A stretch of DNA of 64,000 bases from an uncultured Phycisphaerales bacterium (lineage in GTDB: Bacteria; Planctomycetota; Phycisphaerae; Tepidisphaerales; Tepidisphaeraceae): NCBI GenBank assembly GCA_963755915.1, contig CAVWLP010000002.1:4448001-4512000 (forward strand). Direction: 5' to 3'. This document shows, in pieces, positions 1 to 64,000 of this stretch (positions are counted from its first letter, which is position 1; every line of letters begins with the position of its first letter). The notes beneath the pieces are model-generated. The model did no database searches, was not told where the DNA came from, and worked only from the letters and a program-made list of their open reading frames with translations. Both the position numbers and the translations under genes were made by a program.

Positions 1-3000
1 GTCCTGGTCACTCCCGCGATGGGAACCAATGATGTCACCATCTCCGGCACCGGATCAATCGTCCCCCTAACTGAACCTTCGGTCTCCTCTACCGAACTGA
101 TCGTCTGGCAAAACAACACCCAGGGACTGCTGACCATCGGCACTCCCATCGTCTCCAGAGCCGATATCTCCAGCGATTACGCCCAGGCTGGCCCCGGCAC
201 AGTTGCGCTCTCCGCCAACAACACCTACGACGGCAATACCTGGCTGGAAGGAGGCTTCACAGAAATCAGCGACGGCAATGCCTTAGGCTCGAGCAACGGC
301 ACACTGAATCTATCCGGCGGCGCCGTCGTCGCCAGCACCAGCACCTCGCTTGACAACGAGACTCCTCGCGCCGTGGCGCTTACCGCCTCAGGCGGAACCC
401 TCGCAGCCGCCGACGGCGCCACGCTGATTGTCGATGGCACAATCACCGGCAGCGCGCCGCTGAACATCGGTACCGGACTCGTTCCCGGCAGTGGCTCGAC
501 CGATGGCTCCGGAACTGTTGTTCTTTCCGCCGCTAACACCTACACCGGCCCCACGAACGTCGACGATGGAATCCTGCAAATCGATTCCACAACCGGCAGC
601 ACTGGAACCGGCAGCCTTGCGGTCAACGCCGGCGCAACCCTTCTGGGAACCGGAACACTTACAAACGCCGTGACCGTAAAGTCCGGCGGCGATCTCACCC
701 TCCACGATTCCACCGGTTCCACTGGAACCATCACGATCTCCAGCCTCACCCTCAACTCCGGCTCGATCGTCAATTACAACATCCTCTCCAATGGCGCTGC
801 CGATCTCATCAAAATCAACAGCGGCTTCAGTTCAAACGATGCATTTCTGAACATTCTCCCCTACCCCACCGGCCCGACGATGGTCGGCACCTATGACGTG
901 GTCCGGCTTCCCGCCGGGCTCGACCCCATCGAGCCTCTAAATTATTTCACCGTCGCCGACCCTGCGCAGGGTTACGGTTATAACTTCAGCATCGCTGGCG
1001 AATTTATCACCCTCACCATCAGCGGCGAGCCCCCTATGTCCACCTGGAATGCTCCGGGCGGCGGCTCCTGGGGTGCTCCCGGAAACTGGATCGGCGGCGT
1101 CCCCAACTCTTTTAATGCCATGGCCAACCTTGGCTCCGCAATTCAAGCCCCCAGCACCGTAACGCTCGATGGCACCCGCACGATCGCCAGATTGCAGTTC
1201 AACAATTCCGTCGGCGGTTCCTCTGCTTCCTACACCATCGCACCGGGAACCGGCGGAAACCTCTATTTCGAGGAAACAGGTTTCATCACGGACTTCACCG
1301 GCAGCCAGGCCATCACCGCCCCCATCCTCCTCGGCGACGGACTCTATGCCGACGTTTTTAGTTCCAACACCACGCTTTCCGTTTCCGGCGGTGTCAGTGG
1401 CTCAGGGGGATTGAATATCTCCGGATCAGGCGTCTTGCTTCTCGCTGGAACCAACACCTTCGCCGGTGGCGAATTCCTCAATGGAGGAACCCTCCTCCTT
1501 GGTAGCTCATCCGCACTCCCCAGCACCGGCTCTCTGTCCCTCAACGGCAACGCCCTTGTCGATCTCAACGGCTTTAGCACATCCGTCGGCACCCTGAGCG
1601 GCTCCGGAACCATCGACAACGTCTCCGCCGGCGGAACCGTCACGCTCAACGTCTCAACATCCACCTATTCCAACTTCGCCGGCATCCTTCAAAACTCCTC
1701 CGGCTCCCTCGCCCTCGCCGAAACCGGCACCGGAACTTTGATGCTCTACAATGCCAACACCTATTCCGGCGGAACGACCATCGGCGGCGCCTCAACTCTC
1801 TACCCCATCAACAATAATTCCCTGGGATCGGGAACAGTCACCGTTGAATCGACCGACGGCCTGTTGCTCTATGGCGGCGTGAATATCGCCAACCCAATCG
1901 TCTCCGCCACGGGTGCAACCGAATTCGCCGAGGTCGCCGGCACCGCCACAACCGCCACACTTTCCGGCAACATCTCCGCCCTCCCGGGCGACCAGCTTCG
2001 AATCGGCAACACCAATTACGCCTCCACGCTCGAAATCACCGGCGCCGCCAACGCCGGCTCATCCGTTGCCGTGATCTCCCAGGGCAACGTCATATTTGCC
2101 GGCGACGGCTCCCTCACCACCACCAGCACCATGGACCCGCTGATCATCGGTCACACCCTCACTAACACCACGCTTGATCTAACGCTGCAGGACAATTCCT
2201 CCCTCACCGGCGTCGGCATCACGCTCGGCGGCATCATCGACAACGACAATCTTGCCACAACCGTCAACATGATCGGCGATGCAACCATGAACACAGGCAC
2301 CGGCGCGCTCGACATCAACGGCGGCGCTTCGGCAAACACCGTCTCTCTCACCCTCGGCGGCAATTCCAATATCTATGCATCAAATATCACCTTTACATCC
2401 ACCAACGCAGGAGCCTCGGCCACAATCGTCCTGAATGGCGGCACCATAAATGCCAATGCAGGCGATCCCGCCGGGAGCCAATTCCTTCCCAATTTCAGCA
2501 ACTCCGGCCTTAACGCAACGATCGAAGATTCCGCCGGTGGCGGCACGATCAACAACAACGGATTCTCCATCACCCTCGCCCAATCCATCACTTCCACCGG
2601 TAATGACGGGACAATCGTTTTCACCGGATCCGGTACCACGGCCCTCGCCTCGCCAAACTTCTACGCCGCCGCAACCAACGTCCAATCCGGCACGCTCTTG
2701 GTCGAGACGGCAATGGCACTCCCGACCGATCAGCCGGTGAATATTTCCTCGGGCAGCTGCCCTTCGCCTGGCAATCAACTCCGGCGATCCCCACATCTCC
2801 TCTCTCTCCATCGTCCCCGGCGGCCTCTTCGACATCGCCAACAACACCCTCTTCATCGACTACGGCTCAGGCTCCGACCCAATCGCCTCCATCCTCGGCT
2901 ATCTCCGAAACGGTTTTGCAACCGGATGGACCGCCAACGGAATCATTTCTTCCAATGCAGCGTTTTCCATGAGCAATCCCCCGCGCTACGGCGTAGGTTG

Positions 3001-3412
3001 GGCCGACGGAAACGACGGAACCCATGCCGTCTCCGGCCTCCAAAGCGGCCAAATCGAGCTCAAATTTACCCTCCTCGGCGACGCCAATCTTGACGGGACC
3101 GTGAATGGCTCCGACTTCAGCATCCTCGCCGCCAACTTCGGCGCCGGCACAACCAACTGGGATCAGGGAAATTTCCTCTTTACTTCTTCGGTGAACGGCT
3201 CAGATTTCAGCGCGCTGGCCGCGAACTTCGGCCAGGGAGACAATGGAGCCGATGCGATTGTCACCTCTGCAGACATCGCCGCGCTGGATTCTTTCGCCGC
3301 CGCAAACGGATTGCCCATGCCTACGATCGACGCAGTACCCGAGCCGGTTTCGGCGGCAATTTTTGCGGTCGGCGGATTGGCGATTCAGGCTCGCCGGCGG
3401 CGAAGCCGCTGA
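1..3412 (+). CDS. Large secreted autotransporter-associated beta-strand repeat protein with C-terminal dockerin-like repeats and PEP-CTERM sorting signal (5' end outside window; apparent frameshift near 2752)
   Basis: Repeated GxGTxxLxxxNTYxGxT motifs in ORF 19..3093. Removing one G near 2752 joins it to the frame of 2969..3412, which has GDANLDGTVNGSDFSILAANFG and SVNGSDFSALAANFG and ends VPEPVSAAIFAVGGLAIQARRRRSR. Confidence 0.88.
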
Positions 3413-3424
3413 ACTCCTGCTTCT

Positions 3425-4681
3425 TTAGTTTCCCAGCGGCGTCGGCGCATCATACGCGTCATCGATCGCCCGCCGAAGCCCCTCTGCCGCCGTCCAGTGC
3501 TGGATCGCCGCGATCTTCCCGTCTTTCCCGATCACCACCGCCCCGTTCGGGAAAGCGCCGAAGGCGTTTGAAACCGCATCGTCCATCGAATCGACGGCCA
3601 CCGCCATCGTAATCCCCAGCACTTCCGCCGTCCGCTGGGCCTGCAGCCTTCGCCCGGCAAGCGTCGTCGTTTGCGCAATCGAGATGTTCTGGTCTTTGTT
3701 GGTTTGCAATTCATCGCCGCCGGCCGGGTGCGCTTTGCGCGTATAAACCAGCAGGAAAAACGCCCGGGGCCCCTCCTCCGATCGCAGCGATTCCATCGCC
3801 GAAACCTGGTCCCGGAACTGCGGGCACGACATCGACCCAAATTCAAGCACCAAAACGTGCCCCCGATATTTGGCGGTATCGAACGAAATCTCATCGTTCA
3901 GCTCCGGAATTTTGAGATTCGGGGCCGCGGCGCCAACGTCCGGCGACGGATGGTCTGTTTCCTCCGCCGTCTCATCCGGCGAACCCGGATCGGATTCGCT
4001 CGCTTCCGGCTGCGTGGCCCGCCCCGAACCATTCTCGCGCAGATCAGCCATCGTCTGAATAAGCGTTTGCATTTGCTCGGGCGTCAGCACCGACTCGAGT
4101 TGACTCTTGAGGTTCTCGCGAAGGTCACGAAGCTGCGAATAAACCAGCGATCCGTTCGCCGTTTGCGCGCGCAAATTCGCGGTATTCTGCCGAAAGCTCT
4201 GCAAAAGCCCATCCACCTTTTCCCGCTGATCCCCCGTGAGATCGATCTTGTTCAGCGCCCTCGGCAAATACCGCATCAGCAAAGGCCCCGCAAAATCATC
4301 CTCGCTCGGACGCGACGACGGCCCAGGGCTCAGATACAAATCCAACGTCGCCATCTGGTCCGCGGTCAGCACTTGCGCAAGCTGCTGATGAAGGCTCTTC
4401 GCATAATCCCCCAGCGCCTGCTGACGCTGCGAAAGCGGCGTCCCCCGCGCCGTCGCCGCAAACTGATCCGCCCACGACGAAGCCTTCGCCATAATCTGCG
4501 CCACCGCCGACTTCTGGTCCGCCGTCAGCGTCACATGCGTCAAGGCCTGCTGATAACGGTCAAGAATCGCGTAAGAGCGCCGACTCGCAAGGTCTCGCTC
4601 GGCGAACGTCGTCACCGGCGCAAGCCAGCTCAGTGCAAGGCAAATCGCCATCGAAATGCCCCACCCATTCCGCTCAAACAT
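3425..4681 (-). CDS. Exported protein with LTXXQ (Spy/CpxP-like) repeats fused to an iodothyronine-deiodinase-like thioredoxin-fold domain
   Basis: N-terminal signal peptide; LTADQ, LTADQ, LTGDQ and LTPEQ motifs; C-terminal VLVLEFGSMSCPQF...FLLVYTRKAHP...VAVDSMDD...FGAFPN, resembling the deiodinase family. Confidence 0.72.
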   Translation of the reverse strand: MFERNGWGISMAICLALSWLAPVTTFAERDLASRRSYAILDRYQQALTHVTLTADQKSAVAQIMAKASSWADQFAATARGTPLSQRQQALGDYAKSLHQQLAQVLTADQMATLDLYLSPGPSSRPSEDDFAGPLLMRYLPRALNKIDLTGDQREKVDGLLQSFRQNTANLRAQTANGSLVYSQLRDLRENLKSQLESVLTPEQMQTLIQTMADLRENGSGRATQPEASESDPGSPDETAEETDHPSPDVGAAAPNLKIPELNDEISFDTAKYRGHVLVLEFGSMSCPQFRDQVSAMESLRSEEGPRAFFLLVYTRKAHPAGGDELQTNKDQNISIAQTTTLAGRRLQAQRTAEVLGITMAVAVDSMDDAVSNAFGAFPNGAVVIGKDGKIAAIQHWTAAEGLRRAIDDAYDAPTPLGN

Positions 4682-4708
4682 GCCAGCCTCCCTCAGGTAG
4701 TGAAACCA

Positions 4709-5494
4709 TTATACATCGCAAATCATTGCCGCCCGCCGCAGCGCATCAATATGCCGGTGCTTTACTGTAAACTCATGTGCCACATACCCCTTAAAACCCG
4801 TCTGCGCAATCGCCCGCATAATGGCCGGATAATAAAGCTCCTGGCCTTCGCCAATCTCCCCCCGCCCCGGCACACCCGCCGTGTGGTAATGCCCGATGAT
4901 CTCCGCATGCTTGCGGATCGTGTCGATCACATCCCCCTCCTGCACCTGCATGTGATAGATGTCATAGAGAAGCTTAAACCGCTCCGACCCCACCCGCTTT
5001 ACCAGCTCCGCCCCCCACCGCGTGTTGTCGCACATGTACCGCGGGTGGTTGATCTTGCTGTTCAGCAGCTCCATGCAGAGCGTGACCTTTTTCTTCTCCG
5101 CCAGGCGGATCACGCGTTTAATCGCCCGGTTGCAGTTTCGCAGCCCGGCCTCATCCGATATTTTCCCCGTCTGGTTCCCCGAGAAGCAGATGACGTTGGG
5201 AAATCGCGCTGCCGCCGTTGCCTCGATCGCGTTGCGGATTCGCAACAGGCATTCATCATGATTCGCCGGGTCATTGAGCCCTTTCACGATCCCATGCGAC
5301 GGCGTCATCGTGCAGATCAGCCCAAAGCGCTTCAGGATGTCCCACTGCGCCGGCTCGACAAGATCGAGCCCGCGCAATCCCAGCGACGCCACCTGCTCGG
5401 CAAATGGAACCATCGGAATGGCGTCAAAGCACCACCTGCAAACGCTTTGACGAATCCGGCCACGAAGAACCTGCGGAGGGGTAATTAGCATCAT
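4709..5494 (-). CDS. Hydroxypyruvate isomerase family (xylose-isomerase-like TIM barrel) protein
   Basis: Motifs ELLNSKINHP, LLYDIYHMQVQEGD, HYHTAGVPGRGEI and GYVAHEF. Confidence 0.88.
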   Translation of the reverse strand: MMLITPPQVLRGRIRQSVCRWCFDAIPMVPFAEQVASLGLRGLDLVEPAQWDILKRFGLICTMTPSHGIVKGLNDPANHDECLLRIRNAIEATAAARFPNVICFSGNQTGKISDEAGLRNCNRAIKRVIRLAEKKKVTLCMELLNSKINHPRYMCDNTRWGAELVKRVGSERFKLLYDIYHMQVQEGDVIDTIRKHAEIIGHYHTAGVPGRGEIGEGQELYYPAIMRAIAQTGFKGYVAHEFTVKHRHIDALRRAAMICDV

Positions 5495-5574
5495 TCAGTA
5501 AATTACCGGACATTGCCTTGTAAACCCAGCGGCCCTCAATGTCCGATCATATGAAGGAGGGTATTTCGGCTCCA

Positions 5575-5850
5575 ATGACCTTCTTCCTGGTCCTAAGCTG
5601 CGTAGTCTGCGCCTGGGCGATGCTCCGGGTCGTGGGCGGCGAGCGCACCCAGCAAATCCGCGAGATCGAATCGCGTCTTAAGAAGCAGGCCGAAAAACCT
5701 AAGGTAGATCCCGATGAGCCCATTGTCGTCGGCGGCCCTGACCCCATGCCCCACTCGACAGGAGCCGCCAAACCTCCGCCGCCGCCGGCAAAACCAACCC
5801 CACCGGCAGCCAAAAAGCCCGCCGCTCCGGCTCAAAGTGCCAAGCATTGA
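5575..5850 (+). CDS. Small membrane-anchored hypothetical protein with Pro/Ala/Lys-rich tail
   Basis: N-terminal hydrophobic helix TFFLVLSCVVCAWAML. The start may instead be 5539. Confidence 0.6.
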   Translation: MTFFLVLSCVVCAWAMLRVVGGERTQQIREIESRLKKQAEKPKVDPDEPIVVGGPDPMPHSTGAAKPPPPPAKPTPPAAKKPAAPAQSAKH

Positions 5851-5920
5851 CTTGCCTGCATCCCCCGGCGTACGCTTGATATAGCGTACACTCGCCAATT
5901 CCCACTTACGCGAGGGAAAC

Positions 5921-6924
5921 GTGGACCAACGCCCCCTTCCGACCTATATCTGGATATTCGCCCTGGCTCTCCTGGCTGTCATCGCCTCGCTCGGGGCGGG
6001 CGTTCTGCTCTTACGGCATCCCGACGCCCCCACCGCTTCCATCGCCACAGGCGCCGCCCTGCTGGCCGCCGGGTATATCGGCCTGGTTTCGATCCTCGTC
6101 ACCCTCCCTATCGCCTTGAATCTCGCCGCCGCCCGCCGCAGCCACCTTCGCCATCAGGCTGAATTCATGACCACCCTGAGCGAGCGGCTCGAAGGAATTT
6201 CCATCCTCCTGAACCTCATGAGCGAGCAGCAGCTCCTTTCCGACCGCGCCAAGGCGGTCGCCTTCCGTGATAAGGACCATGACGCGATGCGCCGGGCCGT
6301 CATCGAAGAAATCGGCCACCAAAACTGGGAAGCCGCCTACCTCCTTTCCAACGACATCGAAACCCAGTTCGGCTTCAAGCAGGAGGCGGACGACTTCCGC
6401 AAAGAAATCACCGCCAAGCGCACCGACATTCACCGCCGCCAACTGGCCGAAATGCTGGCTCCCATCGACCGGCACATCAAGGGGGAAGCCTGGGCGCCGC
6501 CCTTCAGGAAGCCCATCAGCTCATGGAGCGCTTTCCCGACGACGCCCAGTGTCAGCGGCTTCCCGATGAAATCGAATCCCGCCGCCAGCAGCGCAAGCAG
6601 CAGCTTCGCCAGAGCTGGCAGGACGCCATCGACCGCCACGACGTGGATGGCAGCATCGAAATCCTCAAACGGCTCGACGTTTACCTCACCCCCGCCGAGG
6701 CGGAATCCATGCAGGAAATCGCCCGCAACGTCTTCAAGGAAAAGCGCGAGGCCCTTCGCATCCGCTTCTCCCAGGCCGTCAAGGAGCAGCGGATTGTCGA
6801 TGCGATTCGACTGGGCGAGGAGATCATGAACGACTTCCCCAACACCCGCATGGCCCAGGAGGTGCGGGAAATGATGGACACCCTCCGCCAGCGCATGCAC
6901 GAACCGCAGAACACTGCCCTATAA
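5921..6924 (+). CDS. Hypothetical membrane protein, 2 TM helices plus helical (TPR-like) domain (apparent frameshift near 6495)
   Basis: ORF 5921.. joins the frame of 6523..6924 (EAW/AALQEAHQLMERF). SD-like GAGGG precedes the GTG start. Confidence 0.7.
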
Positions 6925-6945
6925 TTAAGCCGCCGCGTATCTTGA

Positions 6946-7578
6946 ATGACCCAACCAGACCCAACGCCAACGCCTCCGGGGATCGCCAGGCAGGCTGAGT
7001 CCTATTTCGTGCGCTACGTCGCCGTCGTGATCAAAAACGTCGTCGGCTACGTGCTGATGCTGTCGGCCCTGGTCCTGGGGGGATTCTTCCCCATCCCTAT
7101 CGGCACGCCGATGTTCATCATCGGCTTCGCCATGATCACCCTTCCCGGCAAACGGCGGCTCACCAGCGGCGCCCTGCGCGGAATCACGATCAACCTGAAC
7201 AGCCGCACCGCTCACACCTGGCGGCTGGCCGGGTCACTGCTTCTTCCCCCCGCCGTCGTCTGGTTCCTGGCCTTCCAGCGTCACCCGATTCTGCACCCTT
7301 CGCAGATGACCCTCGCCCACCTTTGCGCCGTCTACGCCGTCACGATCGTTGCCGCCTGGCTCTTCATGTGGGGATTTCTCCTGGCCGTCAACGTCGTTAT
7401 TCGCATTCTCCCGCACCTGCGGCGTCGCGTCCGCCCCTGGCTGCGCTCGCACGGTGTCCATCTCCTGCCCCCGCGCCGCAAACCCCGCCTTGCCGCCGCC
7501 TCCAAACAGCGCCCCAACGATGAAAACATCCTCGATTTCGGCAGCTTCAATCCGCTGAGGCGAGGACCGAGGGGGTGA
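6946..7578 (+). CDS. Membrane protein, PGPGW-like transmembrane hairpin
   Basis: Multiple TM segments; PIPIGTPMFIIGFAMITLPGKRRL resembles the PGPGW-type hairpin. Confidence 0.6.
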   Translation: MTQPDPTPTPPGIARQAESYFVRYVAVVIKNVVGYVLMLSALVLGGFFPIPIGTPMFIIGFAMITLPGKRRLTSGALRGITINLNSRTAHTWRLAGSLLLPPAVVWFLAFQRHPILHPSQMTLAHLCAVYAVTIVAAWLFMWGFLLAVNVVIRILPHLRRRVRPWLRSHGVHLLPPRRKPRLAAASKQRPNDENILDFGSFNPLRRGPRG

Positions 7579-7583
7579 GAACA

Positions 7584-7640
7584 GTAGAAGCGGCGTCCCG
7601 CCGCTTTCACATCTCGAAGCGGCGAGGACGCCGCTTCTAC
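7584..7640. repeat. REPIN-like inverted pair of GTAG-type REP hairpins
   Basis: GTAGAAGCGGCGTCCCGCCGCTT ... AAGCGGCGAGGACGCCGCTTCTAC. Confidence 0.8.
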
Positions 7641-7646
7641 GCAGAA

Positions 7647-7675
7647 TTCGCAACTTCATTTTCAGCGGTTATAAT
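7647..7675 (+). promoter_or_regulatory. Sigma70-like promoter for the DUF2846 gene
   Basis: TTCGCA-N17-TATAAT. Confidence 0.55.
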
Positions 7676-7735
7676 CCCCGCCAAAAGGGATGACGGGTTC
7701 ACTCCCAATTCACTCGCCACATGGGAGGTAAGGTC

Positions 7736-8203
7736 ATGATGCGTCTACCCAAATCAATCCAATTCGCCGGAATTTTCTGCACCCTCGCGATGCTCGCGGG
7801 CTGTGCGGCGACCGTGCCGATGACCAGCAGCGCCGACGATGCCGCCGCCAAGACCTTTCAGCCGAATCCCGCCAAAGCCAGCGTCTATATCGTCCGCGGC
7901 TACGGCATCAACCCGGAGCACCTGATCATGACGCAGGTTGACGGCGTCAACGTCGGCTCGCTCGCCCCGAACACCTACATGCTGATCACCCTCAACCCCG
8001 GCCAGCACGTCCTCTCCGTCGTCGGCCCCACCAACCAGGAAGACCTGCCGCTGACGGTGGCCGCCGGCCAACTCTACTTCGTGCAAACGAGCATGATCTG
8101 GGCCGGCCCCGGCGAAAGGCACCGGCATATCGAAGCCATGACGGATGCGGATGGGCGGACGTATGTCGGCGGCGAGATGCGGGCCGAGGCGATTAATCCG
8201 TAG
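7736..8203 (+). CDS. DUF2846-family lipoprotein
   Basis: Lipobox LAGC; DAAAKTFQPNPAKASVYIVR; LTVAAGQLYFV. SD GGAGGT at 7724-7729 favours ATG 7736. Confidence 0.8.
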   Translation: MMRLPKSIQFAGIFCTLAMLAGCAATVPMTSSADDAAAKTFQPNPAKASVYIVRGYGINPEHLIMTQVDGVNVGSLAPNTYMLITLNPGQHVLSVVGPTNQEDLPLTVAAGQLYFVQTSMIWAGPGERHRHIEAMTDADGRTYVGGEMRAEAINP

Positions 8204-8242
8204 GCGGTGGCGAATCTGATTAAACTGGATGTTACATCACGT

Positions 8243-9732
8243 TAATCCCGTTCGGCACGGGGTTCGCGCAAGCAGCAAGATATTGAGATTGCGCCTTTGA
8301 TCTTTTTATGGCATGCTGCCGGACGTGCAGGCAAGACTGAAGGAAAAAGAGATCCTGTGCCTCGGACATCTGCGGCGCGTCTTCGCGCTGCTGCCCACGC
8401 TGCGGGATGTGGGCTGTGAGCGGGATCGAGCCGGGAACCGCCAGCTTCACTTCGACGATTATTGCAAGCTGGTTTTGCTTTACACCTGGAATCCGCTGAT
8501 CCAATCCCTGCGGGATCTTCAGGAGGTTGCTGAACTGCCCAAGGTGGCCAAGGCGCTGGGAATTAAGCGTTTTTCCGTGGGCAGTTTCTCTGAATCGGTT
8601 CGGGTGTTCGAGCCGGGGCGTTTGACGCCGCTGATTGAGGAATTGGCGGGGGAACTGCCCCAGGCGCCCGATCCGCGTCTTGCGGACTTTGGGCAGGCGA
8701 TCACGCTGGTCGACGGGACGGTGCTGACGGCGCTGAGTCGGCTGGCCAAATCCGCTTGCGGCATCGATGCGCACTACAACACCTCCCGGGACGGGAAAGC
8801 GGTCTATGGCTGGCGTTTGCACGTTCAATTCGATCTGGAGACGTTCAAAGTCCATCGCCTCGACCGCACTGGCGCTCGCAACGCGGGGGCCAACCGTGAA
8901 AACAACGTCCTGCGGCGCAGCCTGGAAGCAGGACGGTGCTATGTAGGAGACGGCGGCTACGCCGACCGGAGCCTCTTTGCGGACATCGCCGCGGCGCAAA
9001 GCTCCTTTGTGATGCGGGCCGCGGAAAACTCGGTGTTTGAGCTGTTTGAAGAACGATTGCTTTCACAGGAAGCATTGGACGGCGGCGTGGTGCGAGACGC
9101 GCTGGTGAAACTCGACGGCCTGGAGACGGCGGCGGATAGGGTGGTGCGACGGGTGGAAGTGCAGGTGAAACCCCATCCGCGCCGCACGCGCAGCGGCAAC
9201 AAGCCGACGGACCTGATCATCCTGTACACGAACCTGCTGGACCTGCCGGCGGAATTGATCGCCCTGATTTATCTGTACCGCTACACCGTTGAGTTGTTCT
9301 TCCGGATCTTCAAGCAACTGCTGGGCATGCGTCACCTGCTGAGCCAACGCCAGGAGGGGATCGACATCCAAATCCACTGCGCGCTGATCGTCTGCGTGCT
9401 GATTCAGCTGATCAGCGGCAGGAAGCCGAACAAGGCGATGCGGAACATGATCGGCTGGTATCTGCTGGGGCTGGCCGAGGAACAGGACGTGCTTCGATTC
9501 CTGAACAAGCCGGATAACACCGGGATTAAGCTGAGGGCAAGAGCGGAGGCCTTGAAAAAACTGGGAGTAAACTGAAGGGGAATCCGTCGCCGCGGAGACC
9601 TCGCGGTTGATGCTGCGCTCTTGCGGACGCCGGCGTGCAGCAGGGGAAAGTAAAAGTATCTAAGCTTCAATTGTTTCGCGTCCTCCACAGCTTTGGAATG
9701 CTCCGATGAAGCCTGCGTGCCGAACGGGATTA
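8243..9732 (+). mobile_element. IS4-family insertion sequence, about 1490 bp
   Basis: Perfect 17-bp terminal inverted repeats TAATCCCGTTCGGCACG (8243-8259 and 9716-9732), flanked by ACGT on both sides (8239-8242 and 9733-9736), enclosing one transposase ORF. Confidence 0.9.
8313..9575 (+). CDS. IS4-family DDE transposase
   Basis: LVDGT, YVGDGGY and the YREK-type motif YLYRYTVELFFRIFK. Confidence 0.92.
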   Translation: MLPDVQARLKEKEILCLGHLRRVFALLPTLRDVGCERDRAGNRQLHFDDYCKLVLLYTWNPLIQSLRDLQEVAELPKVAKALGIKRFSVGSFSESVRVFEPGRLTPLIEELAGELPQAPDPRLADFGQAITLVDGTVLTALSRLAKSACGIDAHYNTSRDGKAVYGWRLHVQFDLETFKVHRLDRTGARNAGANRENNVLRRSLEAGRCYVGDGGYADRSLFADIAAAQSSFVMRAAENSVFELFEERLLSQEALDGGVVRDALVKLDGLETAADRVVRRVEVQVKPHPRRTRSGNKPTDLIILYTNLLDLPAELIALIYLYRYTVELFFRIFKQLLGMRHLLSQRQEGIDIQIHCALIVCVLIQLISGRKPNKAMRNMIGWYLLGLAEEQDVLRFLNKPDNTGIKLRARAEALKKLGVN

Positions 9733-9889
9733 ACGTTTTGTTACGTTCTGCGCGAATTTTGTAAGTATACGCTAACTTTTATTGCCTCGATTGATACAAG
9801 AGATTGGCAAAAAGGGGGCCGATTAACCTCGCAAGCCAACTCATACCCCTCAAAAATGCCCCCAATCATGTGATGCTCGGCTGAACCAA

Positions 9890-11932
9890 TCAACCCGCAT
9901 CTTCCGCGGTCGCATCGACGGCCAATCCGGTGCGACCGGCGACTGTTGCAACCGTGGCGATGAGTTCGGACGGCTCGACCGGCTTTGCCAGGTGTGCCAG
10001 ATAACCGGCATGCAATGCCCGGGTGCGATCCTGCGATCTTGCAAATGCGGTGAGTGCTATCGCGGGAACTTTGCCGCCTCTGGCGGCGCCCAGGGTCCGG
10101 ACGCGCCGAAGAAGCTCGTATCCATCGATGTCCGGCATGCCGATGTCGCTGATGAGGACGTCCGGTTTGTGGCTTTCGACCAGCAAAAGCGCCTTGGCGG
10201 CTGAAACCGCGACGAAGACTTCGGCGCCGCATTCTTCGAGCACACGTTTGATCAGATCGCGAGCATCGGCATGGTCATCGACCACGACCAGCTTCAACGC
10301 CGAGAGGTCGGTCGTCTTGTAGGGCGATGAGATGGTCATCGGTATCGGTGGTTGGCGCGGCTCGCGTTCGTCAAGCTTGGGGCGAGACATCGTGGTGGGA
10401 AGGCGGACGGTAAAGGTCGTGCCATGGCCTTCGCCCTGGCTCTCGGCGGAGACGCTGCCGCCGTGGAGTTCGACCAAATGTTTTACGATCGCGAGGCCCA
10501 GACCCAGACCACCATACTTTCGCGTCGTTGAGGCATCCGCCTGGCGGAAGCGCTCGAACACGTGGGCAAGCGATTGGGGGGCGACGCCAATTCCGGTGTC
10601 GGCCACGCTAATGTGAACTTGAGAATCCACTTTTTCCAGAAGGATCTGAACTTTGCCACCGGTGGGGGTGAATTTGACGGCGTTGGCGATCAGGTTCCAG
10701 ACGACTTGCTGGAGTCGGTTGGGGTCGCCGGCGATGGGGCCGGCGGTGGGATCGAGCCGCTTTTCAAGCTTGATCTCTTTTGCCTCTGCGGCCGGTCTCA
10801 TGGTTTCGATGGCTGCCTCGACGAAGGCCACGGGTTCCACGGTCTGAACATCGAGGCGGACTTTCCCGGAAATAATCCGGCTCATGTCGAGGAGGTCTTC
10901 AATGAGTTGCGTCTGAGCCCGGGCGTTTCGTTCGATGACGTCGAGTCCCTCCTTTAAGTCTTCAGCGCCCATCTTTCCCCGCCGCATGACCTGGGACCAG
11001 CCGAGGATGGCGTTCAGCGGCGTGCGGAGCTCGTGCGAGAGGGTTGCCAAAAACTCGTCCTTCATTCGACCGGCCCGCTCGGCTTCGCCTCGAGCGGCCC
11101 GTTCGCTGCTGAGAAGCGCGGCGCGCTCTCTTTCGGCTTCCTTTTGTCTGGTCAAATCCTGGACAAAGCAGACAAACTTCACTTCATTTTCTTCCAGGTT
11201 GGCGATTCGAAGCAGCACGGGAACGCGGGTTCCATTTTTTCGGACATATTCCTTCTCGAACGGCGTGCAAGCGCCGCGATGGGCAAGTTCGACGAGCGCC
11301 CGATCGTCGAGATGCGCGTATTCGCCCGGCGTGATCTGCCGCCAGTTGATTCGTCCCGCCTCAAGGTCTTCGCGCGAGTAGCCGATGATTTTCAAATAGG
11401 CGTCGTTGGCTTCAAAGACGCGCTGGGCATCGCAAAATGTCATTCCGATGACATTGGACTCCATGATCCTGGTCATCCGCCGCTCGCCGCGGCGAATCCG
11501 CTCGATCTGCTCGCGAATCTGATACTGTCGTTCCCGCGCCCTGACGGCAGACTGCATGGCGCTGAGAACGGAACGTGCCGGAGCCGGACGCTCGAGAAGG
11601 GTTACGTTTCTCAGCAGGCGGAGCACGCGAGTAGCGACCGGAGACAGATTTCCCCCTCGCATCATCATGACCACGGGCAGGTCCGACCAGGACGGTTGTT
11701 TGTTGAGACTGTCCAGAAGCTCGTCGATGCCGTCATCGGTAACGGCGTCTTCGGTCAGGAGAACGGCCCCGGCTCCGGTTTCGATTTCTTTGGCCAACCC
11801 GCCCAGGCTCCCGCAGACGACGCATGCGAGCCCCGCCCTGGTCAATAGCGAGCGGGTAATTTCCGCGTCTCTCGCGGTGGGTGCCGCGAGCAGGACACGT
11901 TTTGCCGCCTGATTTTCAGGGTTTGTGACCAT
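9890..11932 (-). CDS. Hybrid sensor histidine kinase (pseudo-receiver, PAS, HisKA, HATPase, REC)
   Basis: H-box FLATLSHELRTPL; N-box NLIANAVKFT; DTGIG; GLGLGL; C-terminal receiver VVDD...SDIGMP...KP. Confidence 0.95.
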   Translation of the reverse strand: MVTNPENQAAKRVLLAAPTARDAEITRSLLTRAGLACVVCGSLGGLAKEIETGAGAVLLTEDAVTDDGIDELLDSLNKQPSWSDLPVVMMMRGGNLSPVATRVLRLLRNVTLLERPAPARSVLSAMQSAVRARERQYQIREQIERIRRGERRMTRIMESNVIGMTFCDAQRVFEANDAYLKIIGYSREDLEAGRINWRQITPGEYAHLDDRALVELAHRGACTPFEKEYVRKNGTRVPVLLRIANLEENEVKFVCFVQDLTRQKEAERERAALLSSERAARGEAERAGRMKDEFLATLSHELRTPLNAILGWSQVMRRGKMGAEDLKEGLDVIERNARAQTQLIEDLLDMSRIISGKVRLDVQTVEPVAFVEAAIETMRPAAEAKEIKLEKRLDPTAGPIAGDPNRLQQVVWNLIANAVKFTPTGGKVQILLEKVDSQVHISVADTGIGVAPQSLAHVFERFRQADASTTRKYGGLGLGLAIVKHLVELHGGSVSAESQGEGHGTTFTVRLPTTMSRPKLDEREPRQPPIPMTISSPYKTTDLSALKLVVVDDHADARDLIKRVLEECGAEVFVAVSAAKALLLVESHKPDVLISDIGMPDIDGYELLRRVRTLGAARGGKVPAIALTAFARSQDRTRALHAGYLAHLAKPVEPSELIATVATVAGRTGLAVDATAEDAG

Positions 11933-11947
11933 GCGTTTTGCGCCGAT

Positions 11948-13435
11948 TTACGCATCGCTCAATTCAGAATTCACCTCGATAGGAACTCCGGTCAGAAGAC
12001 CCCGGAATTGCGTGAGCGGCCCACTTAGATGTATGCCTTTCTCATCGAAGGAAAGCTCCCGGATACTTTGTTCATGGGCGCCGCTCCGCTTTTTCACGAC
12101 CGAAATGGCCTTCTTTACCCGTCCTGAGTACTCAAAGTAACGGAGCAGAACGACCGAGTCAGCCAGATAACTGGTGTCGATGGGGGATTGCATGTTCGTG
12201 CCCACCATCCCGTGCTGGGCAACCACCATGAGCGTGGTGACGCCCCGCCGACCAAGATACGTCAAAAGCTCGTGCAACTGAGCGGTAAGGAATATCTCCT
12301 CGGGCATCGCATTCATATAGCCATTGAGGCTGTCGATGACGACGACACTGGCTTTGTCGGTCTCTACGGCTTCCCGCACCAGATAAGCGAATTCACCCGG
12401 TGAGAGTTCGGCGGGGTCGACTGATCGCACCCTCACCTGGCCTGCTTTGGCGCCCTGCTTGAATTTGATGCCCAGCGCCTCGGTCCGGGCCTCCAGAGTG
12501 TGGAGACTTTCATCGAACGCGAAGATGACGGAGTGTTCACCGCGGTCGGCGGCGGCCACGGCATACTGGACGGCAATCGTCGATTTGCCGGAACCGGCAG
12601 GTCCCATCAGAAGCGTACTGGTGCCGCGGTCCGGGCCACCGCCGAGCAGTTCATCGAGTGCCGATACTCCACTCTTGATTCGTTCGCGCTCGAACGGCTC
12701 ACTGTGTTCGGACGCCACCAATCGCGGAAATACCGTCAAGCCACCCGGGCTTATGGAAAAATCATGAAAGCCGCCCCGGTAATCACTCCCCCTGAACTTG
12801 ATCACCCGCAGCCTTCGACGCGCGGCGCCGTAGACGGGAGCAAGTTGCTCCAACGTGATGACCCCATGGGCAATACTGTGCAGTTGGAGATCCGAAGCTT
12901 CGGACGTGCGGTCGTCCAAAAGGAGTACCGTGCACTTGCGGCCAATGAAGAACTGCTTCAGAGCTAAAATCTGCCGACGATAACGCAACGAGTTTTGCGC
13001 CATGAGCCGCATTTCGGATAACGAATCAAAAACGATGCGAGTCGGATTCACCCGGGCGACGGCATCAAGCACGGCTTTGGTCGTTTCGCTAAGCTCCACC
13101 TCCGAGGGGTGATACATCGTCACTTGCTCATCAGTATCGAGGTCCTTCTCCCGGGCAATAAATTCGATGATTTCGATGCCGTCGAGGGACCAGCCGTGTG
13201 ATTCCGCTCCGGCGATGACTTCATCCCTGGTTTCCGAAAGCGTGAAATAGAGCGATTTTTCGCCATGCTTCGCGCCTTCGAGCAGGAATTGAAGCGACAG
13301 CGTTGTTTTTCCGGAACCGGGGTCGCCGTCCACGAGGTAGAGCCGGTGTGGAGTAAGGCCGCCGTTCAGGATGTCGTCGAGCCCCGGCACGCCCATTTTA
13401 ATCCGCACTGATTTGGCTTTACCGTCCGCCTTCAT
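11948..13435 (-). CDS. KaiC-like double-domain RecA-fold ATPase (KaiC/GvpD family)
   Basis: Two Walker A motifs (GDPGSGKT, GPAGSGKS); VFDSL and VIDSL; KFRGS and KKRSG; DTSYLAD. Confidence 0.92.
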   Translation of the reverse strand: MKADGKAKSVRIKMGVPGLDDILNGGLTPHRLYLVDGDPGSGKTTLSLQFLLEGAKHGEKSLYFTLSETRDEVIAGAESHGWSLDGIEIIEFIAREKDLDTDEQVTMYHPSEVELSETTKAVLDAVARVNPTRIVFDSLSEMRLMAQNSLRYRRQILALKQFFIGRKCTVLLLDDRTSEASDLQLHSIAHGVITLEQLAPVYGAARRRLRVIKFRGSDYRGGFHDFSISPGGLTVFPRLVASEHSEPFERERIKSGVSALDELLGGGPDRGTSTLLMGPAGSGKSTIAVQYAVAAADRGEHSVIFAFDESLHTLEARTEALGIKFKQGAKAGQVRVRSVDPAELSPGEFAYLVREAVETDKASVVVIDSLNGYMNAMPEEIFLTAQLHELLTYLGRRGVTTLMVVAQHGMVGTNMQSPIDTSYLADSVVLLRYFEYSGRVKKAISVVKKRSGAHEQSIRELSFDEKGIHLSGPLTQFRGLLTGVPIEVNSELSDA

Positions 13436-13674
13436 GCTGTGCTCCCAAAAGTCATTTCTTGTCCGCGCCGGGTTCGGAAAGGTCTGCGCCGGTTCCGCTC
13501 GGGAACGCGGTAAACGCGATCAAAAAGACCGCAAAGCATCACAATCGGCGTCGGTAATCAGAAGCCTGACACGGAGTTGCGCCACCGCACTTTACTATGC
13601 TGCAGAAATGCCAACAACGGAAAAAGTCGTGGGGGAAAGGGGGAATTTGCTGCGGAGGGGCCGAGCGGCCCGTC

Positions 13675-14277
13675 TCAGCCCTGCGGCAACGGCTCATCCG
13701 CCTGCGCCGACGCGGCCACCGAAATCTTCTTTCCCTCCAGAATCCAGATGATGTTCCGCAGATAAACGAACGATCCAAACGCCTGGCCCAGCAGGCCGAT
13801 GGGGTCGCGGCGCCACATGAAATAGCTCAGCAGAAGCAGCGAGCCGACGAGGCTCATCCACCAGAACATGGGGGGGACGACGCTCGTGCCGTGGCGCTCG
13901 CTGACGATCCACTGGACGATCATCCGGCCGGTGAAGAGAAGCTGGCCGAAGAGGCCCAAGGAGAGCCAGAAAATGATGGTGCTGGAGCCGCCCCCGAAAA
14001 CGGAGGCGAGAGCGCCGGCGGTGGCGGCGTGGTAGGTCTGGTCGGTGAGCTCCTGGAAGCTCACGGGCTGCGGGGATTCGCCCGGATGACAAATAAAATA
14101 TTGGTACGATCCGTCGGCTTGGCGAAGGAGGTAGACCTGGGCGCGGGAGTCAGGCAGCCGCATGTCGGTGTGAACGGCGCCGGGGACCGGGGAATGCTGA
14201 CGGAACATCTCGACGGCGACGCCGCAGATGATGGCGACGAAGATGATCTCGCTGACGATCAGGTATAGACGGGACAT
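13675..14277 (-). CDS. Lipid-A-disaccharide synthase N-terminal domain (LAB_N) membrane protein
   Basis: GLFGQLLFTGRMIVQWIVSERHGTSVVPPMFWWMSLVGS...RDPIGLLGQ...YLRN. Confidence 0.88.
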   Translation of the reverse strand: MSRLYLIVSEIIFVAIICGVAVEMFRQHSPVPGAVHTDMRLPDSRAQVYLLRQADGSYQYFICHPGESPQPVSFQELTDQTYHAATAGALASVFGGGSSTIIFWLSLGLFGQLLFTGRMIVQWIVSERHGTSVVPPMFWWMSLVGSLLLLSYFMWRRDPIGLLGQAFGSFVYLRNIIWILEGKKISVAASAQADEPLPQG

Positions 14278-14296
14278 GGGGGCTGTTCCTCTGGAT

Positions 14297-14329
14297 GAAT
14301 GCGAATGCCGAATTCCAAATGCCAAATGA
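14297..14329. repeat. Degenerate heptamer tandem array ((G/A)AATGCC-like)
   Basis: gaatgc gaatgcc gaattcc aaatgcc aaatga in the intergenic spacer. Confidence 0.55.
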
Positions 14330-14348
14330 AAGGCTAAGAAATACAGTC

Positions 14349-14843
14349 CTACGCCCGTTTTTGCATCTGCTCGGCCGCTTTCGCCGTTGCGGGGTCGGGG
14401 ACGAAAGTCGCGACGAACTGGCGGTTTTCGGCGGGGGTGAGAGGCATGTATTTGCCCGTCGCCTCCGCGATAAGATTCCCGAAATTGTCCTTGGCCGTCG
14501 CGGATGTGAGGATAAGTTTTGAGCGGCTCGACTCAACCCGCGCCGTGAATTTCAGCGGCTCGCGCAGGCGGGCCTTGCGGCGGAAACGCACGTTCATTTC
14601 GGCACAGACGCAAAACCGGTGGTTGGACCAGGAGGCGGCCCAGACCATGACTTCATCGAGAACGGTGGCAACGACACCGCCGTGGGTCATCGCGGAAAAA
14701 CCGATGTGATGGTCGTCAGGCGTGAATTCGGTGTGAACGACGCCGGTCGGGGGATCGACAAAGAGTCGCAGGCGCAGTCCTTTTGTGTTGGCCGGTCCGC
14801 AGACGACGCAGCCGGCGGTGTGGGGCAATTCAAGCGGGGGCAT
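14349..14843 (-). CDS. PaaI-family (hotdog-fold) thioesterase
   Basis: CVVCGPANTKGL; HGGVVATVLDE; EMNVRFRR. Confidence 0.9.
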   Translation of the reverse strand: MPPLELPHTAGCVVCGPANTKGLRLRLFVDPPTGVVHTEFTPDDHHIGFSAMTHGGVVATVLDEVMVWAASWSNHRFCVCAEMNVRFRRKARLREPLKFTARVESSRSKLILTSATAKDNFGNLIAEATGKYMPLTPAENRQFVATFVPDPATAKAAEQMQKRA

Positions 14844-14846
14844 GGA

Positions 14847-16415
14847 TTAGGAAGATACCGGGTCGACAACGGCTTTAACAGCAAGGGCCAGCTCAGCCTC
14901 GGCGTTGTCGCGGGCCATGCGGCGGAGGACCAGCAGGCTGTTGAAGCCGACGTAGAAATATCCGCCGGCAAAGATGGCGAGGAAGGGAACGGCCTGGAGG
15001 CAGAACTGATAGCGGAGGCTGATGAAAATCCAGCTTGCCATGTAGCAGCCGAAGGCAACTTCGATGATCGGAAGCCCGAGCTTGCGCAAAGTGAAAACGC
15101 CGGGGCGGAGCCACGCGGTTTTTGCGAATCCGCCGACGCCATATTTCGGCGTGCGAATGAATTCGCTGGGCTTGCGGCGGATGGCGCCCCAGATGGCTTC
15201 GAGAACGGCCTGGCAGTTATTGAGGCTCACGCCGACGCCCAGCGCCATCAGCAATGGCATGTAGAGAACGGTTTTCCAGCCGGCGACTTTGCCGAGCAGT
15301 TCGCGCTGGCCGACGATGAAAAATGTGCTGGCGGAGCAAGTGGCGAGGATAAAGAGGCTGACGCTGAAAAGAGACTGGCCCCAATGCGTGTGCTCTTTCA
15401 GGGGGCTGTAGAAGCTGAGGAAGGCGGGATACATCAGCAGCGTGAGGAGGACCATCATGACGTAGACGATGGTGTTGGTCAGATGGAAGAAGGCCTCGGT
15501 TTTTACGCGCAGGGGAGATGCTTTGACCTTAATACGCGCGGGAGGAGCTTGATGGCGGTCTGGAAGCTGCCCTTGGTCCAGCGGTGGGCCTGCTGCTTGA
15601 AGCCGATCATTTCCGGCGGGAGCTCGGCAGGCGCAGAACTGGGGGAGGTAGACGAATTGCCACCCCTTCATCTGGGCGCGGTAGCTGAGGTCGAGGTCTT
15701 CGGTGAGGGTGTCGTGTTCCCAGCCACCGGCGTCTTCGATGGTTTTGCGGCGCCAGACACCGGCGGTGCCGTTGAAATGCATGAAGCGTCCGCTGCGGTT
15801 GCGGGCGGTATGCTCGATGACGAAGTGGCCGTCGAGGAAAATCGCCTGGCTCTTGGTGAGCAGCGACGCGTCGCGGTTGAGGTGGTCCCAGCGGACCTGG
15901 ACCATGCCGACTTTGTCGTCGGTGAAATAATCGAGGACGTTGTAAAGGATGTCGCGAGGAGGGACGAAATCGGCGTCGAAGATGACGATGAATTCGCCGG
16001 AGGCCTGGGGAAGCCCCGCGGCGAGGGCGCCGGCCTTGTATCCCTTGCGGTCGGCGCGGTGAATGTAGCGGACGGGATAGCCCTTCGCGACCCATCTTTC
16101 GCACGCTACCCGGGCGATGCGGGCGGAATCGTCGGTGCTGTCGTCGAGGACCTGAATTTCGAATTTTTCCAGCGGATAATCTATCTGGCAGGTGGCGTCG
16201 ATGATGCGCTCGGCGACTTCGCGCTCGTTAAACATCGGCAACTGCACGGTAACGAGGGGCAGCTCGTTAAATTGACTCTTGGGCTGGTAGTGTTCGTGGC
16301 GATGCTTCAGGTAGAGATAGACCAGGACGTAGCGGTGGAAACCATAGAGTGCCACGATCGCGAGGACGGACACGTAAATGAAAACCACTACATCGTCTGA
16401 AAAACGATCCACCAT
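14847..16415 (-). CDS. Glycosyltransferase family 2, cellulose-synthase-like (compensating frameshift pair around 15520-15630)
   Basis: QLPMFNE, VLDDS, GYKAGAL, FDAD, FNGTAG and TLTEDLD. The QQAHRWTKG (QxxRW) motif is present only in an alternate frame. Confidence 0.9.
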
Positions 16416-16472
16416 AAGGCTCTAACGACGGGTTCCCTTGTGCCATCCTCCGTGCTAGCGATGACGGAGCGG

Positions 16473-16502
16473 ATTGTAGAGGATTTACTGATTTTGTGTC
16501 AA
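16473..16502 (-). promoter_or_regulatory. Sigma70 promoter for the GT2 operon
   Basis: TTGACA-N18-TACAAT on the minus strand. Confidence 0.7.
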
Positions 16503-16594
16503 TGGGAGGTCCGCGCCGAACGGAACCACGTGGAGAGGCACTTTCCGGGCCGAATTCGTGGAAAACGTGATGCGCACCAAAATTCGCGCGTTTT

Positions 16595-17166
16595 TTATTC
16601 TTTGGGCGCTTCGGGAGAATTCTCGGCGGCGGGCTTTTCGTCAGCCGGTTTCGATGCCGCATCTTCAGGCTTGGTCTTCTTCAGTGCCCGGCCGGCGAAT
16701 TCGTGGCGGCGCTGGTTGCGTTTTCGGCGGAGGCCGGCACTGCGGCGGACGGTGCCGCGGGGGACGTTTTCCTCGGTGAGGAGCTGGAGGAGGACGAGCG
16801 ACCCACCGTCGCCGATGCGGAAATCGCTCAGCTTGATGATGCGGGTGTAGCCACCGGGACGATCGGCGAATTTGGGGGCGATGTCGGTGAAGAGTTTCTG
16901 GACAACAGTTTGGCCGGTGAATTCCTGGTCTTCATCGGTGAGCCGGCGGTCCTGAAGCACGGAGATGACCTTGCGGCGGCCACCAGGGTGTTGCGGCGGG
17001 CGAGGGTGATGAGCCGCTCAGCCATGGCGCGGACTTCCTTGGCCTTGGGAAGCGTGGTGCGGACTTTTCCGTGCTCAAAAAGGCTCTGGCAGAGATTGCG
17101 GCGGATGGCCTTGCGGTGATCGGAGTCAACGCTGAGCTGGCGGCCGAAGATTCGATGGCTACTCAT
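16595..17166 (-). CDS. rplQ: 50S ribosomal protein L17 (apparent frameshift near 16978)
   Basis: HRKAIRRNLCQSLFEHGKVRTTLPKAKE joined to KLFTDIAPKFADRPGGYTRIIKL. Confidence 0.95.
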
Positions 17167-17219
17167 GGCTGGTACCTGATTTCAATTCCAAATCTAAACG
17201 ATACTGATTACCCGCGTGA

Positions 17220-18338
17220 TTACTCCGTAGTGGACGTATCCGCTGCGCCGCTGGGCTGGGGCTCGTGGCCACCGGGGGCGGTCTCTTCGGTTTCGTCGTC
17301 CTCGTCGTCGTCGGGCATGGTTGCAGCGTTCTGCGGGGCGGCGTCGAGATCCATGCCAAGGCTCAGGCCCAGGTCGGCCAGCTTGCGCTTGACCTCGCGG
17401 AGGCTGGTCTTGCCGAAGCTGCGGACCTTGAGCAGATCCGAATCGGTCTTCTTGACCAGATCGCGCACCGTGGTGATCTTGGCCGATTCCAGGCAGTTGT
17501 TGGCTCGGACGGACAGATCCAGCTCCTGGATCGTCATGTTCAGCTTCTGCTGGAGATCGGGGTCGATCATCGCCTTGGTTGGCGTCGCGAAGTGCGGAAA
17601 TGGCGTCGTCGTTGGCGGTTTCGGTGCCCAGTTCGAAGTACTGGACGAAGGGGTTGAGGTGCTTGCGGAGAATCTTGCTGGCTTCGACCAGCGCCATTTC
17701 CGGAGTGAGCGTTCCGTTGGTCCAGATTTCGAGGATGAGGCGGTCGTAGTCGGTCTTCTGGCCGACGCGGGCGTCTTCCGTGGCGTAACGCACGCGGGTG
17801 ACGGGGGAATAAATGCTGTCGACGGCGATGAGCCCGATTTCCTGCTCCTCAATGTCGGCGATGTTTTCGGCGGCGGTGACGTAGCCGCGGCCCTTGGAGA
17901 CAGTCAGCGACATCTCAAAGGGAAGGTCTTCAGTGAGGGTGGCGATGACAGGTCTTTATTGACGATGGTGATCGACGGGTCGGACTCGATCATGCCGGCG
18001 GTGATGGCGCCGGCCTTGTTGGAGGTGAGCTTCATCTCCTTGTCGTCGTCGCTGTCGAGTTTCACGACGAGGCTCTTGACGTTGAGGATGATGTCGGTGA
18101 CGTCTTCCATCACGCCGGGGAGGCTGGAGAACTCGTGCTCCGCGCCCTTGAGGCGGATATGGGTGACGGCGGCGCCTTCAAGTGAGGAGAGGAGGATCCG
18201 CCGAAGGCTGTTGCCGACGGTGGTTCCAAATCCGCGTTCGAAGGGCTCGGCGACGAACTTACCATAGGTGTCAGTCGATACCTGCTCGTCGCGAACGACG
18301 CGCGAGGGCAATTCCAATCCACGCCAACGAATTCTCAT
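17220..18338 (-). CDS. rpoA: RNA polymerase alpha subunit (apparent frameshifts near 17950 and 17595)
   Basis: [52 protein letters not shown]. These motifs span three frames. Confidence 0.96.
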
Positions 18339-18479
18339 AAGATTTTTCTCCTGAAGCTGAGCATCCCGTCGGATCGCCGAAGTTTACCGCCCCAACCGTT
18401 AGGGGCCATCTGTCTTCAGCCTCGCCAAAGGGACACGGGTTAAATTTTCAGTTTATCTGTTTCGTTTCTCCGGATCGAA

Positions 18480-18507
18480 GCGCACCCCTGCGGGGTTGCG
18501 GCTAAAC
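18480..18507 (-). repeat. REP-like hairpin (GTTTAGCCGC type), downstream of rpsK
   Basis: Minus strand GTTTAGCCGCAACCCCGCAGGGGTGCGC, similar to the copies at 18957 and 20411. Confidence 0.7.
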
Positions 18508-18518
18508 AATTCGAATGA

Positions 18519-18932
18519 TTAAACGCGCCTCTTTTTGGGCGGGCGGCAGCCGTTGTGCGGCAGCGGGGTTACGTCCTCGATGCCGGTGATCTTCAGGCCG
18601 GAGTTCTGGAGATTCAAAATGGCCTGTTCACGGCCGGCGCCGGGGCCTTTGACTTTCACTTCCACCTCCATCATGCCGGCCTTCTTGGCGGCCTGGGCGG
18701 CGTTTTCAGCGGCGCGGCCCGCGGCGTAGGGGGTGCTCTTGCGGGCGCCCTTGAAGAATCCGCCCTTGCCGGCGGAGGCCCAGGCAATCGTCTCGCCGCT
18801 GGGATCGGTGATGGTGACGATCGTGTTGTTGAACGTCGCCTTAATGTGGGCGATTCCGCGCGTCACGCCTTTGCGGATCTTTTTCTTTTTGGCGGCTTTT
18901 GCGCCGGTGGCTGGTTTGGCTTGTTCGCTCAT
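18519..18932 (-). CDS. rpsK: 30S ribosomal protein S11
   Basis: [40 protein letters not shown]. Confidence 0.98.
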
Positions 18933-18956
18933 TGTAGTTCTCGCTCAGACGAAATC

Positions 18957-18983
18957 GCGCTCCCCTGCGGGTCGCGGCTAAAC
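18957..18983 (-). repeat. REP-like hairpin, downstream of rpsM
   Basis: Minus strand GTTTAGCCGCGACCCGCAGGGGAGCGC. Confidence 0.7.
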
Positions 18984-18997
18984 AATTGTCTAATCTC

Positions 18998-19384
18998 TTA
19001 CTTGCCGAGTTCCTTGACGCCCTTCTTGCCGGCGACGGTTTTGCGCGGCCCTTTGCGGGTTCGCGCGTTGGACCTGGTGCGCTGGCCGCGGACGGGCAGG
19101 CTGCGGCGGTGGCGATTGCCGCGATAACTGCCGATGTCGCGCAGGCGGGCGATGTTCTGTGTCACGGTGCGGCGCAGGGCGCCTTCGACCTGGTAGTCGC
19201 GGTCGATGATGCCGATGATCTTCGCCAGCTCCTCTTCGCTGAGGTCCTTGGCGCGGCGCTGGAGATCGATGTTCAGCTCGCGAAGGATAATCCGGCTGTT
19301 GGTGCGACCGATGCCAAAGAGATATGTGAGGCTGATCCAGATCGGTTTGTCCGGCGGAATGTCGACGCCCGAGATACGCGGCAT
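18998..19384 (-). CDS. rpsM: 30S ribosomal protein S13
   Basis: [34 protein letters not shown]. Confidence 0.98.
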
Positions 19385-19388
19385 ATTT

Positions 19389-19502
19389 TTATCCCTGCTT
19401 CTGCTTATGTTTGGTGTTTTTACAGATCACGCGCACGACGCCTTTGCGGCGCACGATCTTGCAGTTTTCACAAATCCTTCTGACGCTGGCGCGAACTTTC
19501 AT
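19389..19502 (-). CDS. rpmJ: 50S ribosomal protein L36 (zinc-binding form; too short for the ORF track)
   Basis: Manual translation gives [37 protein letters not shown]. Confidence 0.97.
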
Positions 19503-19553
19503 GGAAGACTACCCTGCAAAAAACTTTCCTGCTCTGCAATCGTCGAATTGTCC

Positions 19554-19582
19554 ATTTTAGCCGAATGATTTCGTTTCCTCAA
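19554..19582 (-). promoter_or_regulatory. Candidate internal promoter for rpmJ-rpsM-rpsK-rpoA-rplQ
   Basis: TTGAGG-N17-TAAAAT on the minus strand. Confidence 0.45.
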
Positions 19583-20400
19583 GTCCCGGTGGGGGCGGGA
19601 ATTGGCGCGGTCTCCGCGGCGACGCGGCCGTCGGTAAGAATATCCACACCGGTGTCTGTCACCGCGACGGTATGCTCGAAATGCGCCGCGGGCATGCGAT
19701 CGACCGTAAATACCGTCCAGCCATCGCGATACAAATCAACGTCGCGCCGCCCGGCGACAACCATCGGCTCCACCGCCAGGGTCATCCCCCGGCGGAGCAC
19801 GAAATCTCCGGTCAACTGCTCGGCGGTGACGAAATTGGGGACCTTGGGCTCCTCGTGCATTCCCCGGCCGATGCCGTGGCCGACGAATTCGCGGACGACG
19901 TTGTAGCCATTTTTCTCGACGAAATGCTGGACGAGGCGGGCGATGTCGGACCATTTGCGGCCCGGACGCATGTTCTGAAGCGCCAGGTCGAGCGATTGGC
20001 TGGTGACGTCGAGGAGACGCTGGAGGGCGGGGCTTATGTGGCCGATGCCGACGGTTGTGGCGATGTCGGCGCAGTAGCCGTCGAGGGAGAGGGCCAGGTC
20101 GAGGGTGACGACGTCGCCGTCTTTAAGCGTGCGCGGGCCGGGGACGCCGTGGACGACCTCTTCGTTAATGCTGATGCAGGTGTGGCCGGGGAAGCCTTCG
20201 CCGGGGCGGTACGTGGGATAGTTCTTGGAAAGCGCCTTGGCGTTGTGGCGATCGAGCTCGACGCGGGCGAGATCGTCCAGCTCCTGGGTGGAAACGCCGG
20301 CAGAGGCGGCCTGACGCATTTTGTTGAGGATGTCCCAGCCGAGGCGGCCGGCGCGCCGCATGCGTTCGATTTCGAAGCGGCTTTTAATGATGATGGGCAT
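19579..20400 (-). CDS. map: Type I methionine aminopeptidase
   Basis: CISINEEVVHGVP; GHGIG; HEEP; LAVEPM; AHFEHT. Confidence 0.97.
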   Translation of the reverse strand: MPIIIKSRFEIERMRRAGRLGWDILNKMRQAASAGVSTQELDDLARVELDRHNAKALSKNYPTYRPGEGFPGHTCISINEEVVHGVPGPRTLKDGDVVTLDLALSLDGYCADIATTVGIGHISPALQRLLDVTSQSLDLALQNMRPGRKWSDIARLVQHFVEKNGYNVVREFVGHGIGRGMHEEPKVPNFVTAEQLTGDFVLRRGMTLAVEPMVVAGRRDVDLYRDGWTVFTVDRMPAAHFEHTVAVTDTGVDILTDGRVAAETAPIPAPTGT

Positions 20401-20410
20401 GGGAGAGAAA

Positions 20411-20437
20411 GCGCTCCGCTTCGGGTCGCGGCTACAC
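20411..20437 (-). repeat. REP-like hairpin, downstream of secY
   Basis: Minus strand GTGTAGCCGCGACCCGAAGCGGAGCGC. Confidence 0.65.
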
Positions 20438-20448
20438 GAGGATCAATA

Positions 20449-21843
20449 TTAGCGGCCTTTGCCTTTTTTGGTGCCGGAGCCGCCCAGGAAGCCGCCGTAG
20501 TTTCGCATCAGCAAGTTGGCTTCGATGCGCTGGATCATGTCGAGGGCGACCTGCACGACGATGAGGAGGCCGGTACCGCCGAGGAATGCGGAGATTCTGG
20601 GGTCGATGCCGAGGCTGCTGGTGACAATGACCGGGACCACCGCGATGATGCAAAGGAACGCCGCGCCGACATAGGTGATGCGCATCATGACCTTTTCGAG
20701 ATAGTCAGCCGTGCGTTTACCGGGGCGCAAGCCGGGGATGAAGCTGCCGTAGTCGCGAAGCTGGTTGGCCATTTCCTTTGGCTGGAACTGGACGGTCGTC
20801 CAGAAGTAGGCGAAGAAATAGATCATCGCGGCTTCGGTAATCAGGTAGATGAACTCGCCGCGCCGGAACTCGTTGTTAAGCCACTCCAGAAAGTTGTGAA
20901 ACCCACCGGTGCCGAGCATGTCGGCAACCTTGGCAATTGCGACGCTGGGAAAAAGCATGATTGACTGCGCGAAGATGATCGGCATCACGCCGCCGTGATT
21001 CACGCGAAGGGGAAGGAACTGGCGCTGGCCGCCGTAGATTCGACGGCCGCGGGTGTGCTTGGCCTGCTGAATGGTAATTCTGCGCTGAGCGTTGGTGATG
21101 AGGATGCAACCACCGACCACGAAGACGAAACAGGCGGCGAGGAAGATAATTTTTCCGGGGGTAATCTGGCGGACGCCGCTGGCTTGGCCGGTGAGGGTGG
21201 TCTGCCGCGCCAGCTCGGCGATCGCGCCGGGCATTCTGGCGACGATGCCGGCGAGAATGACAAGGCTCACGCCGTTGCCCAGGCCGTATTCGTCGATCTG
21301 CTCACCGAGCCACATGAGGAAAATGCTTCCGGCCGTGAGGGAAATAAGGCCCATGAGCCAGAAGACGCCGGCGTATTGGTGCTGGAAAGTCGGATACACC
21401 ATCGCGCGGCCGCTGTTTCCAGTCTGCATGTAACTGAGCAGGAAGATCGCCTGCACGATGCAGAGGGGGACCGTCACGTAGCGGCTCCACTCCTGAATCT
21501 TGCGCCGGCCGGTTTCACCTTCCTTTTGAAGCTTTTCCAGGGAGGGAATGACCGTTCCCAGGAGCTGGAAAATGATCGAGGAGGAGATGTAGGGCATGAT
21601 GCCCAGGCTGAAGATCGAGCTTTGCGTCAGGCTTCCGCCGGAGAAGATCGAGACGTAGCTGGCCATGCGGCCGGCGGCGCTGGAGTCGTCCTGGTTCTTG
21701 GCGATCTGGGACATGGCCTGCTGATCGACGCCCGGCAGCGGCACCCAGAAGCCGATGCGGTAAATCAGCAGCATGAAAAATGTGAACAGGACTTTGTTCC
21801 GAAGCTCAGGGACGCGAAAGATATTGAGAATTGATTTGATCAT
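20449..21843 (-). CDS. secY: Preprotein translocase subunit SecY
   Basis: SIFSLGIMPYISSSII; WLGEQIDEYGLGNGVS; GVMPIIFA; FIPGLRPG. Confidence 0.98.
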   Translation of the reverse strand: MIKSILNIFRVPELRNKVLFTFFMLLIYRIGFWVPLPGVDQQAMSQIAKNQDDSSAAGRMASYVSIFSGGSLTQSSIFSLGIMPYISSSIIFQLLGTVIPSLEKLQKEGETGRRKIQEWSRYVTVPLCIVQAIFLLSYMQTGNSGRAMVYPTFQHQYAGVFWLMGLISLTAGSIFLMWLGEQIDEYGLGNGVSLVILAGIVARMPGAIAELARQTTLTGQASGVRQITPGKIIFLAACFVFVVGGCILITNAQRRITIQQAKHTRGRRIYGGQRQFLPLRVNHGGVMPIIFAQSIMLFPSVAIAKVADMLGTGGFHNFLEWLNNEFRRGEFIYLITEAAMIYFFAYFWTTVQFQPKEMANQLRDYGSFIPGLRPGKRTADYLEKVMMRITYVGAAFLCIIAVVPVIVTSSLGIDPRISAFLGGTGLLIVVQVALDMIQRIEANLLMRNYGGFLGGSGTKKGKGR

Positions 21844-21906
21844 GCGTTACCCGCTGAAAAGGATCCCACGGCACCACCGCAGGCGTTCGGATAGCATATC
21901 ATAGGC

Positions 21907-22545
21907 CTATTCGGCCGTCGCCGGGGGAGCTTCCTTTGGCTTGGATTCAGCCTTCGGTTCCCCCTTGGCTTCGGGTTTTGCCTCGCCCTTCGCTTCGGGA
22001 GCGGCGCCTTCGGGCGCGGGCTCGCCGGCGGGCTTCTTCTTTACCGGCTCACGCGGAACGAACTTGGTCTTGGGCTTGGGGAATGCGAAGGCCTCGCCCT
22101 TGGCGTTCTGGGCCGAGCCCCCTGCCGCGGTGATTTTGCCGTGGGCTGATTTGCTAAACCAGGCGGCCTGAATCGTGAGCTTACGGGTGAGCTCGCCGTC
22201 GCCGAGGATTTTGATCTGTTGTTGGTCGTTGGGGACAAGGCCTTTTTCGCGCAGGGCGGCGGCATCTACGGTTGCGCCATCCTGGAAGGCGTTGAGATCG
22301 GCGACGTTGATGATGGAAAAGCGGTTCTCGAAGTCGTGGTTGCTGAAGCCGCGCTTGGGGAATCGGCGGAAGATGGGGGTCTGGCCGCCTTCGTGGCCGC
22401 GCTTGATATAGGTGCCGACGCGGGCCTTGGCGCCCTTGTTACCGCGGCCGGAGGTTTTGCCGTGGCCGCTGCTTTCGCCGCGCCCTTTGCGCTTGCGAAG
22501 CTTGTTTCTTGGAGCGCCGGTGGTGATTTCCTGGATCATGCTCAT
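21907..22545 (-). CDS. rplO: 50S ribosomal protein L15 with C-terminal extension
   Basis: GRGESSGHGKTSGRGNKG; EGGQTPIFRRFPKRGF. Confidence 0.97.
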   Translation of the reverse strand: MSMIQEITTGAPRNKLRKRKGRGESSGHGKTSGRGNKGAKARVGTYIKRGHEGGQTPIFRRFPKRGFSNHDFENRFSIINVADLNAFQDGATVDAAALREKGLVPNDQQQIKILGDGELTRKLTIQAAWFSKSAHGKITAAGGSAQNAKGEAFAFPKPKTKFVPREPVKKKPAGEPAPEGAAPEAKGEAKPEAKGEPKAESKPKEAPPATAE

Positions 22546-22566
22546 GGTAGTAGTCCATCAAAACGA

Positions 22567-23271
22567 TTAAGCGGATACGAGTTCTCCGGCGCCTTTTTCG
22601 AGCTTTACGCCGCGCGTTTCCTCGACCTGCTCGCGGTTCTGGAGCTGGCGGAGCGCGGCCATGGTGGCCTTCACGAGATTCTTGGGGCTGGTGGAGCCGT
22701 AGGCCTTGGTGAGGATGTCAGTGATGCCGACCAACTCGACGCAGGGGCGGACGCTCTTGCCGGCGGTGACGCCGGTGCCCGGACGGGCGGGGACCAGGAT
22801 GACCGTGCTGGCGCCGTTGGTGCCCTTCGCCACGTGCGGAATGGTTGTGCCCTTGAGATTGACCTTGAACATCTGCTTGCGGGCGTCTTTCGTGGCCTTT
22901 TCGACGGCCGGAGGAACTTCGTTGGCCTTGCCGTAACCGATGCCGACGTTGCCCTTGCGATCGCCGGCGACGACGAGTGCGCCGAAGCTGAATGTGCGGC
23001 CACCCTTGACGACCTTGGAGCAGCGATAGATGCGGACGACGGAGGACTCGATGCCAGATTCATCGCGCTCGCGCGTGCCGGGTCCACGGCGGCCGCCTTC
23101 CTGGCGACCGCGGCGCTGGCCGCGCCCGCGGGCGGGAGCTTCGCCGCCGGCCTCTCGCTCGGGAATTCCCGGTGTGGGCGCTTGGGGCGCCGCAGCTTCC
23201 GGAGCCGGCGCTGGGGCCGCAGGTGTTGCGGGGGTTTCGGGAACCTGGGGTTGGGATTCTTGTTCGGCCAT
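22567..23271 (-). CDS. rpsE: 30S ribosomal protein S5 with N-terminal extension
   Basis: KVVKGGRTFSFGALVVAGD; GKANEVP; PGTGVTAG. Confidence 0.97.
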   Translation of the reverse strand: MAEQESQPQVPETPATPAAPAPAPEAAAPQAPTPGIPEREAGGEAPARGRGQRRGRQEGGRRGPGTRERDESGIESSVVRIYRCSKVVKGGRTFSFGALVVAGDRKGNVGIGYGKANEVPPAVEKATKDARKQMFKVNLKGTTIPHVAKGTNGASTVILVPARPGTGVTAGKSVRPCVELVGITDILTKAYGSTSPKNLVKATMAALRQLQNREQVEETRGVKLEKGAGELVSA

Positions 23272-23296
23272 AAGACTTCCATCTTTCACGAAGACA

Positions 23297-23321
23297 CGGG
23301 CCGCAAGCGGCCCGGCTACAC
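23297..23321 (-). repeat. REP-like hairpin, downstream of rplR
   Basis: Minus strand GTGTAGC followed by the inverted repeat CGGGCCGC-TT-GCGGCCCG. Confidence 0.55.
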
Positions 23322-23323
23322 GT

Positions 23324-23698
23324 TTAGAACTTCAAACCGCCCTCTCTGGCGGCGTCCGCTAGCGCCTTGATCCGGCCATGATACATCCGCCCGCCACGGT
23401 CGAAGCAGACGGCGGTGATTCCTTTTTCCTTGGCGCGGGCGGCGATGACGGAGCCGACCTTCTTCGCAGCAGCGATGTTGCCGCCGTTCTTCAACTCCGC
23501 GCCGCGCACTTCCGCGCTTGCGCTGGAAGCTGCGGCGAGGGTTGCGCCGGCGTGGTCGTCGATGATCTGGGCGTAAATATGCTTGTCGCTGCGGAAAACC
23601 GTCAGGCGGGGACGCTCCGGCGTGCCCATCAGCCGCGAGCGGATCGACCACTTTCGCCGCTGAAGACGCACCTGTTTGAGTTTATTTTTGTCAGCCAT
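23324..23698 (-). CDS. rplR: 50S ribosomal protein L18
   Basis: [37 protein letters not shown]. Confidence 0.98.
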
Positions 23699-23709
23699 GA
23701 TTTTGCTTC

Positions 23710-24267
23710 CTACTTGGCGGCGGCTCCAGCGCCGGCGAAGGCCTTGCCCGGCTTGATCTTGACGACTTCGCCCTCATAGCGAACGCCCTTGCCCTTATAC
23801 GGCTCGGGCTTGCGCACGCGGCGGACGTCGCTGGCGAACTGGCCGACCAGTTGCTTGTCCGGGCCGGTGACGTGAATCTTGGGGCCTTCGACCTTCACAT
23901 CGACGCCCACCGGAATCGGCACCTTGATTTCATTCGCGTAGCCGACGGTCATTACCAAAGTTTTGCCCTTGATCTCGGCCTTGTAGCCGACGCCCTGGAC
24001 TTCGAGCGATTTTTTGTAGCCGTTGGTGACGCCCTCGACCATGTTGGCGAGCAGGGCGCGGGTGAGGCCGTGCAGGGCTTTGCTCTGGCGCTCGTCATCG
24101 GGGCGGGTGACGACGATCTCTTTCTTGCCGGCGTCGAGCGCAACCTTGATCGCAGGATGAATCTTCTGCTCAAGCTTGCCCTTGGGTCCTTCCATCCGCA
24201 CGAGGCCCGGCTGGACCGTAACCTTGGCGGCGTTGATCGGCACAGGTTTTTTTCCAATTCGGCTCAT
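23710..24267 (-). CDS. rplF: 50S ribosomal protein L6
   Basis: [24 protein letters not shown]. Confidence 0.98.
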
Positions 24268-24283
24268 GATTCAATCTCTAATC

Positions 24284-24682
24284 TTAGGACACGGTGCACA
24301 ACAATTCACCGCCGACGTTTTGCTCGCGGGCCTTGCGGTCGCTCATGACGCCTTTGCTGGTGCTGACGACGGCGATGCCCATGCCGTTGAGGACGCGGGG
24401 GAGCTCGCCGACGGCGCGGTAGATCCGCCGGCCGGGCTTGGAGGCGCGGTCCAGCTCGTGGATAACGCGCTCACCGTTGATCGAATACTTGAGCTTCACG
24501 CGAATCTGGCCCTGCCTGCCGTCGTCGACGACGTCGAACTCGTCAATGTAGCCCTCGTCCTTCAGCACCGCCGCGATCCCGCCGCAAATCTTGCTTTTGG
24601 GAATGAGAACCATGCGGCGGCCGACGCGGTTGGCGTTGCGTATCCGAGTGAGCATATCGGCGATCGGATCTTGATTGTTCAT
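24284..24682 (-). CDS. rpsH: 30S ribosomal protein S8
   Basis: DPIADMLTRIRN; SKPGRRIY; STSKGVM; VGGE. Confidence 0.98.
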   Translation of the reverse strand: MNNQDPIADMLTRIRNANRVGRRMVLIPKSKICGGIAAVLKDEGYIDEFDVVDDGRQGQIRVKLKYSINGERVIHELDRASKPGRRIYRAVGELPRVLNGMGIAVVSTSKGVMSDRKAREQNVGGELLCTVS

Positions 24683-24704
24683 CGCACTTGTTTCCTTGAG
24701 TGTC

Positions 24705-24974
24705 TTACCAACTGGCTTTCTTCAGACCCGGGATTTTGCCGGCCAGCGCCAGCTCGCGCAGCATGATGCGCGAAACCTTGAACTTGCGCAGAACCCCGCG
24801 CGAGCGGCCGGTCAACTGACAGCGGTTGCGCGAACGCGTCGGGCTCGAATCGCGCGGCAGATTGGCCAGCGCGGCGAAGTTCTTCTGCTTCTTAAGCTGG
24901 CGGCGAAGATCGGCGTATTTCTTCACCAGCGCTTCGCGCCGCTTCTGTTTTACTACCCAGGCCGTTGTTGCCAT
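24705..24974 (-). CDS. rpsN: 30S ribosomal protein S14 (89 aa, zinc-independent type)
   Basis: [22 protein letters not shown]...PGLKKASW; only one Cys. Confidence 0.97.
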
Positions 24975-25000
24975 AACTATCCTTCTCTGGTTGCGGTTCT

Positions 25001-25756
25001 TTACTTGGCGCCCTTTTCCTTTTCGTCCGTCCGGAAGGGAAATCCAAACTGCTTGAGCAATTCGCGTCCCTGCTCCGGATCGGGGGCGGTGGTCACCATT
25101 GTGATGTTCATCCCCTGCTGGAACTGTACCTCGGCGGCGTTGACCTCGGGGAAGACCGTCTGTTCGGTGAACCCGAAGTTGTAGTTGCCGTCCTGGTCGA
25201 AGCCGGTGGGGGAAAGGCCGCGGAAGTCGCGCACGCGGGGGATCGCCAGCGAGACCATGCGGTCGAGGAATTCGTACATCCGGATGCCGCGAAGCGTGAC
25301 CTTCAAACCGGTCTCCTGCCCCTCGCGCACCTTGAAATTCGCCACGCTCTTTTTCGACTTGCAGCGCAGCGGCTTCTGGCCGGCGATGATGCCAAGCTCT
25401 TTTTCGGCCTGCTCGACCTTGCCTTTCTCGCCGGCGGTGGCAAGCTTGCCCACGCCCATCGAGATGACGATTTTGTCGAGCCGGGGCACGGCCAAGGCAT
25501 TCTTGTAGCCGAACTTCTGCTTCAGCTCGGGCACGACCTTTTCACGGAAGTGAATCAGAAGCCGCGGGGTCGGCGCCGGCTCTACCGGACCCGTCTCTTC
25601 CTGGGCCTCCTGAGCCGGAGCTGACTTGGGCTTCTTCTCGCGCTTCTCGCCGCCGGGGCGCTGCCCCTTGGCCTGCCCTTCAGGCTTGCCTTGCGGCGGG
25701 CCCTTGCCCTTATCGTGCTTCTCTTTCTTTTCTTTCTTTTCTTCTGACATGGTCAA
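25001..25756 (-). CDS. rplE: 50S ribosomal protein L5 with N-terminal extension
   Basis: [39 protein letters not shown]. Confidence 0.98.
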
Positions 25757-25762
25757 ACTCTC

Positions 25763-26092
25763 TTACTTTGGTCCAACCGTTCCCAGATCCGTTCCGCTGC
25801 CGACGGCGATTCTATGCTTCTTGCCGTCGCGAATTTCATATCGCACGCGAGCGCCCTTCCCGGTGCTGGGATCCAGCGGCATCACGTTGCTGATGTGGAT
25901 CGGCGCGTCCTTCTGGATTCGCCCGCCCTGCGGATTCCGCTGCGAGGGGCGGACGTGTTTCCAGACACGGTTGATCCCTTCGACGACCACGCGGTCCTTG
26001 CCGGTCAGCACGCGAAGCACCTTCCCGGTCTGTCCCTTGTCGGCGCCGGTAATGATCATTACCTGATCGCCCGATTTAATGTGTCTTGGCAT
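25763..26092 (-). CDS. rplX: 50S ribosomal protein L24
   Basis: KOW motif GDQVMIITGADKG; APIHISNV. Confidence 0.98.
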   Translation of the reverse strand: MPRHIKSGDQVMIITGADKGQTGKVLRVLTGKDRVVVEGINRVWKHVRPSQRNPQGGRIQKDAPIHISNVMPLDPSTGKGARVRYEIRDGKKHRIAVGSGTDLGTVGPK

Positions 26093-26478
26093 CAGACCAC
26101 CTCAGCGGCTAGAGAAACGATTTTCATGAAATTCTTGTCGCGCAATTCGCGGGCGACCGCGCCGAAGATTCGCGTCCCGCGCGGGTTGTTTTCCTTGTCG
26201 ATCACCACGGCCGCGTTGCGATCGAACCGCACGTAGCTCCCGTCCTCGCGCCGCGTCGGCTGCTTGGTGCGAACCACCACGCAGCGGATGATTTCGCCCT
26301 GCTTGATGTCGCCGGTCGGCTGCGCCTTCTTCACGGCGCAGATAATCACATCGCCCACGTGCGCCACCTTGCGCTTGAACTTGCCCTTGCTGCTTGAGCC
26401 GCGAAGGACCTTGATGCACATCGCCTGGCGTGCGCCGGTGTTGTCCGCGATGTCGAGGTAAGTCTGTTGCTGAATCAT
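26092..26478 (-). CDS. rplN: 50S ribosomal protein L14
   Basis: [30 protein letters not shown]. Confidence 0.98.
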
Positions 26479-26490
26479 GGCACTTGGCTC

Positions 26491-26832
26491 TTATCTTTCT
26501 TCGGGCGCCTTGCCCGTCATCACTTCCTCGGCGGAGACCTGCACGGCCCGCTCCGGCGCCTTCTGCACGATCCGCAGAAGGCGATGGTGCTTGGTCTTGC
26601 TCAGCGGGCGACACTCGGCGATTTCCACGGTGTCCCCTTCCTTGGCTTCGTTCTTCTCGTCGTGGGCGTGTAGCACCGTGCGGCGCTTCAGATATTTCCC
26701 GTACTTCGGATGCCGCGCCTGGTAGTTCACGACGACCTTGATCGTCTTATGACCCTTGTCCGACGCCACGACGCCCAGAATCTTGCGAAGCAGCGCTCGC
26801 TTGGTTGTTTCGATGGTTGATGTCTCTGCCAT
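26491..26832 (-). CDS. rpsQ: 30S ribosomal protein S17
   Basis: HPKYGKY; HDEKN; ECRPLSKTK. Confidence 0.97.
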   Translation of the reverse strand: MAETSTIETTKRALLRKILGVVASDKGHKTIKVVVNYQARHPKYGKYLKRRTVLHAHDEKNEAKEGDTVEIAECRPLSKTKHHRLLRIVQKAPERAVQVSAEEVMTGKAPEER

Positions 26833-26854
26833 AGATGCTCTTTCCGGTTATTTC

Positions 26855-27076
26855 TTAAGCTTGCTTCTTCTCGGCGGTCTTGCCCGCCGCCAGTTCGCGC
26901 TCGCGCAGAATCGTCTTGATCCGCGCGATCTCCTTCCGGGCCTTGCGCAGCTGGCTCGGATCCTCCAGCTTTTCCGTTACCGACTGCGTACGCAGCGTGA
27001 ACAGATGCTTCTGCTGCTCGGCCAGCTCGTGGCGAATGTGATCGGTCTCTTTCTCGCGGATTTCCTTGAGCGTCAT
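26855..27076 (-). CDS. rpmC: 50S ribosomal protein L29
   Basis: MTLKEIRE...LFTLRTQ...RKEIARIKTILRE, in the syntenic position. Confidence 0.95.
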   Translation of the reverse strand: MTLKEIREKETDHIRHELAEQQKHLFTLRTQSVTEKLEDPSQLRKARKEIARIKTILRERELAAGKTAEKKQA

Positions 27077-27102
27077 AAAAAATCCCAACTCTACTCGATC
27101 GC

Positions 27103-27525
27103 CTATACGGTCGTATGCCTGCGGTGAACGAACCGGCACGGCACCGGCATCTTGTGGGCGACGCGCGTCAGGGCACGCTTCGCGGTCGCCAGGTCCACGC
27201 CGGTGATTTCGAACATCATCGTTCCCGGCTTCACCACGGCGCACCAGTATTCCGGCTCGCCCTTGCCTTTGCCCATGCGGGTTTCCAGCGGTTTTCCGGA
27301 GACCGGCTTGTGGGGGAAGATGCGGATGAAGACGCGACCCTCGCGGCGAAGGAAGTGGCTGCACGCCACGCGCCCCGCCTCGATCTGCCGCGCGGTGATC
27401 CATGCCGCCTTCAGCGACTGCAAGCCGTATTCCCCGAAGGCAACCGTGTTGCCCCGGGTGGCGTTACCTTTCATTTTGCCGCGATGGCTTTTGCGGAACT
27501 TCACCCGCTTGGGCATCATGGCCAT
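27103..27525 (-). CDS. rplP: 50S ribosomal protein L16
   Basis: [27 protein letters not shown]. Confidence 0.98.
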
Positions 27526-27565
27526 AGAAACCTCCCAATCACAAACCTGTCACTGTCACAATCAA

Positions 27566-28264
27566 TTACCGCCGGCCGCGGCGCGGGCCGCCGCCGGGAC
27601 GAATATCCGTCTCCAGAACTTCTTCACCGTACATCCCGCGATAGATCCACGTCTTGACGCCGATGGCGCCATAGGTGGTGAACGCCACCGCATATCCATA
27701 ATTCACGTCCGCCTGAAGCGTCGTCAGCGGCACCGATCCGGTCGTCGCTTTTTCGCTGCGGGCGATTTCCGCGCCGCCCAAACGCCCGCTCACGTTAATT
27801 TTTATTCCCTTCGCTCCCGCTTGCATGGTGGCTTCCATCCGCATTTTCAACACGCGACGGAAACTGGCCCGCTTCTTCAATTGTTCAGCGATGGCCTCGG
27901 CAACCAGTTGCGCGTTCAGATCCGGGTTCTTGATCTCAATCACTTTGATCGGCGCGACCTTGCGTTTGATTAAGTCCTCCAGCTCTTCCCGAAGCTTGTC
28001 GACTTCAGCCCCCTTGGGCCCGATGACCAATCCCGGCCGCGCCGTCTTCAGCGTGATCGTCACTTCTTCGCGCGTCCGCTCGATCAGGATATCGCTCACC
28101 GCCGCGAACGGCGGCCGGCGGTTCAGGCGGTTGTCGATGTGCTTGCGCACCTTCTGGTCCTCGACGAGGAAGTCGCCATACGCGGACTTCGGGGCATACC
28201 ACCGGCTCTTCCAGTCTTCCGTGATGCCGACGCGAAACCCGATTGGATTTACCTTTTGTCCCAT
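27566..28264 (-). CDS. rpsC: 30S ribosomal protein S3
   Basis: MGQKVNPIGFR; ARPGLVIG; GRLGGAEIARSE. Confidence 0.98.
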   Translation of the reverse strand: MGQKVNPIGFRVGITEDWKSRWYAPKSAYGDFLVEDQKVRKHIDNRLNRRPPFAAVSDILIERTREEVTITLKTARPGLVIGPKGAEVDKLREELEDLIKRKVAPIKVIEIKNPDLNAQLVAEAIAEQLKKRASFRRVLKMRMEATMQAGAKGIKINVSGRLGGAEIARSEKATTGSVPLTTLQADVNYGYAVAFTTYGAIGVKTWIYRGMYGEEVLETDIRPGGGPRRGRR

Positions 28265-28270
28265 GGGCGT

Positions 28271-28651
28271 CTACCTTTTCCCTTTCGCCGGCTTTTCCCC
28301 TTTTCCAGGATTTTCGTCGGCACGCTCGTCCAGCGTCACGACCAGGTGGCTCGTGCGCTTCATGATCGAATAAGCCTTCCCTCGGTCCTTCGGCTGAAAC
28401 CGCTTGATCACCGGACCGGGATCCACCCAGCATTGCTGCACGTAAAGTGCATTGCGCGAGCGAACGTCCTGCTCCGCCGCATTCGCCACGGCGGAGCGCA
28501 CGACCTTTTCGATCATCCCGCTGGCGCGCTGCTTGGCGAATCGCAGCAGGGTGATGGCGTCGTCCACGTCGCGGCCGCGGATGAGGTTCATCAGGAGCCG
28601 CGCCTTCCGCGGCGAAATTCTTGCGAAGCGATGAGAGGCTTGGAATGGCAT
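28271..28651 (-). CDS. rplV: 50S ribosomal protein L22
   Basis: RISPRKARL; SAVANA; KRTSHL. Confidence 0.97.
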   Translation of the reverse strand: MPFQASHRFARISPRKARLLMNLIRGRDVDDAITLLRFAKQRASGMIEKVVRSAVANAAEQDVRSRNALYVQQCWVDPGPVIKRFQPKDRGKAYSIMKRTSHLVVTLDERADENPGKGEKPAKGKR

Positions 28652-28675
28652 AGTCGATTGGCTCCTGATTCTTTA

Positions 28676-28996
28676 CTATTCCTTCGCCGCCGGCGCCGGC
28701 GCCGCGCCGCCTGCCGGGCCACCCACCGCGGCCGCTTTCTTGCCGCTGTGACCCTTGAAGATCCGCGTCGGGGAAAATTCGCCGAGCTTGTGCCCGACCA
28801 TGTCTTCCTGCACGAAAACCTTCAAAAATTTGTTCCCGTTGTGAACCTCGAACGTGTGGCCCACAAATTCCGGGATGATGGTGCACGCCCGCGCCCACGT
28901 TTTGATGGGCTGCTTGGCGCGGTTCTCGTTCAGCTTCGAGACCTTGCGGAAAAGCTTCTCGTCGACGAATGGACCTTTTTTAGCGCTGCGGCTCAT
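28676..28996 (-). CDS. rpsS: 30S ribosomal protein S19
   Basis: [21 protein letters not shown]. Confidence 0.98.
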
Positions 28997-29862
28997 AGAT
29001 TTACCGTTTGAGGCCTTTGCTGATGCGTGCCGAATTTGCGGCGGCGGAGGATCAGCTTTTCACTGTTCTTTCGCGGGCTGCGGGTAATCCCGCCCTTGGA
29101 CAGCACGCCCGTCTTGCTGACCGGATGACGCCCGCCGTTGCTGCGGCCTTCGCCGCCGCCCAGCGGATGGTCGATCGGGTTCATCGCCTTCGCCCGCGTG
29201 TGCGGACGAATTCCCATGTGCCGGCTGCGGCCGGCTTTTCCGATGCTCACGTTGATCCAGTCGAGATTCCCAAGCTGCCCGATCGTCGCCCGGCAGGCGC
29301 TGCGCACACGGCGCATTTCGCCGGAGGGAAGAATAATCACGGCCCATTCGCCTTCGCGAGCGCCGAGTCGGCCGACGCCCCCGGCCGTGCGGACCATCTT
29401 GCCCCCCTGCCCGGGGTTCAATTCTATGTTGTGCACTTCAAGGCCGGTGGGGATGTTTGCGAGGGGAAGACAATTGCCGAGCTCTGGCGGAGAATCAGGA
29501 CCGCTAATGACCTTCGCGCCGGGGCGAAGGCCGTTGGGACACAGAATGTACGACTTGGTCCCGTCTTCGTATTTGATCAGCGCGATATTCACGCTGCGGT
29601 TGGGATCATATTCGATCGCTTCCACGTTGGCGGTCATGCCATCTTTGCTGTTGCGCTTGAAATCGACGAGCCGGTAGAGCTTTTTGTTGCCGCCCCCGCG
29701 ATGCTTGGCGGTGATGACGCCATGATGATTGCGGCCGTTGGCGCGAATCCGCCCCACAACCAGCGAAGGCTCCGGCGTAAACTTCGTGATCACCGCTTTG
29801 TAATCGATAACCGATCCCGCCCGGCGGCCCGCGGATGATGGATTGTAATATTTGATCGGCAT
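28993..29862 (-). CDS. rplB: 50S ribosomal protein L2
   Basis: [27 protein letters not shown]. Confidence 0.98.
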
Positions 29863-29874
29863 GGTGGTTGGCCT

Positions 29875-30153
29875 TTAGTAAAGTTCGATCCTCGAATTTT
29901 CATCCAGCTTCACGATCGCCCGTTTCCAGTCGCTGGTGTGCGCCATCGCCGTCCGTGAACGGCGCGGCTTGCCTTTGCGGTTCATCGTGTGAATGTCGAT
30001 CACTTTCACGTTGTAAATTGCCTCGATCGCCCGGCGGATGTCCTTCTTGTTGGCGGCCCGGTTCACCTGGAACGCATAGACATTCCGCGTCTCCTGCAAG
30101 TGTGTGCTCTTCTCGGTAACCAGCGGCTTGATGATGACGTTTGTGTAATCCAT
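29875..30153 (-). CDS. rplW: 50S ribosomal protein L23
   Basis: IKPLVTEKS; WKRAIV. Confidence 0.97.
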   Translation of the reverse strand: MDYTNVIIKPLVTEKSTHLQETRNVYAFQVNRAANKKDIRRAIEAIYNVKVIDIHTMNRKGKPRRSRTAMAHTSDWKRAIVKLDENSRIELY

Positions 30154-30163
30154 AGTGATTCGC

Positions 30164-30778
30164 CTATGCCAGAAGCTGCTCCAGCCCCGCCTTGGTCATC
30201 AGCAGCGTGCGATTTCGCAAAATGTCCCAAGCGTTTAGCTGGGAAATCGTCGTGATCGTCGTGCGATCGAGATTGCGGGCCGATCGTTCAAGATTTTCAT
30301 CGCGGCCATTGAGCGCGAACAGGCAGCTTCGATCGATCCCCAGCGCCTTGTAAACCTGGGCCATCAATTTCGTTTTCGGTTCAGCTAATTTGATGTCGTT
30401 GAGAACGCGAACGTCGTTGCTCTGGAGCTTGGCGAGAAGGGCGCTGTTGCGGGCAAGCCGGCGGACTTTTTTGGGTATGGCCTGCCGCCAATCTTTCGGC
30501 CGCTTCTGCTTGGCGTGACCGCCGCCCTTCTTGATCGGGTTACGGATGCCGCCGGTGCGGGCGTTGCCGGTCCCCTTCTGCCGAAACACTTTTCGCGTAG
30601 CGCCCGCGACTTCGCCTCGGGCCAGCGTTTGAACCGTTCCCTGCCGCTTGTTGGCGTGATACGCCACGAGCGTTTGCTTCAACAGGTTCTTGCGCACGGA
30701 ACCCCCGAGCTTGGCCTCGTCGACCTGAAGCGTTTCGATCTTCTGACCGGTCTGATCAAATATGGGGACTTCGATCAT
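30164..30778 (-). CDS. rplD: 50S ribosomal protein L4
   Basis: RQKGTGNAR; GGG; SARNL. Confidence 0.96.
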   Translation of the reverse strand: MIEVPIFDQTGQKIETLQVDEAKLGGSVRKNLLKQTLVAYHANKRQGTVQTLARGEVAGATRKVFRQKGTGNARTGGIRNPIKKGGGHAKQKRPKDWRQAIPKKVRRLARNSALLAKLQSNDVRVLNDIKLAEPKTKLMAQVYKALGIDRSCLFALNGRDENLERSARNLDRTTITTISQLNAWDILRNRTLLMTKAGLEQLLA

Positions 30779-30780
30779 GA

Positions 30781-31446
30781 CTATTCTTCCACTTTCTTGA
30801 CGCGAGCCGTGATGGACTTACGAACAAAAAGGACGCCGCCGTTGGGTCCGGGCAGGCATCCTTTGATCAGCAGCAGGTTGTTTTCTTTGTCGATCTTAAC
30901 GAGGGGATGATTTCGAACGGTGACCTGGTCCATGCCCATATGGCCCGCCATGCGGACGCCTTTTTTGGGCTTACCACACTGACCGCGCCACGTCGCTCTC
31001 GAGGCGATCGAGCCGGGCGAGCGATGCTTTCTTTCCGTTCCGTGCGACGCCGGCTGGCCGCCGAAATGGTGGCGCTTCATCACACCGGCCGTACCCTTGC
31101 CTTTGCTGGTACCGATGACGTCGACAAACTGCACGTCATTGAACAGATCCACTTTCACTTCCGCCCCGGGCGCCAGATCGGTCGCGTCCTTCAACCGGAT
31201 CTCGCGGAAAAACCGCTTGGGCCCAACCCCCGCCTTGGCTGCATGCCCAATCAGCGGCATCCGGCTCAGCTTCGCCTTCGTGTCTTTATAGCCAAGCTGC
31301 ACCGCGTTATAGCCATCGGTGTCAACCTTCTTCACTTGCGTCACATGGCATTGCCCGCCCTGCACGACTGTAACGGGGACAACGCTCCCCTTCTCGTCAT
31401 AGACGCGGGTCATGCCGATTTTGGTTCCAAGTAGTGCCGGCGTCAT
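30781..31446 (-). CDS. rplC: 50S ribosomal protein L3
   Basis: GTKIGMT; DGYNAVQ; SKGKGTAGVMKRH; MAGHMG. Confidence 0.98.
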   Translation of the reverse strand: MTPALLGTKIGMTRVYDEKGSVVPVTVVQGGQCHVTQVKKVDTDGYNAVQLGYKDTKAKLSRMPLIGHAAKAGVGPKRFFREIRLKDATDLAPGAEVKVDLFNDVQFVDVIGTSKGKGTAGVMKRHHFGGQPASHGTERKHRSPGSIASRATWRGQCGKPKKGVRMAGHMGMDQVTVRNHPLVKIDKENNLLLIKGCLPGPNGGVLFVRKSITARVKKVEE

Positions 31447-31471
31447 GGCCGTAACCTTTCGCTCTTATCCA

Positions 31472-31540
31472 AGTGCCGCCGGTGTCCTCACCGGCGGAAT
31501 TCGCAGTCCAAAAACCGCCGGTGAGGACACCGGCGGCACT
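31472..31540. repeat. REPIN-like element with a 26-bp perfect inverted repeat
   Basis: AGTGCCGCCGGTGTCCTCACCGGCGG at 31472-31497 and its reverse complement at 31515-31540. Each arm is itself a hairpin. Confidence 0.8.
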
Positions 31541-31560
31541 GAAGTGCGAAAACTCTCCGA

Positions 31561-31611
31561 GACACGCGGCCCTTTTCAGGGCATTTGGGTTCTTGGTTGA
31601 ACCCCACGGTC
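31561..31611 (-). ncRNA. Candidate structured cis-regulatory RNA (three-way junction) upstream of rplC
   Basis: Minus strand GACCGUG-GGGUUC-aaccaa-GAACCC-aaau-GCCCU-GAAA-AGGGC-CGCGuGUC. Confidence 0.45.
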
Positions 31612-31618
31612 TAGCAAC

Positions 31619-31644
31619 AAAAAACGCTCCTTAAATCAGGAGCG
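31619..31644 (-). terminator. Intrinsic terminator or attenuator directly after rpsJ
   Basis: Minus strand CGCTCCT-gattta-AGGAGCG-TTTTTT. Confidence 0.7.
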
Positions 31645-31661
31645 TGTATCAATTAAAAAAA

Positions 31662-31970
31662 TCAGGCCTTGATCTTAACAAACACACCGGCCGGTACGAC
31701 CAGCCGGTTAAGCGCCTCCACCGTCCTGGCCGTCGGCTCGAAGATGTCGATCACGCGCTTATGCGTGCGCATCTCGAACTGCTCCCGGCTCTTCTTATCA
31801 ATGTGCGGGCTGCGAAGCACCGTATACCGCTCGATCCGCGTCGGAACCGGAATCGGCCCACAAACCCGGGCATTGGTCCGCTTGGCGTGGTCAACAATCT
31901 CCCGCGCCGAGGCGTCAAGTGCCCGGTGGTCATAAGCTTCCATCCGAATTCGAATCCGATCACCTTGCAT
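31662..31970 (-). CDS. rpsJ: 30S ribosomal protein S10 (NusE)
   Basis: [37 protein letters not shown]. Confidence 0.98.
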
Positions 31971-32036
31971 ACTGTTCTCGCAAACGTCTTTTGCTTCCTT
32001 AACCGCTTCCTTTTATTCCTTCAGGAAGGACGAAAC

Positions 32037-32064
32037 AGTTTACGGACGAGCTTTGGGTTGTCAA
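32037..32064 (-). promoter_or_regulatory. Sigma70 promoter of the S10 operon
   Basis: TTGACA-N16-TAAACT on the minus strand. Confidence 0.7.
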
Positions 32065-32131
32065 GTTGGGAAAATGAACGTTTTCAATTCCCGTAAATCA
32101 TGCCTGGGGTATTTGCTCCACCATCACCCCC

Positions 32132-34371
32132 CTAACGCATCCCGGGCACTTCCCCCGATTGCACATGCAACCATCCCATCCAACGAAGCAAAAAATACTC
32201 ATTGAACGGCTGATCATCCGTCATAATCACCCGCTCACCCGGAGTCGGCAAAGCCCTGAAATCAATCTCCCTCTTTAAAACGTGGTCAAGATAGCCCGCC
32301 GCGTCCTCCCCATTCGACCATTCCAGAAGATCCGTCCTGGCACCCTCCGGCATCCGGGCCGCGACCTCTTCCCCATCCAGCTTTGGAATCGGCTCCATCG
32401 AGCCCAGCATATGCAATCCCTGCGCTTCAATCGGCAAAAATCCTCGCACGTACGGAAACGATTCCCGGAACGAGCGAATAATCGCCAGCGCCGTCGCGTT
32501 GATCCCGCCCGGTAACCACATCTGCACGATCCCATTCCGGTTCAAATCCTGCTTCGCCAGCGAATAAAACTCTGTCGAATACAAAAGACTCGATCCAGCC
32601 GCCTCAATCGGCGGTGGTGGATCGACCACGATCACGTCAAATTTTCGCCCGCAGCGCCGAAGATACCGCCTGCCATCGTCGATGATAATGTGCCCATTCG
32701 GGTTGCTCAGACATTTATCCGCATCCGCATGATAATAACCAAACGCCTGCGGCACTGCCGGAACCAGCTCCACCGCGCTGGTATCAATATTCCATGACAG
32801 CGCCGAGCGATACGTCGTTCCCATCCCGAAACAAATCACCAGCGTCGATTTCGCCGGACCTTCATGCAATCCGAGCGGCAAATCCACCATGAATTTTGTG
32901 ATCGGCGTCAGGATCGTCATCCCCACTCCGTTGACCAGCAGGATTTTCCCCATACCACTCCCGCCCGAAAGAACCGTCGCCGCGTAATCCCGCCGGATCA
33001 CGCAACCCGGGTCAGTCTCGCGGTACATCCACTCCGCATCATGCGAAAAAAATAGCGTGAAACCCACCTCGGCAACCAATGCCGCCGTCAACCCCACCCT
33101 CACCGGCCCAAAACGGGAACCGCGATGCCCAATCCAATACACCACAAACGGCATCCCGAGCAAAATCAGCGCCCACCGCTCGCTGATATAGGGTAAAAGC
33201 AGATACCCACCGGCCAGTGGCCCCAGAATGCACCCCACCACATTAACCGCATAGGCCTGCCCCGCGCGCCGCGGCCGGCCCGATGCATATCGATCGATCA
33301 GGCTCGGCGTCAGGTAGCCCAATACCGCGCAAAACGGACAGATGCTCGCCAGCAACACAATATCGCTCGAAAGATCCATCGTTCCCGCGCGGGAGCTTAT
33401 CACCACCACTCGCGGATCATTCACCAGCACCGGCAAAAATACCGTGAAGCCAAGGGCAACGAGCAGTGTCCCATATGAAAGCACCCGACGTCGCGAAATA
33501 CCCCGCCGATAAAGCCACGATCCCAAAATGTCGCGCCCAAATAGGTAAAAACAACGGACGCGAACGAATACACCTCCGTTCCCAGCAGCGGCGTAAACGC
33601 GCGAGACCACACCACCTCCATCGCCATCGACGCAAAACCTGTCGAAAACAGCACCGCCCGGATAACCCCGTCCGGCAGCACTTCCGCTGATTTAGGCACG
33701 TTGAGCCTGACCTGCGCTTGCGGAAATGTCTTAACTTCACGCCGAGACCTCACTCCCAGCCAAACGCTGATCGCCGTGATGATGAAATTTCCCCCCGCCG
33801 CTACGCACAGCGTGCCATGAAACCCAAATAGCTCGACCAGCGCCACGGCCGTCGCCAGCGTGCCGCACATCGCTCCCAGCACGTTGGCCAGGTAGAGAAA
33901 GCTGAAGCTGCTGTTGTTGCCCTCCACCCGTTCCCGGATGTACGCCATCATGAACGGAAACGTCGTCCCCATGCAAAAGCACCAGGGAAGAATCGATATC
34001 GCCACCGCCAGCGCCGACAGCAGCAGATATCCCGAGGAATTCATTTGCCCTGCCGGAAGCAGAATTCGCTCGCACACGTCGAACAGCTTTGGCGCCGCGA
34101 ACGCTCCCACCCCGATCAGAAACTCCGTCGCGCCGTAAAAGATCGCGGCCGACAATCCAGTTCGTTCAACCAGCCACGCGATCGACCGCCCCCCCCACCA
34201 CGATCCAACGGCCAGCCCGAGCATGAATACCGAAAGGACGACGGACAGCACCGGCGTAATGATCCCGAACGACGCGAATGCCAGCCGCGCCCACACGACC
34301 TGATACACCAGCCCCGAGAACCCCGATATAAAAAACAGAAGGAAAAGGATCGCCCGCCAGTATCGAGTCAT
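32132..34371 (-). CDS. Fused MFS-like membrane domain and spermidine-synthase-like domain (apparent frameshift near 33527)
   Basis: FISGFSGLVYQVVWAR; YLANVLGA; VICFGMGTT; VEL; DDGRRYL; FDVIVVDP. Confidence 0.88.
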
Positions 34372-34429
34372 GCGTGCCAGTCATCTACCGGGGACAGGGC
34401 GGTTAATCAAGAAATCGCGGGTTGCCTGT

Positions 34430-35761
34430 TCATCCGTTTTGGCTTTGCGATCTCCGCACCTCAATACTCCGCGCGTGGCCATCCAGCCCTTCCGCTTCCG
34501 CCATCGTCACAATCGCCTCCGCATCCCCCCGCAGCCCCTTCTCATCATATTTCTCCACGCTCGCCCGCTTCATAAACTCGAAGACGCTGATCCCGCTCGA
34601 AAACCGCGCCGTCGTATTCGTCGGCAAACAGTGGCTCGGCCCCGCGACATAATCCCCCGCCGCCACCGGCGAATACGGCCCGACGAAAATCGCCCCGCCG
34701 CTGCGGAGTTTTTTCAGAACCGATTCATCATCGCGCGTCTGAATGTTCACGTGCTCCGCCGCGAATCGATTCGCCAGCTCAATCAGCGCATCCATCGACG
34801 TGCCGAGAACGATCGCGCTGTGTTCCTTCAGCGCCCTTTCAATCGCAGCCTTGCGCGAAAGCTGCGGAAGCTGCAATCCGATTTCGCGCACCACCGCATC
34901 CGCGACTTTTTTGGAATCCGTCAACAAAAAACAGCTCCCCGGATCATGCTCCGCCTGGGCCAGCAGGTCGGCGGCAATGAATTTCGCATTCCCCGTCTCA
35001 TCCGCCAGCGCCAGGATTTCGCTCGGCCCCAGAAATCCATCGATCCCCACGCATCCGGCCAGGGCCCGCTTGGCAAGCTGCACATAGACATTCCCTGGCC
35101 CCACGATCTTATCGACGCGCGGAATCGTCTGCGTCCCAAACGCCATCGCCGCGATGGCAGCCGCCCCGCCGGCGCGGAAGACTTCTGTCAGCTTCAGCTC
35201 ATGGCAAGCCGCCAGGACCAGGTCGATCTTCCCAAACCTACTCGGTGGCGAGCAGACAACGATTTTTTTCACTCCCGCCACCTGCGCCGGGACAGCGAGC
35301 ATAATCAGGGTTGACGGATATGCCGCCTTCCCACCCGGAAAATAAAGCCCTGCTGAATCCAGCGGCGTAAACCGCATCGAAAGCTCGACGCCAGGCCGTT
35401 TCAGCGGAGCCATCTCACCCGGCATGAGGTGCTGCTGATATTGGCGCACCTGCGCGATCGATCGGCGGATCGCGTCCAACTGTTTCGCCGGCGTGCGCGA
35501 ATGCGCCTCCGCCATTTCCTTCGTAGAAATATGGATTTGATCTGCCCTGAAATCCGGATCGTCAAACTGCCGCGCGCTCTCGACAACCGCGGCATCCCCA
35601 AGCTGCGAAACATCCGCGAGGATTTTCTGCACCGAGGCGATCTGTTTGGCGAGTTCACCTTTCCCGGTCGCCAGTGCAACCGGATCTAAAGCGAGCTGCG
35701 CCAGTAGCGTTTCCACGCGAGCAGATTCAGCGGGGTTGTCTAATGACAGGATCGGGATCAT
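34430..35761 (-). CDS. hisD: Histidinol dehydrogenase
   Basis: PGGKAAYPST; KIVGPGNVYV; GPSEI; AQAEHD; GDYVAGPSHCLPT. Confidence 0.97.
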   Translation of the reverse strand: MIPILSLDNPAESARVETLLAQLALDPVALATGKGELAKQIASVQKILADVSQLGDAAVVESARQFDDPDFRADQIHISTKEMAEAHSRTPAKQLDAIRRSIAQVRQYQQHLMPGEMAPLKRPGVELSMRFTPLDSAGLYFPGGKAAYPSTLIMLAVPAQVAGVKKIVVCSPPSRFGKIDLVLAACHELKLTEVFRAGGAAAIAAMAFGTQTIPRVDKIVGPGNVYVQLAKRALAGCVGIDGFLGPSEILALADETGNAKFIAADLLAQAEHDPGSCFLLTDSKKVADAVVREIGLQLPQLSRKAAIERALKEHSAIVLGTSMDALIELANRFAAEHVNIQTRDDESVLKKLRSGGAIFVGPYSPVAAGDYVAGPSHCLPTNTTARFSSGISVFEFMKRASVEKYDEKGLRGDAEAIVTMAEAEGLDGHARSIEVRRSQSQNG

Positions 35762-35863
35762 TTACCGCCTTTTCGCTTTCCTAAACCTCCCAGTTTATCC
35801 AGTTTGTTGCGGACTGTTACCTTTTGTACCGCAGGTCCCCGCCGAAAAAAATTCTCCCGGCGA

Positions 35864-36979
35864 TCACTTCGTCACCCAGCACGCTGCCAGATGATTGGGC
35901 TTTCCATCTTTCATTTCCAGCATCGGAACTTCCGTCGCGCATTTGCGCAGCACGCGAAACTTTTCCGCCCCACTGCTCACCTCCATCGTCCCTCCAAAAT
36001 CCGCGACGCGAAGCGAAATCGTCCGGCTGGTCCCCTGCTGAGAAATATTCACAATCGCGTTCTGATCGGCCGTAGCCGCCCCCGCGCGTTAGTGGGCACC
36101 TCGGATGAAACGGACACCCGCTCGGCGGATTCGTCGGCGACGGCACCTCGCCCCCCAGCACAATCCGCTCCCGGCTGCGCCGCGGATCCGGCTCCGGCGC
36201 CGCCGACAACAGCGCCGCCGTATACGGATGCTTCGGATTCGCATAAAGCTCCCGCGCCTCCGCCCTCTCGACGATCCGCCCCAAATACATCACCGCCACG
36301 TCATCCGAAAAATGCTCCACGACAGCCAGGTTATGCGCGATAAACAAATACGCGATCCCCCGCTCCGCCCGCAGATCGGCCAGCAGATTGAGAATCTGGC
36401 TCTGAATCGAAACGTCCAGCGCCGACACCGGCTCATCGCACACAATAAAGTCCGGCGAAAGCGACAGCGCCGCGCAATCCCGATCCGCTGCCGCTGCCCC
36501 CCCGAAAACTCGTGCGGATATTTGTTCGCATCCCCCTCATCCAGCCCCACGCGCCGCAGCAGGGACGCCACCATCGCCCGCTTCTCCTCCCCGCGGGCGA
36601 TTTTGTGCACTTCGATCGGCTCGCCGATGATATTCCCGACGCGCATGCGGGGATTCAAACTGCTCACCGGATCCTGAAAAATGATCTGCATCCGCCGCCG
36701 CATGTTGCGAAGCGCTTCGCCGCGATAGGCGAGAAAATCATGCCCGTCGTATCTGATCGAGCCCGACGTCGGAGGAATAAGCCGCAGGATCGACCGCCCC
36801 ACCGTCGTCTTCCCACACCCGCTTTCGCCGACAAGGCCCAGCGTTCTGCCGCGGTGGACGTCGAACGACACGCCGTCAACCGCTTTCACCCAGCCGACCG
36901 TTCGCGAAAAGATTCCGCGCTTGATCGGGAAATAAGTTTTGAGGTCGCGGATTTGCAGCAGCGGTTCGCCGTTGTTCAT
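35864..36979 (-). CDS. oppF: Oligopeptide ABC transporter ATPase, OppF/DppF-like (apparent frameshifts near 36470 and 36080)
   Basis: [37 protein letters not shown]...ACW. Confidence 0.9.
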
Positions 36980-38019
36980 CGCGTCACCTCGGCGGCGGGC
37001 CTGCGCGCATCAATCACCGGCGGCGTAATCTTTCCGACCGCGAATCCCTCGATGTGATGACACGACCCCCAATGTCCCGGCGAAAATTCCCGCAGCGCCG
37101 GCTCCTGATTCGCGCACAGCGGATCGCCGTTCATCCGCGGGCAGCGCGGATGAAACTTGCACCCGCTGGGAAATGCCCGCGGGCTCGGCACCGTCCCTGA
37201 AATCGTCTGCAATCGCTCGTTGACGTGCCCTAACCGCGGCATGGCGCGAAACAGCCCTTCGGTGTATGGATGTTTTGGCGAATCAAACAGCTCCCCCACC
37301 GCCGCGAATTCAACCACCTTGCTCGCATACATCACCGCAACCGCATCCGCGTTTTCGGCGACGACGCCCAGATCGTGCGTAATCAGCATCACGGCCATCC
37401 CGCGCTCGTTCTGCAGTTTCCGCAGCAGCTCCAGAATCTGCGCCTGGATGGTCACATCCAGCGCCGTCGTCGGCTCGTCCGCGATCAGAAGTTTCGGCCG
37501 GCAGGAGAGAGCCATGGCGATCATAATGCGCTGCCGCATCCCACCCGAAAGGCGATGCGGATACTCGTGAATTCGCTTGCCCGCGTCGGCGATCCCCACA
37601 TCGTGCATCGCCTCCTCGGCGATCTCGTAGGCCTTTCGAGTGCCGACGTTTTGATGGAGCTGCACGGCTTCGACGATCTGCTCCCCGACGGTGAAGACCG
37701 GGTTGAGGGAGGTCATCGGCTCCTGAAAGATCATGGCGATCTCAGAGCCGCGCACGCCGCGCATCTGCTTCTCGGTCAGCGAAAGAAGATTTCGCCCTTC
37801 GAAAAGAACCTGTCCGCCGAGGACCTTGCTCGGCGGGCTGGGAATCAGGCGGAGGATCGAAAGAGCCGTCACCGATTTTCCGCAGCCGCTCTCCCCCACC
37901 ACGGCCACGGTCTGCCCCGGAAAAATCGTCAGCGAAGCGCCTTGAACGGGACGGATTTCCCCACGCGGCGTGTCAAACGCCACGGTCAGGTCGCGAACTT
38001 CAAGCAGCGGCTTGGGCAT
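36976..38019 (-). CDS. oppD: Oligopeptide ABC transporter ATPase, OppD/DppD-like
   Basis: [30 protein letters not shown]-terminal Cys cluster. Confidence 0.93.
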
Positions 38020-39233
38020 TATTTCGCATCCTGGAACTTTGGGTCCAGCGCATCGCGCAGCGCCTCGCCGATAAGGTTATAGGCGAAGACCGTCAGGAAA
38101 ATCGCCAGGCCCGGATAAAGCGCAATCCACCAGTAAAACGTGCCGCCCTCGCCTAGGGCCTGCTCGAGGAGGTTTCCCCAGCTTGCTTCGTTGACCAGGC
38201 CGATGCCCAGAAAGCTGAGGGTGCTTTCGACAAGGATGGCGCTGGCGACGCCGAAGCTGGCACTGACGATCAACGGGGTGAGGCCGTTGGGAAGCATGTG
38301 GCGGAAAAGGATCGACCGCACCGGTAACCCGGCCGTGCGCGCGGCCTGCACGAAATCTCGCTGGCGGAGGCTCAGAAACTCGGCGCGGATGAAATAGGCA
38401 TATCCCACCCAGCTCGTGGCGCCGATGATGGCCATCATGATGTACAAATTTGGCGGGAAAATAGCGACAAAACAGAGAAGCAGCAGCAGCGTTGGGATGG
38501 CGTCGAAAATTTCGACGAACCGCATGCCTATCAGGTCGATCCAGCCGACGTAATATCCCATCAACCCCCCTACGATGACGCCGATGATCAGGGCGATACC
38601 CGTGGAGATAAATCCGATGGAGAGGGCGATGCGCGTGGCGTAGATCATGTTGCTGCACAGATCAGCCGCGTCGGCGGTGGTGCCCATCAGGTGAGTGTGG
38701 GATGGGGCCGTCAGGCGGACGTTCCACTGGTCGCGAAGATGATCGTCGGGGGAGAATGGGATGGGGGCGTTAAACACCGAATCGATTTTTCCCGTCTGCT
38801 CGTCCACGCGATAGGTTTGATAGACGACGATCTGCGGCGGATTGATAACAAACGGAAAAATCGCGATTGACGCAGCGATGACGCAAAACCAGAGGGTCCA
38901 GCGCGTTTTTCTGGCCAGCCCGGGGAGAAAATACAGGATTGCCGCGCTCCAGAAGATCACCTGAAGGATCACATCGGCCGGCGAAAGATAGGTGAGCAAG
39001 GGGCTGGACCAGTGGCCATTTTCGTGAATCAAATAGGGATGCGAGTTGGCGACCAATGGGCCGAAGACAGCGAAGAATACCAACGCGCAAATCCAGATGA
39101 GGCCCAGGATCGCGCCGGTGCGATGCAGCACCGCCTCGATGACCTGGCTCGTGTAGGTGCGCGAGGGAATGGCCGTCTCGGTGGCGAGCAGCTCGCCGTG
39201 GCCGTGCGGGGTGATGGTTCCGAATTCGGTCAT
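38019..39233 (-). CDS. Peptide ABC transporter permease, OppC-like (copy 2)
   Basis: [38 protein letters not shown]. Confidence 0.92.
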
Positions 39234-39235
39234 GG

Positions 39236-40309
39236 TTATTCGTAGCTCACGCGCGGGTCGGCGACGGCGTAGATGATGTCGCGGAGGATCTGACTGAGAA
39301 GCCCGATCAGGCCGCCGATGAGGGTGACGGCCATGACGACTTCGCGGTCGCGAAATTGGACGGATTCCACGCCGAGCCTGCCCATTCCCGGAATGCTGAA
39401 GATCGATTCGACGACAACAGAGCCGCTAATCATCGCGGGCAAAATGCTGGCCGCGACAGTGATCAGTGCCAGCAGACTATTCCGGAAAACGTGGCGATAA
39501 AGGACATCGTGCTCGGAAACGCCTTTCGCGCGGGAGGTGCGAACGTAATCGGATTCGAGATTTTCGAGGATGGAGCCGCGCATGAGCTTCGTCAGGAATG
39601 CCGAGCTACCGTAGCTGAGGCAGACGACCGGAAGCACCAAGTGCCAGATTGCGTCAAGAACCCAACCGCGGCTCCAGCCGCTGGCGGTCCAGTGCGGGAA
39701 AAAGGCCATGGCGATTGCTTCGGGCTCGTGCAGGCCGGAGGTGGGGAATAGCTTGATGTATTGCCGGTTGGCCAAGAGGCCGATGAGCATGACGCCGGCC
39801 CAGATCGTGGGGACCGACCAGGCGGCAAGCTGCGAGAGCGATGTGGCCGTGTCGTACCAGCCGCCGCGATGCCGGGCGGAGATGATTCCGGTGATGATGC
39901 CGAAGCCGTAGACGAAGGGGATGCTGACGAGGTTCAGCAGCAAAGTTATCGGCAGCGCCTCGGCGATCAAGTCGATCACAGGCCGATGCTGCGCCAGGCT
40001 TTCCCCGAGGCTCGGAAATTTCAGTCCGAATTTCCCCAGCGTACCATCTTCATTTGGCCGGAAACCGATCGGTGAAATCAGGTTTAGCCAGCGGCCGTAC
40101 TGGACCATCTTCGGCTTGTCGATGCCGTAGCGTTTTTCGTAATACTCGCGAACGTAATGAGCCTCCTGGCTTTTGAGATTCCCGGATTTGTCGAGCAGCG
40201 GGCCGCCGATGCCGCCGGGGGAATAGGCCATCGTGAAAAAGACCAGTGCCGTAATCCCCAGCAGCGTGGGAAACATCAGCAGACAGCGGCGGACGATGTA
40301 GGTGAACAT
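39236..40309 (-). CDS. Peptide ABC transporter permease, OppB-like (copy 2)
   Basis: DYVRTSRAKG; HVFRNS; VESIFSIPGMG; DPR. Confidence 0.92.
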   Translation of the reverse strand: MFTYIVRRCLLMFPTLLGITALVFFTMAYSPGGIGGPLLDKSGNLKSQEAHYVREYYEKRYGIDKPKMVQYGRWLNLISPIGFRPNEDGTLGKFGLKFPSLGESLAQHRPVIDLIAEALPITLLLNLVSIPFVYGFGIITGIISARHRGGWYDTATSLSQLAAWSVPTIWAGVMLIGLLANRQYIKLFPTSGLHEPEAIAMAFFPHWTASGWSRGWVLDAIWHLVLPVVCLSYGSSAFLTKLMRGSILENLESDYVRTSRAKGVSEHDVLYRHVFRNSLLALITVAASILPAMISGSVVVESIFSIPGMGRLGVESVQFRDREVVMAVTLIGGLIGLLSQILRDIIYAVADPRVSYE

Positions 40310-40327
40310 AAGAGGCGGAGCAAGGGT

Positions 40328-42178
40328 TCAGTCATGGTATTTTTGCAGGGCCTGGGGAACGTACCATTCCGAGCTTCCGTTCAGACCTTCTTTTGTGACC
40401 AGGACGCCATGAATTCGCTTGTCGATGAAATCGAGGTCCTTCTCGATGTAAAGGAAAGTGTAGGGCTCGTCGCGGTGGAAAATCTGATCGACCTGGTGCC
40501 AGACGGGCATGCGCTTGGCGTCGTCGACGATCGACCGCGCCTTTCCGATCAAAGCATCCGCCTCGGGATCGCTGTACTGGATGAAGTTGTCGCCGGTGCC
40601 GGCGATCTGGCTGGAATCGAAGATCTGATAGGCGTCGAATTCGAGGTCGCCGCTCCACCCGCCTAGATAGACGTCATATTGCCGGTCGTCGAGGCGCTTG
40701 AGCATGACGGACCATTCGACCGGCTCCGGCTCGGCGAGAATTCCGGCCTGGGCGTAAGCGTCTTTCAGATAAGACGCAATCCGCCCACGCACTTCATTGC
40801 TGCTGTTGTACATGATCTTGAATTGCACAGGCTTGCCGTCGGGCCCGTAGAGCTGATCGCCCTGCTTTGTGCAGCCTGCATCGGCGAGGAGTTTTTCAGC
40901 AGCCACCGGATCGTATGGCCAAGGCTGAATCGTCGGATCGGCCTGCGGCGTCATCGGGCTGAAAGGGCCGCTGATCACCGAGGCGTATCCCCGCATGATG
41001 TCCTTTATGATGCGATCCCTGTCGGTGAGCATTGTCATCGCCCGCCTTACCCGGGCGTCAGCGAAAATGGTGGGCTTGCCATCCCGCCCCTGCTTTTCAT
41101 TCCAGCCGACGTAGATGAAGCCCTCCGATGGAACCTTCAGCGACCAATGATTCGTGCTCTCGACAAGCTGCGGATCGGCGCACATCTGGTCATATTGCTC
41201 GGGCGACGGTCCGCCAGCCATCCCGCCGAAAATGTCTGTGTCGCCGTTTTCGAAAGACGTTGTTCGCGCGGAGGGATTTTCAATCACCTTCCAAACCATC
41301 CTGTTGAACGAAGGCGTGGGGCCCCAATAGCGCTCGTTGCGCACGAGAATAACCGGCGCGCCCGGTGTCGGTGTCCAGCTTGTCGGATCGGGAAGCCGAT
41401 ACGGTCCGGAGCCCAACAGAAGTCCGGTCGAGTTGTTGATCTGTTCCGGAGTAAATTTCGAATAGAACGACTTGGGCATAATTCCAATGCCGGCAACCGT
41501 CTCAAAGCTTTTAAAATACGGTTCCGTGAAGACGAAGCGAACCGCGTAATCGTTGAGCTTCTGCACCGACCCCAGCTTGTCCAGATACGCACGAATGCGA
41601 GGGGCCTCGATCCGCTGGTCGCGTATCAGGTCGAAAGTAAAAACGACGTCATCCGCGCTCAGGGGAGAGCCGTCCGAAAACGTGATTCCCCGCCGAAGTT
41701 CGAAGTCGATCGTGAGTTGATCGGGGGAAATGGTCCAAGACCTGGCCAGGCTTGGAGTCCAGGCAAGCGTGTCGGGGTCGCGCCCGCAAAGACTGTCGAG
41801 GACACCGCCCTGGACGATGGCGGAGGCCAGATCCGTGGAAATCAGGGGCGTAAGTTTTTCGGGGATGGCCATGAATGTGTCAACTAGATCATCCCCCTGG
41901 GCGTAGTCCGGAGCCTGCTGGGCTTTGAGGATTCGCTCGAAACCGGCGGTAAAGTTGTCGGTTGTGGAGGGATTCGTCGTTGCCGTCACCAGCGCGCCGC
42001 GCTCAAGCAACCGGCGGATGGCGGCGATGTCATTTGTCTGCTGGTTGAGCAGCGTGTTGGTTTGCTGGATGAGCGTCCATTGGCGGTCGTACTGGTTCAT
42101 CGCCAGGAAAACGACGCCGATGAGGCACGCCAGGATCAGGAAGAGGAAAAAATCCTTTAAGCCGAATCGGTTCTCCAT
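40328..42178 (-). CDS. Peptide ABC transporter solute-binding protein (family 5), N-terminally membrane-anchored (copy 2)
   Basis: LARSWTISPD; FSDGSPLSADDVVFT; GSGPY; RVRRAM; N-terminal TM helix. Confidence 0.92.
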   Translation of the reverse strand: MENRFGLKDFFLFLILACLIGVVFLAMNQYDRQWTLIQQTNTLLNQQTNDIAAIRRLLERGALVTATTNPSTTDNFTAGFERILKAQQAPDYAQGDDLVDTFMAIPEKLTPLISTDLASAIVQGGVLDSLCGRDPDTLAWTPSLARSWTISPDQLTIDFELRRGITFSDGSPLSADDVVFTFDLIRDQRIEAPRIRAYLDKLGSVQKLNDYAVRFVFTEPYFKSFETVAGIGIMPKSFYSKFTPEQINNSTGLLLGSGPYRLPDPTSWTPTPGAPVILVRNERYWGPTPSFNRMVWKVIENPSARTTSFENGDTDIFGGMAGGPSPEQYDQMCADPQLVESTNHWSLKVPSEGFIYVGWNEKQGRDGKPTIFADARVRRAMTMLTDRDRIIKDIMRGYASVISGPFSPMTPQADPTIQPWPYDPVAAEKLLADAGCTKQGDQLYGPDGKPVQFKIMYNSSNEVRGRIASYLKDAYAQAGILAEPEPVEWSVMLKRLDDRQYDVYLGGWSGDLEFDAYQIFDSSQIAGTGDNFIQYSDPEADALIGKARSIVDDAKRMPVWHQVDQIFHRDEPYTFLYIEKDLDFIDKRIHGVLVTKEGLNGSSEWYVPQALQKYHD

Positions 42179-42199
42179 GAGAGATCAAAACGCCTTTTT

Positions 42200-43195
42200 T
42201 TAAATTTTGGCCGCCTCGCGCCTGGGATCAAAAGCATCCCGCAATCCGTCTCCGACGAAATTGAGCGCCAGCAGCGTCACGCCTAGCAGAGTACACGGAA
42301 AAAGCAGGAGCCACCAGCAGGAGGCCATCGGGCCCAGCGCCAACGTGAGGCCGTCGCTGGCGAGAGAACCCCAGGTGGGAAGGGGCTTTTGGATGCCGAT
42401 GCCAAGGAAACTGAGGAGCGATTCCTGCAGGATCGCCTGGGGGACCGTCAGCGTCGCGTAGACCGTGATCGGGCCGATGAGATTGGGGAGCAGATGGCGC
42501 AGGAAAATCCGGTGGCTGGGGGCGCCAGCCGCGCGGGCAGCCTCGATAAAGGGGAGGGTACGCAGCGACAGCACCTGGCCGCGAATGACGCGGGCCATTG
42601 TCAGCCAGCTCACCAGGCCAATCGAAAGAAACAGCACCACCAGGTTCGCCGCCATGCTCGAATGGAGAAGATTCCCCAGCGGCGTCTCCATCGCGAATTT
42701 GAAGAGGATCACGAGCAGGATATAGGGCAGTGCGTAGAGGATGTCGACGATCCGCATGAGCAGGGAATCGATCCATCCGCCGCGATAACCGGAAATGAGT
42801 CCGACGCTGACGCCAAGGGCGACGCTGATCGCCGCGGCGGCCAGGCCGATGGTAAGGCTGATGACTCCGCCGGCCAGGCATTGGCCCAGAAGGCTCTGGC
42901 CAAGTTTGCTCGTGCCGAAGAGAAGCCAAAGCGAGCGAGTCTGGGGAGCAAGCAGGGCGGCGTCGGTGCGCTGCTGGTCGTAGTAGAGAGAAGAGGAGGA
43001 GCTGAGGGTCCAGGGCAGGGTGATGATGCAGGCGCCGAGTAGAATCGCCAAGACCGCCCCGCCGATGGAAATCCGAAATCCGAAACCAGAATGACGAATC
43101 AAATTCGAAATCCGAATGACCGAATGACGATCGCCCAGTCGGATTTCGACATTCGGGTTTGATTCGTCATTCTGGTTTCGGATTTCGGGTTTCAT
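42200..43195 (-). CDS. Peptide ABC transporter permease, OppC-like (copy 1), with repeat-derived N-terminus
   Basis: ARVIRGQVL; FIEAARAAG; RHLLPN; GDGLRDAFDP. Confidence 0.92.
   Translation of the reverse strand: MKPEIRNQNDESNPNVEIRLGDRHSVIRISNLIRHSGFGFRISIGGAVLAILLGACIITLPWTLSSSSSLYYDQQRTDAALLAPQTRSLWLLFGTSKLGQSLLGQCLAGGVISLTIGLAAAAISVALGVSVGLISGYRGGWIDSLLMRIVDILYALPYILLVILFKFAMETPLGNLLHSSMAANLVVLFLSIGLVSWLTMARVIRGQVLSLRTLPFIEAARAAGAPSHRIFLRHLLPNLIGPITVYATLTVPQAILQESLLSFLGIGIQKPLPTWGSLASDGLTLALGPMASCWWLLLFPCTLLGVTLLALNFVGDGLRDAFDPRREAAKI
43068..43193. repeat. 126-bp heptamer-based palindromic element inside the oppC 5' end
   Basis: 36-bp arms at 43068-43103 and 43158-43193 are inverted with 1 mismatch and built of GAAATCC/GAATGAC-like units. 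Confidence 0.85.
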
Positions 43196-44124
43196 TCCAC
43201 CCTCCCCGCGATCTCAATCCGCGGATCGACAAACGCATATCCGATGTCCACCAGGAGATTCAGCCCCAGCAGAAACGCCGCATAGACCAGCACCGTGCCC
43301 AGGATCAGCGTCTGATCGCGGTTCTTTACGCCGTTGACGAAATGCTGGCCGAGGCCGGGAATATTGAACACGGTTTCGACGACGAATGATCCGGTCATCG
43401 CGTACGCCGTCGCGGGGCCGAGGTAGGTGAATACGGGCAGGAAAGCATTGCGGAACGCGTGCTTCCAGATGACGGCCGTTTGGGAGAGGCCCTTGGCCCG
43501 CGCGGTGCGAACATAATCGTTGCCGAGGGTGTCGAGCATTGAAACACGGGTAAGGCGCGCGATATACGCCATGGGCATCAGCGCTAAGGCCACGCCCGGC
43601 AATACCAGTTGCCGAAATTCGCCCCACCCCCCTGCCGGGAACCAGTGGAGCCAATCCGAAAAGACGACGATAAGCATTCCCGCAACCACAAACGCGGGCA
43701 GACTGATCCCAATGAGCGCAATGGCCAGGCTCGTGAAATCAAGGACCGATCCGCGGCGCATCGCGGCAGTGACGCCGACGCCGCAGCCGCCCATCAGGGC
43801 GATCAAAATCGCCACTAGTCCCAGCGCCATCGAAACCGGCAGGCTGCTGCGCAGGATTTCGTTCACGCTCCAGCCCTCGTAGGAAAGACTCGGGCCGAAA
43901 TCCCCATGGCGCACAATCTGCCACGGATAATACGTCAGGAATTGGTGCCAGGTTTGGGCGTGGAAGCGGGCCTTCAGATCGTTCTTGGCGGCTTCGCTGA
44001 GGGCGCGGTCGTTGTTCTCATACGGAGAGCCGGGAACGATCCAGACCAGGGCAAACGTGATGACATAAATGATCGCCAGGATCAGGGGCAACTGGACGAT
44101 CCGCCATGCGATGAAGCGTGCCAT
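43192..44124 (-). CDS. Peptide ABC transporter permease, OppB-like (copy 1)
   Basis: GDFGPS; DYVRTARAKG; VETVFNIPGLG; VDPRI. Confidence 0.93.
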   Translation of the reverse strand: MARFIAWRIVQLPLILAIIYVITFALVWIVPGSPYENNDRALSEAAKNDLKARFHAQTWHQFLTYYPWQIVRHGDFGPSLSYEGWSVNEILRSSLPVSMALGLVAILIALMGGCGVGVTAAMRRGSVLDFTSLAIALIGISLPAFVVAGMLIVVFSDWLHWFPAGGWGEFRQLVLPGVALALMPMAYIARLTRVSMLDTLGNDYVRTARAKGLSQTAVIWKHAFRNAFLPVFTYLGPATAYAMTGSFVVETVFNIPGLGQHFVNGVKNRDQTLILGTVLVYAAFLLGLNLLVDIGYAFVDPRIEIAGRVE

Positions 44125-45797
44125 TTAGTGATTCACCTGCACGCCATTGAACATCACCGTGCCGTTGGCCGCCAGTGCGATCCCGTTTACCTGGGGGCGG
44201 AAAAGATAGGCGTTGACGTATGTGAAGAGCGGAATGATGGGGGCTTCGTGCAGTAGGATTTTTTCCGCTTGCGACAAAAGCCCCATCCGCCGCCGGGGAT
44301 CGGCCTCGCGCTGGGCCTCGGCACAGAGGCGGTCATACTCGGCGCTCGTCCACTTACTGTCGTTCTCATCGCTGTCGGATTTATATTTGTCGGTGAAGGT
44401 CGTCGGGTCATGATAATCCCCATACCACCCGGCCCTGGCGATGTCGTATTGCTGCGTATGCAGGTCCGCGCCGAAGACTTTTACTTCGACACCTTCGAGC
44501 TTCATGTCGATTCCCAGGTTCGTGAACCACTGCCGCCTGACGATCTGTGCGACGTCGCCGTGAAAACTTTCCGTGTTATAGAAGATGCTCAGCGGGGGAA
44601 ACCCGCTCCCGCCGGGATATCCGGCTTCCGCAAGCAGCTTCTGCGCCGCTGGCACGTCATATGGCAACCCCGGCGGTGAAACATATCCCGCAAAAACACC
44701 GGGCGGAATGTAGGTGAACGACTGCGGCTGCCCCAATCTTCCCACGTTGCGGACGATCGGATCGCGATCGATCGACATCGCCAGCGCCTGCCGCACGCGC
44801 ACATCCGCCAGCGGATTTTCCGGCCATCAGGCAGCGTGGGCAGACAGTTCAGCGAATAAAAGTAGGTCCCGAACGCGGGGAAGACGTGCAGATCGTCGCG
44901 CTTGCCCTCGACCAGCATCTGGGCGGCAAGATTTGGATCGACATCCGAAAGCCAATCGACGTCGCCCCGGTCGTAGATTCGAAACGCCGCCAGGCCGTCC
45001 TCGGCGTAAATCTGGTCGATCACCCGGCTCTTAATGCTGGCCCGATTCCAGTAATAGTCCGAAGCCACCAAGCGCAGCCGGCGCTTGAAGCTCCACTGGG
45101 CCAGCCGATAAGGCCCATTGGTCACCAAGTGCGGCGGGCGCGTGAAATCGAGGTTAAAGTGAAGCCCATCGGGTTCAAGAAAATCGTGCATGGAAGCTTC
45201 GTTCATCGGAAAAAAGGCTGGAAACGCCAGGAGCGACGGAAAAAAAGGAACGGGATCGGTCAACGTGACGACAAGGGTATGATCGTCCAGCGCCCGCTCC
45301 CCCACTGTCGAGATATCCGGCGCGGTGGCAGGTTTACTGGCCTCTTTCGCCGCCAGGAAATTCGCGAAGTCATCCGAATATTTTTTCGCGCCGCGAATGT
45401 AAAAGTGCAGATAGGTATATTCCCCCGGCGTCTCAAGAAACCTCCGCCATCCGAAGAGAAAATCCTGCGACGTGACGGGATCGCCATTGGTCCATTTCGC
45501 ACCCGAACGAATATGGATCGTCCAAATCGTCCGCGTCGGATCGGTCGTTGCGCGGTCGGCGCAGCCGAGGACCGGCTCAAGCGTTTTGGCGTCCAGGGTG
45601 TAAAGCCCCTCCCACAGCCCATACGCAATGCGGATGTCCTGCATCCAGCTCATGCCGTTGGGATCGAGGCATTTGTTGTCGCCGCGGTTGATGAAGGCAA
45701 AATCGGCGCGCTGCTGACCTGAGGTGTCGTTGGACCAATAGAGAGCCGCGGCCGCAAGCCCGGCGAGGATCACCGGGATCGTGAGCAGCCGGGTCAT
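44125..45797 (-). CDS. Peptide ABC transporter solute-binding protein, OppA-like (copy 1; apparent frameshift near 44817)
   Basis: EGL; AKWTNGDPVTSQDF; NGPY; RVRQALAMSIDR; RAGWYGDY. Confidence 0.9.
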
Positions 45798-46954
45798 TGC
45801 GCCGCTTCGGTCGATGCGGGAGATGGGGCAGTTGACGCAGCGGAAAGATCTGCCGGGGGCTTTAGATCTTGGAAAGCGGGAATCTGGGATAGCTCCTGAA
45901 TCAAGGCAGCGGACACCTCTTTGACAGAGTCTGCCGGCGCCGCGGCAGAAAGATTGTGAAGGGCGGCGCCTGCTGTTGTGAGATTAGGATCCTGGGTGAT
46001 TTTGCCAAGCCCATCCTCGCCCATCCAATAACCCTCGGAGTTGAGGGCGTCGATCAAATCGTGAACCTGGTCGGGGCGCAGGTTCGACGCACGTTGCCCG
46101 GCCCACGAAATCAGGTTCGCGGCGTTTTGCACGGCCTGGAGTTGCTGGTCTTGCGACATCACGCCCCATCCATCCGGGGTAAGCAGCAAATACTCAGCGT
46201 ATGTATCGGCCACCGGATTTGGTGGATAACTCGTCTTGTAAAGCTCAAGGCGCGTCGATTGCAACTTAAGCAGACCACCGATCAGCGGCGCCATCGCAAC
46301 CGGATCCGGCATCCCACCAGATGTCCATTGCCTCGGATTCATGGCTTTATAGGCTTCTGAAGCGATCAGGCCTGCCATCGGACTATCGCTGCTATCCTTG
46401 ACGGACTCTATGATGGCATCCAGTAGAGAGACGCATGGCCCGGCCACAAACGCCTGACTCTTAAGGGCCAGCGGCAACATCAACTTAACCGCCTGAACGC
46501 TCACATAAACTACCGCCGGCGACTTATCCCCCAGTAATTTGATCAGCGCGGGGGTAAGGTTTGCCTTCTGCCCGGCGAGGCTGCGGATGACCAGCGCCAT
46601 ATTCAACCGCGCCGCAACCGGTGGATCGCCCTGTGAGAGCAAGCCGATGAAAACCGTGTTCAATGCCGCCGTGTAGGTGTTTTGATAGGAGGTTGACGCC
46701 GTCGCGGGGTCCTCGTTGATAAGCCAGTTGCGGACCATGCTTACGGTCGGCTTGTCGTCCGAATTTTTCACCAGCTTGTCCATCACGCCGCCAATCTTCT
46801 GATTGATCTCATCAGAGAAGCTGGTGGCGTCCGGAGCGTCTTTGGCGGCGTCGCTGATGCTGGGATCGGCGGGCATCGCGGGAATGTCCGCCGCCGCGCG
46901 CATCGAACCGACTCCGAGGGCGAGAACAAAACAGATTACACAACGTCTTAGCAT
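45794..46954 (-). CDS. Exported helical (HEAT-like) hypothetical protein, translationally coupled to oppA
   Basis: Signal peptide MLRRCVICFVLALGVGSMRAAA; LIKLLGDKSPAV; ATGA overlap with the oppA start. Confidence 0.7.
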   Translation of the reverse strand: MLRRCVICFVLALGVGSMRAAADIPAMPADPSISDAAKDAPDATSFSDEINQKIGGVMDKLVKNSDDKPTVSMVRNWLINEDPATASTSYQNTYTAALNTVFIGLLSQGDPPVAARLNMALVIRSLAGQKANLTPALIKLLGDKSPAVVYVSVQAVKLMLPLALKSQAFVAGPCVSLLDAIIESVKDSSDSPMAGLIASEAYKAMNPRQWTSGGMPDPVAMAPLIGGLLKLQSTRLELYKTSYPPNPVADTYAEYLLLTPDGWGVMSQDQQLQAVQNAANLISWAGQRASNLRPDQVHDLIDALNSEGYWMGEDGLGKITQDPNLTTAGAALHNLSAAAPADSVKEVSAALIQELSQIPAFQDLKPPADLSAASTAPSPASTEAAQ

Positions 46955-46992
46955 GCTTAGGATTCTCCGGCGAGATTCAGGCCAGAGCGGCA

Positions 46993-47021
46993 ACCGTAAC
47001 CGCCGCTAATTTGAGTGTCAA
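46993..47021 (-). promoter_or_regulatory. Candidate sigma70 promoter for the opp cluster
   Basis: TTGACA-N17-TACGGT on the minus strand. Confidence 0.45.
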
Positions 47022-47093
47022 GAAAGCCTTGTTGCGGCGCTCCGCCTATCAAAATTATACCGCAAATTCTCCCCAGACCCTCAATGCCCCTCC

Positions 47094-47960
47094 CTAATTT
47101 CTCCAGGCATCGCGAGCCGTGGGGACCAGATAGCTGTCATAATTGTAGGCCGGTCCAACATCCGTACCTATATATCCGGGATCATCGACAGTCTGCGGCC
47201 CGGATATTCGATGCGGGGCGATTGCTGTATAAATATTGTCACTTCCGACCCCGCAATAAGGCGTCTTCTCAAAGGAAACATACCCCGAAGGGTACAGCAC
47301 GTTCTGCCCCGCTTGCTGGTGGTTTAACGAATTCCCCTTGGCCAATTCAAATGGCGGCGCGTCGCGTGCAGGCCCCAGAACTCGATTCCCATCGCAATCA
47401 AATCCCGGATTCTTGTCGGCAAGAATGGCGCACTGCTCGGGCAGGCGATCGCTGCTGAAGGCCATGTTGAAGGCATCGGTAAAGGGCGAATCGTATGAGT
47501 AGCTGAGGTTCGCCGGCGAGCGGAAATTCCAGCGTTTCGTCGCCACGGTGGAAGCTCCGCTGGCATCGGTCATGGTATCCGGCTCATCCCCGGTGCTCGG
47601 GCAGACGAAAACCGCAAGGTCCTTCACGTATCCTCCGCGCACGAGGAGCCAAAGCGAAGCCGTGATGTCGTTCGGCTTTATGCCGCCGTCCGGACCGGTG
47701 AACGCCACGTAACCGAGCGGCTTATGAACCCAGTCGTAGGGAGATTCCGGCAGCGGGAGAAAACTTGAGCCGTTGGCTTTGCCGTATTCCTGTAGCGCCA
47801 CGCCGATCTGATACAGGTGGGCGCTGCAATCCGTCCGCCGGGCGTCTTCCCGCACCATCTCCAGATAGGGAAGAATGATCGCCGCAAGGATCGTCAGGAT
47901 GCCAATGGCGACCAGGAATTCGATGAGCGTGAAGGCGCTCCTTCTCCTGGCGCACGTCAC
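47094..47960 (-). CDS. Prepilin-type N-terminal cleavage/methylation protein (planctomycete DUF1559-like)
   Basis: A|FTLIEFLVAIGILTILAAIILP; REDARRTDC; FVCPS; NH...QNVLYPSG (H-X9-DG-like variant). Confidence 0.85.
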   Translation of the reverse strand: MTCARRRSAFTLIEFLVAIGILTILAAIILPYLEMVREDARRTDCSAHLYQIGVALQEYGKANGSSFLPLPESPYDWVHKPLGYVAFTGPDGGIKPNDITASLWLLVRGGYVKDLAVFVCPSTGDEPDTMTDASGASTVATKRWNFRSPANLSYSYDSPFTDAFNMAFSSDRLPEQCAILADKNPGFDCDGNRVLGPARDAPPFELAKGNSLNHQQAGQNVLYPSGYVSFEKTPYCGVGSDNIYTAIAPHRISGPQTVDDPGYIGTDVGPAYNYDSYLVPTARDAWRN

Positions 47961-48454
47961 GGCTCGCCCCTGAAGAATTGCGCCCGGTCGCGGCGCTCCG
48001 CCTGCACGTCGGCCGCCACTTCGGTGTCTGTCATCAGATGCCCCTTGAAATCATCGAGCACCAGCGGCGCCTCATCAGGCTGCGTTGCCGGCATCAGCTT
48101 GATTCGCGCCAGCGCGTAAAACATCTCATCCGAGCCGACTACGTGATCGATCACCAGCCCCGCGCTTCCTCCGGGCAGGATGATGTTCCCCACCAGGCTC
48201 ACCCCATCCCACTGCGGATCGATTGAGAATTTAAGCGTTCGGTAGCCCCACTTTTTGATCTCCACGTCATGCTTATATTTCCGTGCCAGGCTCACGCTCA
48301 CCGGCGATGTGTATGCCTTTCCGTCGACGATCACCTGGGCCTCGTTCGGATCGGTGTGGAACGTAAGCGTCTGGCGTGGCCCGCGAAGAAGGGTGGCGCA
48401 GCCGCCGGCGGGAAGGACCGATAACAAAAGCCAGAAGAGAATTGTCTTTCTCAT
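47957..48454 (-). CDS. PEGA-domain lipoprotein
   Basis: Lipobox-like AGGC; TDPNEAQVIVDG...SP; KWGY. Confidence 0.75.
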   Translation of the reverse strand: MRKTILFWLLLSVLPAGGCATLLRGPRQTLTFHTDPNEAQVIVDGKAYTSPVSVSLARKYKHDVEIKKWGYRTLKFSIDPQWDGVSLVGNIILPGGSAGLVIDHVVGSDEMFYALARIKLMPATQPDEAPLVLDDFKGHLMTDTEVAADVQAERRDRAQFFRGEP

Positions 48455-48462
48455 GAGATACT

Positions 48463-49542
48463 CTATCGGCCCGCGGCAGCCTCGCCGCCTATCTCGACTT
48501 TCCGCTTTAACTGCCCGCACGCCGCGTCGATGTCCCTCCCCCGGCTCTTGCGCACGTGGGCATTCACGCCCGCGTTTCGCAGGACCCTCTGGAACGCGAA
48601 TACATTTTCCGCCGTCGGCCGCTCGAAGGGCAGGCCCTCCACCTCGTTATAGCGGATGAGGTTCACGTTGGCGCGCAGCGTTTTGCAGATCGCCGCCAGT
48701 TGGTGGGCCTGTTGAAGTTTGTCATTCACGCCGTGAAGCAGGATGTATTCCAGCGTGACCTCGCGCCCGGTCTGCTCGAAGTAATACCGGGCCGCATTCA
48801 GGATATCCTTCAGCGAGAAATGCTCGGCCCACGGAATCAGCTCGCGCCGCAGCTCCTCGGTGGGGGCATGCAGAGAGATGGCCAGATTCAGCGGCAGATT
48901 CTCGTTCGCCAGCGAACGAATTTTCTCCGGAACGCCGACCGTCGAAACGGTGATCTTCCTGGCCCCGATGTTGAAGCATCCGGGATCGTGGATGATTCGA
49001 ATGGCTCTTATAACATTGGTGTAATTAGCTAGCGGCTCCCCCATCCCCATAAAAACGATATTTGTGATGTGCGTTCTCTCCTCAGAAAGTAAGCGGTTGC
49101 AAAGATAGATCTGCTGCACGATACGATCGGCGCTGAGGCTGCGCTGCAATCCGTTCAGACCGCTTGCGCAAAACTTGCATCCCACGGGACACCCCACTTG
49201 TGAACTAATGCACGCAGTCCGGCGATTTTCGTCCGGAATTACCACGCATTCCGCGGCCGCGCCGTCCCAATCCGCCAGGATTTTCCGCGTCCCGTCGCTG
49301 CTTTTCTGCTGCTTCACGACCTGCCCGATGCTGAAATCAATCGCCTCGCCAAGCGTTTGCCTGTCCTGTTTTGACAGGGTGGAAATTTCCGCTGGAGATG
49401 ACTTGAGATGGTGGTAAATCGCCTCGCGGATTTGCCGCCCGCGATAGCGCGGCCAGCCCCACTCAACCAACATCTGGTCGAGCTCCTCGCTCAATAGCGA
49501 AAAAAAGTTTCTCTTCGCAGGAATCGGCATCTTGTGTGGCAT
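48463..49542 (-). CDS. rlmN: 23S rRNA A2503 C2-methyltransferase RlmN
   Basis: SSQVGCPVGCKFC; MGMGEP; ISLHAP; DIDAACGQL. Confidence 0.96.
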   Translation of the reverse strand: MPHKMPIPAKRNFFSLLSEELDQMLVEWGWPRYRGRQIREAIYHHLKSSPAEISTLSKQDRQTLGEAIDFSIGQVVKQQKSSDGTRKILADWDGAAAECVVIPDENRRTACISSQVGCPVGCKFCASGLNGLQRSLSADRIVQQIYLCNRLLSEERTHITNIVFMGMGEPLANYTNVIRAIRIIHDPGCFNIGARKITVSTVGVPEKIRSLANENLPLNLAISLHAPTEELRRELIPWAEHFSLKDILNAARYYFEQTGREVTLEYILLHGVNDKLQQAHQLAAICKTLRANVNLIRYNEVEGLPFERPTAENVFAFQRVLRNAGVNAHVRKSRGRDIDAACGQLKRKVEIGGEAAAGR

Positions 49543-49707
49543 ATTATCTGCTGTGGAAACACTTGGGCAATGGGGTGAACGGACGAAGGAGGTTTCCTAA
49601 TGCACGGCATCGATCAGGCTGGCAGCGCCGCCGCGCGAAGTCGAGCAGTGAAGGCACTTCAAGGCGCCCGAAAATCCGGCGGCGGAAAAAATCCGGATAT
49701 ATCGGTT

Positions 49708-50343
49708 GTGAGCACACAACTAACCAACATTCCATCCGTCGTACCAACTTCCCCCACCGACGAGCAGCTCCTCGCTGCTTATCGCCAGGGTGACCGCACT
49801 GGCTTCTCGCGACTCGTCGAACGATACCAGCGCGAACTGTTCCATTTCCTGGTCCGGTTCGTCGGCGACCGCGCCGCGGCGGAAGATCTCTTCCAGGAAT
49901 CCTTCCTCCAGGTGCATCAGAGCGCTAAGCTCTTCGATCCACAGCGCCGATTCCGACCCTGGTTGTTTACAATTGCAGCCAACAAGGCACGAGACTACCT
50001 CCGCGCCCAGTCGCGCCGCCCGGCCAACCAGCTCCAGGCGGCCATCAACCCCACCAACGACGACAGCGGGGAATTCATCGACCTGATGAAAAGCGACGAT
50101 CTCGGCCCGGCAACGCCCCTCGAGCGCCAGGAAATTCAGGAACTCGTACAAAAAACCGTAATGGAGATGCCCGCCAACTTCAGGGAAATCTTGCTCTTAT
50201 CGTATTTCCATCAATTTTCATACAAACAAATTGGAGAAATACTTGAAATTCCCCTGGGGACGGTAAAATCACGGTTGCACGCAGCGGTTGCATTTTTTGC
50301 GGATCGCTGGCGATTGCTGAACCAGGGCAGTTTTGATTCGTAG
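49708..50343 (+). CDS. ECF-type RNA polymerase sigma-70 factor (start uncertain, 49600-49708)
   Basis: AEDLFQESF; FRPWLFTIAANKARD; SYKQIGEILEIPLGTVKSRL. Confidence 0.92.
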   Translation: MSTQLTNIPSVVPTSPTDEQLLAAYRQGDRTGFSRLVERYQRELFHFLVRFVGDRAAAEDLFQESFLQVHQSAKLFDPQRRFRPWLFTIAANKARDYLRAQSRRPANQLQAAINPTNDDSGEFIDLMKSDDLGPATPLERQEIQELVQKTVMEMPANFREILLLSYFHQFSYKQIGEILEIPLGTVKSRLHAAVAFFADRWRLLNQGSFDS

Positions 50344-50533
50344 ATACCCTTGGTTGTTTTTCATCGGTTGCACACATATCTCCGATGTAAAACGACTGAA
50401 AAACTTGTTGTAACCCCTGGTCGTTGTTCAGATCTACATATCGGTCGTGGACTTACGTCCGTGCGGTCAGCAAGGTACCAAAGCCCAAGTCAGGCCATTG
50501 TACGCTTGGCTGAGCAACGGAGAACCACAGGGG

Positions 50534-50851
50534 ATGAGTATGCGAAAGAAAAAGCTCAACGAACAGGATCAGGCAGCAGTGGATCTGCTGCTGGACCGGC
50601 CCACGGACGGCTTTTACATGGGAAGCCTTGCGGACAGCGGAGTTTTTGTGAAATCGGTTGACGTCAATCATCAACGCGTTCGATCGGTGAAGCATGTTCT
50701 CAATCTCCTCAAAGAGATGCCGGTGGCCGACCCTCCCGCGGACCTCGCGGGAAAGACGCTTCGGCGGGTTTATGCTTCGGGAGCGGGGAGCTCCTCGATC
50801 CTTCGCGCCCCTACGCCCAATCGCGACAGCGACCAGCAGCGCCTCTCCTGA
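50534..50851 (+). CDS. Small hypothetical protein, possible soluble anti-sigma-like protein
   Basis: Lies downstream of the ECF gene; LLKEMPVADPPADLAGKTLRRV resembles anti-sigma linker motifs. Confidence 0.55.
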   Translation: MSMRKKKLNEQDQAAVDLLLDRPTDGFYMGSLADSGVFVKSVDVNHQRVRSVKHVLNLLKEMPVADPPADLAGKTLRRVYASGAGSSSILRAPTPNRDSDQQRLS

Positions 50852-50875
50852 GGCGCCGCGCCGCTCGTTTCCCTC

Positions 50876-52055
50876 CTACGCCAGCAGTGCCGACATAAGT
50901 TCCCCGATTTCTTTTTCTGAATGCTCGCAGCTTAGCGTCACGCGCAGCCGGCTGGTTCCGCGCGGCACCGTCGGCGGGCGCACGGCCGCAACCACGAATC
51001 CCTTCTCCAGCAGCCGCCGCGATTTCTCCAGCGCCGCCGACTCTGACCCGAGAATAATCGGAACGATCGGCGAATCGCCCTTCACGATCTCAATTCCTTT
51101 GGCCGCAAGCGCGTCGCGAAACGCCCTGGAAAGCGCGCACGCGCTGCTGACGCTGCGGCTCATCGCGCATGACGGCGATCGCCTCTTCGATTCCCGCGCA
51201 AGTCGAGGGCGGAATGCTCGTCGAATAGATGTACGCCCTTCCGAAATTTAAAAGTGCCTGCCCCCAATTCTTTTTTGCACACACCGCCCCGCCGGCACAT
51301 CCGATTGCTTTCGAAAAAGTCACCAAAAAGATGTCGACAAGATCGCAAAACCCTCGCTCCGCGACCAGACCGGCGCCGTTTGGCCCGTACACCCCGCTGG
51401 CGTGGGCTTCATCCATAACAAGCAGGAAATACCGGTCATTTTGCAGCCGGTGCAGGGCCGCGAGGTCGGCCTCATCGCCGTCCATGCTGAAGATCGACTC
51501 GGTGACGACAACCTGGATCTGGTCCGGGTGCGCGTCTTCCAGAAGGCGCGTGAGTTTTTTGATCGAATTATGTGGAAACACCCGCCACGGCGCCTCGGTC
51601 GCTCGTACCGCGTCGATGAGCGAGGCATGCGCGAGCTTGTCGATGACAAATCGCACCCCCGCCGGCGCCAGACTCACCCACGGCGCAGATCGCCTGAATC
51701 GCCGCGACGTTTGCTTGGTAGCCGCTGGGAAAGAGCAGCGCCGACTCGGTGCCCTTCCATCGCGCCACCGCCAACTCCGCGGCTGCATGCGCGGTCGTAT
51801 ATCCGCTGATCAGCGCCGAAGCGCCGGAGCCCGCGCCATATTTCGCTGCCGCGGTACGCGTCGCTTCAATCACGCGCGGGTGATGCGTCAATCCCAGGTA
51901 ATTGTTTGAGCAGAAATTCGTGCAGAGCTTGCCGTCGATTTCGACATGGACCGCGTCAATCGGTCGGACGACACGCCGGGTGCGGAGGAGATTTGCACCG
52001 ATAGACCCACCAGCTCCCTTTCGATCAACTGATCGAACCATTGGGGCTGGCTCAT
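50876..52055 (-). CDS. bioF: 8-amino-7-oxononanoate synthase (apparent frameshifts near 51998, 51665 and 51140)
   Basis: NFCSNNYLGL; SGYQAN; HASLIDA; SMDGD; DEAH; TFSKA; RPPTVP. ATG 52055 overlaps the HU stop codon. Confidence 0.9.
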
Positions 52056-52423
52056 TCCTGATCATCATCCTCGGCGTCATCCCCGTTGTCGGACATGTCA
52101 GCCACATCACCGGCCTCATCATCTACAGCGGCTCCTGTGAGGCTTGCCAAGCGCTGTTTCATCAGCCGCCCGACTTTAAACTTGACCGTCCGCTTTTCAG
52201 GAACTTCGACGGGCTCTAGGGTCTTTGGATTCTGAGCCTTGCGGGCTTTTCGGACTTTGGTCTCGAAAACACCGAAGTCTCGGAATTCCAATCGGTTGCC
52301 TTTCCCCAGCTCATTCACGATCTCGTCGAGGAACTGCTGAACGACGCGTTTGACCTGGACCCGCCGCTGTGCAGCATTGTCGGCGATGCGGTCGATCAGT
52401 TCCTTCTTCGTGATGGTAGCCAT
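52052..52423 (-). CDS. HU/IHF-family DNA-binding protein with acidic C-terminal tail
   Basis: TKKELID; LEFRDFGVF; AQNPKT; VKFKVG. Confidence 0.93.
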   Translation of the reverse strand: MATITKKELIDRIADNAAQRRVQVKRVVQQFLDEIVNELGKGNRLEFRDFGVFETKVRKARKAQNPKTLEPVEVPEKRTVKFKVGRLMKQRLASLTGAAVDDEAGDVADMSDNGDDAEDDDQE

Positions 52424-52555
52424 GGCTCCCTCGAGTTGAAGTTAACGTGCGATGGGAAACAGACTTAAAATAATATCGCTTACCTCCTCTCGTATTGCAA
52501 GAAGAAAACGGGCTCATAACAGCCCATTTTAAAGCAAGATTTAGATGAAGATGAT

Positions 52556-52909
52556 TTACCGGTAGGAGATACCGTAGGTCTGGCTGATCGCCTGGCGCTG
52601 GTAATACCCACCAGCCCACCCGCCATTGCCCCCCAGGCCGCCGGCAAAGCCGGGATATAAATCGTAGGTATTGATGGAGTAAAAGCTGGTGGTTCCGTCG
52701 TTAAACCCCTCAAAAGCCGCCGGCCCGCGACCGTCGCGGGAGAGATCGAGCTGGGGGGTTCCTTCGATCACCGGAGGATCAAACACCAGGGCACTGGCAA
52801 CCGCCGGTGAGTAAACGTGTGCTTGTTGCACCGGGGCAACAGTTGCCGGCTGTGAAGCACAGCCACCCAGGGCCATTGCAAGAATCATCATGAACGCGAA
52901 CCAACGCAT
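52556..52909 (-). CDS. Hypothetical lipoprotein
   Basis: Signal peptide with lipobox LGGC. Confidence 0.7.
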   Translation of the reverse strand: MRWFAFMMILAMALGGCASQPATVAPVQQAHVYSPAVASALVFDPPVIEGTPQLDLSRDGRGPAAFEGFNDGTTSFYSINTYDLYPGFAGGLGGNGGWAGGYYQRQAISQTYGISYR

Positions 52910-53077
52910 ACCGCGGTTATTTCAAAGCCGGTGCCATCCTTCACTTGGCCTGCAAACCGCTGGATTTTAGCCGTTATGAGATCAGCCTGTTACGTTTGAT
53001 GCGGGAAATCAACATGCGCGTGTTGCCGTGGCAAGACGCGTTGCCCCGTTGCGACCCCAAATGCCACAGCAACTGTT

Positions 53078-54037
53078 TTAAATCTGAAAATCGGGCACAA
53101 AATCCGCTTGCTCTCGCGCTCTCCGATCGCGGTACTTGAGCTTCGGCGGATCCGCACTGACCCGGTTGAATTTCGCCACGCTGCTGGTGATGAAGACGTT
53201 GCCCCCGATAACGCACCCTTCGCCGATAACGGTTTCGCCGCCTAGGATCGTTGCCCCGGCGTAGATGGTGACGTCGTTCTTGATCGTCGGATGCCGCTTC
53301 TGTCCACGGAGCAATTGTCCAGCCGCCGGGGCTAATGCCCCCAGCGTTACGCCCTGGTAGATCTTCACGTTCTCGCCGATCTCCGTGGTTTCGCCGATCA
53401 CGACGCCGGTGCCGTGGTCGATGAAGATCCGGTGGCCGAGCTTGGCGCCGGGATGTATGTCGATCCCGGTCAGGCCGTGCGCGTATTCCGTCATGATCCG
53501 GGGCAGCAGCGGGACGTTCTGCTTGTAAAACTCGTGCGCCACGCGTTGGACGGTGATCGCCATCAATCCCGGATAGGAAAAGATCGTTTCATCGGTGCTT
53601 TGCGCCGCGGGGTCGCTCTCGAACGCCGCCTGCACATCATCCGCCAGAAGCGTGCGCACCGCCGGCAGGCGATCGAAGAACGTCGCGACGATCCGCGCCG
53701 CCTCTGCATCACATTCGCTGCATTCATCGCCGCTGCCGTCCGTCCCCGGCAGTTGCCGCTTGTATCGAAGGCAGCAGCGGGTCTGGTCATACAGAATTTC
53801 CGACAGCTCCGCGACCAGCTCGGTCATGCGCAAAGCGATGTTGTCATCGGTGAGACCCTGCTGGCCGAAATAACCCGGATAGATGATCTGTCGAAGCAGC
53901 CCGATCACCCGGATGATCGCATCGCGGCTGGGCAGAAAGACCCGATTCATATGCCGCATGCGCGGCTCCGCCACGATGCTCTTCACCAGGGCATCGACAA
54001 CGGCGGGAAGACGAGCGGTTAGTTCCTTTTGATCCAT
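53078..54037 (-). CDS. cysE: Serine O-acetyltransferase (EpsC/CysE type; start could be TTG 54067)
   Basis: DPAA; SYPG; TGIDIHPGA; FIDHGTGVVIGET; KRHPTI. Confidence 0.93.
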   Translation of the reverse strand: MDQKELTARLPAVVDALVKSIVAEPRMRHMNRVFLPSRDAIIRVIGLLRQIIYPGYFGQQGLTDDNIALRMTELVAELSEILYDQTRCCLRYKRQLPGTDGSGDECSECDAEAARIVATFFDRLPAVRTLLADDVQAAFESDPAAQSTDETIFSYPGLMAITVQRVAHEFYKQNVPLLPRIMTEYAHGLTGIDIHPGAKLGHRIFIDHGTGVVIGETTEIGENVKIYQGVTLGALAPAAGQLLRGQKRHPTIKNDVTIYAGATILGGETVIGEGCVIGGNVFITSSVAKFNRVSADPPKLKYRDRRAREQADFVPDFQI

Positions 54038-54090
54038 GATGGCAGTCGTATCTCTAGCATCCGGCAAATACTTTATCCATAATCGGCGTT

Positions 54091-55466
54091 ATGCAGTCGG
54101 AGCTAATGATAGGCATATCGGGAATGCGGGGCACGATCGGTGGTTCGCTGACGCCGATGGTCGTCGCACGGATGGCCGCGGCCTACGCGCGGTTTCTCAA
54201 GAGCCGAAATCCCGGCGGCGGACGATTGAAAGTGGTCTTTGGGCGCGACTCGCGTCCCAGCGGGCCGTGGGTCCGCGACGCGGCGATCTCCGCCCTCGTC
54301 GCCAGCGGGCTGGAAGTCATCGACCTCGACATCGTAACGACGCCCGGCGTGGCGATGATGGTGCGCCATCTCCAGGCCGATGCCGGGGTCATCGCCACCG
54401 CATCCCACAACCCAATTGAATGGAATGGTCTTAAATTGCTCAATCGCGATGCCACAGCCCCTCCGCCGGAAGAGGCGAAAATGATCGCAGAGCTCTATGA
54501 GCAGAATAAGGCTGATTTCTCGGCAGTTGGCGAGCTTTTCCCGGCCCGCCGCGATACCCAAACCCATTCCCTTCATGTCAAACGTGTGCTAAATTATGTA
54601 GACACACTTGGAATTTGCTCTAAGAGGTATAAGGTGGTACTAGATAGCGTTAATGGCGCCGGATGCGTGTCCAGCGCCACGATGCTTGGAAAGCTTGGTT
54701 GCGAGCTGATCCACATGAACGCCACCCCAGACGGCCGCTTCGCACACGAGCCCGAGCCGACCGAGAAAAACCTCGTTTCCCTTTGCGAAGAGGTTCGCCG
54801 GCAGCGGGCGGCAGTCGGATTTGCCCAGGACCCCGATGCCGATCGCCTCGCGATTGTCGATGAAAATGGCGCTATATCGGCGAGGAATATTCTCTCGTGC
54901 TCTGTGCCAAATGGATTTTGTCGCGCAAACCGGGGGTGACGGTCGCCAATTTGTCGTCGAGCCGCATGCTGGATGACGTGGCAGCCGAGTATAAGAGCCA
55001 GGTCGTTCGAACGCCCGTCGGAGAAGCGAACGTGATTCAGGCAATGCTCTCCAGCGGCGCCAGTATCGGCGGCGAAGGCAATGGCGGTGTGATCGATCCG
55101 CGAATTGTTCCCGGACGGGACAGCCTGGTGGGAATTGCGTACGTCCTGCAACTGATGGCAGCGACAAAACTTTCGATCAGCCAGCTCGTATCGCAGATTC
55201 CACGATACGAAATCGTCAAAACGAAATTCCCCTGCCGGCGGGAGGACGCGGAACGAGCGGTCGCGGCGCTCCGCAAGCATTATGCTTCCGAGAAAATCGA
55301 CGTTCAGGACGGTATTCGCATCGATTTTCCCCAGGCCTGGCTTCACGCCCGGCCCAGCAATACCGAGCCCATCATGAGGATTATTGCTGAAGCTTCCGAC
55401 CGGGCAAAAGCCGAAAAATTGATCGAGGAGGCGCAGGCCGTCGTGAACTCGATCCTGCCGTCATAG
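54091..55466 (+). CDS. Phosphomannomutase/phosphoglucosamine mutase family protein (apparent frameshift near 54870)
   Basis: TASHNP; DPDADR; GGEGNGG; RPSNTEP. CATAAT 7 nt before the ATG suggests a leaderless mRNA. Confidence 0.9.
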
Positions 55467-55583
55467 TCGCTTATAAAATTGCGCAAAACGGTTGCAAAAA
55501 AGAGCAAACCCCTGTTAATCTGGGTTGGCGTTTGGACGAAACAGATAATGCAGGATTGTCGATCCCTGAAAGGGCATTTCATC

Positions 55584-58115
<2,532 letters not shown>

Positions 58116-58138
58116 AGAAAATCGGACGTTACGAAACG

Positions 58139-58178
58139 AAGCCCGCAGGATCGCCATCCCGCGGGCTTTCTTTTTTTT
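58139..58178 (+). terminator. Intrinsic terminator after the pyrophosphatase gene
   Basis: AAGCCCGC(A)GGAT...ATCC(C)GCGGGCTT followed by a T-tract. Confidence 0.8.
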
Positions 58179-58303
58179 GCGGTCCTCTACTCGTTTGAAC
58201 TTATCTGGTTTATCGCGGCAGGTCCGGATAATTGCGGCGATTTTCGCATAATCGCTTGCCTCTCTTCCGGCTGTATTGCATCTCATTAATCAAGGAGGTT
58301 CGC

Positions 58304-58488
58304 ATGAAGCCAGAAGAGACGACCGGGCAGGCCGAGCGCCAGACATTGGACAACCGGCAGTTGCAGGCCCCGCGCAGCAAAGGCAGGCCCTGGATTTCCG
58401 GGACGGGGTTTACAAGTTCAATCAGACGTTCGAAGCGCTGCTGGAGGCGTACTCACAGGATCCGGAGCGGTGGGATGGATTGGAGTAG
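58304..58488 (+). CDS. Small (about 61 aa) hypothetical protein ending PERWDGLE (apparent C-run frameshift near 58370)
   Basis: Strong SD AAGGAGG at 58292-58298. Adding one C gives ...QAPAQQRQALDFRDGVYKFNQTFEALLEAYSQDPERWDGLE*. Confidence 0.55.
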
Positions 58489-58497
58489 CGCACCGCG

Positions 58498-59087
58498 CTA
58501 GTTCAGCGAGCCCTTGGTGCTGGGAACGCCGGGGCTCGCGGGTCGGGGGAGACTGCCTGGCGGAGGGCGCGGGCGGTGGCTTTGAAGATTGCCTCGGCAA
58601 TGTGGTGGTTGTTGCCGCCGTAGGGGACGTTGATGTGCAGGTTCATCTTGGCGTTGGCGGCGACGGCTTTGAAGAATTCCTCGATCAGCTCTACGGGGAA
58701 ATTGCCGACGCTTCCGCCGCGATATTTCGCTTTATAGACAAACGCCGGGCGGCCTGAGAGGTCGATGGCGACCTGGGCGAGGGTTTCGTCCATTGGGACG
58801 ATAGCCCAGCCGTAGCGCTGGATTCCGCGTTTTTCGCCGAGGGCTTTTTCAAGGGTCTGGCCGAGAACGATGCCGACGTCTTCGACGGTATGATGGGCGT
58901 CGACTTTCAGATCGCCCTGGGCCTCGATGCTCAGATCGATCAGGCTGTGGCGGCCGAGGAGGTCGAGCATGTGATCGAAGAACCCGACGCCGGTCTCGGC
59001 GACGGTTTTGCCTGAGCCGTCGAGGTCGAGGGAGATTTTGACCTTGGTTTCTTTGGTCTGGCGGGAGATTTTGGCGGTGCGGGGCAT
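58498..59087 (-). CDS. hisB: Imidazoleglycerol-phosphate dehydratase (apparent frameshift near 58532)
   Basis: FFDHML; DAHHTVED; PMDE; NNHHIAEAIFKA. The conserved end VPSTKG is in an alternate frame. Confidence 0.96.
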
Positions 59088-59095
59088 TGGAAGCG

Positions 59096-59124
59096 AATGT
59101 TACGAAATGTTACGAAATGTTACA
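59096..59124. repeat. Three tandem 10-bp repeats (AATGTTACGA) upstream of hisB
   Basis: aatgttacga aatgttacga aatgttaca. Confidence 0.8.
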
Positions 59125-59255
59125 CTTTTCGAAAATAAGTTAGTAAGTGCTTATTTGATCCGTAAGTTTTATGGCTACAAATAGTTATCGGAAAAATGGG
59201 GTCGAAAAATCGAACTTTTCGGTCGGAAAGCGAAAAATGCGCAATAACCGCGAAG

Positions 59256-59621
59256 TCATTCATGGTGAAGTCTGTAGAGGTCTTTGACCCCGTCGCGGGA
59301 GAGGACGATCAGGGCCCAGATTCCCATGATTGTGCCCACGGGAAAGACGACGCAGGTGAGGGAGGCGACGGCGATACTGAAGATGCGGAATCGGGCAAGG
59401 AACATGCAGATTCCTGATAAGACGCAAAATAAGTCCGCAATGAGCAGCACGAGGACGAGGTGCTGAAATTCGGGTTGGTCGGCGACGGCCAATGCGACGA
59501 GCGCGCCGATTAGAAGGCCGAGGCCGCCGAAGGCGATTTGGCAGATCGCCAGCAGGCGCAGGTTCGCCCCATCTTCCGCGCTCGGAGGGTTGTGGTGCGC
59601 GTATTGGACGGGGTTGGACAT
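59256..59621 (-). CDS. Small membrane hypothetical protein
   Basis: 3-4 TM helices; FPVGTIMGIWALIVL. Confidence 0.7.
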   Translation of the reverse strand: MSNPVQYAHHNPPSAEDGANLRLLAICQIAFGGLGLLIGALVALAVADQPEFQHLVLVLLIADLFCVLSGICMFLARFRIFSIAVASLTCVVFPVGTIMGIWALIVLSRDGVKDLYRLHHE

Positions 59622-59636
59622 GGGCGATTTCAGATT

Positions 59637-60707
59637 TCAGGCGGCTTTGCCGGCGGCGGTGAGCATTTTAATTCCGGCGAGCAGGGCGTTGTTTTCGTGG
59701 CTGTGGCCGATGGTGATGCGGATTTTGTCCTTCAGGCCGGGGAGATCGAAATAGCGGACGAGAATGCCCTGCTCCTTGAGGCCCTGGTACATGGATTTGC
59801 CGTCGCCGGTGGGGACGGAGGCGAGGACGAAATTCGCCTGGCTGGGGAGGACCGTCCAGCCAAGCTGGGTCAGCTCGGCGCTGAGGCGGGTACGCTCGGC
59901 CTTGATGTTATCCCAGGTGCTGCGGGCATAGGCCTGGTCTTCCAGTGCCGCGGTGGCGGCAACGATCGACAGCGCGTCGCAGTTGTAGCTGTCCTTCACC
60001 TTCATCATCTGGGCGATCACGTTCGGCTGGGCGATGGCATATCCGAAGCGCAGCCCGGCGAGACTGTAGGCTTTGCTGAGGGTCCGGAGGACAACGAGAT
60101 TCGGAAACTCGTCGACGAGTGAGGCGCAGTTGTCGTCGGCGAAATCGGCGTAGGCTTCGTCGACCAGGAGCAAGCCTGAGAATTTGCGAGCCAAGTCCGC
60201 GACTTTCAGGGGCGAGACAAACGTGGCGCTGGGGGCGTTTGGATTGGCCAGAAAAATCGCCTGGGCGTTGCTCGCGGCCAGGGCCGCGGTCGGCAGGGAC
60301 CAGTCGCGGTCCCAGGGGATTGGCAGGGATTTGGCATCCTGCAATTTTGCGAGAACCGGATAAAGGGAATACGTGGGATCGGGAAACGCCAGGATTCCGT
60401 GCGGGGGAATGAAGGTGCGGGTCGCGATGGTGAGGATATCGTCGCTGCCGTTGCCAGCGAGAATGTGATTGCGGGTGACGCCGTGAAGTTTGGCGGCGGC
60501 GTCGCGGAAAAGATCAGCGGTGGGGTTGGGGTATCGGCGAAGGAGCTCGGCGCTGGCGCCGGCGATGGCCTGCATGACGCGCTCGCTGGGGGGATAGGGA
60601 TTTTCGTTGGTGTTGAGCTTGACGATGCGCTCGCCGGGGGCGGGCTGCTCGCCGGGCGTGTAGCCGTGCATTTCGCGGATGGTGGGGCGGATGAATTGGG
60701 GAGTCAT
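59637..60707 (-). CDS. hisC: Histidinol-phosphate aminotransferase
   Basis: KLNTNENPY; GNGSDD; NPNAP; DEAY; RTLSKAYSLAGLRFG; SQANF. Confidence 0.95.
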   Translation of the reverse strand: MTPQFIRPTIREMHGYTPGEQPAPGERIVKLNTNENPYPPSERVMQAIAGASAELLRRYPNPTADLFRDAAAKLHGVTRNHILAGNGSDDILTIATRTFIPPHGILAFPDPTYSLYPVLAKLQDAKSLPIPWDRDWSLPTAALAASNAQAIFLANPNAPSATFVSPLKVADLARKFSGLLLVDEAYADFADDNCASLVDEFPNLVVLRTLSKAYSLAGLRFGYAIAQPNVIAQMMKVKDSYNCDALSIVAATAALEDQAYARSTWDNIKAERTRLSAELTQLGWTVLPSQANFVLASVPTGDGKSMYQGLKEQGILVRYFDLPGLKDKIRITIGHSHENNALLAGIKMLTAAGKAA

Positions 60708-60735
60708 AGAGACGAAGCGGATTATACGGTCTTTC

Positions 60736-60860
60736 CCCCTCGTCCGGTACTCCGGGAGAGGGCAGGGGTGAGGGCCTCGGAAAAAATCTCCTCGCACCCA
60801 CGGCCCTCACCCGCGCGGACTTCGTCCGCTTGCCCTCTCCCGGAGTACCGGGCGAGGGGA
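60736..60860. repeat. Inverted pair of CCCTCACCC...CCCTCTCCC-type repeats
   Basis: Arm 60736-60776 is inverted relative to 60802-60860. The right arm carries an extra GCGGAC-TTC-GTCCGC hairpin. Confidence 0.8.
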
Positions 60861-60873
60861 AAAGAGGGGATGT

Positions 60874-61834
60874 TCAAGCTGTCAATAATGATTCGATCGT
60901 CGCGCATTGCCCGCCGTGGGATTGGGCGAGGAAGCCGAAATAGCGCTCGAGGGCGTGGATGAAGCAGCCGTCGAGTTGGCCGGCTTCGGGTTCGGGTTTG
61001 TGGAGGTGGAGGTTTTTCGAGGCGAGCAGTCTAAGGAACTCCGCGGAGCCGGCGAACATGGTGCCGGGAATGAAATCGGCACGAATCTGGCGGGGGTTGG
61101 TTTGCATAAGCTCGGTGAGCCAGGGGCGGTTGTTGCGGTAGTGGTCGTGCAGGGGGCGGGTTTGTACGCCGTAGATGCTTGGCTTGGAGGGGTCGATGTG
61201 GGAGAGGAATTTGTCGGTCATTTGTTTGTTGCCGACGAGGGATTCGAGGTTCATCCAGAACCAGTCGCCGCCGTAGGTGAGATGGGTGGAACGCTTGGTG
61301 TGGATCTTAATGAAATAATCGTAGGGAGAGAGATCGAGATATGCGGCGGTGAGGAGAAAGGGAATGATGTCGCGGCCGTGGTTGGGGAGAAGGATGGCAT
61401 CGGCGCGGGGGCGGGGGAATTGGGAGAGAAATTCTGCCTGGATCGCGGGCTTGGGGGAGGTCAGGAGCAGGTCGTAGTCGGTGAAATCTTTTAGCTTGCC
61501 GAAAATGATTCTCGCTTCGTCCTCGTAGAAGGCGTGCACGAGAATCAGTTTTTTGCTTCCGGCAAGGCGGATAGGGGCGGGGATGATGTTGGAAAAGTCC
61601 CGGGGGGAAAGGCGCTGGCCGGTAGGGTGCTGGGCGCGCATCAGCGGGCGGATTTTGCGGGTTCGGCGGATAAATTGATGCACTTTTAAAATCAGGGTGA
61701 ACGGTTCATATTCGAGTGCGTAGGCGAGGGGTTTGGGACGATCGGCATTTTTTTTTCCAGAACCATTCGCGGGTGCGGGCGGAGCCGCGGATGCGGATTT
61801 CCTGCATGTATTTGAGAAGATCGGGGTCGAACAT
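60874..61834 (-). CDS. Rhamnan synthesis protein F (RgpF)-like protein (apparent +1 frameshift in a 9-nt homopolymer, 61748-61756)
   Basis: HAFYED; NHGRDIIPFL; KIHTKRS; FIPGTMF; DGCFIHALER. Reconstructed start MFDPDLL at 61834. Confidence 0.8.
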
Positions 61835-61926
61835 TGGTTAGATTTGCGGCATGATAGGGAAAGGCCCCAGGATGGCCATCCTGAGGATACAAAGTGTGGG
61901 GGCTTTTGATTGGGAATGGGATTTAG

Positions 61927-63159
61927 ATGGAATCGCATCTTTTTCAGGATTTGACGCTGATCTTTCTGGCGGCGGTGGCCGGAGGGATTTTGGCGTGGCT
62001 GGTGAGTCTGCCGTTGATCATCGGATTTGTGATCGGGGGGATCATCATCAGCCCGTTTACGCCGGGGATTCGGCTGCATGATGTACATACGTTCGAGGAG
62101 ATGGCGGAAGTTGGGGTCGTTCTGCTGATGTTTTCGGTGGGGGCGGAGTTTTCGCTGGAGGAGCTGCTGAGCGTGAAGTGGGTGGCGGTGGTGGGAGGGT
62201 CGCTGGGGATTGCCATCATCATCGGCACGACGCTGGGGATCGGACATCTTCTGCACTGGACGATGAACCAGTCGCTAGTGGTGGGGGCGACGGTTTCGGT
62301 GGCCAGCACGATGGTGCTGGCGCGCGTGCTCCAGGAGCGCGGAGCAATGGGGACTTCGTATGGCCGGGTGATGATCGGCATCACCCTCTTCGAAGATCTG
62401 GCAGTGGTTCTGATCACGGTCGTCCTTCCCGCGTTCGCGGGGACGGATGCGGACCGGTTTACCAAGGCCGCCTGGACGCTGGGCAAAGCGGTCATCCTGC
62501 TGATTCCCCTGGCGATTCTGACACGGACGCTGATTCCGCGGCTTCTGCGACTGATCCGCCGGACGAAGGACCAGGAGCTTTTTCTGCTGACGGCGCTGGC
62601 GATCTGCCTGGGGACGGCCGCCCTTTCGACGGTCGCGGGGTTTTCGATGGCGCTGGGGGCATTTTTGGCGGGATTTTCCATCAGCGGTGCGAAGGACCTC
62701 GATGAGGCCCATCACAGCCTGCTGCCGCTCCGGGATATTTTTGTGGCGCTATTTTTCGTTTCGCTGGGAACGCTGATCCAGCCGGCGATTTTGATGCGGA
62801 GTCTGGGTTTGCTGGGGGTGATGCTGCTGCTGATCGTGCCGGGGAAATTTATTTCCTGGGCGATCGTGGTGAGGATTTTTGGATATCCGACGAAGACGGC
62901 TATCGGCGTGGCGGCGGGATTGACGCAGATCGGCGAGCTTTCGTTTGTCGTGGTCAAGGTCGCGCGGGATGCAGGAATGGTGGGAGACGAGGTGTTTAAT
63001 GCGACGGTGGCGGCGTCGCTGATTTCGATTTTTATCAATGTGTTTGTGACGTGCGCGGCGCTGAGATTTGTGGAAGGGAAGAGCGCCAATGTCACTGTAA
63101 GAGGGCCCTCACCCCAACCCTCTCCCGGAGTACCGGGCGAGGGGGTAAGCTCGAATTAA
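61927..63159 (+). CDS. Cation:proton antiporter, CPA2 family
   Basis: [53 protein letters not shown]. Confidence 0.92.
63104..63145 (+). repeat. CCCTCACCCCAACCCTCTCCC-type repeat inside the CPA2 3' end
   Basis: GGCCCTCACCCCAACCCTCTCCCGGAGTACCGGGCGAGGGGG; same family as 60736-60860. Confidence 0.8.
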
Positions 63160-64000
63160 GTGCCGGCGGCGGAGAGAGTCGATTTTACCAGGGTGCGGGC
63201 TTCTTCAAAGATCTGGTTGAGATGGGATTCTGATTTGAGGCTTTCGGCGTAGATTTTGTAGACGTTTTCGGTGCCGCTGGGGCGGGCGGCGAACCAGCCG
63301 TTTTCGGTGGTGACTTTGAGGCCGCCGATGGGGGCGCCGTTGCCTGGGGCGGTGGTGAGTACGGCGGTGATCGGTTCGCCGGTAATTTCCTTGTGGTGAA
63401 CGGCGCTGGGACTGAGCTTGCCGAGGACGGCTTTTTCTTTGAGCGTTGCGGGCTGATCTTCGCGGCGATAGTGGGACTGGCCGAACTGGCTTTCGATCTG
63501 GGCATAATGCTCGCCGGGGCCTTTGCCGGTGCGGGCGGTGATCTCGCAGGCGAGGAGATCCATCACCGGGCCGTCCTTGTCGGTGGTCCAGACGGAGCCG
63601 TCCTTGCGGAGGAACGTGGCGCCGGCGGATTCTTCGCCGACGAAACCGAGGGAACCATCGAAAAGCCCTGAAACAAACCATTTGAAACCGACGGGCACCT
63701 CGTAGACCTTTCGCTTCAGCGACGCGCCGACGCGATCGATGATGCTGCTGCTCACGAGCGTTTTTCCGATCATCGCTTTGGCGGGCCAGTTTGGGCGATT
63801 AGTGAAAAGGTATCGGGCGCTGGCGGCGAGGTTGTGGTTCGGAGGGAGCAAGCCGACGGAGGGGGCGACGATTCCGTGGCGGTCGGCGTCGGTGTCGTTG
63901 CCGAAGGCGATCTGGTATTTGTCCTTCAAGGCGACGAGGCTGGCCATCGCGTAGGGGCTGGAGCAATCCATGCGGATTTGCCCATCGTGATCGACGGTCA
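63156..64000 (-). CDS. pgm: Phosphoglucomutase (alpha-D-glucose-phosphate specific), 5' end outside window
   Basis: [42 protein letters not shown]. Confidence 0.95.

Follow-up and report, generated by a model that had tools for sequence, protein, structure and literature searches.

The window analyzed here, a 64,000-nucleotide stretch of DNA from an uncultured Phycisphaerales bacterium, contains a ribosomal protein gene cluster in which rpsJ and rplC, both on the minus strand, are separated by a spacer of 215 nucleotides (Table 1). Pfam searches identified the S10 and L3 products and also confirmed L4, L23 and L2 in the same cluster. The gene rplC opens a same-strand run of ribosomal protein genes, secY, map and rpoA that extends to approximately position 16595; more than 20 ribosomal and associated genes lie downstream of the spacer on this strand, as the initial annotation had claimed. 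The 5′ neighbors of rpsJ identified by Pfam do not include tuf; they are hisD and a gene whose membrane-protein product has a spermidine-synthase-like domain. In the order of transcription the spacer contains a hairpin followed by a U-tract, a three-way junction and a 26-bp inverted repeat, each found where it had been proposed, and the entire spacer was predicted to fold with a z-score of -10.8.

Table 1. Features of the rpsJ-rplC region of the window, listed in the order of transcription.
Feature	Position	Strand	Description
Sigma-70-type promoter-like site	32037..32064	-	TTGACA-16-TAAACT, upstream of rpsJ; scored 10 of 12
rpsJ (ribosomal protein S10 / NusE)	31662..31970	-	ORF, 102 aa; Pfam Ribosomal_S10, E 1.3e-35
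Intrinsic-terminator-like hairpin	31624..31645	-	7-8 bp, 6-nt loop; begins 16 nt past the rpsJ stop codon
U-tract 3′ of hairpin	31618..31623	-	UUUUUU in the transcript
Three-way junction	31561..31611	-	MFE and centroid structure; single copy; covariation; no Rfam match
P1	31605-31611 with 31561-31568	-	One bulged U
P2	31587-31604	-	Hexaloop AACCAA
J2/3	31583-31586	-	4 nt
P3	31569-31582	-	GAAA loop
SD-like tract and U-run	31546..31558	-	Purine-rich GGAGAG (31553-31558), then UUUUCGC (31546-31552)
REP doublet (REPIN-like)	31472..31540	.	Arms 31515-31540 and 31472-31497
rplC Shine-Dalgarno region	31455..31462	-	GCGAAAGG; predicted paired with 31546-31552 at the REP stem base
rplC (L3)	30781..31446	-	ORF; Pfam L3, 9.5e-15

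The hairpin was recovered by a terminator scan as eight base pairs (31645-31624) closing a loop of six nucleotides and followed by TTTTTGTTGC; overall, the scan showed no enrichment (6 sites against 3.0 ± 1.5 expected). Folded alone, the hairpin had a predicted free energy of -14.1 kcal mol-1 (z -5.7), which 0 of 200 shuffles equaled. A G+C-rich stem-loop with a U-tract immediately behind it on the transcribed strand is the signature of an intrinsic terminator, and the hairpin resembles Rho-independent terminators and attenuators in having both parts close behind a stop codon and in keeping both among relatives. Unlike the usual intrinsic terminator, it sits within a cluster that is normally one operon and has no recognizable promoter behind it, and the hairpin must therefore be leaky or bypassed.

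The sequence that follows was predicted to fold into the three-way junction as both the minimum free energy (MFE) and the centroid structure, whether in context or alone, and the folding reproduced precisely the pairs of P1, P2 and P3 first proposed. Alone, the junction had a predicted free energy of -26.4 kcal mol-1 (z -3.8), and 1 of 200 shuffles equaled it. By whole-genome comparison the junction was not a dispersed repeat: positions 1-117 of the spacer, comprising hairpin and junction, match nowhere else in the 6.6-Mb genome.

Hairpin and junction are restricted to one family of soil planctomycetes, the Tepidisphaeraceae. An S10 protein search of 41 genomes yielded 30 loci; with P2 as anchor, hairpin and junction were found between rpsJ and rplC at all 20 Tepidisphaeraceae loci, against 0 of 10 loci belonging to other families in the class. 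One of the 20 (L016, genome G014) is flagged as unpublished; no conclusion here depends on it, and the count without it is 19 of 19. A public locus, L070, appears to have the same spacer sequence as L016. When a covariance model of the unit (R1) was run on 151 class members, a single match per genome was obtained in 18 of the 20 other Tepidisphaeraceae genomes and in 1 of 130 outside the family; the latter match was weak (E 0.006) and lay away from rpsJ, outside the rpsJ-rplC spacer, which is only 20 nt long in that genome. The two Tepidisphaeraceae genomes that were missed by the model carried diverged copies on inspection.

The exact 19-nt P2 pattern GGGGTTCAWCCAAGAACCC was also searched in 185,579 species, one genome per species, and occurred at 86 loci. 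At 81 of these it was immediately preceded by a co-oriented rpsJ; rplC was seen downstream at 80, the remaining locus being too short to reach it. All 81 rpsJ-adjacent loci matched model R1 (E ≤ 5e-6). The other five (L041, L072, L087, L108 and L116) were isolated P2-like hairpins without P1 or P3 and without rpsJ or rplC, a number close to that expected by chance, which we estimate at about 9 matches in 596 Gb. The record titles of the pattern loci were mostly Tepidisphaeraceae or Tepidisphaerales and otherwise Phycisphaerales, Phycisphaerae or Planctomycetota, and included Humisphaera and the cultured Fontivita pretiosa B-254 (L071). Two bins with other labels (L048 and L110) are probably mislabeled, since their S10 proteins are 95-97% identical to that of the window.

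The conserved unit is about 95 nt long and consists of the terminator-type hairpin with its U-tract, a gap to P1 of 9-31 nt (median 12 nt in 82 sequences) and the compact three-way junction. The hairpin with U-tract ahead of the junction was conserved throughout the relatives examined, with at least 5 T among the 8 nt past the stem in 65 of the 82 sequences. P2, GGGUUC-ANCCAA-GAACCC, is almost invariant and its hexaloop reads A-N-CCAA throughout. The GNRA loop ascribed to P3 is present here as GAAA, but the loop is not conserved among relatives. Between P2 and the rplC start codon lie 41 to 309 nt, depending on the member of the family.

All four helices (hairpin, P1, P2 and P3) covary, and the unit is a new, well-supported structured RNA. 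In 82 sequences aligned by fitting to the model, which biases counts towards the structure, 97.1% of cells were paired, with double changes in 16 of 24 pairs (158 cells); 0 of 500 shuffles attained any of these measures, and controls with a slid register were 33-54% paired. Double changes were found in 7 of 7 pairs of the hairpin (98.1% of cells paired), 5 of 7 pairs of P1 and 4 of 4 pairs of P3. P2 was invariant in the 82 sequences, a set itself chosen by a P2 pattern. In 38 sequences that came from the protein search or the covariance model and not from the pattern, P2 was 100% paired, and 3 of its 6 pairs had one compensatory change each. Two further compensatory variants of P2 were GGCUC/GAGCC and GGGGUC/GACCCC. 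The same helices were obtained by RNAalifold from plain MAFFT alignments. The expectation that the upstream regions of rplC in relatives would reveal a conserved RNA structure with covariation was thus confirmed for the junction.

These changes also bear on the idea that the element is a palindrome bound by a protein at the DNA level, such as an operator, or that its conservation follows from close relatedness alone. In favor of this, P2 forms a perfect palindrome (GGGTTC-N6-GAACCC) whose sequence hardly varies. However, compensatory changes keep the pairing in P1, P3, the hairpin and the variants of P2, and G-U pairs, which the opposite strand would present as mismatches, are common (one P1 pair, for instance, has 18 U-G, and one P3 pair 17 G-U). 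The frequent G-U pairs fit only the gene strand and hence place the RNA on the mRNA. Moreover, within the pattern set L3 protein identity falls to 56-63% while the nucleotides of P2 are still identical, and the sequence and length of the surrounding spacer vary freely. Both versions of this explanation are extremely improbable.

No catalogued family accounts for the RNA. A cmscan of positions 20000-45000 of the window against Rfam 15 (E ≤ 10) gave no match on the hairpin or the junction, the only matches in that interval being microRNA-family models on palindromes, and a scan of 20 relatives' loci (E ≤ 1) gave one weak, unrelated match only. This result agrees with the suggestion that the leader is new. 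No tRNA-like element was detected by ARAGORN. Since the three-way junction is compact and is conserved within an mRNA leader, it could in principle be a riboswitch-like sensor of a small molecule or tRNA, but its architecture makes this very unlikely: P1 stacks directly on P2 and P3, and the sole unpaired strand of the junction is the 4-nt J2/3, which is variable in sequence, leaving little room for a ligand pocket. In addition, the invariant part is a hairpin stem and loop, as is typical of protein sites, no riboswitch family in Rfam was matched, and the downstream genes are those of ribosomal proteins only.

The unit is a structured RNA that is conserved and lies in the untranslated stretch just before a ribosomal protein gene, and by position and structure it is a candidate for an autogenous ribosomal-protein leader. 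Mimicry of rRNA is common in such leaders and is not obligatory, and the junction had been suggested to imitate the 23S rRNA site of uL4 or uL3. Motif and regular-expression searches of the organism's own 23S and 16S rRNA found no P2-like hairpin, no ANCCAA loop closed by a C-G pair and no GGUUC...GAACC stem; these simple searches revealed no sequence resemblance, and mimicry is unsupported. Comparison of the same rRNAs with P2, loop and stem variants returned 5-7-mers at chance level only. A likeness between the GGAAAG loop of 23S domain I and a segment in the leaders of some congeners was judged to be SD-like and unconvincing. What stands of the proposed new ribosomal-protein leader is a conserved, covarying, single-copy RNA; the inverted repeat and the GNRA loop are not conserved parts of it.

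The S10 operon is a textbook example of autogenous control. To our knowledge, regulatory RNA of this operon is known only from Gammaproteobacteria, little has been described of how other phyla balance the 20-plus essential genes concerned, and almost no regulatory RNAs have been described from Planctomycetota. Among the papers listed by full-text literature searches, none mentioned an rpsJ-rplC element or a leader upstream of rplC, and no ribosomal-protein leader from Planctomycetes was encountered. The unit described here adds a structured RNA with four covarying helices that is present in about 80 species, once in each genome and in a constant gene neighborhood. Its place is unusual, within an operon and behind a conserved terminator-type hairpin that follows the S10/NusE gene. 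The near-invariant P2 hairpin offers a small, concrete RNA target for binding and structural work, and the motif can be tested in cultured members of the family.

The consulted sections of PMC3616713 place the L4-responsive S10 leader of Escherichia coli upstream of rpsJ, ahead of all genes of the operon. They describe a leader of five hairpins that responds to excess L4, with one hairpin over the S10 start codon and the terminator hairpin downstream of a hairpin needed for L4 action (PMC3616713). As far as those sections go, the two systems share the gene cluster and the combination of RNA structure with an intrinsic terminator, which here would likewise gate a long ribosomal-protein operon, and the E. 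coli leader is a precedent for uL4 as the regulator (PMC3616713). In contrast, the present element lies after rpsJ, and the hairpin with its U-tract comes first, followed by the three-way junction. Since the presumed protein site is downstream of the terminator, control of this hairpin of the L4/NusA type cannot work as in E. coli. For the same reason of order the junction can exert no co-transcriptional control on the hairpin and form no classical attenuator switch with it.

A second precedent is the candidate L4 r-leader that Eckert and Weinberg (2020) list from Archaeoglobi directly upstream of rplC, rplD, rplW and rplB (PMC7247131, Table 1). In the main text of that survey it is the only rplC-proximal L4 leader, restricted to Archaeoglobi, and the main text contains no mention of 'Planctomycet-', uL3 or uS10 (PMC7247131). 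That candidate, as tabulated there, is archaeal, unlike the bacterial element described here, which is without an Rfam 15 match at the threshold given above.

Whether the genes behind the hairpin have a promoter of their own bears on its function. In scans that covered sigma-70-type consensus sequences only, no match was found within the spacer. The same scan located a TTGACA-16-TAnnnT-type site 61-123 nt upstream of rpsJ in 16 of 20 loci of the family and no sigma-70-type site within rpsJ plus 70 nt in any of the 20. From 200 nt before the rpsJ stop codon to P2, such a site occurred in only 2 of 80 loci, at inconsistent places. The gap between hairpin and P1 is itself too short for a promoter. 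The initial report of no clear second promoter held in both sets of loci, in which no conserved promoter of the sigma-70 type parts rpsJ from rplC. Because the only conserved site of this type is upstream of rpsJ, expression of rplC and of the genes that follow it probably requires read-through of the hairpin.

An opposing account would make the hairpin an efficient terminator of a monocistronic rpsJ and the junction the 5′ end of an independent rplC operon, transcribed from an unrecognized type of promoter overlapping the end of rpsJ or the hairpin. The canonical and conserved form of the hairpin and U-tract suits such a role, and promoters of other types would escape a sigma-70 scan. We regard this account as unlikely, given the near-consensus promoter of rpsJ in 16 of 20 loci against none in rpsJ and the following 70 nt, and the separation of hairpin and P1 by no more than 31 nt. 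One metatranscriptome contig covering positions 31560-31736 also bridges the 3′ end of rpsJ, the hairpin and the junction. It argues weakly against separate transcription; the RNA-library contigs come from one run at a depth of 2.6-2.9, may derive from contaminating DNA and do not make RNA ends visible. In a second contig of the same run rplC is joined to the junction through a spacer that lacks the REP doublet and is identical to that of a congener. The shares of sequence words found in sequencing runs were small (0.05-0.31) and, like the depth profiles and uncovered stretches of the RNA-library contigs, were given no weight with regard to expression level, habitat or termination.

The third element of the spacer differs from the other two in its history. 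Its arms of 26 nt are 100% complementary and 17 nt apart, and the doublet was predicted to fold at -68.5 kcal mol-1 (z -12.9). Spacer positions 118-193 match about 25 other places in the genome. The repeated unit is a 22-nt palindrome with short conserved flanks, of which 25 copies with ≤2 mismatches were found at 20 loci, among them five inverted doublets with a spacing of 16-24 nt. This extragenic repetition across the genome, partly in single copies and partly in inverted pairs folding into long hairpins, is characteristic of REP sequences and REPINs. The family differs from these in being small and in the lack of a REP-flanked Y1-transposase in an assembly that is 81% complete. Two Y1-transposase-like genes (PF01797) were found, neither flanked by the REP at ≤6 mismatches; other palindromes adjoin them. 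The cognate RAYT gene may be missing because of the incompleteness of the assembly. The identification of the repeat as a REPIN thus holds for the dispersed family with doublets but not for a flanking RAYT.

All ten loci from the same genus lack the doublet and have spacers of 131-149 nt, and a decayed doublet is present at the same site in one relative (L067). From this absence in ten congeners and the decayed copy common to one relative, comparison of the sequences identifies the doublet as a later, lineage-specific insertion of about 75-80 nt that lies outside the conserved unit. It is not the third part of a conserved device, since none of the ten loci of the same genus possesses it.

Between the junction and rplC, an SD-like purine tract is followed by a U-run, for which the family consensus is UUUUGUC and the sequence in this genome UUUUCGC. 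A U-run followed by G/C-U-C was found 4-24 nt (median 10) past P1 in 58 of the 82 sequences. The junction together with this U-run was considered as a possible terminator and rejected, the U-run being too far from P1 for a canonical one. In the four shortest leaders (L079, L034, L046 and L073) P1, the SD-like tract, UUUUGUC and the AUG of rplC follow in this order, and the SD-like/U-run block directly abuts the AUG. This arrangement points to an ancestral layout whose ribosome-binding site would be covered by a protein occupying the junction. Other leaders contain varied hairpin-forming inserts and a second conserved domain between the SD-like/U-run block and the AUG. Extension of P1 (CCG/CGG) and alternative GAC/GUC pairings, noted by eye, were inconsistent across the genus. 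A pseudoknot of the P2 loop with downstream sequence was likewise discarded, as complements of AACCAA and AUCCAA do not follow the loop variant.

In this genome the doublet would have been inserted later, between the SD-like/U-run element and the present SD of rplC. Because the doublet folds on itself, its two flanks stay close together, and in the full fold the flanks UUUUCGC and GCGAAAG were predicted to pair at the base of the REP stem. The doublet was thereby predicted to draw the SD into its stem base; in MFE and base-pair probability calculations, which are thermodynamic predictions, the probability of being unpaired was ≤0.13 for 7 of the 8 nt of the SD. RNAalifold predicted no conserved structure hiding the SD among 13 short leaders.

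These observations are consistent with a model in which the unit serves rplC and the following genes as a new cis-regulatory leader specific to the Tepidisphaeraceae, bound by a protein and situated behind a leaky terminator, a model to which we give roughly even credence on the comparative evidence. The hairpin and junction would form part of an mRNA that starts at the rpsJ promoter and continues into rplC and beyond, inside the classical S10 operon. The hairpin would stop a fraction of the transcripts after rpsJ, and those that read through would bear the junction, most likely the binding site of a protein. The likeliest candidate for this ligand is a ribosomal protein encoded downstream, uL3 or uL4. 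Binding would lower the initiation of rplC translation because the SD-like purine tract and the U-rich element lie a few nucleotides past the junction. With P2 between 41 and 309 nt from the AUG, simple steric occlusion cannot hold everywhere unless the hairpin-like inserts or the second domain assist.

It is also conceivable, if rather unlikely, that the unit acts on transcription or on the fate of the RNA and not on translation. The junction might modify the polymerase during elongation, much as put and EAR RNAs do or through the loading of Nus factors, so that the polymerase reads through later terminator-like hairpins of the approximately 15-kb operon; alternatively, it might be a structure for processing or stabilization, which after cleavage would set and shield the 5′ end of the rplC mRNA and so uncouple the amount of rpsJ mRNA from that of the other genes. 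Such roles would fit the fixed distance between junction and hairpin beside the variable distance to the AUG, the many hairpin-forming insertions tolerated past the junction in different lineages, and the invariance of P2, which suggests a conserved machine as the recognizer. They would also fit the first REP arm of the transcript, which alone was predicted to form a 10-bp G+C-rich hairpin followed by UUUUU and so resembles a strong terminator, although it was absent from the terminator-scan list. However, the RNA has no similarity in Rfam to known antitermination RNAs. A BoxA-type site is expected in the leaders upstream of rRNA genes, and the 700-900 nt preceding the 16S and 23S genes had no motif of at least 9 nt in common with spacer positions 1-117, which speaks against a BoxA/Nus link. 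The conserved SD-like tract and U-run past P1, abutting the AUG in the minimal leaders, favor translation as the step controlled.

A bolder form of the polymerase-directed idea, which we consider quite improbable, is that hairpin and junction together constitute an intra-operon gate of a kind not described for ribosomal-protein operons, namely a leaky terminator joined to a polymerase-reprogramming RNA. A terminator that leaks constitutively would separate rpsJ (NusE) from the remaining genes, and the junction would contact RNA polymerase or load a Nus-type complex, with the result that later terminator-like hairpins would be ignored over approximately 15 kb. If true, such a gate would account for the tolerance, in different lineages, of REP arms with U-runs and many other palindromic inserts a short way downstream. 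The REP insertion in this genome provides a natural experiment on the disruption that the leader tolerates.

Long rplC leaders of relatives (e.g. loci L036, L038, L066, L081, L114, L074 and L053) shared a second conserved block between the three-way-junction RNA and the rplC AUG. The block comprised, in order, a hairpin of the form GUCC-loop-GGAC, the motif GG.A.GAG, a variable hairpin and CUCCUCUGCC, the last of which was almost invariant and lay 10-20 nt upstream of the AUG. No obvious Shine-Dalgarno sequence was found near the rplC AUG in long leaders carrying this block (e.g. L036, L038, L066), and the block was missing in the genus of the window. The stretch 3′ of UUUUGUC, the family consensus of the U-run element shortly after P1 of the junction, held hairpin-forming palindromic or satellite-like inserts in L039, L051, L056, L062, L071, L089 and L107. 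These inserts were mutually unrelated and, from lineage to lineage, fell within one shared part of the leader; this site resembles a hot spot tolerant of self-folding insertions.

The rpsJ-rplC spacers of L019 and L024, both from another family of the Phycisphaerae, were 129-138 nt long and had in common a conserved hairpin of another kind, GCGCGUGAGCC.GAUCGCGCG-like; spacers in other families ranged from 20 to 276 nt. Phycisphaerae lineages may thus differ in the RNA elements that this gap contains.

Upstream of rpsJ, the 5′ UTR contained a conserved pyrimidine-rich stretch, CGUCUUUCCCC-like, 3′ of the conserved sigma-70-type promoter (window 31971-32064; rpsJ upstream regions L001-L021). It was followed by a hairpin, with arms CCCC..UUGC and GCAA..GGGG in many family members. 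Together, the stretch and hairpin may constitute a second leader, serving rpsJ itself.

Several genes of the window appeared split in two, with complementary Pfam matches that suggest indel errors in the assembly, the reported quality of which is 81% completeness and 8% contamination.

Split-looking genes and regions of the window, each with overlapping or adjacent ORFs and complementary Pfam matches
Feature	Window position
rplQ	16595-17129
rpoA	17194-18338
Split-looking region	32132-34371
ABC ATPase	35817-36979

An inverted repeat with 49-nt arms, built of GAAATC-type short repeats, was present at 43068-43193 of the window and gave rise to false microRNA matches. A GAAATC-repeat hairpin resembling it was inserted in domain I of the 23S rRNA gene of the same genome (L117, ~nt 285-345). 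A second family of palindromic repeats, CCCTCTCCCGGAGTACCGGGCGAGGGG-like, had three copies, arranged as both direct and inverted repeats (60724-60865 and 63104-63156). Elsewhere in the genome, perfect palindromes of 19-20 nt, different in sequence, adjoined a Y1-transposase-like gene (L138, 1357-1429) and may be the REP family belonging to that gene.
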